Source: Octopus vulgaris
Lineage: Eukaryota
Assembly: GCA_951406725.2 (NCBI GenBank)
Contig: OX597831.1
Coordinates: 620,001 to 684,000, forward strand
DNA: 64,000 nt
Direction: 5' to 3'
This document shows positions 1-64,000 of this stretch, one piece after another. The notes under the pieces were generated by a model. It was not told the origin of the DNA. It made no database searches and saw nothing but the letters and a program-made list of their open reading frames with translations. The translations under genes were made by a program, and so were the position numbers. Numbering within the stretch: the stretch's first letter is position 1; every line of letters begins with the position of its first letter.

Positions 1-368
1 TATATATATATATATATATATATTTGTATACTACTTGTATGTATATGTGTGTGTGTGTGTGTGTATATATAAATGTTTACAATCTCCACTGAGCTGCAAA
101 TACTGAAGTTTGTTGATATTTCCTGTGTCAACAAATCATCCACTAGCTCTGCACTTTCAAATTCATTTGGAAAACAAAAACAACAAAAAGAAATCCCTTA
201 TAGAAAAGTCAGGTATGGACTGGCAGCAGAAAGAGCATCTAGTTGTAAAAATCCTGCCTTAATTACCTCCTATCTAAGCCATCAATTGCATAGCAAGAGT
301 CATTAAACAAACTTTATTCTTGATTATTGTATATTTCAAATGACTATTTAAAATATTTTATGTTCCAG

Positions 369-407
369 ATCTGGAATGAACGTACCTTCACAGCAGATTA
401 TATCAAA
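369..407 (+). CDS. GALC: Galactocerebrosidase (GH59) internal exon, IWNERTFTADYIK, containing the acid/base Glu (WNE motif)
   Basis: ttccag acceptor and gtgtgt donor; 39 nt, phase 0-0; resembles vertebrate IWNERSYNANYIK. Upstream exons are outside the window. Confidence 0.93.
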
Positions 408-520
408 GTGTGTATCTATAAATATTTTTTTTTCTTTTTCTTCTTTTTCTTTTTCTTTTTCTTCAGTATTTAGATTTAAGTATGTGAGCTATTAAATCAT
501 TTATTAATGAACTGTAAGTG

Positions 521-1355
521 CAGTGCTGGATTTAGGTACAAGCTAAACAAACTATAATTTAGGTTTGTGTTTCCCAACCTATATTCTCCCCAGGCCCCAC
601 TATAACTTTCCAGGAAATTGTATGTCTGACCAGTGGTTGGAAAAAAACCCAACTTTTTCATATTTTATCACAATTATTTTTTACAGAAGAATCTACTGGT
701 AACTCTTTTATTACGTATTGAGTACAGAAAAAAAGTACATTATTGACTAAGAAAAAGGGAATTACTTTAATGAGAACCTTGTGCCTTGTGACTATGTCAC
801 CATGCCCCATCACAATTTTCTCAGACCCTGCCACTGGTGGGAATCATTGACTTAGAGCCTCATAGTCTGAAAAGGGTCTTTTAAAATCTCAGAATTATAT
901 TTTATTCATAGTTTTAGTGTAATTTATCTTTGAGTCATAATTTTCTGGAATGGTTCTGTGGTTTAAGTAGTTTGCTTCACATTCATGTTGTTCTAAGTTC
1001 AATTCCACTGCACAGTGTCTTTTACCATTTCCTCATTTTAACCCTAATCTTGTGAGTAAAATTGGGTAGATTGAAATTGTATGGAAGCCTGGTGGAGGAA
1101 CTGTTTCTATTCTTGAGTGGTATACTTAATTTGTCACCTAGTTTAAACCATAGGTGCTGCCTTTTCTCCTCTAATACAGAAACCAAAATAAAGAAATTAC
1201 AAGTTTGTGAGCTTACACATGGAATTGTTATGCACTTTGATAGCATTACTGCTAAGTTCAGTTCTTACACAGTCTTATTTTTGTTACCAATTTTCAGATA
1301 TGGCTATTATGGGATTCCATAGCTCAGGGCCTCGCCATGTCTAAATCCAGCCATG
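521..1355. mobile_element. hAT-type non-autonomous DNA transposon (MITE)
   Basis: Imperfect TIRs cagtgctggatttag / ctaaatccagccatg; 8-bp TSD tgtaagtg (513-520) / tgtcagtg (1356-1363) with 1 mismatch. Confidence 0.6.
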
Positions 1356-2107
1356 TGTCAGTGTTTGAATAATTGACACTTTGCTCTTAAAATGTCCTTC
1401 AAGTAGAAACAAAAATTGTGATTACTCTATTAGGCCTCTAAGAGCAGTTAAATGAAGAACTGAAGGGATGAATTATTAAGGGATAGGAATGTGGCACAAG
1501 GGAATAAAATGACCCAAATTTTCATAACTTGACAGGGATAATAATAAGGATTTCTCACATGCTTTGATGTAAGTGCTATAGCTGATTTAATTGATTTAAT
1601 TTGATGTAAGTGGTATAGCTGATTTAATGTTACTGGTATTTATTTTGTCAACCTGAGTCTTAGGCAGTAAATTGGCAGAATCAATTGAGTATTAAACAAA
1701 AAATGCTGCAGTGTTTAGTTATGTTTTTTTTTTACATTCTGAGTTCAACTCCTGCCTAGGTCAACTTGTCCTATCAGCCTTTCGGGATTGGTGAAATAGA
1801 ATACTTATCCAGGGTGATGGCTTAGCAGAATCATCAAACAAAATGCTTCGTGGTGTTTCTTCAGGATTTTTATGTTCTGTGTGGCTAAGCAGGTGCAGCA
1901 ACCCCAGAATGAAGAGTGTTTAAGATGAGAGAACTTACTTTTGTGTATCTTCATTTTCAGTTAAAAAAAACTAGAGTATTGTTCATGCACCTGTTGCCTA
2001 TTGAAGGTTTAATTTCATTGATTACGTCTCTTTTTAATAACATATCAGTCCTCATTTAGACCTGTACCTCATACAAAGAAATACCATACTTTTATTTGAT
2101 TTGCCAG

Positions 2108-2235
2108 ATTCTCCGGAAAATTCTGAACACTAGCGGACTGTCACATGTACAGATTGTTGCAGCAGATGGTGGCTGGTCTATTGCAGATGCAATGTTGAAG
2201 GACGAAGAACTGCAAGCAGCTGTTTCTTACATTGG
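2108..2235 (+). CDS. GALC: GALC exon, ILRKILNTSGLSHVQIVAADGGWSIADAMLKDEELQAAVSYIG
   Basis: ttgccag/gtata splice sites; 128 nt, phase 0-2; in frame with both neighbours; similar to the GALC TIM barrel. Confidence 0.93.
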
Positions 2236-2287
2236 GTATAATATATTGTTTATAATGTTGTAAAATATAATTAAGTGCATACGCATG

Positions 2288-2323
<36 letters not shown>

Positions 2324-2387
2324 ATCATCATCATTGAGTGTCCATTTTCCATGCTACCCCAACATCATCTTCTATTTGTCTTTGCAG

Positions 2388-2505
2388 TGTCCATTACCCT
2401 GGTACAGTCACTACTGACAAAGCCATGAAGACCGGTCGACCTCTCTGGTCATCAGAAGATTATAGTACTTTTAATGATAATGTTGGTGCTGGATGCTGGG
2501 CCAGG
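2388..2505 (+). CDS. GALC: GALC exon, [39 protein letters not shown], containing the nucleophile Glu (WSSED motif)
   Basis: tttgcag/gtaag; 118 nt, phase 2-0; HYPG, LWSSED and GAGCW motifs; overlaps ORF 2338..2568. Confidence 0.96.
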
Positions 2506-2534
2506 GTAAGTTTATTATCTATAGTTTATTCATT

Positions 2535-3230
2535 AACTGGAAATAACATTCTTGATTGGCTGAAATAACATTTTGCATCAGATGAAATAGTATTTTGCAC
2601 TCAATGAAAAAGCATTTTGCATTGGCTGAAGTAGCATTTTGCATTGGTTAAAATAGCATTTTGCAGTGGTTGAAATAACCTTTTGCATTGGTTTAAATAG
2701 CATTTTAGATTAGCTGAAATAGCATTTTGCATTTGATGAAATAGCATTTTGCCTTGGCTGAAGTAGCAGTTTGCATTGGTTGAAATAACATTTTGCAGTG
2801 GTTGAAATAACCTTTTGCATTGGTTTAAATAGCATTTTAGATTAGCTGAAATAGCATTTTGCATTTGAAGAAATAAATTTTGTATTGGCTGAAGTAGCAG
2901 TTTACATTGGTTGAAATAACATTTTGCAGTGGTTGAAATAACATTTTGCAGTGGTTGAAATAGCCTTTTGCATTGGCTGAAGTAGCATTTTAGATTGCCT
3001 GAAATAGCATGATAGAATGATTGAAATTAGTATTTTAGATTGTTTGAAATTACTTTTTTAGATTAGTTAGAACAATATTTTGCATTGCATTTTAAATTGG
3101 AAGAAATATTTTACTTTGGTTGAAATAACATTTTAGATTGGCTGAAATGATATTTTGGGTTGGTTGAAATAACATTTTGGATTGGCTACAATACTATTTT
3201 ACATTGCTTGAAATAATATTTTGCATTAGC
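2535..3230. repeat. 22-bp minisatellite (ttggctgaaatagcattttgca) with a ~132-bp higher-order period
   Basis: About 30 degenerate units; the variant ttggctgaagtagca recurs at 2622, 2754 and 2885. Confidence 0.9.
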
Positions 3231-3275
3231 TCTTGTTATTGTTGTTTAACCATAGGTCAGTCTTTATCAAGTATA

Positions 3276-3830
3276 TCATCATCATCGTTGCCGTTGCCGT
3301 CACTGTTTAACGTCCGTTTTCCATGCTAGCATGGGTTGGACAGTTCGACCGGGGTCTAGGAAGCCAGGAAGCTGTGCCAGGCTCCAGTCTGATCTGGCAG
3401 TGTTTCTACAGCTGGATGCCCTTCCTAACACCAACCACTCTGTGAGTGTAGTGGGTGCTTTTTATGTGCCACTGGCACAGGGGCCAGAGGAGGCTGGCAA
3501 AAGGCCATGATTGGTTGGTGCTTTTTACGTGTCACCGACACAGACGCAGTCAGGTGGCGCTGGCATCAGCTATGTTCAGATGGTGTTTCCATTTGATTTT
3601 TATTTTGATGTTGGTGTTGACGTACTTAACTCAATAGGTCTCCTTAAGAACAGCGGATCCAACATTTCTCTCTGGGCGCTTACACTCTGTCGTGCGTGGA
3701 CACTGACATTACACATCCAGCGGATCATGCTAGCTTCATTTCTTTCAAGCCGCCGCATGTCCACTGCACTCACAGCCGTGAAGCATGGCAGTTCGCACAC
3801 ATGTGTCATACAATCTACCTTTCGCTCTAT
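3276..3830 (-). mobile_element. Internally deleted RTE LINE 3' fragment
   Basis: RRLERNEASMIRWMCNVS peptide (ORF 3600..3809) joined to the same 3'UTR and (GAT)n tail as the RTE at 9278-11011. Confidence 0.8.
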
Positions 3831-4705
3831 CCTGCTTAGAAATAACCAGACAGTGTAGAAAAGGATACTACTGGTCTAATGTAATCATCGAATGCTGTTT
3901 AATCCTAGATCAACCTAAATTGAGAAAAATCTATGATCATGGGGGCACCCTGACTGTAATTATTCCATGGGTATTCCATGATTTGACTGGAGTTGGGGTG
4001 ATGATTTCAATTATCAAAATACCTCCACCATTAAATCATCTAATTTGCAGAAAACACGTAATTATAATAAATGTTAGATAATTATCATATTTGCATAGAA
4101 CTTCTAGGAGTGTACATGTCGATTGTCTATACTTGTTGTACCTCTCCTGGTGACATGAGTGCTTCCAATCTATTTTAAGTTTTTAAAAGTTTTTAAGAGT
4201 ATCTAAGACTACATTATTTAATGTGTCTGTTGTTTTTGTTAAGTATGGTAGAATGTGATTTGAGGGAGATAAAGTTGATATTTCTAACAGAGAAAGCAAT
4301 TGTATAGAGAAAGACTTCCCATGTTTTGTTGTGTTGTTGTTGTTTAGTCCCAGGTTCACATTGATTGAATAAGTCTATCATCAAAGACAATCCAACTATG
4401 ACCATCCTGTTCTTTTTGGGAGTATCTAAGGTTAAGTTTTTCTGATGCAGTATTTCTTTTTTGAAGATGCTAGGATGTGATTTGAGGGTGATTTGGTTGC
4501 TATTTCTTGCAAAGTTGGCAATCACATAGTGACAATTATATTATGTCATATATTCTTATCAGAAATAAGGTTTTTTTTACATGGGCCTGTTTATTTTCAC
4601 TTTTCTACCAATGTTCCAACATGGCTACATAGAATATGTGAAACCAGTAGAAGCTCATGAAAGGATTAAATTATAATTTCTCTTTTTCTGAATTTTCTAT
4701 TTCAG

Positions 4706-4743
4706 ATTCTCAATCAAAATTATGTCAATGGTTACATGACCAG
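4706..4743 (+). CDS. GALC: GALC small exon, ILNQNYVNGYMT(S)
   Basis: tttcag/gtgag; 38 nt, phase 0-2; nearly identical to vertebrate ILNQNYINGYMTS. Confidence 0.94.
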
Positions 4744-4900
4744 GTGAGTATCAGATTTATTCTCTAAGAATTCTACAAAAACTCTGACTTTCTTTCTCTT
4801 CTACTTTTTGTCACTTTCAGTTCTTATTTTCACTTAAAAAAACATATACATCTATATATGTACATGTATATATATATATATATAAACATCTATTTATATA

Positions 4901-4971
<71 letters not shown>

Positions 4972-4987
4972 ATGATGATGATGATGA

Positions 4988-5021
<34 letters not shown>

Positions 5022-5083
5022 ATATATATATCTATATCTATATATATATACATTTGTGCAGATGTATACATATATATATATAT

Positions 5084-5339
5084 AATTAAAAATGAGGGTG
5101 TCTAAGAGACACTAACATGCCGAAATAGCAGTCGAAATTCTGACTATAAAAACCACGTTAAGTGTTCATATCGTACCAGAAATCCTGGATCTTGAATTAT
5201 TCAATAATTTTTGCTTGTATATTTTGTCCCTCTGTCTTATCTCATGGTACGATATGAACACTTAACGTGGTTTTTATAGTCAGAATTTCGACTGCTATTT
5301 CGGCATGTTGGTGTCTCTTAGACACCCTCATTTTTAATT
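5084..5339. repeat. 95-bp-arm inverted repeat embedded in (TA)n
   Basis: 5084-5178 is the reverse complement of 5245-5339 with 1 mismatch; 66-bp spacer. Confidence 0.92.
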
Positions 5340-5429
5340 GTTAAAAATTATTACCTTTGTACGGTATTTTTCCCATGCTGGCCACTTGATAATATTGATA
5401 CTTAAATATCGATATTATCCTCATATATA

Positions 5430-5491
<62 letters not shown>

Positions 5492-5502
5492 TTGTGCAGA
5501 TG

Positions 5503-5533
<31 letters not shown>

Positions 5534-5567
5534 ATTTGTGCAGACGTATACATACATATATATATAT

Positions 5568-5601
<34 letters not shown>

Positions 5602-6614
5602 ACACACACATAATATATATATTATATATATGTATGTATATATGTATGTATGCCTGTATATGTGAGATAATAGTTTCACTTTAATAGTTTCAGTATTAAA
5701 GTGAAACTATTAAAGTGAAAGTATCTGACATTACAATAGAAAGATGTTATTGTTTCACTTTTGACATGTAATACTGAAATAGTGGAGAAGATATGATATT
5801 GCTGTGGGCTCGCACTATGCAAGAAGTTAAAAAATGTTTGGCCTATGACACTACATAGACCCTAAGTAAGGCATGTGTAAAATTTAAATGAAATTGGTTG
5901 TGTAGTTCTCAAGACACACAGACAGACTCACAGATAGTCAGACACACATTCTCATCTACACACACACACACACATCATGGTTTCTGTGTAGGTGGAATGG
6001 ATGCAACAGATATTTAAAGAGTGTGGTACCTATATATAATTTGGCAGACTTGATAAAAGAGCAATTTCTATGACTCCATGGTACCTATATACAACTATGT
6101 GTACTTGGTACATAAATAATTTCTCTAACTCCATGCTACCACTGGTGGGTTGTGAACAGAGAGAAATAGCAGCACCTAATCACTTCAGCCTTCACTCAGC
6201 ATCAGAAAATGATGCCAGGTGAGCAAAAGGAAGGTAGAAAGGACAACTTCTCATGTTGCTCCTTAAATGTGGAGCTTGGTCTGTAAACTTTCAATAGAGT
6301 AGACTTGGTTGTAGGCATTTAAGGATCAGGTTTTTGGGGGTTAAAACCAGGTAACTGGTCAAGTCTGCCCTCATAGTAAGTTTAGTAGTAATTCAGCTGC
6401 ATGTTAGCTCTAACTGAGTAGACCTATGATCAGAGGCATTCCAGCCATGACCATCTCTGTTTGTATATATTGGCATAGATTGTCTACTGTTCCCAAGAAC
6501 AACATTAATAATTGCATAATTGACTATATATTCATACTCACTTCAAACTTGTATTTCTGTACTTTTGTTAAAAAAATCTTTATTTTCGTTATTGTCATCA
6601 TTTTTGTTATGACT

Positions 6615-6652
<38 letters not shown>

Positions 6653-6945
6653 TGTGATTGTCATCAACTTCCTTTTCCTCTACCTCATCACCATTATCGT
6701 TGTCCTCCTCCTCCTCCTCCTCCTCCTCCTATCATTGTCATCAACATCAGTGACATCATCAATGTCATCATCATTAACATTATCATTATCATCATAGTCC
6801 TCCTCCTTATTGTCATCAACATCACTGGTAACATCACCATCCTCATCATCATTGTTATTATTATCGTCATCATGATCATAATCTTGACCACCATCACCAC
6901 CACCACCACCACCATCATTAATCCTTGTCGGTCTTTCTATTTCAG

Positions 6946-7070
6946 TACAATATCCTGGAACCTCATTGCCAGTTACTACTCCACTTTACCGTTCAACCGT
7001 TGTGGACTGATGACCGCATATGAACCATGGAGTGGTCATTATGAAGTCAATTCACCAATTTGGGTGACTG
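6946..7070 (+). CDS. GALC: GALC exon, [41 protein letters not shown]
   Basis: tttcag/gtaaa; 125 nt, phase 2-1; WNLIASYY and EPWSGHY motifs; overlaps ORF 6872..7105. Confidence 0.96.
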
Positions 7071-7177
7071 GTAAATATTTCTCTTCCATATTTTTTAGCA
7101 TGTAACTGCTGGTCACTGCTGGTCAGTATTAGTTTCTGTTGGTCAGCGTTAATCATTGCTGGTCAGCGTTAATCAGT

Positions 7178-7580
7178 CTTCATCATCATTGTTCGACCGT
7201 GGTCGAGACAATGGAATTTACCATGCTACGCTAGACTTCACAGTCCATCATGGCATTACGGAGGTCCTGTTGCTGGATGCCTGTATCCCTGGAGATTACA
7301 TCAGGGTAGGAGAGTGTGTGCCCTCTGGTATTGCGAGTAGATGGCTTCCAGAAGAGAAGAGTAGAAATTACTTCTTTTTCAGCTCTACAACAATGTCCAG
7401 CAAACTGGACTCTCCTACCTTTCACAAGAGATGACACAGGTGGTAGTTTCCCATATATTTGTATTTTGGTTGGATGGCGCTTCCATGAGAGATTTTGAGC
7501 TCTCATAAGGAGGCAAGTGTAGGTTCCATCCAACTGCCTCTCAAGCTTCTTTGATAACGTCCAGGTTTCTGAGCCATATC
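7178..7580 (-). mobile_element. RTE/RTEX-like LINE 3' end
   Basis: ORF 7231..7533 (DGTYT-LL-RAQNLSW---TK--IYG-LPP-S-----RR-QFAGHC) is a typical RTE-group C-terminus; followed by a (TGA)n tail. Confidence 0.8.
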
Positions 7581-8141
7581 AGTCTTGGTCAATGTTGGCC
7601 ACTGCTGATTAGTGTAGGTCAACATTGATTGCTGTTAGTCAGTGTTGGTCACTTCTGGTCAATGTTGGCTTGAATTGGTAGATTAGATGCCTTTCGTCAT
7701 TGCTAGATAAAGCTTCATGTTTGAAATAGTAGCCAAATCTCTTTCATGTCAACCTTATTCTCTTAAGAAAGAAATGGCAGATTTGATGATCAATACAATA
7801 AGTCTGAATGAATAAAAAGTGGGATGGTCATGGCTGGAACACCTTTGATCATAAGTCTGCTACTGGATCAATGTTGAGCTAGGGCTACATGACACCAACA
7901 AAACCAGCATTGCTACCAATGTCCTCACTCTGCTAGAAATAATAGCTAAATTTATTCAGATTTCACTTTACTGGCTTAAAGAAGAACATACTGGAGAGTG
8001 TTAAGGTACACTGTGCTCCCAAAAAGTATCAGGTGGTCATGGATGGAATATCTTTCATCATTTGTCTGCCTTATGAAACAGTAGACCTAGTATTTGAGTA
8101 CTATTTTTTCCTACATTGTTTCACATTTATGTTCTTACTTT

Positions 8142-8186
<45 letters not shown>

Positions 8187-8779
8187 GTACTTTGGTATAT
8201 ATACAAGTGATGTTGATGACAATAATAACAATGATAATAGGTTTAAAAACATCAGTTGAAAGGACCAATGAAAAGAAAACAATTTCAAATGTGGTCAGTA
8301 GATAGTTTGGTGGTAAGATGTAGATCATTACTATTTGAGTTCTGGCTGCATGTGACAGAGTAACGAAATTTCTTGTACTAAAGAAGGAAGGAAATAAATC
8401 TACAAATTGCTGCATTAAAATATGTTTAATATTCTTTGAATTACAAAGTTTAGTTACTTAAATTAAATATTACAAAATATGAAAATTAGTTTTATAAATA
8501 GAATTAGATAGTCTTTGTAGGAAAAGCTGAAATGTAATAACAGAGAAGAAAAGAATATGATACAGCGACGATGTGACTGGCTCTAAGCGGAGAATGGCTA
8601 AGAGCAAATCTCTGGCTTTGCGAGCTGATTTTATAAGTAGAATGCTGGAGTTTTCCAGAACATTCTAGTAGCTCAAATTCTAGAAGCTTTCAAATATGCA
8701 TGAAATAATTAGTTACAATCAAGGGAGCTCACTCACTGAATTTTCCTGCGAAGGGAGCTAATTCTACGATTTACTATAA

Positions 8780-9181
8780 AATTCTTTTCTACTTTAGGTA
8801 CAAGGCCCGAAATTTTGAGGGAGTGGGCCAATCGATTTGATCGACCTCAGTACACAACTTGTGCTTAATTTATCGTCCCCGAAAGGATGAAAACCAAAGT
8901 TGACCTCGGCAGAATTTGAACTTTGAACGTAAAGACAGACGAAATGCCTATTTCTTTACTACCCACAAGGGGCTAAACACAGATGGGACAAACAAGGACA
9001 GACGAACGGATTAAGTCGATTACATCGACCCCAGTGCGTAACTGGTGCTTAATTTATCGACCCCGAAAGGATGAAAGGCAAAGTAGACCTCGGCGGAATT
9101 TGAACTCAGAATGCAGCAGCGGACGAAATACCACAAAGCATTTCGCCTGGCGTGCTAACGTTTCTGCCAGCTTGCTACCTT
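8780..9181 (-). mobile_element. Two adjacent or nested tRNA-derived SINEs with a Nin/Deu-like central domain
   Basis: Reverse complement contains gcctttcatcctttcggggtcgataaattaagcaccag and a gagttcaaattcc B-box-like motif, twice. Confidence 0.75.
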
Positions 9182-9277
9182 GATTTACTACAATATTACT
9201 CTACCTCTGGTATTCGAGTACCATTTTTTCCTACCTTGTCTCACATTTATGTGCTTACTTTGGTATATATATATACA

Positions 9278-11011
9278 CACCAAGGTTCAGTCCTCAGCCC
9301 CCTCCTATTTATCATAGTTCTCCAGGCAATAATAGAGGAATTCAAGACTGGATTCCTCTGGGAGCTCCTCTATGCTGATGACCTTGCTCTAATTGCTGAG
9401 TTACTATCAGAACTGGAGGAGAAGTTTCAGGTGTGGAAGCAAGGATTAGAATCGAAGGGCCTTAGAGTCAACCTAGCTAAAACCAAAGTTCTAATAAGTA
9501 GGAAGGTAGACAAACCACAAACGCCTTCAGGTAGATGGCCCTGCTCGATCTGTAGAAAAGGCGTAGGTAGAAACTCTATAAGATGTACCCAGTGTAAGTT
9601 ATGGACACATAAGAGGTGCAGCAATGTCAAAGGAAGGCTAACTGGGAAGATAGTTTTTGTATGTGGCAGATGCTCAGGAGCAATAAACACTGAAAATCTG
9701 CAGAAAACAACTTCCGTCACTTTCGAGGGAGAAAATCTAGAAGTAGTTGATAGCTTCCATTACCTAGGTGACTAAGTCAGTAGCGGGGGTGGGTGTGCTG
9801 AAAGTGTAACTGCTAGAGTAATAATAGCCTGGGCAAAGTTCAGAGAGCTCTTACCTCTGCTGGTGACAAAGGACCTCTCGCTCAGATTAAAAGGTAGACT
9901 GTATGACGCATGTGTACGAACAGCCTTGCTACATGGCAATGAAGCCTGGGCCGTGACTGCTGAGGACATGCCTAAACTCACGAGGAATGAAGCCAGTATG
10001 CTCTGATGGATGTGTAATGTCAGTGTACATACTCAACAGAGTGTAAATACCTTGAGAGAAAAGTTGGATCTAAGAAGCATCAGCTGTGGTGTGCAAGAGA
10101 GACGATAGCGCTGGTATGGTCATGTGGGGAGAATGGATGCAGATAGGTGTGTGAAAAAGTGCCAATCCCTAGCGGTTGAGGGAACCTGTGGAAGAGGTAG
10201 ACCCAGGAAAACCTTGGACAAGGTGGTGAAGCACGACCTTCGAACATTAGGCCTCACCGAGGCAATGACTAGTGACTGAGACCTTTGGAAATATGCTGTG
10301 CATGAGAAGACCCAGCAGGATAAGTGAGACCATAACCCGTGGCTTTGCCAGGGATGTAGCCAGCCCACTTATGCATGCCTTTCCTTCTTTGGACATGCGA
10401 AGACCTGTTGAGGCAAGTGAAGTCAAAATTGAATTTGAAATCGAACCTCATCCGACGACTGGCACCTATGCCAACCTCCCTTCATTGGACACTAAACTCT
10501 GCTTGCGAAGACCTGTTGGGGCAAGTGAAATCGGAATCGAAATTGAACCAATCCTATGACTGGCAGTTGCCAGTGCCGCTGGACTGACTCCTGTGCAGGT
10601 GGCAAGTAAAGAAACACCGTTTCGACCCTGTGCTTGAGGAGACCTATTGAGTCAAGTACATCAACATCAAAAATCAATGGAAATTTCTAGTTGTGATCCC
10701 TGTGCCGGTGGCACGAAAAAAGCACCATCCAAACATGGCTGATGCCAGCGCCGCCTTGACTGGCTTCCGTGCCGGTGGCACGTAAAAAGCACCAACTGAT
10801 CGTGGCCGTTGCCAGCCTAGTCTGGCACCTGTGCCGGTGGCACGTAAAAAGCACCCACTACACTCACGGAGTGGTTGGCGTTAGGAAGGGCATCCAGCTG
10901 TAGAAACACTGCCAGATCAGATTGAAGCCTGGTGCAGCCTTCTGGCTTCTCAGACATCAGTCGAACCATCCAACCCATGCTAGCATGGAAAGCGGACGTT
11001 GATGATGATGA
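9278..11011 (+). mobile_element. 5'-truncated RTE LINE with a PHD finger inside the RT, a long 3'UTR and a (GAT)n tail
   Basis: ORF 9152..9775 has QGSVLSPLLF, LYADDL, NLAKTK, a C4HC3 finger and FHYLG; continues through stops to RLRWYGHV-like and RGRPRK motifs; ends ggaaagcggacgttgatgatg. Confidence 0.93.
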
Positions 11012-11035
11012 TACATACATACATACATACATGCA

Positions 11036-11312
<277 letters not shown>

Positions 11313-11414
11313 CATATATATATATATATACATACACATATATATATATATACATACACATACACATACGTATATATGTACATATACATACATATGTACA
11401 TATGTGTGTATGTA

Positions 11415-11508
<94 letters not shown>

Positions 11509-11879
11509 CACATACACATACATACATACATATATGTATGTGTATATATGATGATTGCCATTTCTGTATGGATGAAGGTCATTCCTTCAGTTAATAAATA
11601 CTGTCATGAGATCTCACATGACTAGCAAGTCCTGCTCTTGACAAACAAACACTACTGCGGATCTTACAAATATTTTTAAACAGAAAAGTATCTGAGTCGA
11701 TAGAGAGAGGGGGAGGGAGAGATAAGAGAGAGTTGATAGATAAAAAGACAGAGAGTCAAGAGGCAGAGTGAATAGATAGGTTGACGAATGGGTTGATGGT
11801 TGGGGTGGATGGACAAGTGGGTAGATTTTAATGGATGGATGGGTGTGTGTGTGTGTATGTATATATATATATATATATT

Positions 11880-12109
11880 CTTCCTTTTACTTTCTTTTAC
11901 TTGTTTCAGTCATTTGATTGCAGTCATGCTGGAGCACCACCTTTAGTTGAGCAAATCGACCCCAGGACTTATTCTTTGGAAGCCTAGTACTCATTCTATC
12001 AGTCTCTTTTGCCGAACCATTAAGTTACAGGACGTAAACACACTGCCATCAGTTGTCAAGCAATGTTGGGGGGGGGACAAACACAGAGACACAAACATAT
12101 ACACACATG

Positions 12110-12152
<43 letters not shown>

Positions 12153-12322
12153 GTATATACGATGAGCTTCTTTCAGTTTCCATCTACCAAATCCACTCAC
12201 AAGGCTTTGGTCAGCTCGCAGCTATAGTAGAAGACACTTGCCCAAGGTTCCATGCAATGGGAATGAACCTGGAACCATGTGGTTGGTAAGCAAGCTACTT
12301 ACCACACAGGCACTCTTGCGTC
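11880..12322 (-). mobile_element. tRNA-derived CORE-like SINE with internal (TA/TG)n and a (GTAAAAGA)n tail
   Basis: Same family as 13536-13940 and 63497-63913. Confidence 0.8.
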
Positions 12323-12757
12323 TATATATATATATAAAATATATATATATTTTATATATTTATATATATTTGTGTATGTGTATTTGTGCATAACATAGTA
12401 TTTGCCTGTTCCCCCCCCCACACACACTGTGCTCACAACGGGTCTTTGTTTGTTTACATCCCTGTAACGTAGCAGTTCTGTAAAATAGACTAATAGAATA
12501 AGTACCAAACTTTAAACCAAACAAGTACTAGAGTCAGCTTGTTCATCTAAACCTGTCAAGGTGATACCCCAGCATGGTTGCAGTGCAATGACTAGAATAA
12601 GTAAAAGATAGCGTATTGTTGACCTAAAGGATGAAAAGCAAAGTTGAACCCCAAAGATATAACTGGAAGAAATACTGCTAAGCATTTTACCCTTGACAAC
12701 AACAATGCTAATAATGACATCAATAACAGCCATGTTCTTTTATTTTCTCTCTTGTAG

Positions 12758-12897
12758 CACACACAACACATTTTGCTGGTATTGGATGGAAATATTTAAA
12801 ACATGACAGTGGTGTTGGCAAATTCAAAAAAGGTGGGAGTTATGTATCTCTAGTGAGTCCTAGTAACAAGGATTTGACTATCGTCATTGAGACTATG
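12758..12897 (+). CDS. GALC: GALC exon, [47 protein letters not shown]
   Basis: ttgtag/gtaag; 140 nt, phase 1-0; AHTT-F--GW-YL, GGSYV and LTIVIETM motifs. Confidence 0.95.
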
Positions 12898-13034
12898 GTA
12901 AGCACTGTTGTCTTCTATTTCTTATATTATCATTAGAATATTTATCAATACATTGACCTTTAAAATGTTTAATTAGAAATAATTATGTGATGAAAGAATA
13001 AAATAGAAAGATGATAGATAGATAGATAATACAT

Positions 13035-13403
13035 ACACACCATCCGAATGTGGCCATAGCCAGCGCCGCCCGACTGGCCTCCGTGTCGGTGGCACGTAAA
13101 AAGCACCATCCGACTGTGGCCGTTGCCAGCTTCGTCTGGTTCCCGTGCTGGTGGCACGTAAAAAGCACCATCCGATTGTGGCCGTTTGCCAGCCTTGTCT
13201 GGCACCTGTGCCGGTGGCACGTAAAAAGCACCCACTACACTCACTGAGTGGTTGGCATTAGGAAGGGCATCCAGCTGTAGAAACATTGCCAGATCAGACT
13301 GGGCCTGGTGCAGCCTTCTGGCTTCCCAGACCCCAGTTGAACCGTCCAACCCATGCCAGCATGGAAAGCGGACGTTAAATGATGATGATGATGATGATGA
13401 TGA
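13035..13403 (+). mobile_element. RTE 3'UTR fragment with tandem gtggcacgtaaaaagcacc units
   Basis: Matches 10700-11011 and ends in (GAT)n. Shorter copies at about 18220-18416, 21225-21512 and 32658-32807. Confidence 0.82.
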
Positions 13404-13535
13404 TAGTAGTTAGATAGATAGGAGGTAGGGAAATAGGAAAGTAGGTGAGTAGGCATGTAGGTAGATAAAAAAAAAGTAGGTAGGTATATAGGGTGGGAGG
13501 ATGGTAGGGTTCATAAATAAATTGATAAATATATA

Positions 13536-13714
13536 GACGCAGGAGTGGCTGTGTGGTAAGTAGCTTGCTTACCAACCACATGGTTCCGGGTTCACTCCCA
13601 GTGTGTGGCACCTTGGGCAAGTGTCTTCTACTATAGCCTCGGGCCAACCAAAGCCTTGTGAGTGGATTTGGTAGATGGAAACTGAAAGAAGTCCGTCGTA
13701 TGTATGTATATATA

Positions 13715-13771
<57 letters not shown>

Positions 13772-13940
13772 ATATATATATGGTGGTGTGTTTATGTCCC
13801 CGTAACTTAGTGGTTTGGCAAAAGAGACCGATAGAATAAGTACTAGGCTTCCAAAGAATAAGTCCTGGGGTCAATTTGATCGACTAAATGCAGTGCTCCA
13901 GCATGGCTGCTGTCAAATGAGATTGAAACAAGTAAAAGAG
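13536..13940 (+). mobile_element. tRNA-derived CORE-like SINE
   Basis: A-box tggctgtgtggtaag, B-box ggttcactccc, CORE-like ccttgggcaagtgtctt, internal (TA)n, 3' end gaaacaagtaaaaga. Confidence 0.85.
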
Positions 13941-14235
13941 ATATAGGCACAGAGAGAGAAAGAGTCAGTAAATAGTGAGAGAGAGAAAGAAAGAGAGAGA
14001 GAGTGCTGATAGAGTTGATAGAGAGTGAGAGGGAGAGATAAGAGAGAGTTAATAGATAAAATAGAGAGAGAAAGAGAGTTAAGAGGTAGAATCAATAGAT
14101 AGTTTGATGAATGGATTGATGGATGGGGTGGCTGGACAAGTGAGTAGGTTTGAGTGGATGGATGGGTTGTTAACATATCTAGTGTTAGGTTTCTTTAAAA
14201 GCTAACTGGAAATAATTATAAGTGCATGTACATGT

Positions 14236-15263
14236 TGAACATCGAACCAAATATCAATGGAAACAGTAGCTGTGATACCTGTGCCGGGGACACATAAAAA
14301 GCACCATCCGAACGTGACCGTTGCCAGTGCAGCCTCCACTGGCTTCTGTGCCGGTGGCACATAAAAAGCACCATCCGAACGTGACCGTTGCCAGTGCAGC
14401 CGCCACTGGCTTCTGTGCCGGTGGCACATAAAAAGCACCATCTGAACGTGACCGATGCCAATCCCGCCCCGAATGGCTTCTGTGCCAGTGGCACATGAAC
14501 ATCGAACCAAATATCAATGGAAACAGTAGCTGTGATACCTGTGCCGGGGCACATAAAAAGCACCATCCGAACGTGACCGTTGCCAGTGCAGCCTCCACTG
14601 GCTTCTGTACCGGTGGCACATAAAAAGCACCATCCGAACGTGACCGTTGCCAGTGCAGCCGCCACTGGCTTCTGTGCCGGTGGCACATAAAAAGCACCAT
14701 CTGAACGTGACCGATGCCAACCCCGCCCCGAATGGCTTCTGTGCCGGTGGCACATGAACATCGAACCAAATATCAATGGAAACAGTAGCTGTGATACCTG
14801 TGCCGGGGACACATAAAAAGCACCATCCGAACGTGACCGTTGCCAGTGCAGCCTCCACTGGCTTCTGTGCCGGTGGCACATAAAAAGCACCATCCGAACG
14901 TGACCGATGCCAACCCTGCCTCGAATGGCTTCTGCTGCCAGTGGCACATATAAAGCACCATCCGAACGTGGCCGATGCCAGCACCGCCCCGACTGGCTTC
15001 TGTGCCGGTGGCACATAAAAAGCACCATCCGAACGTGGCTGATGCCAGACCCCTCTGGCACCTGTGCAGGTGGCACGTAAAAAGCACCCACTACACTCGC
15101 GGAGTGGTTGGCGTTAGGAAGGGCATCCAGCTGTAGAAACACTGCCAGATCAGACTGGAGCCTGGGGCAGCCCCTGGCTCCCCAGACCCCGGTCGAACCG
15201 TCCAACCCGTGCTAGCGCGGAAAACGGATGTTAAATGATGATGATGATGATGATGATGATGAT
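14236..15263 (+). repeat. RTE 3'UTR expanded into a ~62-bp minisatellite with a ~260-bp higher-order repeat
   Basis: Marker tgaacatcgaaccaaatatcaatgg at 14236, 14496 and 14755; subunits carry gtggcacataaaaagcaccatc; ends with the RTE tail and (GAT)n. Confidence 0.9.
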
Positions 15264-15287
15264 GGGAAAATAAACAATATAGTTAAT

Positions 15288-15519
15288 ACTCTTTTACTCT
15301 TTTACTCTTTTACTTGTTTCAGTCATTTGACTGCGGCCATGCTGGAGCACCGCCTTTAGTCAAGCGAATCGACACCGGGACTTATTCTTTGTAAGCCCAG
15401 TACTTATTCTATCGGTCTCTTTTGCCGAATCGCTAAGTGACGGGGACATAAACACACCAGCATCGGTTGTCAAGCAATGCTAGGGGGACAAACACAGACA
15501 GACAAACACACACACACAC

Positions 15520-15552
<33 letters not shown>

Positions 15553-15723
15553 CATATATACGACAGGCTTCTTTCAGTTTCCGTCTACCAAATCCACTCA
15601 CAAGGCATTGCTCGGCCCGGGGCTATGGCAGAAGACACTTGCCCAAGATGTCACGCAGTGGGACTGAACCCGGAACCATGTGGTTGGTTAGCAAGCTACT
15701 TACCACACAGCCACTCCTGCGTC
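15288..15723 (-). mobile_element. tRNA-derived CORE-like SINE
   Basis: Full-length copy highly similar to 38390-38789 and 63497-63913. Confidence 0.85.
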
Positions 15724-16048
15724 TATGACTAATATTATTTCAATAATTTTTGGCAAGTATGGCAGACAGCTCCAGAGATGTTTCAGTTTTATAATGACCT
15801 CATCCTGAAGCTATATTCTTCACCATACATTCCAAAATAGTGATGAGAGAAGTCCTAAGTAAATGTACAATATTGTACTCTAGTAGCTGTGGTCAAATAG
15901 GGAAAGGACAGCCTGATCTTTGTTTGCAAGCACAGGACAACAACGGACACGTTCCAGATAGTTAAGACTTTGTCAACATAACAGTGGGTTCATGAAAAAA
16001 GCTTCTAGATTTTGGCAAAGTAAAGAGTTTTTTTTAAAATAAAATTTA

Positions 16049-16700
16049 ATAATAATAATAATAATAATAATAATGATAATAAAACATTGTGTACAGTGCT
16101 CAGGTGCACTACAACTCATTTAAAGTGTATGTATAGTACATAGGGTAATGTACAAGTGTCAGGAAAAGAACAGTGCATGAGTCATGACATACACATATGT
16201 GTATGAGTATGGAAGGGGGACAATCAGGTGTAGTTTCGGCGGATTTCGGAAAGCATGAGGGCCTTAAAGGATGCAGTGTCATGGCAGTCAACAACTGACG
16301 CAGGCAGTTTGTTCCATGCTTCAGCAACTCTGAGTGTGAAAAAATGTTTCCAAAAGTCATGGGAGCTGTGCTGTTTTCTGACTTTGTAGGCATGTCCACG
16401 TGTGTTGGACACATGGAGATCAAAAAGGTGTTCAGTGTTGTTGTTGGTGAGGTTGTTGATAACTTTGTGGGTGTTTACCAAGTCCATCGCCAGACGCCGG
16501 AGCTTCAGTGAATCCATGCCCAGGGAAACAAGGCACTCAGAGTATGGTAGGTGTCTGATGGAGGGTATGCGTTTGATTGCACGTCTCTGAACAGATTCCA
16601 GGAGGTCAATGTTCTGAGCAAGATAGGGGTTCCAAACTGATGATGCGAATTCCAAGTGTGGTCGTACCATAGCTGTATACAGCTTTAAATAGATGGCTGG
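16049..16700 (-). mobile_element. CR1-clade LINE 3' end
   Basis: ORF 16224..16670 with VRPHLEFASSVWNP, LESVQRRA, RRL--DL, TRGH and FFTLRV--WNKLP; (TTA)n tail. Confidence 0.92.
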
Positions 16701-17220
16701 TAAAGTTTATTATATAAAAATAACGGTATTCACCATTTTCAAAGTAATAAGTTTCATGTTTTTATTTTTATGCAAATAAATTTTCTTTTTAAAACATTTT
16801 TTTTTGTTTCATTTGGTGGCGATGATGATGATGACAACGATGACCACCACTGCACCACCACCACCTTTTAGTGTACTGTACCAAACTATGTACCCACCTA
16901 TTTACCCATATATCTACCAACTTAGCTAGCCACCTACCTACCTATATATCTATCCACTAGCTAGCTAGCTGCATACCTACTTACCTATCTATCCATCTAT
17001 CTATGTACCTATATACCTGCCTGTATATCTACCTACCTCCTGCCCACCTACCAGCTTACATATCTACTTGCCTACCTACTTTCATTCCAATATACCTACT
17101 CACTATCTAGCTACCCATCCACATACCTACCTGTTTCCCTCCTTCCCTCCCTAAATACCTCCCTATTTCCCTCCTTCCCTCCCTCCCTCCCTCCCTCCTT
17201 CCCTACCTACCTAATACCTA

Positions 17221-17453
17221 TTTCTTTACTACCCACGAGGGGCTAAACACAGAGGGGACAGACAAGGACAGGCATAGGTATTATGTCGATTACATCGACC
17301 CCAGTGCGTAACTGGTACTTAATTTATCGACCCCAAAAGGATGAAAGGCAAAGTCGACCTCGGCAGAATTTGAACTCAGAACGTAACGGCAGATGAAATA
17401 CGGCTACGCATTTTGCCCGGTGTGCTAATGTTTCTGCCAGCTCGCTGCCTTAG
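17221..17453 (-). mobile_element. Nin/Deu-domain tRNA SINE inserted in a (CCTA)n tract
   Basis: Full head to tail; flanking direct repeat tacctacctaataccta at 17204-17220 and 17454-17470. Confidence 0.82.
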
Positions 17454-17666
17454 TACCTACCTAATACCTACCTACCTACCCACCTGCCTACCTACCAACA
17501 TACCTACATACCTATATACCTACCTACATACCTATACATACCTACCTACTTGCCTACCTACCCACCTACATACCTACCTACCTACCTGCTCACCTACCTA
17601 TCTAACTACATATTAACTTACCATCATACATCTATGTACTACTGACCATGTTTGTTTCCATTACAG

Positions 17667-17756
17667 AGCCACAACCATTCCTACTGTATCCGACCAGCCC
17701 TCCCTAAGTACACAGTGGAACCCCAGGATGTGACCATTCAACTGGACAGTTCATTT
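17667..17756 (+). CDS. GALC: GALC exon, SHNHSYCIRPALPKYTVEPQDVTIQLDSSF
   Basis: ttacag/gtgag; 90 nt, phase 0-0; conserved CIRP loop. Confidence 0.94.
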
Positions 17757-18179
17757 GTGAGTTGACTAGTTTTATTTGTGTATATACTTCATAAATAACA
17801 CACAGCCAAACACAAGAATGAGTCTTCTACTATAGGCTGGCTGAAATCTTGTGAGTGGATTTGACAAATGGAACTGAAAGAAGCCCATCGTATATATAGA
17901 ATATAAATTAGAGAAAAAACCACTATTATGCAATTCAAACAATAATAGACATAAACCAAATCATAAATAAAAAAATAATATTAGGGAGTTATACTCCCTA
18001 ATATTATTACTATTTCCGCCGAGGCCGACTTTGCCTTTCATCCTTTCGGGGTCGATAAATTAAGTACCAGTTATGCACTGGGGTCGATGTAGTCGACTTA
18101 ATCCCTTTGTCTGTCCTTGTTTGTCCCCTCTGTGTTTAGCCCCTTGTGGGTAGTAAAGAAATATATATATATATATCTA

Positions 18180-18222
<43 letters not shown>

Positions 18223-18429
18223 GGCACCTGTGCCGGTGGCACGTAAAAAGCACCCACTACACTCACAGAGTGGTTGGCGTTAGGAAGGGCATCCAGCTGT
18301 AGAAACACTGCCAGATCAGACTGGAGCCTGGTGCAGCCCCTGGCTTCCCAGACCCCGGTCGAACCGTCCAACCCTTGCTAGCGCGGAAAACGGACGTTAA
18401 ACGATGATGATGATGATATATATATATTG

Positions 18430-18641
18430 ATTCAGTTGTTTGACTGTAGCTATGATGGAGCACCATCGTGAAGGATTTTAGTCAAACAAATTGACCTTGG
18501 GACTTATTTTTTAAGCCTAGTACTTATTTTACTGGTCTCTTTTGTCAAACTGTGAAGTTATGGGGATGTAAACACACCAACACCAGTTGTCAAGCAGTGA
18601 TGGGTGGGTGGGGGGACAAATACGAACACACATAAATACAC

Positions 18642-18688
<47 letters not shown>

Positions 18689-18788
18689 CACAGATATATA
18701 TGTATACATATATATATCACGTAGTGAGACTGAACTTGGAACTATGTGGTTGGGAAACAAGCTTCTTATCATGCACCTGTGCCTGCAC
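18430..18788 (-). mobile_element. Degenerate CORE-like tRNA SINE
   Basis: Family 3' half and head present; central part deleted. Confidence 0.65.
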
Positions 18789-18789
18789 C

Positions 18790-18840
<51 letters not shown>

Positions 18841-19873
18841 AATACAAATAAGAAAATGGAGGAACAGATTTCTTTCAATCATCAAATTACATAATACCAA
18901 TTCATATTATTTATTAACTACTTAAATAGGAACATCCAAATCCAACAGAATAAAACAGAATAAAACAATATACATCAATAAGTAAGATAATACCATAAAA
19001 ATAATACATATAAAATGGATCTTACAGCTGTTTCAGCCTGTAGATAAAGGTATCTCATTGTGCCTATATTAGTCATATGTATTGAGGTAATATGCACTTA
19101 AAATGAGTTACTTATATATATATCTCAAGGCCTTAAAACAAGTGTTACTGTCATGCAATTAGTGTCCATCATTCCCAATACTCTGTTCGTTGGGAAATAT
19201 TAACTTACAATGGGTCAGTCAGCTTAGATGTAGACATACATGTAGGAGAGATTTCCTCACAGTTTCTGCCTACCAAATTCAGCTTATAATGTATTGGGCA
19301 ACTCAAGGCTATGTAGTGGGACCAAAACTGAAAAAATGGCTAAAACAAGTAAGTGACTAACCACTCCACAGACAGGTGTATCCTTAATGCAATTCTCTAG
19401 GAGATTCACTGTAAACACAGTGATGTCACCTGGCACACTGCCTCATGAAGATCACTGCTAGCTCTCAGTGTGCATGCAGCTGTGTGCAGCCATCTGTTGG
19501 CATGCCACAGAACCAGTCTGGGAACCTTTTGATACCACCTTGTGTGTGTGTGTATGTATATATATATATATATATATAAATTCAGCAAAAATTTAGATTT
19601 GAATGAATATGGTACTTAATTTAGATGCACCAGAATTTTGTATGGTGTTATCCATAAAAATTTACGGGGTGATTATAATCAAAATAAGCAACAAGAATGA
19701 CTCCGGTAAGATAGATACAGCAGTTAGATACAGCCATAGCTTGGTCAGTCAGTGGTTGAACTTCACTACCTCATATGTTCTTAAAATTTAAATCTACATC
19801 TTTGTCTGTATATCTACCTTCTCTATAATGTTGCTACTTGATTTGAAAGCTTTTATATTAATGGAAAACCTAT

Positions 19874-19968
19874 GTAATTGGCTGATGAGCACTCAGCATC
19901 TTAAATCTGTTGTAATACTTACAACTTTTAATAAAATGATGTAGTGTGAAACAATTGTACCAAATTAC
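19874..19968 (+). ncRNA. Type I hammerhead ribozyme motif (PLE-type, palindromic stem III)
   Basis: gtaattgg-CTGATGA(19882-88)-gcact...agtgt-GAAA(19948-51)-CAATTG-TA(19958-59)-ccaaattac; stems I, II and III all pair. Confidence 0.8.
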
Positions 19969-20100
19969 CGGAGTCATTCTTGTTGCTTATTTTGATTATA
20001 TATATATATATATGTATACACACACATACATATATGATGACGATGATAATATGTACATATATGCATATATACATACATACATACATGCATACATATATAT

Positions 20101-20337
20101 ATTTTACATTATTTATTAATTATACAAAGGGGAACATCAAAATCAAACAAAACATTATATAAATCAATATGTAATATAATAATAAAAATAATACAAATAA
20201 ACTGCTCCTTACAGCTGAAACAGTTGTAAGGAGCAGTTTATTTGTATTATTTTTATTATTATATTACATATTGATTTATATAATGTCTTGTTTGATTTTG
20301 ACGTTCCCATTTGTATAATCAATAAATAATGTAAAAT
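20101..20337. repeat. ~117-bp-arm palindrome centred on a hammerhead half-site
   Basis: ...actgctccttacagctg-aaa-cagttgtaaggagcagt...; arms near-perfect centrally; flanked by TA-rich repeats. Confidence 0.88.
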
Positions 20338-20399
20338 TGTAAAGTCTGTAAGTTGATGAACGAGATGAATTTGTTTCTTCATTTTCTTATTTATATATG

Positions 20400-20553
<154 letters not shown>

Positions 20554-20624
20554 CATACACGTTAAACGACGATGATGATGATGATGATGATATATAAACA
20601 TATACACATAAATATTTTTTACAG

Positions 20625-20714
20625 AGCTTTGTCAAACAATTCTACATCTGGTTCAGTGAATTAAGCTTCACCCAGAAAGCATCTGTGCTGTTCCAACAGC
20701 AGAAACCAATTCCG
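20625..20714 (+). CDS. GALC: GALC exon, [30 protein letters not shown]
   Basis: tttacag/gtaag; 90 nt, phase 0-0; W-S-L and F-Q pattern of the beta-sandwich domain; fills the expected gap. Confidence 0.88.
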
Positions 20715-21689
20715 GTAAGTTCTGAGACATTTTTCCTCATTATATAGCAAATTATCTGTCATCTTTTGGCTGCTGTTTATTTTCTTCTAGAGTCTTCTGC
20801 TGGTGTGTTTCTCTCTAATTTTGTAATTAGTTCAAAGTGGACTATCACCATCACTACTACTTCAATCGCTACCACCGCCTTCCTCTGTCACCTTTCTGTC
20901 TGGGTGCACCAGACCTAACCAAGAACACCCACTCATTTCAAGAACCTGTGTTTCTTCCCTTGCTTTTTAAATTTTACTACTTAGTCAGAGTGGGATAGGG
21001 GAACAGTTTATGGATTTTTATTTTCTTAGGTTCTCCAAAACTGGTGAGTAGGAGGGAGCAAGTTATCCTCAAGCTGGAGAAATGACCTGAGCTTACAATA
21101 GAGTGAGCACTGCTAAAGGTACTCAAGGATCAATCAGTGGTGTTAAACAGGGCAATAGTTTCACTTGGTTTTACCAAAGAGCTCAATGGAAAGAGCCAGA
21201 ACAAATACTATAAGACATGTACAGTGACATGTCAAAGCGTCTGTGTGGCATCATGTAAAAGTGCCTGTGCAGTGCCACGTAAAAGCACCCACATGGTGCC
21301 ACATAAAAGCACTGGTACGGTGCCACGTAAAAGCATCCAGCACACTCTGTAAAGTGGTTGACATAGGAAAGGCACCCAGATGTAGAAACCAAGCCAAAAC
21401 AGGCTGGAGCCTGGTGCAACTCTCTGGCTTACCATTTCCAGTTAAACCATCTAACTCATGCCAACATAGAAAATGGATGCTAAATGATGATGATGATGAT
21501 GATGATGATGATGGTAACCACTCTGTCAATTTGCTATTCCAACTATTGTCCTTCCTTCTAAACCCTTGTACTGTGGAGGACCTTTTCAAAGTTTTTTTCA
21601 TTTTCCAGATAATATTCGTTAAACTTGTTGCCACTCATATCCTGTTGTTTCTCCCCTTATTCATTTTGTTAATCTTCAGCATTCTCCTT

Positions 21690-21865
21690 TCCATGGCTCT
21701 TTGTATTGATCTTAGTTTATTTCCAATGCTCTAGTTGGTAGTCCATGTTTCTGAGGTGTACATAATGGTAGGCAGCACGCATTGGTTGAAGACCTTACTT
21801 TTTTAGATACAAGGGCAAATTACTGCTCATGATGCGATTCGATTTACCAAAGGCTGCCCATATGA
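21690..21865 (-). mobile_element. Old RTE LINE fragment
   Basis: Reverse strand gives WAAFGK and KVFNQCVLPTIMYTSETWT. Confidence 0.65.
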
Positions 21866-21904
21866 TCTCCACATGTATAAAAGGTTCCAATTGTTGGTTT
21901 TCAG

Positions 21905-22046
21905 GTTATAAATGGTCAAGTGAACCTAACACTAGGAGTTGACCAAGTGATTACATTGACCACAGTCAAACACGACCAGCCACAACCATATGGTAATGTT
22001 CCACCATCAGCTCCATTTCCTACTATGTATGCAGAAGATTTTGAAG
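21905..22046 (+). CDS. GALC: GALC exon, VINGQVNLTLGVDQVITLTTVKHDQPQPYGNVPPSAPFPTMYAEDFE
   Basis: tttcag/gtgag; 142 nt, phase 0-1; TLTT and PPS-PFP--Y-DDF-like motifs; overlaps ORF 21920..22123. Confidence 0.94.
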
Positions 22047-22399
22047 GTGAGTATTTGCTGTGCTTCTGTGCTCTGACACACACAGGCATGCCTACACACA
22101 TGTACACATGCATGCGTACATAGTTGCAAGTAAGGCAAGTGTAGTTAGGAGGTTTGCTTTTCAGCTACATGGTTTCAGGTTCAGTCCCACTGTGTGGCAT
22201 TTTGAACATGTGTAGTACATTGAACATGTATAACACCTTGGATGGGGTGTGTGTGTGTGTGGGGGGGGGCAGTGTGGCTGACCAAAGGTCTGTGAATGGA
22301 TTTGGTTGATGGAAACTGAAAGATGCCAAGCCTCAAACCAGACAAAGCCATGTGAGTGGATTTGGTAAACAAAAGCTGAAAGAAGCCTGTCATATATAT

Positions 22400-22800
22400 A
22401 TTCTTTTACTCTTTTACTTGTTTCAGTCATTTGACTGTGGTCATGCTGGAGCACTGCCTTTATTCAAGCAAATTGACCCCAGAACTTATTCTTTATAAGC
22501 CTAGTACTTATTCTGTCGGTCTCTTTTGCTGAACCATTAAGTTATGGGGATGTAAACACACCAACATCGGTTGTCAGGTGAGGATGGAAGGACAAACATA
22601 GACATACAAATACCTACCTACACACACACACACACATACAATGGGCTTCTTTCAGTATCTGTCCACCAAATCCGCTCACAAGGCTTTGGTCGGCCTGAAG
22701 CTATAGCAGAAGACGCTTGCCCAAGGTGCCATGCAGTGGGACTGAACGCAGAACCATGTGGTTGGGAAGCAAGCTTCTTACCACACAGCCACTCCTGCAC
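22400..22800 (-). mobile_element. CORE-like tRNA SINE, tail-to-tail with a degenerate + strand copy at about 22130-22392
   Basis: Family sequence as at 15288-15723. Confidence 0.78.
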
Positions 22801-22933
22801 CTATATATATATATATACTACGATGATCCGGTTCTTGACTGAAGACTGAGGGTTTCGAATGTCCTGTCCGTGTTTATTGTATCGTCTTCTAAGAGTTATA
22901 CGTTCTTGTCCATGTTGTATTTTTCTACATACC

Positions 22934-22978
<45 letters not shown>

Positions 22979-23679
22979 TCATCATCATTTAGCATCTGTC
23001 TTCCATGCATGTGTGTGTGTCTTTGTGTCTGTATTAGTCCCTTTTCCCACTACTTGACAACGGGTGTTGGTGCGTTTATGTCCCCATAACTTAATGGTTC
23101 AGCTAATAAGTCTGATATAATAAGTACAAGGCTTAAAAAAATAAAAAGTACTGGGATTGATTCATTCAACTAAAAATTCCTCAAGGTGGTGCCTCAGCAT
23201 GGCCACAGTCTAATGACTGAAACAAGTAAAAGATAAAAGATATGTGTGTGTGTGTGTGTGCATATGTACATGTGTGTGTGTGTTTGTGTGTTTATGCCTC
23301 TTGTTCTTGATATTATGTGATTAGTTGTATTAAGTGTCGTCGTCATATAAGTGGTGTTATTCATTTCTAATTTCCCTTGAAAAGCATGTCCAGTCATTGG
23401 AAAATATTATGTTGCCTGGAAACAAGCAAGGGTTAACATGAAGCAGGACATTCAGCTGTAGAAAATCTGCCTCAATGAGTTCTGTCTGACACATGCAGGC
23501 ATAAAAAAGTGGATGTTAAAATGACGATGACTATGATGACATTTACTTACACACATACACCTGCACTTGTACATATGCATACACACATACCCACATGTAC
23601 ACAGACACACATATGCACAGATGTATACGCACACATGCACATACACACTCGTATATGCCTGAACACACACACACATTCT

Positions 23680-23927
23680 GTGGAGGCACGTGGCTTAGTG
23701 GTTAGGTTGTTGAACTCATGATCGTAAGGTTGTGGTTTCGATTTCTGGACCAGGCGATGCGTTGTGTTCTTGAGCAAAACACTTCATTTTCATGTTGTTC
23801 CAGTCTACTCAGCTGGCAAAAATGAGTAATCCTGCGATGGACCAGCGTCCCATCCAGGTGGGGAATTTCTATGCCACTGAAACCGGGAAACCGGCCCTTA
23901 TGAGCCTGGCATGGCTCGAGAAGGAAC
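23680..23927 (+). mobile_element. tRNA-derived SINE with a Meta/V-like domain
   Basis: Head tggcttagtggttagg...gtttcgatttc, then ttgagcaaaacacttc and cctgcgatggaccagcgtcccatccagg...gaaaccggg; related to 44930-45492. Confidence 0.78.
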
Positions 23928-24029
23928 ATTCTGAATTCAAATCCCACTGAAGTCAACTTTGCTTTTCATCCTTCTGGGCCTTGAATATTATTTTACTGAC
24001 CATTTCAAATGTATCTATTCTTTCTGTAG

Positions 24030-24210
24030 GATATCCTCTTTATGCCGAACCTTATAATTTTGCCCAACAAACTGGGTCTTTTGAGGTAGTTCAAGTGGGT
24101 GAGCCATACAACAAAGTGATGCGTCAGATGGTACTGGAAACACCTGTGGCTTGGTGTTTGGCTGATTATGGCAATACTTCTATAACAGTGATTGGCAACA
24201 GTTCTGCTTG
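24030..24210 (+). CDS. GALC: GALC exon (lectin domain), GYPLYAEPYNFAQQTGSFEVVQVGEPYNKVMRQMVLETPVAWCLADYGNTSITVIGNSSAW
   Basis: ctgtag/gtaag; 181 nt, phase 1-2; E--NFA-QTG-FE and RQ-V---P--W motifs; overlaps ORF 23981..24214. Confidence 0.95.
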
Positions 24211-24510
24211 GTAAGATAATTCTTCACTCAATGTTACTATTGTGATTATTTAAAAGAGCCAATGGCTATGAGAGTTGGAAGAGCATTAAAAAAAAAAATC
24301 ACGTTAATTTGTCTGGTTCTCTAGGTTTCGAGTTCAAATCCTGCTGAGTTCAACTTTGCATTCATCTCTCTGGAGACAATAAAATAAAGTACCAGTCAAA
24401 TATTGGGGTTGATGTTGTTGACTTCTGTCAAAATTTCAGGTCTTGTGCCAGAAATAGAAAGAATTAGTAGCATTTCATTCTGAGTTATGGATATTTATCT
24501 TCTGAATTAA

Positions 24511-24731
24511 CCCCTTTGTTACTGTATTTATTTAGAGATGTTCTGTGTTTTTTTCAATTACTTTAAATATAACAAAGAATTTAGTAAAATAACTTAGTTA
24601 TCATTCAGCTAGTGTTAGGAACCATAAATTGTGACTAAGGTTTGGTGGAAGATTTTAATTCAAAACTTATGTAAACAAGACATTTGTACTCAGAGCCAGA
24701 GCCAGTTTCAGCCGGGTTGGTAACGAAAGGG
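24511..24731. mobile_element. piggyBac-type MITE
   Basis: TTAA on both sides (24507-10, 24732-35); TIRs cccctttgttac / gtaacgaaaggg. Confidence 0.8.
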
Positions 24732-24977
24732 TTAAAAAGAATCCCGGTGAAGTTAAATGTACCTTTTACCCTTCTGAGGTTGATAAAGTAAAGTGCCAGT
24801 CAGGTCTCTATTCCCTTCTCGTTCCTTGCCTAATTTAAGGTCTTATACATTTTCTAGAAATCTTTATCAAGAAGGCCCAGTTTGGGTTGATTTTTGCCTT
24901 TCATCATTCTGGGGGTGATGAAAGCCTTTTGAGTGGATTAGGTAGACAGAAACTGAAAGAAGTATGTCATGTGTATG

Positions 24978-25029
<52 letters not shown>

Positions 25030-25530
25030 TCTCCCACTACCACTTGACAATCAGTGTTGGTGTGTTTACATCTCCATAACTTAGTGGTTTGGCAAAAGAT
25101 GTCAATAGAATAAGTACTGGGTTAAAAAAAAGTCCTGGGGTTGATTTTTTTCGACTAAAACCCTTTAAGGCAATGTCCCAGCATGCCACAGTCATGATAA
25201 AATAAGTTAAATACCGAGGGAAAGGAAAGTTAATCAACTATCTTGTATATGAAATATTACTAGGAAAAGCAGTAAGTGGTTGAGCTTTAGACAAAATGCT
25301 CTGCAGATTTAGTTGTAGCCTGTATTTACACTCTGAATTCAAATCCCACCAGAACTAAGATTGCCTTTCCCCCCATCCAGGGTCAATAAAATCAGTAGCA
25401 GTCAAGAATTGTATTTTATCTTTTTATTTGTAACCTTTTCTAAAGGAGCTTCATTCATGTGCTATCATGAAAAAAAAAAAAGAAGAAAAATCATTGATTT
25501 TCTTTTCTGTTTGATATTTTTTCTCCTCAG

Positions 25531-25700
25531 GATCGACACCTACGTGGAGGTAAAAGCACGTATTGGAGAAGTGAACGGCAGCAAGGAGGTTTTTATTGCT
25601 TCACGTGTCAGCCAAGGAGGTTGTTCCACATTGTCATCTCGTGGAGTCTTTTTGTTCGTTGATCCTATAAGCAAGACCTATCATTTGTATGGAGATATAG
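25531..25700 (+). CDS. GALC: GALC exon, IDTYVEVKARIGEVNGSKEVFIASRVSQGGCSTLSSRGVFLFVDPISKTYHLYGDI
   Basis: cctcag/gtgtg; 170 nt, phase 2-1; VFIA-RV--GG and RGVF motifs; overlaps ORF 25361..25774. Confidence 0.94.
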
Positions 25701-25862
25701 GTGTGTATTTTTCCCACTTCAAAAACATTCCCATATTGACCTTCTTAACACTGCCATTGGTTCTTATGATATAAAGCTGCTTGTTTTAAGTATCTATGTT
25801 TAAATTAAAATATTATGATTGTAATTGTTTCTAATAATCAACCTTTTGTCAGGTTGTGGTAT

Positions 25863-26098
25863 GGGTGGCGAGCTGGCAGAAACGTTAGCACACCGGGCGA
25901 AATGCTTAGCGGTATTTCGTCTGCGTTACGTTGTGAGTTCAAATTCCGCTGAGGTCGACTTTGTCTTTCATCCTTTCGGGGTCGATAAATTAAGTACCAG
26001 TTACGCACTGGGGTCGACGTAATCGACTTAATACCTATGTCTGTCCTTGTTTGTCTCCTCTGTGTTTAGCCCCTTGTGGGTAATAAAGAAATAGGTAT
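25863..26098 (+). mobile_element. Nin/Deu-domain tRNA SINE
   Basis: ggcgagctggcagaaacgttagca head, gagttcaaattcc, tttcatcctttcggggtcgataaattaagtaccag. Confidence 0.82.
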
Positions 26099-26367
26099 GG
26101 GCACCAATTTAACTGACCCCCCCCCCATTATTTTGATAACCCTATAAGTCACATAACATGGAATTCTTATGTTAAAAAGAAAATCCTCAACTTCTAAAGC
26201 CATCAATAACTTGCTTGTGATTATTGCACAACAGTAGAAAGCAATCTTTGACATTATCCTTGATTAGTAAACATAAAGACAAAAATTTCCAAGTTTATGT
26301 TGCAAAAACCATATCAATAAATATATATGTATATATATATATATATATACATATATAATATATATTA

Positions 26368-26723
26368 TCTAATATATAAAATCCGTTCTGTCTGTCTGTG
26401 TGTGTATGTGTCTTTTAGGATCTTGGGCATCCTCCATCCGATTGTGCTCAAATTTGATATCTAGATACCGACAGTATCAGGGCGTGTATAAGTCTTGAAA
26501 AAATTACAAAAATCAATTCCAGGCGAGAATGAGATTGATAAAGCCGTGGGAATGTGCATTTGTACACGCAAGTACATCAGTCGAAATCTGTCTTTTGCTG
26601 GTGTCTCAAATTTAGGTTAAATCAGTGTTTCTCCAAGGGACAGTCGGACAAGTTGTTTTGAGAAAATTTGGTTTAAATGTTTGACAACTCAGCACCGTCC
26701 ATTGGACGGGGTCGTTTTGCTCG
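26368..26723 (+). mobile_element. Non-autonomous Helitron-like element
   Basis: A|TC start, (CTGT)n near the 5' end, 3' hairpin ccgtcca-t-tggacgg, CTCG|T end (variant of CTAG). Confidence 0.6.
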
Positions 26724-26755
<32 letters not shown>

Positions 26756-27023
26756 TAATAAAGTGATTGTTTCTTATCAGGAACAAAATGTTTAATAGGA
26801 CTGCTATCGAAGTGCTCAAGTAAATGAGACAAATATAGTAAACTTTAGTTGCAGAACATAAAGATCACTTTTTTATGTAAACATTGAAGTTGTAATTTTC
26901 AAGTTTTTTTCCTATTTATTGTGGATACAGCAAAAATATCGTTGAAGTATAAGTTGCATAGACATAGTTATTTCTTAATCTCTTTCTTCCATTTGTATCA
27001 GATTTTTCATATTTATATTCTAG

Positions 27024-27100
27024 CTAAAACTAAGGCTTATCTGAATGGTACAATTTCTGAAACAGAACCTGATTGGAACAAAATTGGTTTATACACGAAG
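27024..27100 (+). CDS. GALC: GALC penultimate exon, AKTKAYLNGTISETEPDWNKIGLYTK
   Basis: ttctag/gtaaa; 77 nt, phase 1-0; phases join both neighbours; overlaps ORF 26921..27199. Confidence 0.87.
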
Positions 27101-28322
27101 GTAAAAAAGTTTTCTGAGTTATTTCTCTTCCTTTCTTTGATGAAAGTTTCCGTTACTGCTAATTGTTTTCCTTCTCATTGCAGGTGTAACTTTAATTGAT
27201 TAAATATTATTATTAACATGAAGTATAGTAGCGCATCCTTAATTATCCTTTCTACGATAAGCACAAAGCCTGAAAGTTTTGTGTGGAAGAGGCTAGTTGA
27301 CTATGTCAACCCTAGTGTGCATCAACCTCGAAAGGATGAAAGGCAAAATTGCTCTCAACAGGATTTGAACTTAGAATGTTAAACCAGAAGAAATGCTGCT
27401 AAGCATTTTGTCCAACCTGCTAATGATTCTGCCAGCTTGCCAACTTATAATAATAATGGTTTCAAATTTAGGCACAGGGCAATAATTTTAAAGAGAGGGG
27501 AAGTTGATTACACTGATCCAGGTACTTGACTGATACTTATTTTACCGACCAAAAAGGGATGAAAAGTAAAGTTTACCACAGTGGAATTTAAAGTCAGAAT
27601 GTAAAGAGCTAAATGAAATGCCATTAAGCAATTTGTCTGACATTCTAATGCTTCTGCCAGCTTACCACCTTAGCCTACATTTAATTATAAGATTAATTTC
27701 TGTTTACTGAAAGTTCCAGTCCACATTTTACTAATACCATACCGACCCTATCTGTCTTCAAACGTTAGTCTGCCTAAGTTTGGAAGACAAATTAAAAATT
27801 AAAAAAATAAAGAGGTTAATTTCTCAGAAATGCCATCTGTATGAAAAACTATAGTTGAGTTTTGTTGTGTTTGGGGACGCACGAATTCACATAAAGAATC
27901 TTGCGAACCAAATACAAAAATTATATAGTTAAGTTAGTATCAACATATTTAATGTATTAACCATTGGAAATTTAATTAAAAATAGTTATGCAGTGAGAAA
28001 TAGACAATATTTGTCCAAAGATTGATATTACTTAAATCATCGAGGACAATTGTGGACATTTTCTAGCCTTATTTGATCTCCTCAGTGAAGGATTAACTTC
28101 ACTTCACTACTGAAGTTGTGTGTGACAAATCACTTTAATTCTGTAAAAACTTAACAGAATCTCAATAGACACAGTATATATATGTATATATCTATATCTG
28201 TACCTACCTACATACAAGATTTATGTATGTATTTAAAATAATTTTCTTTATCTTGTTTAAATTTTAAATTTTAGTCATCTTATCATTTTAATCAAAATAA
28301 TTTCTTGTCATTGTTCTTTTAG

Positions 28323-28469
28323 GGTGGCATTGTAATTGGACTTCTTAATGAGAAAATCATATTTAGTACACTTGTTGAGGACATCTACCAAAAACCTGGT
28401 TTTGTAGGTCTTGGAACTTATCCTTATGGCATTGCTGATTTTGACATGTTCTTTGTTGAAGAAATTTGA
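28323..28469 (+). CDS. GALC: GALC terminal coding exon, GGIVIGLLNEKIIFSTLVEDIYQKPGFVGLGTYPYGIADFDMFFVEEI-stop
   Basis: ttttag acceptor; 147 nt including TGA; G-VGLGT---ADFD-F-V corresponds to the GALC C-terminal GWAAIGT---AQFDNF-V. Confidence 0.92.
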   Translation, partial: GGIVIGLLNEKIIFSTLVEDIYQKPGFVGLGTYPYGIADFDMFFVEEI

Positions 28470-28480
28470 ATTGATGTGAT

Positions 28481-28526
28481 AATAAAGAAAGAAAACATTT
28501 ATTTTTGAAAGGAAGTTTTTAATAAA
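28481..28526 (+). promoter_or_regulatory. Candidate GALC polyadenylation signals
   Basis: AATAAA at 28481-28486 and 28521-28526, just downstream of the stop; the region is AT-rich, so specificity is low. Confidence 0.4.
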
Positions 28527-28644
28527 ATCATTTTTTATATGAAAATATATATGCACTTGATATATGTATATGATGAAATCATTTTTTATATAAAAATATA
28601 TGTATTTAATAAAATCAATTTTTATATAAAAATATATATATCTG

Positions 28645-28842
28645 TTTTACTTGTTTCAGCCATTTGACAGTAGCTATGCTGGAGCACCACCTTTAGTTGA
28701 ACAAATCGATCACAGGACTTATTCTTTGTAAGATTAGTACTTATTCTGTCAGTCTCTTTTGCCGAACCGTTAAGTCATGGGGATGCAAACACACCAACAT
28801 CAGTTCTCAAGCGATGGTGGGGGGACAAACACACAAACACAA

Positions 28843-28875
<33 letters not shown>

Positions 28876-29098
28876 TATAATTCTGGCGTTTGCTAAATTT
28901 TGTTGAGAACATTCCTTTCTTAGTGGTAAGACCATAGTGGATCTACTTCTAGCATAATGGATGTCCACGTAGTGGTTATCCCTCTTGTATGTATGTAATA
29001 TAATTTTTCTGAATCTTCAGATTTTAATATGCTGGACCACTGGTTTTAAATTGATATTAATCAAATTAATATTCAATTTTTTACGCTTATTATTTTAA

Positions 29099-29135
<37 letters not shown>

Positions 29136-29299
29136 AGGCTTCTTTTAGTTTCTGTCTACCAGATCTACTCACAAGGCTTTGGTTGGCCCAAGTCTATAGT
29201 AGAAGACAGTTGCCCAATGTGCCACGCAGTGGGACTGAACCTAGGACAGGACCATGTAGTTAGGAAGCAAGCTTCTTACCACACAGCTACTCCTGCACC
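28645..29299 (-). mobile_element. CORE-like tRNA SINE with a ~220-bp insert in its internal (TA)n
   Basis: 3' half at 28645-28860 and 5' half at 29130-29299, separated by unrelated sequence at about 28880-29100. Confidence 0.72.
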
Positions 29300-29371
29300 T
29301 GTGTATATATATTTAATAAAATCATTTTTTATATAAAAAAAACATATAGATTTGCCCATCATGTCTGTGTG

Positions 29372-29402
<31 letters not shown>

Positions 29403-29961
29403 ATATATATATACACACACACACACACATATTTATATGTATGTATTTGTATGTCTGTGTTTGTCCTCCCACCATCACTTGACAACTGATGTTGGTGTGT
29501 TTACGTCCCCACAGTCCAATGACTGAAACAAGTAAAAGAATAAAAGAAAATACTTAATATATGTATATATATTTGATAAAACCATTTTTTTATATAAAAA
29601 TTTATATATATATACCATATTTCCTAGCCTACAGTCAAATTTTCAGACCTAAAACTTACAGCCGAAAAAACATAAAAGGCAGGACAATTTATATACCAAG
29701 ACAGGCTTGGATGACTAAAAATTCTATATGAAATGCAGTAAGTTTTGGCAAGATAATGGTATTGTTTGAATGTTTACATTATATATTTACATTATATACT
29801 ACATTAACTTGTTCACAGAAAAATGTAGTATTAATGAAATATATAAAATATATACTTATTTTTTTACCATGTAATTATTTATACTAATAATCATCATACA
29901 TACATACACACATACGTACATATGTATGTATATGTACATATATACGTATGTGTATGTATAT

Positions 29962-30540
29962 ATCCGATCGTTGCCGTACACAGGGCTGCCCCGACTGGCC
30001 TCCGTGCCGGTGACACGTAAAAAGCACCATCCGTTCGTGGCCATTGCCAGTCTCGCCTGGCCCCCCGTGCCGGTGGCACGTAAAAAGCACCATCCGTTCG
30101 TTGCCAGTGGCACGTAAAAAGCACCATCCGTTCGTGGCCGTTGCCAGCACTGCCCCGACTGGCCTCCATGCTGGTGGCACGTAAAAAGCATCATCCGTTC
30201 GTGGCTGTTGCCAGCGCCGCCCTGACTGGCCTCCGTACCGGTGGCACGTAAAAGCACCATCCGTTTGTGTCCGTTTCCAGCCTTGCCTGGCCCCGTGCCG
30301 GTGGCACGTAAAAGCACCATCCGGTCGTGGCCGTTTGCCAGCTCCGTCTATCTCCATGCCAGTGGCATGTAAAAAGCACCCACTACACTCGCGGAGTGGT
30401 TGGCATTAGGAAGGGCATCCAGCCGTAGAAACACTGCCAGATCAGACTGGGCCTGATGCGGCCTTCTGGTTTCACAGACCCCAGTTGAACTGTCCAAACC
30501 ATGCTAGCATTGAAAACGGACGCTAAACGATGATGATGAT
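29962..30540 (+). repeat. RTE 3'UTR with about 7 tandem gtggcacgtaaaaagcacc units and a (GAT)n tail
   Basis: Same unit and tail as 10700-11011 and 14236-15263. Confidence 0.85.
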
Positions 30541-30967
30541 ATATATAAATGGATTAATGACTTATCTTTTATTTACAGTCAACATGGAAAATTCAATAAG
30601 CAGTTACCAGGGTAGCAACATTGACGCAAGTAACAAGGATGTAGCGACTCATTCAAAGTTAGAAACTCCGGGTTAACGACCTTGCTTGAATCTTTTTACA
30701 CATGCCACCGGCACAGGTGCCAGTAAGGCGATGCTGGTAATGATAAATATATTGTAATTAAAAAAAGGTGCGGTAAAAAGGAAGAACAGAAATTAGCTGT
30801 CACATTATTACTGTTTTGATGTGTGTGTGTGTGTGCCTGTGTGTGTGTACATTTGTTTTAATGTGAGGTTATATATAAAAACAATTTTACATGAAACTGA
30901 AAGATCACACAATACTTTTAAATAGAGTACATGCACATATGTTAAATGAATAAGGCCAGCATGAATA

Positions 30968-31384
30968 GGCGCAGGAGTGGCTGTGTGGTAAGTAGCTTGT
31001 CTACCAACCACATGGTTCCGGGTTCAGTCCCACTGTGGCACCTTGGGCAAATGTCTTCTATTATAGCCTTGTGCCGACCAAAGCCTTGTGAGTGGATTTG
31101 GTAGACGGAAACTGAAAGAAGCCCGTCGTATATATGTATATATATATATATATATATATGCGTGTGTGTTTGTGTGTCTGTGTTTGTCCCCTATCATTGC
31201 TTGACAACCGATGCTGGTGTGTTTATGTCCCCGTTACTTAGCGGTTCGGCAAAAGAGACCGATAGAATAAGTACTGGGCTTACAAAAGAATAAGTCCCGG
31301 GGTCGAGTTGCTCGATTAAAGGTGGTGCTCCAGCATGGCCGCAGTCAAATGACTGAAACAAGTAAAAGAGAGAGTAAAAGAGAG
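30968..31384 (+). mobile_element. CORE-like tRNA SINE
   Basis: Full-length, ggcgcaggagtggctgtgtggtaag to gaaacaagtaaaagag. Confidence 0.85.
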
Positions 31385-31419
31385 CATGGCTGTGTAGGTC
31401 AAGTGCAGGACAACTGAAC

Positions 31420-31755
31420 CACATATGGTCAATAAGTGTTAATTTGACAACAACCATTCACAGACCCATAAAAAATAAACCTCCACTAACTAAACTGCCT
31501 ATATATCTGTGCACACTTTTCAATGTTGTATATGCCATAAGGTCTGCAAATTTAATGGAGATCTCAAAAGACATTTTAAGATCCACAAAAATCAGAACTT
31601 AATTCCAGCTCTTGGTGGTCCAAAACAGATACGCAATCTATGTAGGTGCCTTTTCAAGACATTGTCTGGTTTAAAATGTCACATCAGACACCGTGATGAT
31701 CTGTGGTGTAAGTACAAGAGGCTGTCGGACTCTGCGTAAGGAGTAGACAACCACC

Positions 31756-31756
<1 letters not shown>
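31420..31756 (+). mobile_element. Probable RTE/BovB-type LINE 3' end with C2H2 zinc fingers
   Basis: ORF 31509..31739 has FQCCICHKVCKFNGDLKRHFKIH and a degenerate [14 protein letters not shown], then a short 3'UTR and a microsatellite tail. Confidence 0.5.
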
Positions 31757-32477
<721 letters not shown>

Positions 32478-32565
32478 ATGTCAATGGAATATATATTTGA
32501 AAAAGAGCACACTCTAAACATTAGAACAATAATGTATCTCCAGGAAGTTACTTACATGGCTGATC

Positions 32566-32631
32566 ATAGAGTGACCAATGGTTTCGCATCCATAAAGTGT
32601 TTAGTCTTATAGCTGACTCATCAGGCTCCAA
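32566..32631 (-). ncRNA. Degenerate type I hammerhead ribozyme motif
   Basis: Minus strand: ttggagc-CTGATGA(32624-18)...GAAA(32585-82)-CCATTG-GTC-actctat; core intact but stem II weak and the first stem I pair mismatched. Confidence 0.5.
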
Positions 32632-32811
32632 TGGCTGTAGACATATCTATATATAATAGTGGTTGGCGTTAGGAAGGGCATCCAGCCATAGAAACATTGT
32701 CAGATCAAACTGGGCCTGGTGCAGCCTTCTGGCTTCCCAGACCCCAGTTGACCCGTCCAACCCATGCTAGCATGGAAAGCGGACGCTAAATGATGATGAT
32801 GATGATGATAT

Positions 32812-33105
32812 ATATAGAGGATGTTTCAAAAAGAATGATCCAATTTTAAACAGCCATATTTATCAAAGAATATGCTTTACACAAATGAAACAGTACAAAA
32901 TACTCACAAAATCCTAAAGTTTCAGAAACATTATTACAAATGTTCCATGTGCCCTCTACCAGCCACATGGATGACATCAAGATGATAGCAAAATGTATGA
33001 ACACTTTGCAAGGTGTCTTCGTTGGTTGAAGCAAATGCTGTTGCCATCCAGTTTTTAAGCTCCTCAAGATCATGAGCTAAAGGAGGAACAAGAACATGTC
33101 CAAGA
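32812..33105 (-). mobile_element. Tc1/mariner-superfamily transposase C-terminal remnant with one end
   Basis: ORF 32934..33122 has PPLAHDLEELKNWMATAF and GRGHMEHL-stop; TA-flanked terminus at about 32812-32850. Confidence 0.65.
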
Positions 33106-34171
33106 TAGGTTTGTCCATTCACTCTGTTTCCCTCGAAAATTTATGGGCCATAAATCTTGGTTTGTAAAGCATACGAAAAAATTTTAACTTCCAACGCGGG
33201 AGCAGGCAACATAAAGTTGCCCATGCAAAAAGCAGGGCTCGCCCAGATGTATTCCCATGACTGAGAGTGTCTGTCCCTGCGATTTGTTAATTGACATTGC
33301 TTAATGGATTTCTGGGGTGACTGGGGAAATGAAAACATCTTCACGATCACCCTTAGACAGTTTTGAAAGCCTATAGAAAATGCGAGCCTTTTACGTGAAA
33401 AACTGTGGATTTGTATAAAGGGCACACAGACACGCAGATACACAGACATTTTGCCTGTTTATAGATATAAAAATAACAAGAACGCTCACACCCACACTGC
33501 TATTAAGCTTTCGTTAACCCTTTAACTACAAAATTAAATTTCATGGTTATTCCAGTAAAGATTTAAAATATCTACTCCTGCCTCCACGACTCAAAATAGA
33601 ATTGGTTTTTCTCCGAGTCATTTTGCCTCAATAAATTTGGTATATCTCAAGAAAAAAAAAAAAAGTTTCAAACTTGACATTTCTCTGTAAAAGATAGATT
33701 GGTATAAAAAACTGCTTTCCACAAATAAGGGGACTGAAATTTTTAGTGGACATATCTGATTTCTGTGGTAAAAGGGCAGAGTTTTCATTCCTAGGCATGT
33801 TCTCCATCATTTTGTGAAGTTAGACGAGTTCAGACTATTGACCATACATGGTCTTAAGTGTAAATCTTACTACAGTCAATGAAATGTGCGAGCATCTTCT
33901 CCTCTTGCCCCTCCCCTATCTTCCTCTCCTCTCCTCCCTCTCAACAAGGAAGTTAACAAAGAAAAGTTCTTCAAATGAAGGTAGAATATGGTCATTGAGG
34001 TGTGAAGAATTTGGATGAAAAGTGCAAAATGGAAATAAAATAGCATTAATTGTTATTAATTACTAGATACAGCGGGGTGGGAAATGTTGTCTCTTATTAG
34101 CGTAAAGAGTTATATTTTGAAGCCCACGTGTATACACACACACACGTTATATTATATTATATTATATTATA

Positions 34172-34553
34172 CTAGCAGTATCACCCGGCGTTGCTCGGGT
34201 TTGTAAGGGAAATAACTATATAAGCATTTTTAGAGATGTAAAGTATAATAGCCATCTCAATATGGCTAACCACAAAGGGGGGGTGTTACTGTAGCTTTTT
34301 ACGTTCTGAGATTTAATAATACATTTTTAGAGAGTTACTTCCCTTATATATGCCAAAAATGCATTAAAAATGGGAAAAAATGATGGTAAATTAAAAAAAA
34401 AATCGTAGACTCATTGTAGTCGCGCTAATACTCAGAAGGGCTCGATATGAATCACGACTATAAGATACCCGCTTTTGGTTAAACTGTGGGAGTAGTTTGG
34501 AATCTAAATCGTAGGAGACAGACACCACACAACCTCACTTTTATATATATAGA
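34172..34553 (-). mobile_element. Non-autonomous Helitron
   Basis: Minus strand A|TC start, cccgagcaacgccggg hairpin, CTAG|T end; near-identical to 35115-35506. Confidence 0.85.
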
Positions 34554-34599
34554 TTATGTATATCTCTCAAGAAATTCTTCCCAGTGCACTTTGCTAATA

Positions 34600-34968
34600 G
34601 AACATCACTGAAACAAGTGGAGAAGTTTAAGTATCTCGGGACCATATTCACGAGTGATATGAAGCAGGACGCTGAACTAGATACTAGAATTGTAGATGCT
34701 TGTACTGTAATGCACTAACTCCAGCATGTGATCTTCAGAAAAGGAGAGGCTGGTAAAAAGAAAACCAGGCTTGCTATCCTCAGTTCGGATTTCGTGCCTA
34801 TCCTCATCTATGGTCATAAATGTTGGGTAATGACCGAAAGAGTATAATCATGAATGCAAGTGGCCAAAATGGAGACCCTCCAAAGTATTTCTGGAGCAAC
34901 GTTATTCGACAGAGCACATAGTTTGGAGATGCGGAAGTCTCTCCAGATCGAGCTGCTATTTCTCCGTA
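34600..34968 (+). mobile_element. RTE (Expander/Rex3-like) LINE fragment
   Basis: KQVEKFKYLG, ELDTRI, VPILIYGH-CWVMTER and SLEMRKSLQIELL, with stops. Confidence 0.78.
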
Positions 34969-35114
34969 TATGTATAACACACACAAACACACACATGCAC
35001 ACAAGCATGCGTGCGTTCCCATACACTCATCTGTTTATACATATATGCATACATACATGTACTTGGTGGCTGTCTGTTCCTTGCAGAGCTTGGTCTTTTT
35101 TCTTGTATCTATAA

Positions 35115-35506
35115 CTAGCAGTATCGCCCGGCGTTGCTCGGGTTTGTAAGGGAAATAACTATATAAGCATTTTTAGAGATGTAAAGTATAATAGCCATCT
35201 CAATATGGCTAACCACAAAGGGGGCGGGGTGTTACTGTAGCTTTTTACGTTCTGAGATTTAATAATAAATTTTTAGAGAGTTACTTCCCTTATATATGCC
35301 AAAAATGCATTAAAAATGGGAAAAATTGATGGTAAATTTTTTTAAAAATCGTAGACTCATCGTAGTCGCGCTAATACTCAGAAGGGCTCGATATGAATCA
35401 CGACTATAAGATACCCGCTTTTGGTTAAAACGCAAAATGTGGGAGTAGTTAGGAATCTAAATCGTAGGAGACAGACAGCACACAACTTGACTTTTATATA
35501 TAAAGA
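35115..35506 (-). mobile_element. Non-autonomous Helitron, second copy
   Basis: Same termini and body as 34172-34553. Confidence 0.85.
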
Positions 35507-36911
35507 TTACTCTTTCCTAGCGTGAGATCATTAACGATTTTTGAACTCTGAAAGGTGTTTGAAGAACTGACCACAAATACTGCAACAACAGTTCATTGCA
35601 GTATTGGTTCCATTTTCCCACTTGTTTATTAAGAATGTTCAAGTGTTTCTTCAATCTTCCCCATAACTTTCAGGTTTTTTGACAAACATGACATTGAGAC
35701 TGGTCACCCGTAATAAAATTGAAATACTTCATGTGTGCCTTATCTGCGTGGGCGCACTGGTGTGATTTCATACAAGCTTGAGAAAGGCAAACTTTTATGC
35801 ATAAGGAACATTTAAAGAAGAATGAGCAACACTCGCAACTCTATTGATATTAATCTAATTTTTACGAACTTTCATTTCAGTGTGCTTAACTCTGTCTAGC
35901 TCAACATTTTTAATACTGCTCCAAATCATAACTCTCCATGATTCCCTATCTGTCGCAAGTGATTCAAGACTTTTGTTAACATAATTTAAGGCATTTCAGA
36001 TTTGATTTTAAAGAGTCTTTGTATCGTTTCTTTGGCTTGCCATTTTCTCTCTTATGACAGTTGATTTCATTTACGATCGCATATAAATCAGAAGTTTATC
36101 ATGCATGCAGACCCCAATTATGGCTAATCAGAATTCATCGTTCACGTGATAAATTTCAGAATTTTCTTTCAGAGTTGGCCTTAAAAACAGACACTTTGAG
36201 TGCGAAAAGCCAGAGAGAATTGGGACCCTGTTCGTTATGGTCACCCGTGATTTCTTCTCTCATGGCTGTTTTCACAGCTTCATACTCAAACCAGCGCAAT
36301 TTTCCTAATAGCTGTTTTCACAACTCCAAACCAATTCAGAGAATCAACGCAGCCATACGCTTTTGCAGCAATGTGAAAGATCAACTTAATCATCAATTAT
36401 CTGTTGAAGAATTTCAGCACCTGTAAAATATGATGTTCATATAAGATTGACTCTGTATTTTCATGAAGCCTTGTAAAAAACTTAGCAATAAATGTTGTAT
36501 ATAAACTGATACCAAGTCTTTGTCATAAACAATGCTACACTCTTTTCCAGCATTAGTTCATCGTAAAGCATTTGCTAAGAGATGCTCTAATCATCCATAC
36601 AAATGAGATGGCCTGTCCATCGTAGTTTATAAGGCCTCAGGAGTGTAGTAGGCAGCGTGACAGTCTCAAATATATATGTACACACACAGACACACACACA
36701 TCGTTGCATGCATATATAAGTGGCGAGAAGGCCAACATTCCCCCCTGAGCAGGTTGCCAGTCTGTTGCCAGGTTCCTCATTTACAGCTGAGTGAATTCGA
36801 CCAATGCGAAATGTGACGTTTTGCTGAAGAGCACAACGCACCACCGGTCTGAAAATGGAAACCACGATGTTGCGATCGTGAGTGTTGCACCAATAATCAC
36901 TAGCCAACGCA

Positions 36912-37011
<100 letters not shown>

Positions 37012-37146
37012 TACACACACACACACACACATTGTAAACACAAAAATATCGTATACAGATATAAGATTACTTCGGAGGATAGAGAATATTTCTATATAGA
37101 AACTAGCTCATGTTACATTAAGCAGAGAATTGCCAATCATTTAAGT

Positions 37147-37259
37147 TCGTTTAGAAACAGAGACAAAATGAATACTACCAGCCACAGTAAGTTATTTGGG
37201 CACTTAAAGATCAGTTTACTAAGGCTGGTAGTATTCATTTTGTCCCTATTTCTAAACGA
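37147..37259. repeat. 37-bp-arm inverted repeat
   Basis: 37147-37183 versus 37223-37259, 2 mismatches. Confidence 0.85.
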
Positions 37260-38389
37260 TCTTATGTTCATATAAGTATTTTCGATTGCTTGGGAAATTA
37301 TTAGTTAAGCAAAACCTTATATAATAGGCGATACTAGCCGTAACTCTTGTGTGGAGGAAATGTACAAAAGTTTCTTTTTTAAATACACTATTTTAAATAC
37401 TAGACAGGAACAGGCTACGAGATGTCCACACTGGATTAAATGTACGTTTAAACGATTTAAAGAAACATAAATTACCATCTATGGTAATTATACTAGTTAT
37501 ACTAATACATCTGTTTGTTGTCTACACCACCTGTCTTCGTCTTTTGTTTTTTTTTTGTGAATTCTCCCTATATACAAGCACACACACACACGCACATACA
37601 CGCACACGCGCGCGTATGTATGTATGTATGTATGTATGTATGTATGTATGTATGTATGTATGTATGTATGTATGTATGCATGCACGCACGCACATACGTA
37701 CATATGTATGTATGCAATCATGCACGCACGCACGCACGTACGTACGTACGTAGTATGTATGTATGTATGTATGTATGTATGTACGTACGTATGTATGTAT
37801 GTATGTATGTATGTATGTATGTATGTATGTATGTATGTATATGAGCGCATGCACGTGTACGTGTATCTTTAAGATGGACATTTCAGAATTATTGAGACAG
37901 AGGTGGATGTGATATGATTCTGTCCCTAAATATAAATCAATTTGTCTACTTTGTACGTCTGGTTGTTGTTTTTTTATAGATATTTTTTTTAGCTATTTCA
38001 ATGCATTTATTTTCGCTACCATTTATAGAAGTTACCTTCGTTATGTACACAAACTCAAATGCAGAACATTTGCTGTTAAGCTATCTGCACGTGGAGTTGC
38101 TGAAATTGCATTCTGGCATCCATTAGAGACACTTATAGGACTGACATATTAAACGAAAATAACAAAACAAAACTATACAAGTAGATAGCGCAACACGTTC
38201 TAAACTCCTGTTGGCGATATTAAAGCTTAGAAAAACACAAGGTCAACACTTGCAATATAATCAATAGCCGAGTAAAAACACGAGCATATCAATGATAAAA
38301 AAAAAAGAGAGAACGTCGCATCTTTTCTGTTTAGCTTTCATTTTCAGTTCCTTTAATTTTGTTCCAGTTTATTTCAAATTTGGTATATT

Positions 38390-38789
38390 CTCTTTCTCTT
38401 TCTCTTTTACTTGTTTCAGTCATTTGACTGCGGCCATGCTGGAGCACCGCCTTTAGTCGAGCAAATCGACCCCGGGACTTATTCTTTGTAAGCCCAGTAC
38501 TTATTCTATCGGTCTCTCTTTTGCCGAACCGCTAAGTGATGGGAACGTAAACACACCAGCATCGGTTGTCAAGCAACGCTAGGGGGACAAACACAGACGC
38601 ACACATATATATATATACATATATACGACAGGCTTCTTTCAGTTTCCGTCTGCCAAATCCACTCACAAGGCATTGGTCGGCCCGGGGCTATAGCAGAAGA
38701 CACTTGCCCAAGGTGCCACGCAGTGGGACTGAACCCGGAACCATGTGGCTGGTTAGCAAGCTACTTACCACACAGCCACTCCTGTGCCT
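38390..38789 (-). mobile_element. CORE-like tRNA SINE
   Basis: Near-identical to 15288-15723 and 63497-63913. Confidence 0.85.
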
Positions 38790-38822
38790 ATTGATGTAGT
38801 TTTGTGAAAAATTATATCAATA

Positions 38823-39667
38823 CTAGCAGCATAGCCCGGCGTTGCCCGGGTATGTAAGAAACTTTGTCGATAAGCAATGCCCTTTACATTTTTACCCTTT
38901 TTTGTACTCATTGAACCGTTATTTTGTAAATAATAAAAGTCAGTTTTGTAGGGTTCGTATGGTCGGTCTCAAAGTGATATGGTTTTGTCGATTTCTCCCA
39001 ATACTTGTTAACTGCATTGACAAAAGGTCGTTAGTTTGACATTTAATGCAAACTTGATGTCTAACATTGGTGTAGGGAAAATCTGTGAACTTTCAAAAAA
39101 TATCGCAGAAAAATCGGTTTGCTATGTGTGCCCCATATGATGTAATTAACCGATTTTTTCCAGTAATAACGTATCCTATTGGAATCAAAAGGGCCATATA
39201 GCTCCTTGGAGCAGACATGATGCTTGCTGTGAATTTCAAAAAAAAATATATTGTCGAAAATATGTCATCTTGAATTTGAACGCGATTTCCCAAAATGGCA
39301 TGATTTTATCGATTTTTTCTGATGCTAAGGTATTGCATGGAAAACTAACGTCAGAATTAAGTTCCTTAGGGTAACATTAAGCTTCCCCATGAGTTTGGTG
39401 AAAATCGATTTCAAGTTGCGAAAACTACAACGGAAAATGTGTTGCATATGATAAGCTGAGATTCTCGACCCCATGTCGAATTTATCGATTTTTTTCAGAA
39501 CTGGGGGAACTTTTCAAAATTTTCGCTGCATTAGTTTTGAATTATGACATTGGGCTATGTTTGTGTCAAGTTTCATCAGAATCGGTTGAAAGCCATGGTC
39601 AGGGTGAGGGTACAACCTAACAGACACACAGACAGACAAACTGCCTTTTATATATATGTATAGAAGA
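38823..39667 (-). mobile_element. Non-autonomous Helitron, different body
   Basis: cccgggcaacgccggg hairpin plus CTAG|T end; TC and TA-rich start with (CTGT)n. Confidence 0.75.
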
Positions 39668-39763
39668 TTTTTACCGTCAAATAGTAAATAATTAGAGTAA
39701 AACTCACAAGAACTGCGGCACATCATTTTCAGTCGTCTCAAAAGCTGATACATATATGAATGA

Positions 39764-39815
<52 letters not shown>

Positions 39816-39989
39816 ATATTTATGCATGTGTGTCATTATTAATAAATATATTTATTTCTTTTGATGTGAATTTTCTGCATAACTTCAGGTTTCATGTTTT
39901 GGAATTCGCAATTTTCAAATGCTCCACGCAAAACGGTGGTAGAACTATTTCCATTCGAGATTTGACTACTTGAGATTTCACGACACTTA

Positions 39990-40730
39990 AAACGTTATTA
40001 GATGCATTCTCCACCACGACACTTCCAATTTCAGGGATAACTCCTGTCACTATACTGCGAGCATCGCACCATACTATCCCATTCTTCAATTTAGGCACAT
40101 ACCAGCTTCCTCTTACTGGGTCCTCCGCAGTCACTCACCCCAAGACTTCTTGTATCATGGCAGTTGTCTTCTCTCCCACTTTGTCACTTCACTGCACTCC
40201 TTCAGCTCGCCTCTCGATGAAGCTGCATGCTGTCCAGAGCCATACTGCAATCGGGTAGTGTCCCAACAGCTTCCCACAGACAGAAAACAGTTCTCACCTA
40301 CTCGTCCTCGTGCCCAGCTCTGGGATCTCATTCCCTCTCCGAAACACCAAACGCGCCGGCCGCCTTGTCTCTCCGTAGCTTGAGTCCCAGTGCAGCTCCT
40401 CTCTCCATCGCCTCCAATGGCTTGGCGTTTAGCCCCAAACTCTTCAGGTGGCTTATGACCTCCTTTGCCGATACTATGTTCTCGTCTACCAGATGTCGTT
40501 AATATAGGAATTGGTGGCTCTTTTCACTATGTCTGCCTTTTCCAAGATGGTTTTGAGAATTGTCGCCATAATCTCCGGTGCTGAATTTAGCCCGAATCCC
40601 AGCCTGGCCACACAGTATGTGCGGCCCTTTTACCTTACTGGCTGATACTTCCACAGTCTCTCAGCCATATGCAGCTGCAGGTATTCTGACTTCAAATTGA
40701 CGATTGTGGAGTCCCCTGTCGTCTCTCTCA
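39990..40730 (-). mobile_element. LTR-retrotransposon RT/RNase H remnant, BEL/Pao-like
   Basis: Reverse strand gives NLKSEYLQLH, RLGFGLNSAP, ELFSVCGKLLGHYP and VWCDA--TGV; multiple stops and frameshifts. Confidence 0.65.
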
Positions 40731-40801
<71 letters not shown>

Positions 40802-43041
40802 GTGAGGGGCTGGAATTAACAAAATTAATGTTGGAACTCCCAGAAAATGAACTTTTATTTAGCAGACTGGTATTATGAGAAGATATAATTTGTGAAAGAT
40901 TCTTTGTGTTGGAGAAGGCAACTCTAACTATATGAGAATTAATAATTAAATAATATCTAGAATTTTTGGGAAAGATCTTACCAACCACTTCACGGAACTG
41001 CAAAGGAAGATTAGATTTAATTTGTTTTCCGTACGGAATAACAAACCAGACAGTTTTCCTAGTAACAGTCAAATTGTGAGTGGTACTATCTTTAATGAAC
41101 GGTGAAATACCCCCAGAGTGAAAAAATGGGCTTAAATAACGCTCGCCTCCCTTACCTCGTAAAGGAATTTTATTATGTTTTGTGTTGTTTACAATATTAG
41201 AATTAAAATCACTCTTCTTATTACAACTAGATTTCTAGTCTTGAACAGTAGATGAAGGATGAGATTGAGCAGAATCAATGTATGTAACTTTTTGTTTATA
41301 TCCTGCTTTAACTAAGGCAGAGTTATAAAATTCTGCCTTGTCGTTAAAAATGTCAACATTGGCGAATAGTTTAGACAATCTAACTGAAATGTTTTTAACT
41401 AAATTCTTAGTAATTGCCCTAGCGTGATTACTGGAAGGACTAATATACTTGAGATTGGTGGAAGGTTTGTGGTATGGGAAGTATGAGTTATTTTGCAAAT
41501 TAAGAGTAATATCTAAGAAGTTAGCTTTAGTTAATTCATCGTCAAAAACGATGTGAAAGCCCGTTCTATGAAAGACCTAACTAATCTATTCTTAATCTTC
41601 TGTATTTTTTGATTTGAAATGTTTTGGAAGTAAATCAAACAATCATCACGATATAGACCTCCACAGATGTCTGGGAACTGGTCGGCCATTTCATAAAGTA
41701 TATATGTGCCGACTAAATCAGCAATTTGAGCTGAATCTGAACTTCCCATTAGGACATCGAACGCATTGGGAGTATCCCTCCGGACCCACAACTTGTTATC
41801 GAACTTAATGATTGATTTTCTAGCAGCCAGTACCACATTAATTTTCTCTCTAGAGAGACCTGCTTTATTGTGTGCATGCCAGACTGCCTTATTGAGTGTA
41901 ATAGGGTTGATTGATGAATAAAAGCTAGATATATCAAACAGAATAAATTTAGTGTTAACCTTATTAGTAATAGAAGTAAACCAATCTACAACTTGAAAAG
42001 AATTAGACCATAAGCTAAGTTTTTAATTTATTGATTAATATAGGGATATACTTATCTAAGATGTATTTACTAAGTCTACTGATGTCTGAGCTGGAAGGAC
42101 AGATAAGACGTGAGGATGGGTTATTATAAAAGTTTTATTTGTGGTCTTTTAAAATAAATCAAGGCTGCCTGGGATTCAACGGTTCTGTCTTCATCTGTAA
42201 TCCATACGATTCCATAATTCCTTTAGCTTCTAGGTTAGCCTGCCTGAGAGTATTCCTACTGGTGGTCTTGTAGTTTTTATGGATCACCTTTTCCAGCAGT
42301 TCCAAATAGTGGCTCTTAGTAAGCTTATAGAGGTTTCCGGTTTTATCAGATTGAACAAGGATGCAATCTATGTTATTGATTTCCTTAGAGACGTTGTGAA
42401 GATATCTAAGATGTTTGTTCCTGAGGGGTGAACGGTGAAATTTTATATTCTTCACGATGGACCATAGATCATCCTCGAATTGCTTCAATCTAGGGTTAGG
42501 TGGAGGGGTACCCTTCGGGTTAGGTGGAGGGCTGCCCTTCGATTTAAATAATTTTGTATACTCAGAAGAAATATTATTACTGGTCTGTTGTAAGTCCTTA
42601 TTGTCGAAGAAGGAGGTGAGCCATCTGATGCGGTTGATAAATGCATTCGTCTTATTGATGAGTTCCTTAAGGAAAGCATTCTTTGGGGGAATAGGAATAT
42701 CCTTAAGCGAAACGTTGATATTAAATCACTCCATTTGCGGTAACGGTTATATTAGTAGGTTATAAGATAATCTGTTGAAAAATATGTCAATGGGTTATTG
42801 AATTATCCTTTGTTTACCGTTAACATGGAAAATTCAATAAACAGTTACCGGGGTTGCAAAATTCACGCAAGTAACAAGGATGTAGCGCGACCTATTTAAA
42901 GGTAGAAACTCCGCGTTAATGCGCAGTAATTTGTGTAGTATAAGTAAATAAATGAGTTGAACGCAGATGAATTTTGCGACCCTGGTAACTGTTTATTGAA
43001 GTTTCCGTGTTAACGGTAAACAAAAGATAATTCATTCATCC

Positions 43042-43047
<6 letters not shown>
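40730..43047 (-). mobile_element. Penelope-like retroelement copy 1: 5' pseudo-LTR, N-terminus and RT, broken at the (AAT)n linker
   Basis: ATG at 42734; SLKDIPIPPK, FINRIRW, SDKTGNLY, FDISSFYSSI, MGSSDSAQIADLVG, GGLYRDDCL, FLDITL, WFVIPY; pLTR 42781-42970 followed by an inverted partial pLTR to 43047. Confidence 0.9.
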
Positions 43048-43122
<75 letters not shown>

Positions 43123-43740
43123 TGTATGTATGTATGTATGTATATTTACATAATGACATACATACATACATACACACATACATGCATGCATACCTACCTA
43201 TTTACCTACATACCTACCTGCATGCATGCATGCATACATACATACATACATACATACATACATACATACATACATACATACATACATACATACATACATA
43301 CATACATACATACATACATACATGCATACATACATACATACATACATACATACATACATACATACATACATACATACATACATACATACATACATACATA
43401 CATACATGCATACATACATACATATATACATACATACATACATACATACATGCATACATGCATACATACATACATAGTGATTGCTCCATATTCACAGGTG
43501 ATTGCCGTTTTCTTGTGCTTCCTTGTTGTCGATCGAAATTCTGACTTTCCATCCATGACCTTTCAGATGGCCATACAATCCCCATTTCAGATCTGCATGG
43601 TTTGAAGCAGCCAGCTTTATAATGTTGTTGTATTGGATGCCAACTCTCCTCCCTTTCTAGATTGCAGTGTAGTGAGGGGAGATTTAGTCACCGACTCTCC
43701 GACCATGAGCAATTAGTAGGATTATATAATTACTTACATA

Positions 43741-43970
43741 TTTCTTTATTGCCCACAAGGGGCTAAACACAGAGAGGACAAACAAGGACAGACAAACGGA
43801 TTAAGTCGATTACATCGACCCCAGTGCGTAACTGGTACTTAATTTATCGACCCCGAAAGGATGAAAGGTAAAGTCGACCTCGGTGGAATTTGAACTCAGA
43901 ACGTAGCTGCAGACGAAATACGGCTACGCATTTCGCCCGGCGTGCTAACGTTTCTGCCAGCTCGCCGCCT
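43741..43970 (-). mobile_element. Nin/Deu-domain tRNA SINE with TSD
   Basis: Full-length; flanking direct repeat tatataattactta at about 43723-43736 and 43973-43986. Confidence 0.85.
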
Positions 43971-44041
43971 TTTATATAATTACTTATAGCATATTTTTTT
44001 CAGTTTGTGATGGAACTGGTCCTGATCTGACCTTGCATTTG

Positions 44042-46910
44042 GTACTGGAGAAATAACATGTAGACTGTACAGTAAGGCATGTTGTTGAAAACAAAGCATC
44101 TATCAAGTAATTCAGTGTTGGATAAGGGCATCGGATAAAATTTCCTTGTGGTAACTGTACTGGCTCTCTGTGCTCTGAGTTCAAATCTTACCGAGGTCAA
44201 CTTCATGGTCGATAAATAAAATACCAGTTTCACGCTGGACTCCAATCTTCCTTTTTCTCTCACCCTTTCTGGTTGTCTTTCTCTTCTAGAAGAAATCGAC
44301 TGTTGTTAGACATGGACAAGCGTGTGTCGGATCTAAAATATCCGAGACACGAAGTAAGTCATGGCGGCACATTTACAACTCCATCAAAGAGTTAAGGGCG
44401 CATAGGACCATATAATAAGTAGTAAGGAGTAAATGAGAGCAAGTTGCTAGATTCTCATCACAAGGTAATATAAAAAAAACCCGTCAAATTATCTAGTGCC
44501 TGTTGCGCAATTAAATGATTCTTATTGAGAATTATTGCATCGCAGAACGCCAAGGCTTTCCGGTAAGTATATATATTGATTGATAAGAAAGTTATAGAAC
44601 ATTGCCCACGCATTTTCATTGAGGATTGATTGAAGATAATGTTTCTTCATCAACGTGTCTAGTCATGTAAAGAAAATATATACTATAACATGTAATAAGG
44701 CTATAATATATTGTGATTAGTATTTGTGATCATAGAACTGGTTGCTTAGTCAGAGTTCACCCACTGATAAAGAAAAACAACAATTTAATTATAATACTTT
44801 ATAATATTGCGACCTCAGTACGTGAGTATTACTTTATTTTTCAACACCTGTAATTGATTGGGACTTTATTTCATTGACACAAGGTGCTTTGGTTAGTTCT
44901 TCATTTTGTCGACCGAAGGTATTTAACTTTTTGTTGTTTGTTCCTTCTCGAGCCATGCCTGGCTCATAAGGGCCGGTTTCCCGGTTTCTTGGCGTATAGG
45001 TTCCCCACCTGGATGGGACGCCGGTCCGTCGCAGGTGAGCTGCAAGATGCAGGAGGAAAGAGTGGCAGAAAGTTGTGGCGAAAGAGTCAGCAGAAGTTCG
45101 CCATTACCTTCTGCCGGAGCCGCGTAGAGCTTAGGTGTTTTCGCTCATAAACACACACATCACCCGGTCTGAGATTCGAACCCGCGATCCCTCGACCGCG
45201 AGTCCGCTGCTCTAACCACTAGGCCATGTGCCTCCACAAGTAAATGCGTCCTTTTAAAGCCTAGCCAGGCTCATGGTACCGGTTTCCCGGTTTCAATGGC
45301 GTATGTATTCCCCAGCTGGACGGGACGCCAGTCCATCGTAGCGTTACTCATTTTTGCCAGCTGAGTGGACAGTATCAACTTGAAATGAAGTGTTTTGCTC
45401 AAGAACACAACGCGTCGCCCGGTCCAGGAGTTGAAACCACAATCTTACGATCATGATGCTGACACCCTAACTACTAAGCCACGCACCTCCTCAGGTATTT
45501 AACTTGTACTTTATTAAACCGACTCACAATATTTAACTAGTACTTTACTTTATCAATCCTCAGTAATTGACTAGTACTTATTTTATCAACCACTTTACTT
45601 GACTGGTACTTTATTTCAACGATCCAAAGTATTTGATTGGTACTCTATTATATCGAACCCAAGTACTGGAGAAATAACATGTAGAGTGTACAGTAAGGCA
45701 TGTTGTTGAAAACAAAGCATCTATCAAGTAATTCAGTGTTGGATAAGGGCGTCGGATAAATTTCCTTGTGGTAACTGTACTGGCTCTCTGTGCTCTGAGT
45801 TCAAATCTTACCGAGGTCAATAAAATACCAGTTTCACGATAAATAAAATACCAGTTTCACGCTGGTCTCGAATCTTCCCTTTTCTCCCACCCTTTCTGGT
45901 TGTCTTTCTCTTCTAGAAGAAATCGACTGTAGTTAGACATGGACAAGCGTGTGTCGAATCTAAAATATCCGAGACACGAAGTAAGTCATGGCGGCACATT
46001 TACAACTCCATCAAAGAGTTAAGGGCGCATAGGACCATATAATAAGTAGTAAGGAGTAAATGAGAGCAAGTTGCTAGATTCTCATCACAAGGTAATATAA
46101 AAAAAAAACTGTCAAATTATCTAGTGCCTGTTGCGCAATCAAATTATTCTTATTGAGAATTATTGCATCGCAGAACGCCAAGGCTTTCCGGTAAGTATAT
46201 ATATTGATTGATAAGAAAGTTATAGAACATTGCCCACGCATTTTCATTGAGGATTGATTGAAGACAATGTTTCTTTATCAACATGTCTGGTCATGCGTAC
46301 CATTTCATTGTAAAGAAAATATATACTATAACAGGTAATAAGGCTATAATATAGTGTGATTAGTATTTGTGATCATAGAACTGGTTGCTAAGTAAAAGTT
46401 CACCCACTGATAAAGAAACAAAACAATAGAATTATAATACTTTATAATATCGCGACCTCAGTACTTGAGTATTACTTAATTTTTCAACACCAGTACTTGA
46501 TTGGGACTTTATTTCATCGACACAAGGTGCTTGGTTAGTACTTCATTTTGTCAACCTAAGGTATTTAACTTGTACTTTATTAAACCAACTCACATTATTT
46601 GACTGGTACTTTACTTTATCAATCCTCAGTAACTGATTAGTACTTATTTTATCAACCACTGTACTTCAACACCAGTACTTGATTGGGACTTTATTTCATC
46701 GACACAAGGTGCTTGCTTAGTATTTCATTTTGTCAACCCAAGGTATTTAACTTGTACTTTATTAAACCGACTCACATTATTTGACTAGTACTTTACTTTG
46801 TCAATCATCAGTAATTGATTAATTCTTATTTTATCAACCACTGTACTTGGCTGGTACTTTATTCCAACGATCCAAAGAATTTGATTGGTACTCTATTATA
46901 TCGAACCCAA
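44042..46910. repeat. Tandem duplication of an approximately 1.05-kb unit
   Basis: Copy A starts gtactggagaaataacatgtag at 44042 and copy B at 45663; highly similar throughout. A carries a SINE insertion; B carries an extra ~180-bp internal repeat. Confidence 0.92.
44930..45492 (-). mobile_element. Two head-to-tail Meta/V-like tRNA SINEs inside one 13-bp TSD
   Basis: aggtatttaactt at 44917-44929 and 45493-45505; the duplicate copy B has the empty site at about 46559-46571. Confidence 0.85.
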
Positions 46911-47075
46911 GTACTTGATTGGTACTTTATTTTATTGATTCCAAGATACTTGTATGACACTTTACTTTATCGACTAGAGTACTTGATTGATACTTTATTT
47001 TGTCAACTCACTGTGCTTGACCGATACTTTATTTTATTATCACGAAAGGATGAAGGGCAAAGCTGAGCTCGGCAG
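46455..47075. repeat. ~30-bp degenerate minisatellite derived from the Nin/Deu SINE centre
   Basis: Units like agtacttgattggtactttattttatcgac run into gaaaggatgaagggcaaagctgagctcggc; also at 45500-45662. Confidence 0.75.
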
Positions 47076-47320
47076 GGCACGAAATCGAAGAGACGACGAG
47101 CAAGGCCCAAAGTGTCACATGCAAGCACATACACCTCCAGCTATAACATCGATTTGCACATAACACGTTATAGGTAGGGTCTCACCCTGTACTGCATTGA
47201 CTGAATGCATGAAGCGCATTCACATACAAAGAAAAAAAAAAAACACTGCAGGCATCTAATTCCTGTATTATTAGCCTTGCCTGATCCAGGGAGAAACACA
47301 ATTTGAAAGATAATAATAAC

Positions 47321-47388
<68 letters not shown>

Positions 47389-47454
47389 CAACAATAATAA
47401 TAATAATAATAATAACAATAACTAATAATAATATATAATAATAATAATAATAAT

Positions 47455-47485
<31 letters not shown>

Positions 47486-47546
47486 TTAATAATAATAATA
47501 ATAATAATAAATAATAATAACAATAACAATAACAATAATAATAATA

Positions 47547-47588
<42 letters not shown>

Positions 47589-47630
47589 TAATAATAATAA
47601 TAATATTAATAATGATAATAATAATAATAG

Positions 47631-47809
47631 TCGATGTGAGAACTGTTGCTGCTCATGTATTTTAATTTAACTTAAAAAAAAAAAAAATGAACGAACTATT
47701 GAGTTTGGTTTAATGGCCTACCAATGTATACTATGAGTTTCTTTGCCCTAGGAGTCGGGAAGACACTCGGCAAGAAATGGAAGCAAATTTGAAAAAGAAA
47801 AAAAAAAGT
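47631..47809 (+). mobile_element. R4/Dong-like LINE 3'UTR fragment in (TAA)n
   Basis: Reverse complement of about 58280-58458; (TAA)n on both sides. Confidence 0.85.
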
Positions 47810-48401
47810 AATAATAATAATAATGATAATTATTATTATTATTATCATTATAATAATAATAATAATTGATATCGATATATTTCATCTGTTACTTTTAATT
47901 TTGTCCCAGCACGTGTTTGCAACGCTATAACTTTGTAAATAAAAATTTAAAAAGCAAACTGTACCGCCAACCAACACTTTCTTTGTGAAAATAAGCAAAT
48001 CTGCCAAATTTTTTTTTGTCTGTTTCTTTTCCTTTCTTTTCTGTTTTGCTTACTGTTTCATAATACAGATGCATATAGTGATTCTTTTAAATACATTTTG
48101 TTTGTATAAGGAACAGCAATAACAACAACAACAACAATAATAATAATAGTTTCTGTCACTGCAGTTCTGCAACAGGTTCTCCTCCGACCCCTGTCATTCC
48201 CGTCCCCTCCCCACCCTCTCCCTTCTTCTTCTTCTTTGAAAAACATATCCACCTGGTGTTTGTTTAGTCCATGAGGACCGACAAATTACTTAGAGCTGTT
48301 GCCTATAAATAGGGACCATCTCAGTCTAATCACCATCAGACTGACCGTTTTTGGCTTTCAATCGGGCGTCACGGACCTTCACTTCGCAATGTAAATAAGT
48401 A

Positions 48402-48457
<56 letters not shown>

Positions 48458-48749
48458 TGTTCTGTTGTTTCAAGGGTTTGGTGTCGTGTGCCCGGTTAAA
48501 TTTTTGCTTCCTATTGAACCACGACTTGAGATTTGGGGACGAAGAGCTATTTTTTAAAATTTCTTTCTTTTTCATGCTCTTTATTTTTATTTATATTTTT
48601 TTTGTTCTGACTTTGTATCAAAGACTTTCTGGATTATACTTGCTGAACGTAATAGACAGGTCTTCTGCACTGAAGCCTTTGTCAGGTTCAGATAAAATTT
48701 TTGAAGGTTTACTCTCAGAGTCTTTGTCACTACCATTATTATTATTATA

Positions 48750-49090
48750 GTGGAGGCGCAATGGCCCAGTGGTTAGGGCAGCGGGCGTTGTGAGTGTTTA
48801 TTGAGCGAAAACACCTAAAGCTCCACGAGGCTCCGGCAGGGGATGGTGGTGATCCCTGCTGTACTCTTTCACCACAACTTTCTCTCACTCTTACTTTCTG
48901 TTGTACCTGTATTTCAAAGGGCCGGCCTTGTCACTCTCTGTGTCACGCTGAATATCCCCGAGAACTACGTTAAGGGTACACGTGTCTGTGGAGTGCTCAG
49001 CCACTTACACGTTAATTTCACGATCAGGCTGTTCCGTTGATTCGGATCAACCGGAACCCTCGTCGTCGTAACCGACGGAGTGCTTCCAAA
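48750..49090 (+). mobile_element. tRNA-derived SINE, head related to 45238-45080 but with a different tail
   Basis: gtggaggcgcaatggcccagtggttagggcagcgg head, gagcgaaaacacctaaagctcc, A-rich end. Confidence 0.7.
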
Positions 49091-49212
49091 AAAAAAATAT
49101 TATTATAACCGAGCATTTTAGAGATTATTATTATTATTATTATTGTTATTATTATTATTATCATTATCATTATTATTGCTGCTGCTGCTGTTGTTGTTGT
49201 TGTTGTTGTTGT

Positions 49213-51905
49213 TGTAGCGAGGCACAAGAAGCCAGTGCCATTTTGTACGAGATCTCGCTGATAGCCATTCCTTCTTGCTTATGCTGAGAAACACCGCGAA
49301 GCTGGTGGCTCACAGCGGACTCTTATTCCGCTCTATCTTCACCTGTTATCTCCAGAGGTAATGAACCTCACATGAACGGAGCCACAACGAACCACGCGCT
49401 GCCATAAAGATGGTCATTGGGAGCGAACCACATGAACAAGAACTAAAAATAAACGACTGTTGAATTGCACTCCGCTTGTAAACTTCTTCGTGTTCCAGAT
49501 CCTCAAGACCACAGAAATAATTATAATGGGAGAAGGAGATACTCCACAGGTATCACAAGCCTTCAATTCCATTATAAAATGGTGACCCCGACGGAAAAAT
49601 GACTTCAGCAGCTGCAAGCTTTCTCATTGTAGATGCCTCCCCCGAACTACAGAATGGCAGTCTGGCCCGACGTCAGAATATCTTTCCACGTTCAAGTGAA
49701 CCTTTAGAATTTGTGTTTTTCGTCTCGAACTTGTACCTCGCAGAGTATGCTTTCTTCCTACAAGGAACTACACGGTTGTTATGTGTAGTTTGGGTTCTAG
49801 TGGGATAGACAACCAAATGAAAACCATTGTTATTGTTTACGTGTTTATTTCTTTACATGTTACACGGACGACGACATTCAGCGTAGTAATGCATTATATA
49901 CTTTACACACAGTTTGTACTGTTCACTAACAAATAGTGCCAAGAGTGGGGATGTAGTTTGGCACACGCAAACACATACATATGAATGTGTAACAACGGTA
50001 TTCTGTCAAGTAATCTCCTTTTGTAGTAATTTTCCCCACAATGTCGACCGACAACGTTTGATGTCAGTACATACACCAAATGCAGCTACAGGACACTTCA
50101 AGCAAGCCGACCATCAACTTCTAACCGTCGTTCCTGTCTACCGCAATGTTTGGATTGCCTCACGTGTTGAAAAAAAAAAAAAGAAAATTACCAGTTTGCT
50201 CGCCATTTTTTGACGACATTTTTGAACGGACTGCAACACAGGTTTAGTGATTAAAAAAGAAATTTTTGTTCATTGCTACACACAGCACACAAAAAATTCA
50301 AAAATTTTGCTAAGAATATTTTTTTTCGCACACACGTTACTATTCCAGCAACACTTTTGTCGGTTCTTTAGTCCTTTCTTCTCTTCTCTATACAAAATGA
50401 GTCTTTCCAACTTACCCGCGTACCCTGGTGATGCCACGCTTTAGTTCGCTCAATTGGATGCGTATTTTTCCGCCCATGCAGTACTTCACCAACAGCAGCT
50501 AAATCTTTTGTACTGTGGGATGCCTGCATCCCTTGCATGCTGAGTGAAAGGCCTCAACACTGACCCATATCCGGACGCGATTTACGTGTCCGTCAAATCC
50601 GAGGTTCTCCATTGGAACAGACAATCCGCGGAAAGTAAATTCTAGACACTGATGCAAGATGAATCCTTGGGAGATAGGACGCCATCTCAGTTTTTTTCGT
50701 CGTTTGCGTGAACTCAGCGACACTCCACTTGAGGACAATCCTCTCCCTTGGAAATTGTTTTTCTCTTGGCTACCGCCGAATGTCCAATCCATACTGGCCA
50801 CTACGGTCGACTCCAATTCGCTTGATCAGATAGCCACCATGGCGGACAAGATCATAGATTTCACTGTGCAGCCCGCACCTCACCATACCTGTTCGGATCC
50901 TGTAGTGGCTTTCTCTACTACCACAAAGCCTTTTCCCTGGTCACATGACGACATTTTGGAGAGAGATGACGCATTAGCACGTCGCATGGACACATTGTGG
51001 TGAGAACACGCCAGCTCTCGACGTCCTCGCAGCAGAAACCGTTCTAAGTCACGGTCATCTAGTTCTACTCCAACGGTTTCCAATATCTGCTGGTACCAGT
51101 CCACATTCAAGGACAAAGCCCGTCGATGCATCCAAGCTGTCGGGAAACTAGCTACGGAAGATTTGGGCACGTCAAATTCTTCCCGCAATTTTTCATCTCA
51201 TCGTGCATTCTTTGTTAAGGAGCGTGTGTCTAACGAATCGTTCATGGTTGACACCGGATTCAGCTGTTCTATTTGGCCTTTGTGTCTTACTTCAGATAAG
51301 CCGAAGTAATCTGCCATTAACCTGCACGCGGTGAATCTATCCCCGATAAAAACTTACGTTCAGGTCTCATTACACCTAGATCTCAACCTTCGAAGGGATT
51401 TTAGGTGGGTTTTTGTTATAGCAGATCTACCATACCTCATTCTAGGCACGGACTTCTTAAGCCATTTTCACTTATTAGTAGATGTCATGCAAGAGAGACT
51501 CGTGGACGATTCTACGTCTTTGTGTACACCTACTCAGGTTACTACTAATGCTGTTCCCAGCCCGTCATTTTTTGTCGCCGCTGCTGGTGATCAGTTCCAC
51601 TCCTTTTTGGATTTTTTCCCAGAGCTGGTTGATCCGACTTTCAAATCAGTCAAATTCCCACACTCGGCTCGCCATTATATCACTACTTCTGGATCACCCG
51701 TCTTTTCGCGTCCACCGCGACTCGCTCTTGATCGGTTCAAAAGGCTCGATCTGTTTGAGCATATGCTTCAACTCAACCATATTCGCCCTTCCACCAGCCC
51801 TTTGGGCATCTCCTCTACATTTGGCATGGAAAGGGGATTCAGACTTTCGCCCGGTGGGGGATTACAGACGTTTGAATGCGGTCACTGTCTCCGATCGCTA
51901 TCCTA
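49213..51905 (+). mobile_element. Decayed Ty3/Gypsy element of CsRn1/Kabuki type: 5' LTR, PBS, gag, protease and RT start
   Basis: TG start at 49213; PBS TGGTGACCCCGACG at 49580-93; gag LGDRTPSQF-RRLREL, LPPNVQSILA, MADKI, CWY---F---ARRC; protease MVDTG; RT WASPLHL and RPVGDYRRLNAVT--DRYP. Confidence 0.88.
49580..49593 (+). promoter_or_regulatory. Primer-binding site complementary to the tRNA-Trp 3' end
   Basis: TGGTGACCCCGACG directly after the LTR; tRNA-Trp priming is characteristic of this Gypsy lineage. Confidence 0.8.
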
Positions 51906-52320
51906 TAACTTCCTGCAACTCATCTAAAATCTTCTTATCTTCCTCACTTAAATCACCCAAGTCGTTGGTTCCAGTTGTCCCTTCTTTATTAGTAGCGCTA
52001 TAATTATTTTTTCCTTTAGGTTCTTCTTTGGTTTGAGCTGTGTCTCTTATATTGTTGTTTGTGTTTCCCACTGCCTGGTCTTTCTTTTCCAGTTCTCTTG
52101 CGATCTCTTCTCCCTCCATTTTTGTCATTCATTTTCTTCTTCTAATAGCATTAGCTTGATCAACTAATCTCTACTCAGTCACTTTTAAACATACCTTTCT
52201 CTACCCAAAGTGTTAACATCTGTTTTCTATAGCCCCTTCTTTTAGGTCCATTTTCTAAGAAGCACTGTATCACTATCCTGTTTTCTTTGCTGGTCCACTT
52301 CTTCCTATAGTGCAAACATA
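51900..52320 (-). mobile_element. N-terminal fragment of an R4/Dong-like LINE ORF
   Basis: KKWTSKENRIVIQCF--GPKRRGYRKQMLTLW--KGMF and ANAIRR...MEGEEI, a Myb-like N-terminal pattern of R4-clade elements. Confidence 0.65.
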
Positions 52321-52747
52321 AATAACTATCTAAACACACTGAGACAAATTGACCCCAAACGAGACAATTACTACAAGGACTAAGTAAGTTTATCCCAGTC
52401 TTAGTAAACTGAGACTCACACCTGTAGGGTAGGAGTGTGGACCATCCCACCTTCAATTTCTTTTAATTATGTATTTCAATATTTTTGTTTTTTCTTTGTA
52501 TTACTCAGTTTTTTTCGTTTTGTTTTTTGTTATTGCTTTTTTTTTAGACAAGCTGGCATTGGTATAGCTGTGGGTTTAAGAAATGTGTTTCCCAACCATA
52601 TGGTTTGAACTTTGCACTCCCCCACTACATGGCCTCTAGATCTTTTATTATAACACCAAACAAATCACTATCTCCAGAATTAGATTAGTTTGTTACACAG
52701 AAACTGAAATAAGCCCATCTTATATATATATATATATATATATATAC

Positions 52748-52938
52748 AACTTATAAATAAGGGCAAACGAAAAAATTCCTAATGCCAAATATGCCGAAAA
52801 ATTGGACATATTGTCCATTACCATATAATTTTTCACAATATGTACGCTACATTGTGAAAAATTATATGGTAATGGACAATATGTCCAATTTTTCGGCATA
52901 TTTGGCATTAGGAATTTTTTCGTTTGCCCTTATTTATA

Positions 52939-52942
<4 letters not shown>
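52748..52942. repeat. 92-bp-arm palindrome with an 11-nt loop inside (TA)n
   Basis: 52748-52839 is the reverse complement of 52851-52942; ORFs 52720(-) and 52782(+) share the same peptide as a result. Confidence 0.96.
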
Positions 52943-53032
<90 letters not shown>

Positions 53033-53040
53033 TATATATA

Positions 53041-53249
53041 CGAGGGGTGCTGTAAAGTTTCTGGCTTTAAGGGTGTAGCAAAAGGGCTGGTTGGAGGCTT
53101 CTGAGTTCTTTTACAGGGCTTAGGAAAACTGAAGGACCGCTGCAATAGGTCTGTGAATCTGAGAGGGGAATATGTTGAATAAAATCATAATTAACTGATC
53201 CTCCTGGTTTTTCTTTCACCCGAAGCCAGGAACTTTTCAGCATCCCTCA
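53041..53249 (+). mobile_element. Mariner-derived MITE
   Basis: TA-flanked TIRs cgaggggtgctgtaaagtttctggctt / aagccaggaacttttcagcatccctca; internal KLKDRCNRSVNLRGEYVE-stop mariner C-terminus. Confidence 0.85.
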
Positions 53250-53907
53250 TACACCGCTGAACTTTTGGATTTTGGGATTTTTTTTTGCTTTGGAATTTTG
53301 AATTTTCTTTTTCATTTTATAGGCTTTGCTGTGGTTCACAGTTTTCGTAATTGTGCAGTTTGTATATATTGGCAGGTGCTTATCTCCTTAATAGTTATCG
53401 TGCGTTTAATTTGTGGTTATAAAACGTATGTTTACATATACGAGTAGTCAGGGAGAATAGAAGGGTACAATTTTCACTGAAAATTGTAGATATTAAATTG
53501 TAGTGTTCTTGCAATAAAAAGAATGTTTACATTCTCGAATATTCAGGAAGAAAAGAAACGAAAGAAAAGAAGGGTTAAATTTTCATAGAAAATTGTAGAT
53601 ATTAAAGTTTTAAAATTTTCTAACATCATCGTTTGTATGTCCGAACAGAGAAAACTGTAGTGGTTTTACAATAAAAAGTATGCTTATTTTCGAATATTCA
53701 GGGAGAAAGGAAAGGATGGGCATTCACAGAAGTTGTAAATATTGAATTTTTAAAAAAAGTTTTTAAAGATGATCGTTTGTGTGTCCGTCCAGAGAAAATT
53801 GTAGATATGTAAGTTTCTAACCTTATTTTGAGGGAAATTTTAAAATACTCACAGGAGATTGTAGAAGTTCTAGATTTGGAAAGTTATTATTATTATTATT
53901 ATTATTA

Positions 53908-54117
53908 CTTTTTTTTTCTTCTTTCAAATTTGCTTCCATTTCTTGCCGAGTGTCTTCCCGACTCCTAGGGCAAAGAAACTCATAGTATACATTGGTAGGC
54001 CATTAAACTAAACTCAATAGTTCGTTCATTTTTTTTTTTTTTCAAGTTAAGTTAACATACATGGGTAGTAATAATTCTCACATTGACAATGCTCTTCTCA
54101 ATACGTGTGATGTACCA

Positions 54118-54120
<3 letters not shown>
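53908..54120 (-). mobile_element. R4/Dong-like LINE 3' fragment in (TTA)n
   Basis: Matches about 58280-58492 (TGTSHVLRRALSM-stop plus 3'UTR). Confidence 0.87.
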
Positions 54121-54182
<62 letters not shown>

Positions 54183-54261
54183 TACTATTATCATTATTAT
54201 TATCATTATTATTATTATTGTTATTATTATTATTATTATTGTTATTATTATTATTATTATT

Positions 54262-55002
<741 letters not shown>

Positions 55003-55482
55003 CATTATTATTACTATTACTATTATTATTATTATTATTATCATTATTATTATTATTGTTGTTGTTATTATTATTATTATTGTTATTATTATTATTATTG
55101 AGTGAGAGAGCAGTGCATGCCATCAAAGTGACACTGGGGTAAAATATACGAAGCCCAATATACCCATCATGACTACCCGTCTGATAAAGGTACACCAGGC
55201 ACATGCATCACAACCATACGTGCGCGATATGATGATTTCATGTCAAGATAAACAGCACATGACCTTGCAGGTGGGGCCCAGTTAGAATTTTCTTCAGGTT
55301 GAGTAGCCCATCCCGCTCAAACGGTCCCTGAATAAGGGTTGTTTAAGGATGTTGAAAGAACCACCCATGTTTCCAGAGGTGAATTATTCAAACCCCAAAG
55401 AATCCCTCTCAACACATGGCTATGATGCTCCCCCACTCATGGCTATGATGCTGCCCCACTCATGGCTATGATGCTCCCCCAC

Positions 55483-55541
<59 letters not shown>

Positions 55542-55744
55542 GGTGGCGAATGCCAGGCAAAATACTAAGCAGTATTTCGTCCATCTTTACGTTCTACGTT
55601 CTGAGTTCAAATTCCGCCGGGGTCGACTTTGTCTTTCATCATTTCGGGGTCGATAAAATAAGTACCAGTTAAACACTAATCTCCTCCCCCGAAATTCCAG
55701 GCCTTGTGCCAAAATTATTATTATTTTTATTACTATTACTATTA

Positions 55745-56228
<484 letters not shown>

Positions 56229-56234
56229 TTATTA

Positions 56235-56279
<45 letters not shown>

Positions 56280-56309
56280 TTATTATTTTTATTATTATTA
56301 TTATTATTA

Positions 56310-56462
<153 letters not shown>

Positions 56463-56624
56463 CACAGACATGCATATGTATGTGTGTGTGTGTATTTTTC
56501 TGTCAATATGCGTATATATTAATCTGCCCTTATTAACGCGTTTCTTGTTTGTTTGTTTGCAGGACAATGAAAGTGTGTGCTATCTTATGCTTATTGCTGT
56601 GTATATCAGCAACAGATGGTATGT

Positions 56625-56962
<338 letters not shown>

Positions 56963-57042
56963 GCATATTACATATGCATACATGCATACAAACATACATT
57001 CATTCATACATACATACATACATACATACATACATACATACA

Positions 57043-57078
<36 letters not shown>

Positions 57079-57081
57079 TTT

Positions 57082-58271
<1,190 letters not shown>

Positions 58272-59793
58272 TATGGGTTTTTCTTCTTCTTTCAAATTTG
58301 CTTCCATTTCTTGCCGAGTGTCTTCCCGACTCCTAGGGCAAAGAAACTCATAGTATACATTGGTAGGCCATTAAACTAAACTCACTAGTTTGTTCATTTT
58401 TTTTTTATAGAAATAAAGTTAAATTAAAATACATGGGTGGTAATAGTTCTCACATCGACAATGCTCTTCTCAATACGTGTGATGTACCAGTTAAGACAAT
58501 CTTGTGCACTTCTAGCAGGGATGGTAAGCCAGGGATCATTCTCATATAATTTTCGGTTCCCTTTTTGTTCATTCCTAGTGCTCCTACGATCACTGGTATT
58601 GTAACCGCCTTGAGGTGCCACATTTTCTCAATTTCAATGAGCAGGTCTTTATATTTTCTGAGCTTGTCAAATTCTATCGCCGAGATATTATGATCACAGG
58701 GGATGCTCATGTCGATCAATAAGCAAACTTTATTGTTTTGGTCTTTCACAACAATATCCAGTTTATTGGCTTTGATGGTTCGGTCTGTATGTACTGGAAA
58801 GTCCCACAGAATCGTTACATTTTCTCCTTCAGTTACAGCTTCAGGGTGGTGATTATACCACTTGTCGACAGTTTTGATATTGTAATGCCGACTTATTAGC
58901 CAGTGTAGATATTGGCTAACTCTGTCATGTCTTAATTTATACTCCACTGGTGCTAAGACTTTACATCCAGAGATTAGGTGGTCCACTGTTTCAATCATGT
59001 CGTTGCAGAATCGGCATTTTGGGTCTGCTCCATTTTTCATCACATTGGCCTGGTAGTTCCGGGTTAATAGGCTTTGATCTTGAGCAGCCAGGATGAAACC
59101 TTCGCTCTCTGCTTTTAGCCCTGAGCTCCGTAGCCACTGGTGGGTTTGCTTCTGGTCAACATCAGCTTGTTTGCTACGGGCCACATATTTGCCGTGCAGA
59201 GGTTTCTCCTCCCACCTTTCAGCCAATTGCTCGTGCGCTTTTTTCGTTGCCATCATTTTCACCTTATTTGCAACAATAGTTGCCGTACTTCCCTCGGGTT
59301 GTTCAGTTTGGGTATCCTGCACGAGATCAATAGCAAGTTTTTTGCTTTCCTTTATGATAGAATGAAGCTTCTTTCGTCTCTCGTGATTTTCCACAAGCTT
59401 TAGCATCCAGTCATTCGTTATTTCAAGATATTTGGCCAGTCCAATTGTGGTTGTTTTGTAAGCTAGTTCAAATTGGATCAGGCCTCGACCTCCTTGGGCT
59501 CTGGGAGGTAAAGGCGATCTACGTATGCCTTTGGGTGGTGCATCCTATTACAACTCAGCACCTTGCGTATTTTCCTATCTATTTTTTTTACTTCACTCAT
59601 ATTCCAGTTCAACACATTGTGGCTATAAGTAACAACTGGAACTGCTAAGGAATTTATAGCTAACACCTTGTTACGTGCTTTTAGTTCAGATTTCAGGACT
59701 GCTCGAACTCTCCAATAAAATTCCTTCCTGATCTTCTCTTTCATGCTTGCATGCTGAATACCAGAGCCTTAATTTATCCCTAAATATTTGTAG

Positions 59794-59795
<2 letters not shown>
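58272..59795 (-). mobile_element. 5'-truncated R4/Dong-like LINE with restriction-like endonuclease, nested in the PLE
   Basis: YKYLG, NKVLAINSLAVPVVTYS, ORF 58450..59406 with LHGKY, AAQDQSL-TR, CRFC---ETVDHLISGC, RHD, (P>L)DIVV...IDMSIP, K--KY; (TAA)n on both sides. Confidence 0.92.
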
Positions 59796-59846
<51 letters not shown>

Positions 59847-60963
59847 GGAATTAACAAAATTAATGTTGGAACTCCCAGAAAATGAACTTTTATTTAGCAG
59901 ACTAGTATTATGAGAAGATATAATTTGTGAAAGATTCTTTGTGTTGGAGAAGGCAACTCTAACTATATGAGAATTAATAATTGAATAATATCTTAAATTT
60001 TTTGGAAAGATCTTACCAACCACTTCACGGAATTGCAAAGGAAGATTAGATTTAATTTTCTTTCCGTACGGAATAACAAACCAGACAGCTTTCTTAGTAA
60101 CAGTCAAATTGTAAGTGATACTATCATTAAAGAACGGTGAAATACCCCCAGAGGGAAAAAATGGGCTTAAATAACGCTCGCCTCCCTTACCCCGTAAAGG
60201 AATTTTATGTTTTGTGTTGTTTACAATATTAGAATTAAAATCACTCTTCTTATTACAACTAGATTTCTAGTCTTGAACAGTAGATAAAGGATGAGATTGA
60301 GCAGAATCAATGTATGTAACTTTTTCTTTATACCCTGCTTTAACTAAGGCAGAGTTATAAAATTCTGCCTTGTCGTTAAAAATGTCAACATTGGCGGATA
60401 GTTTAGACAATCTAACTGAAATGTTTTTAACTAAATTCATAGTAATTGCCCTAGCGTGATTACTGGAAAGACTAATATACTTGAAATTGGTGGAAGGCTC
60501 GTGGTATGGGAAGTATGAGTTATTTTGCAAATTAAGAGTAATATCTAAGAAGTTAGCTTTAGTTAATTCATCGTCAAAAACGATGTGAAAACCCGTTCTA
60601 TGAAAAAAAACCTAACTAATCTATTCTTAATCTTCTGTATTTTTTGATTTGAAATGTTTTGGAAGTAAATCAAACAATCATCATGATATAGACCTCCACA
60701 GATGTCTGGGAACTGGTTGGCCATTTCATAAAGTATATATATGCCGACTAAATCAGCAATTTGAGCTGAATCTGAACTTCCCATTAGGACATCGAACGCA
60801 TTGGGAGTATCCTTCCGGACCCACAACTTGTTATCGAACTTAATGATTGATTTTCTAGCAGCCAGTACCACATTGATTTCTTCTCACAATAAAGAGAGAC
60901 CTGCTGTATTGTGTAAAAAGAATTTGAGTAGCATCTGCGTTCAACTCCATTTATTTACTTATA
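59847..60963 (-). mobile_element. Penelope-like element copy 2, RT part, 5'-truncated and capped by an inverted pLTR piece
   Basis: Highly similar to 40814-41870 (ORFs 59769, 60267, 60563); 60914-60963 is the reverse complement of about 57242-57290. Confidence 0.9.
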
Positions 60964-60966
60964 TAT

Positions 60967-61063
<97 letters not shown>

Positions 61064-62361
61064 TATGTATATATAATTCCTCAACATGCTACTAGTGTCT
61101 TTTATCTAAGTACAGCATCCTTACGTTTCAGAGGCAGAATTTAATGCCTCTTTCCTATCAAGTTTTAGCATAAAATCTCCATGAAACCATGTTCTGCTGT
61201 GTTTAAAATCAGAACCCCCCAATGAAAGCATTCTTTACTATCATCCAGAATGTTTCCCATTCATATTAGTGTAACCGTGAAATGACCAAGAAGATAGCAT
61301 TAAGCTATGTACTCGTGGGTCACAGATTCGCGGCTGCAATTTGCGATTCGTTTTTTTCTCTCTGGACAGGGCACTGGTTTCTACACTGTCTGAATTTCAC
61401 CTTTACCCACCTGTACAACGTAGTTCCTAAATAATATGGCAATGTTACCTGTGATAAACAGGTGGAGTATATATCCTACACCCGCTTTCGGTAGCGAATT
61501 GGCACAGACGTTAGCGCTATCACGTGGTTGTTCGGTATAGGCCCTCCTTCGTCGAGTCATCATTATGCGAGGTGGAGTTATATCGTAAGAAGGGCTGATG
61601 TAGTAGATTCATAAATTAAATGTAAGATCAGGCTGGCTGCATATATTTGACTGGGGAAAAAGAGCAGGAATCTCAAGAACATTCGAAATGCTGTTCATGG
61701 CATACCTTCAAGTTGACTGGTCGATTTTTAGGTTGTTCGCGTGAAACTTTTTTGATAATTTCACAGTTGGGGTTTAAATCCCTAAAGTACATTGGACGAA
61801 ATATCCTGCGGTATTTGTCCCACCTCTCTTCACTCTGAGTTCAACTGCCGAAGTCAACTGTACCTTTTATTCTTTCGGGGTCAATAAAATAAAACATTAG
61901 TTTAAAGAATGAATTGATAGAATCATTAATGATATCCATTACGGCTTCTATTCCGGTATTTTGGGTCCCGAGTTATTGATTGGCTGTATTAATTCCTCGC
62001 TTGGTTTAACACCACCATCTGGCCCTTAGGTTTTTTCTTAGTAGAGTTCTCTATGCTACACGCATTCGGGTTAAGTGGAGACCCAAATAGTCTCGAAAGT
62101 CACCCAAAAAATAGAGTCTAGAATACCTGACAAAATGCCAGAACGCTTGGTGGTGTAAGGACCGTGCGATGCGAGGTAACGAGAATGGCTCCTTAGTACA
62201 TCACACAGTCCTTACAATACATATATAATTTGAATAGTACATGTAAGTGCCAGAGGGGAAAAGGAGGCTCAACCGCGTAGAATGATTAAGAGAAGATTTA
62301 TTGAAATGTTAATATCTGTGTCTGTGTGTGAGTCATGTATACAGAATAATAGATATGCCGT

Positions 62362-62412
62362 TGTGGCGAGACACAAAGAAGCCAGCGCCAGTTTGAAACA
62401 GCGAGATCTCCG
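62362..62412 (+). mobile_element. Short remnant similar to the start of the Gypsy LTR at 49213
   Basis: tgtggcgagacacaaagaagccagcgcca...gagatctc versus tgtagcgaggcacaagaagccagtgcca...gagatctc. Confidence 0.55.
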
Positions 62413-62699
62413 AAACCACATCTACACCAAACACAGACAAATATACAACTTCGCCCCCAACTACCTCAAAAAAGCAAAACACACAGAGGAACAGTATTAT
62501 CAAACTGACACACAAACACATCAGTAAAACATACCCACTCCAAACTCTGTGTTGACAATGAGCGCTAATAAAAAAAAAAGCCCCAAACTAATGCCCTTCG
62601 TCGAAAAAAGGAAAACATTGAAATAGAGTGAAAGGTCTTCAGAGCCAGCACTTTCAAGGTGCCAAAACTGTTACAGTATTATGGTTACGGTTGAACTTG

Positions 62700-63495
62700 G
62701 AGACAAAATATTGAGGGAGAATTTTCCTAATGATGTGAGAAGTCTAAGCTCAAGGGCCAGCAGTAAGCTCCAAAAAGACTTTCCAAAGGAAACTCAAAGT
62801 CCCTATAGTGACTGTGTCACTCGGTCTTCGAGACCACCAAGTAGGTAAATAGCTCGTTTGTTTTACTCCTCTTTCTCTTTCTACCAATATAACAACTTTG
62901 AGAGAGGGGTATATAATGTGGTCACAGTGGAAGTAGGGTCGCCTGCTTAATGACCTTAGGTCGCTAGATTTTGGTGTGACAGCTATCGACGAAACCTGGA
63001 TTTCCGACACACGTACCTTAGCACCTATCTTTGGCGATTTCAAGATCTTCGCGTGTCTTACTCGGTAAGAATGAGTGGTGGAGTGGCGGTAGTTTTGGAA
63101 AGGCCTGGGTCTCATGATATAGTCGATCTTCTTTGATCCAAATGGTAAGTTGGTGATCCTACGCATCAACAGAAGCGAACGTCATGATTTAGACTAGTCC
63201 TTGTGTATGTCTCGACTGGGACAGGGACACCTAAATTTCATTAGGCGTCTGGAGATTTTCTGGAAACTTCCCGCTTTTTAGTGCTAGTAGGCGATTAGAA
63301 CACCGTTTTGGATGCATGACTAGATTGTATGAGGCTAGCTGATAGGAGAGGGAGGTGTAAAAGTTTCGCAAACTGTTCAGTTGTTTCCAGCTGACTGACT
63401 GGGTTTTCCGAATGTACCAATGTGGACATGGGGAAATAGCCCCAGATCATCCAGAAGGTTTTTAGGTAGAAGCCAATAGATAGGGGTAGCATAGG
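62700..63495 (-). mobile_element. Possible decayed L1/Tx1 ORF1 remnants
   Basis: More GC-rich than flanks; fragments such as KVRVSEI, RRPYFHC-H and LPTW--RR---VTIG loosely resemble Tx1 ORF1. Weak assignment. Confidence 0.3.
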
Positions 63496-63496
63496 T

Positions 63497-63913
63497 TACT
63501 TTCTCTTTACTCTTTACCCTTTTACTCTTTTACTTGTTTCAGTCATTTGACTGCGGCTATGCTGGAGCACCGCCTTTAGTCGAGCAAATCGACCCCGGGA
63601 CTTATTCTTTGTAAGCCCAGTACTTATTCTATCGGTCTCTTTTGCCGAACCGCTAAGTAACGGGGACGTAAACACACCAGCATCGGTTGTCAAGCAATGC
63701 TAGGGGAACAAACACAGACACACAAACACACACATACATATACATATATACGACAGGCTTCTTTCAGTTTCCGTCTACCAAATCCACTCACAAGGCTTTG
63801 GTCGGCCCGAGGCTATAGTAGAAGACACTTGCCCAAGGTGCCACGCAGTGGGACTGAACCCGGAACCATGCGGTTGGTAAACAAGCTACTTACCACACAG
63901 CCACTCCTGCGCC
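63497..63913 (-). mobile_element. CORE-like tRNA SINE, apparently young copy
   Basis: Full-length with (TACTCTTT)n tail on the + strand; near-identical to 38390-38789. Confidence 0.87.
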
Positions 63914-64000
63914 ATGTTCACATTTCAAAGTTGTTGGCTACAAAGATAGCAAATGTGTGATCTGTACGGTTGATAGTGAGGCTGCATAGACAGAGGCCCT

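Follow-up and report, generated by a model that had tools for sequence, protein, structure and literature searches.

PLEs of the Hydra clade, as described in PMC8557442 with Hydra-1_Obim of Octopus bimaculoides among them, carry the motifs DKT, CxCX5C and GLYRDD, with CxxC and CxH around the E and N of a GIY-YIG endonuclease (EN) that is without CCHH; they insert into (TA)n targets, have a type I hammerhead near the 3' end, and leave insertions with an inverted, 5'-truncated arm and a tail at one end, a layout already known for PLEs from PMC8557442 and PMC3846280. Metazoan PLE hammerheads that act as dimers combine a type I core with a palindromic stem III (PMC4209133, PMC6765202), and many of their single or opposite-strand copies come from truncated PLEs (PMC4209133). 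In Poseidon PAc of Anolis, two fixed RT start sites bound the tail; in vitro, the Penelope protein cuts and extends both target strands from these sites and uses uncut RNA, and insertion needs no ribozyme cleavage (PMC11167929). Non-LTR retrozymes, finally, are ORF-less units of low GC content with a type I hammerhead (PMC7229834; bioRxiv 10.64898/2026.07.22.740005).

The locus considered here, a 423-bp insertion in an intron of the predicted GALC gene of Octopus vulgaris, lies in a window of 64,000 nucleotides (contig OX597831.1, positions 620,001 to 684,000), the whole stretch of DNA that was analysed. Together with its parent element it shares each of the features just listed for the Hydra clade, and the type I core and palindromic stem III of the dimer-acting hammerheads, as well as their occurrence in many single or opposite-strand copies; its two fixed ends bound a tail as in PAc; and it resembles the retrozymes in being an ORF-less, low-GC stub. 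The family is distinct by eye from Hydra-1_Obim, whose hammerhead has a short loop 2, and, set against the Hydra PLEs described in PMC8557442, its unit is longer (3.5 kb with an Asn-rich insert versus under 3 kb), its tail is 96 nt rather than 30–40, and it reads RWI instead of RWK. Its domain II measures 59 nt, whereas loop 2 is 3–10 nt in 25 of the 25 Hydra families listed in that source, which lists a longer loop 2 only for two Selaginella PLE-X1 elements, flagged as deviating; compared with the hammerheads of PMC4209133, domain II is far longer, hairpin-capped, and equipped with a conserved A(A/U)UAAA. PAc (PMC11167929) belongs to another clade and its ORF starts inside the ribozyme, whereas the octopus ORF starts about 180 nt after it; the octopus ends read TTATA like the target, and the evidence on the octopus element is genomic. 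Unlike the retrozymes of PMC7229834, the stub has no tandem monomers and is a fragment of a coding element. We consider it very probable that the locus is a 5'-truncated, two-armed PLE insertion, likely primed from both nicked (TA)n strands, with a hammerhead that is predicted to cut only as a dimer and that the GALC intron probably carries as a passenger. Its features are as follows.

17667..17756, plus strand: GALC exon 5' of the intron (Pfam PF17387, E 1.7e-8; PDB galactocerebrosidase, E 0.014)
19556..19578, no strand: (TA)n target microsatellite, left flank (read from the sequence)
19578..19673, minus strand: inverted arm's 96-nt tail, with E2 as its fixed end (follows the position-20000 sequence in other copies)
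19674..19709, minus strand: last 36 nt of the pLTR, inverted arm (reverse complement of 19965-20000; breakpoint mapping)
19710..19715, no strand: 6-nt junction filler between the head-to-head arms (gap of 6; compared with family sequence)
19716..20000, plus strand: direct arm, the 5'-truncated 3' UTR/pLTR of a PLE assigned by motifs to the Hydra clade (E1, at +41 relative to the cut, is its fixed end)
19874..19968, plus strand: type I hammerhead (stems, core, palindrome, predicted cut after 19959; covariation)
19889..19947, plus strand: enlarged domain II, 59 nt (folding, pair counts)
19930..19935, plus strand: AATAAA of domain II, 24 nt ahead of the cut, a candidate for the parent's poly(A) signal (putative function)
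19976..19994, plus strand: GU/U-rich tract, 17–35 nt after the cut, conserved across families
19998..20015, no strand: (TA)n target microsatellite, right flank (read from the sequence)
20625..20714, plus strand: GALC exon 3' of the intron (PF17387 positions 64-90, E 0.0045, below the cut-off)

The two exons flanking the intron have AG/GT borders, as predicted from sequence, and match consecutive parts of the Pfam domain Glyco_hydro_59M (positions 32-61, then 64-90); every GALC exon match in the window lies on the plus strand. The ribozyme therefore stands in sense orientation in the predicted GALC intron, as the initial annotation had proposed. The insertion is young, being 98.2% identical to its nearest copy (72 matches compared), and the contigs matched to 19150-20380 are mostly other family copies. 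Two further repeats were observed in this neighbourhood. At 20101-20337, 100 bp from the hammerhead unit, lies a near-perfect palindrome (117-nt arms, 96%, 3-nt spacer), MITE-like or a fold-back repeat, to which a piece at 18888-18950 is related; and a 155-nt inverted repeat (92%; 17214-17368 and 18014-18168) stands on both sides of the exon at 17667-17756, where it could affect exon skipping or editing.

At the left of the unit, a 36-bp inverted copy of the downstream sequence had been pointed out, and it is exact (36/36; over 60 base shuffles, the longest inverted match averaged 9.6 and never exceeded 14), but the truly inverted part is 132 bp and reaches into 19578-19673: the reverse complement of 19578-19673 is found directly 3' of the position-20000 sequence in other copies, which makes the left 132 bp a second, inverted arm. 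Its tail corresponds to the start of the 5' leader of the parent, about 50 nt before the ATG, and the arm is 5'-truncated at +6 from the predicted cut. The filler between the arms resembles a short duplication of the neighbouring TAGATACAGC, from which it probably arose. The direct arm is 93–98% identical to the other scored copies (40 scored of the 2,818 candidate places at which the stub sequence occurs in the genome) and is continuous with the EN-coding 3' end in loci L032 and L055; the GALC-intron stub itself is without an ORF.

A genome search for further copies, suggested in the initial annotation, found them in large numbers: a relaxed hammerhead descriptor allowing a 40-70-nt domain II gave 10,877 matches genome-wide against 16 in the control, and the 22-nt core pattern gave 354 exact matches. 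Walking upstream in the longer copies, one meets an endonuclease frame and then an RT. The suggested search for an autonomous PLE led to a full-length coding parent, L055 on C14, with its ORF broken: between flanking (TA)n runs and over 3,465 bp from E1 to E1, it consists of a partial pLTR, the tail, the ATG, an RT, an Asn-rich linker, the EN, a 3' UTR, the pLTR, and the tail, the frameshifted ORF running through three stop-free frames that place an RT together with a C-terminal GIY-YIG between the pLTRs. None of the six long loci examined has an intact ORF. Searches of Pfam and PDB with the parent RT and EN returned no significant match, and a GIY-YIG Pfam match (E 0.013) was obtained for a sister family only; the top ESM Atlas matches of the parent were RT/HTH_animal clusters at 0.93-0.97. 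In L055, L057, and further long copies, an Asn-rich insert of (AAT)n type separates the RT from the EN, and it is like the N-rich inserts of rotifer Penelope (PMC3846280).

The assignment of the parent rests on its motifs. L055 and L057 read DKT (PADKTG), not DKG; the linker is CxCX5C; and in four aligned copies the GIY-YIG core is without CCHH or CxxC, with CxxC-E-N-CxH around E and N. The RWK position reads RWI in L055, the sole copy holding that region. Judged by these motifs, the parent is a coding PLE of the Hydra clade. The Neptune clade, which has DKG, CX2-5CxxC, and CCHH, was ruled out by DKT, CxCX5C, and the missing CCHH.

The hammerhead itself is complete, every part named in the initial annotation of the TA-flanked unit lying where it had been placed. 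The type I core, CUGANGA / GAAA / UH with three helices, is formed by CTGATGA at 19882-88, GAAA at 19948-51, and the UH site TA at 19958-59; stem I pairs 19874-81 with 19960-68 with one bulged A, stem II (GCACT/AGTGT) closes the 59-nt domain, and stem III is the CAATTG palindrome within ACAATTGT at 19951-58. Among 85 family copies the core is intact in 72; the palindrome reads CAATTG in 47, CGATCG in 19, and CGATTG in 9; pair 10.2/11.2 is C-G (41), U-A (33), or U-G (8); and the closing pair of stem II, a G-U in the GALC-intron copy, is G-C in 69 and G-U in 11. A long-arm hammerhead descriptor run on the 64-kb window found two motifs only, at 19882(+) and 57368(-), whose longest common stretch is 11–12 nt, in agreement with the earlier view that this hammerhead and the 57.3-kb ribozyme have no kinship in primary sequence.

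General structure searches gave no support: an Rfam scan of the 64-kb window produced 0 matches at the gathering score, MFE folding of 19866-19975 (z -0.60) alone lends none, and RNAalifold, applied to a MAFFT alignment of 21 motifs, reported no consensus structure. Because RNAalifold found no consensus pairs, the fold was supported by counting the pairs of the named structure in these motifs, namely the GALC-intron copy and 20 motifs chosen for diversity from 100 listed. Across the 21, 83.5% of cells are paired and 65 are changed on both sides, values that 0 of 500 shuffles reach, in a shuffle control that ignores the relatedness of the motifs and that two other measures did not beat; slid controls pair at 29–53%. 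Stem I is 95% paired, with both-side changes in 3 of its 4 pairs, and the stem III palindrome is 100% paired. These counts indicate that the fold is real at the level of the family.

How the fold would act is a separate matter. As a perfect palindrome without a loop, stem III has a predicted pairing of 0.02-0.2 in the monomer, and the dimer folds at -39.8 kcal/mol, compared with -33.6 for a pair of separate monomers and a cofold minimum of -41.0; in these models the loopless palindrome points to cleavage in the dimer only. Stems I and II form in the isolated 19870-19972 RNA (p about 0.6-0.9), and the G-U closing pair lowers predicted stem II from 0.93 to 0.33. We had entertained G10.1-U11.1 as proof of inactivation and dropped it, this pair being present in a published consensus and in 11/85 copies: among the published Hydra consensus sequences there are some with G-U (Penelope-13_HM) or U-U at 10.1/11.1, and U-U is also known from a weakly active axolotl ribozyme. 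Abundant sister families in the octopus genome carry U-U where the G10.1-C11.1 pair would stand, and have reached high copy number all the same.

To establish how such stubs form, insertion ends were mapped in 146 unique segments from 120 loci, after removal of the segmental duplicates L004, L005, L007, and L111, and 118 segments were kept that lie off the locus edge, are at least 84% identical, and reach the ribozyme end. Nearly all of these (115/118) end at one of two fixed points, E1 at +41 (53 segments) or E2 at about +137 (62 segments) from the cut, and 36 of 38 head-to-head pairs consist of one E1 arm and one E2 arm, the one-tailed layout, while 42/118 segments are without a partner within the fetched flanks; these fractions are not unbiased genome estimates, because the loci were chosen by likeness to the GALC-intron copy. 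(TA)-type repeats adjoin 44/48 E1 ends and 49/50 E2 ends, and both fixed ends read TTATA, matching the (TA)n target. Sister families (L147-L176) also end at two fixed points, one at about +40 and one at about +130 to +160 relative to the cut, and the sequence of their tail is conserved.

The inner ends carry information on the template. Breakpoints within 5 nt of the cut number 3/84 against 3.3 expected, and those within 10 nt 4/84 against 6.1 expected; of 30 arms anchored by the tail, 26 extend across the cut site. Since breakpoints are not clustered at the cut and these arms cross it, the integrated templates were mostly uncut. The same distribution led us to reject a model in which the inverted arm stops at the cut through RT run-off on cut RNA. 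In half of the E1+E2 pairs (18/36), the GALC-intron copy included, each arm holds sequence missing from the other, and a single fold-back therefore cannot produce these pairs. They fit best, we infer, with two primings on opposite target strands. In such a mechanism the RT-endonuclease would nick both strands of the (TA)n target; one target 3' end would start a cDNA at E1 and the second would start one at E2, with element RNA as the template of each; and both cDNAs would stop early (at -243 and +6 in the GALC-intron copy) before being joined head to head. For the ribozyme of the parent transcript to act, two copies would have to pair by way of their stem III palindromes, as in tandem units.

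The alternative that survives best concerns the same element and differs in the origin of the inverted arm, which would come from fold-back self-priming or an antisense template and not from two primings on sense RNA. An origin of this kind was proposed for rotifer Penelope (PMC3846280), and some octopus loci with near-symmetric breakpoints fit it (L099, -219/-219; L008, -239/-238; L081, -58/-58); the private sequence in each arm of the GALC-intron copy, one of the 18/36 such pairs, counts against it, and we judge this origin unlikely.

We return to the hammerhead and to what distinguishes it, the enlarged domain II. Beyond stem II, this domain has a second helix (19896-900/19938-42) and an inner hairpin (19909-15/19919-25), and long domains II with an inner hairpin are common to many families in the octopus genome. 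Its AATAAA is mostly unpaired (p 0.46-0.88 in folding), and AATAAA or ATTAAA is kept in 83/85 family copies. Among 22 diverse motifs, of which the 20 outside motifs were picked before the idea of the hexamer arose and which include the 57.3-kb ribozyme, A(A/U)UAAA lies 23–27 nt before the cut in 14, against 0.76 expected from shuffles; genome-wide it does so in 7,813/10,877 motifs. AAUAAA or AUUAAA stands there in the coding family and in relatives with a PLE footprint, whereas the hexamer is missing from 5/5 sampled members of an ORF-less tandem family with a period of about 534 bp (2,179 motifs), and with that family set aside it is found in roughly 90% of the remaining motifs. Because the families share descent and the tandem family counts as a single lineage, this distribution amounts to few independent events. 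In sister families, an EN piece was found within 1.5 kb in 1/30 loci.

A metazoan poly(A) site has A(A/U)UAAA 10–30 nt before the cut and a GU/U-rich tract after it. The sequence pattern of the octopus motifs fits this definition in both hexamer spacing and GU/U-rich tract, the latter being a candidate for either a downstream poly(A) element or a site of RT binding. We tentatively propose that domain II of octopus PLE hammerheads may house the poly(A) signal of the element, the 3'-end machinery and the ribozyme cutting near the same base, and we rate this as possible and short of probable. The hexamer and the tract might instead have a role in folding or in the binding of RT; the parent 3' UTR has another hexamer farther upstream; no A-run was seen among the 14 loose ends listed in four RNA contig sets, and contigs show ends poorly; and of the published Hydra families, 5/25 have a hexamer just before stem I, by eye (PMC8557442).

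Whether the stub acts on its host gene was weighed in two forms. In the first, the hammerhead in the intron would cut GALC pre-mRNA, acting as a dimer in trans or with the help of protein, and would tune GALC output. Sense orientation and an intact core allow this; the isolated RNA folds stems I and II, and its dimer fold comes to within 1.2 kcal/mol of the minimum for the cofold; family sequence in four presumed-RNA contig sets (unstranded) implies that trans partners may exist; and proteins can assist PLE ribozymes (PMC11167929). Set against these points, no second sense hammerhead is found in the 64-kb window or 20 kb upstream, and when the RNA is folded in context, the inverted arm is predicted to pair with 19965-20000 (p 0.9-1.0), which takes in the distal 3' strand of stem I; stem I then falls to about 0.01 and stem III stands at about 0.02, values from equilibrium folding, which is unreliable for AU-rich RNA. 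PLE hammerheads are described as silent in monomeric and weakly active in dimeric form (PMC4209133); the insertion is young and one of about 11,000; and two family contigs of run X11 bridge the cut site, these being other copies and unstranded. The notion that the hammerhead might cut GALC pre-mRNA thus looks very unlikely in these models, where stem III is unpaired, no partner is at hand, and stem I is masked; for a monomer with a G-U closing pair and a partly masked stem I, little or no cleavage of GALC pre-mRNA is predicted.

In the second form, which we hold to be highly improbable, the effect of the stub on GALC would come not from ribozyme cleavage but from an intronic poly(A) site made up of AATAAA 19930-35, CA 19961-62, and the GU-rich 19976-94. 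Spacing that fits the metazoan definition, and the mostly unpaired, widely kept hexamer, speak for such a site, against which stand the inverted arm, which covers the GU-rich tract of this copy (p 0.9-1.0), the seven occurrences of AATAAA on the sense strand of the intron, and the lack of an A-run near 19960 among the loose ends listed in the four contig sets, although contigs show ends poorly.

The initial annotation had also read the unit as a solo-pLTR or retrozyme-like unit of a second PLE family; that the sequence is a PLE pLTR, of a family other than that of the 57.3-kb ribozyme, held up, but the unit as such did not, its inner junction varying by copy and its direct arm being the 3' end of a coding element. 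That the 423 bp are a non-autonomous retrozyme or mini-element spreading through circular RNA is barely credible, for all that the unit is without an ORF, has full-span matches at C10, C29, and C1, and has a related tandem retrozyme-like family in the genome, as those matches differ in inner breakpoint (+22, -38, and +20 versus +6 in the GALC-intron copy) and the unit has no tandem repeat, a single ribozyme, and the sequence of the 3' end of a coding element.

Other repeats of the genome and window deserve a record of their own. The tandem family forms ORF-less arrays on C1 with a period of about 534 bp and one long-arm hammerhead without AATAAA per unit (for example L143-L146 = C1:16524500-16531000, 29386500-29393000, 5009500-5016500, and 13781500-13788500); its motifs, 2,179 genome-wide, often lie in head-to-head arrays. 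It is retrozyme-like with a Penelope insertion footprint, and fits the retrozymes of PMC7229834 better than the stub does. Within the window, a second 5'-truncated PLE occupies 57290-60883 on the minus strand, with RT/EN remnants 34–56% identical to the protein of the stub family; it is split by another coding repeat at 58450-59768 and ends in the 57.3-kb hammerhead, with AATAAA 27 nt before the cut. PLE RT and EN remnants lie head to head at 41259-42332 (minus strand) and 37033-37461 (plus strand), possibly as one inverted insertion, and frames at 50499-52003 look, by eye, like remains of an LTR retrotransposon with gag, protease, and RT.

For GALC, the stub is most likely without effect, one young transposon stub among thousands. 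For the element family, in which the role of PLE hammerheads has been called unclear (PMC8557442), the octopus copies represent mostly uncut integrated templates, and inverted insertions, which almost always have one arm at each of the two fixed ends, provide a genomic match to the two-start-site result obtained in vitro. The poly(A) hexamer in the ribozyme arm alternates between two common forms across families and is missing from the tandem family. What is new is the 59-nt domain II with its conserved A(A/U)UAAA, in which a nested poly(A) signal is plausible; a literature search covering titles and the starts of abstracts, with Repbase and subscription journals outside its scope, turned up no report of a poly(A) signal inside a PLE hammerhead. 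If the proposal is true, a single module would sort the transcript into polyadenylated mRNA, ribozyme-cut RNA, or a read-through template that keeps both RT start sites; the hammerhead region would gain a role in the Penelope cycle that can be tested, and the octopus genome would have about 7,800 candidate poly(A) sites dispersed through it.
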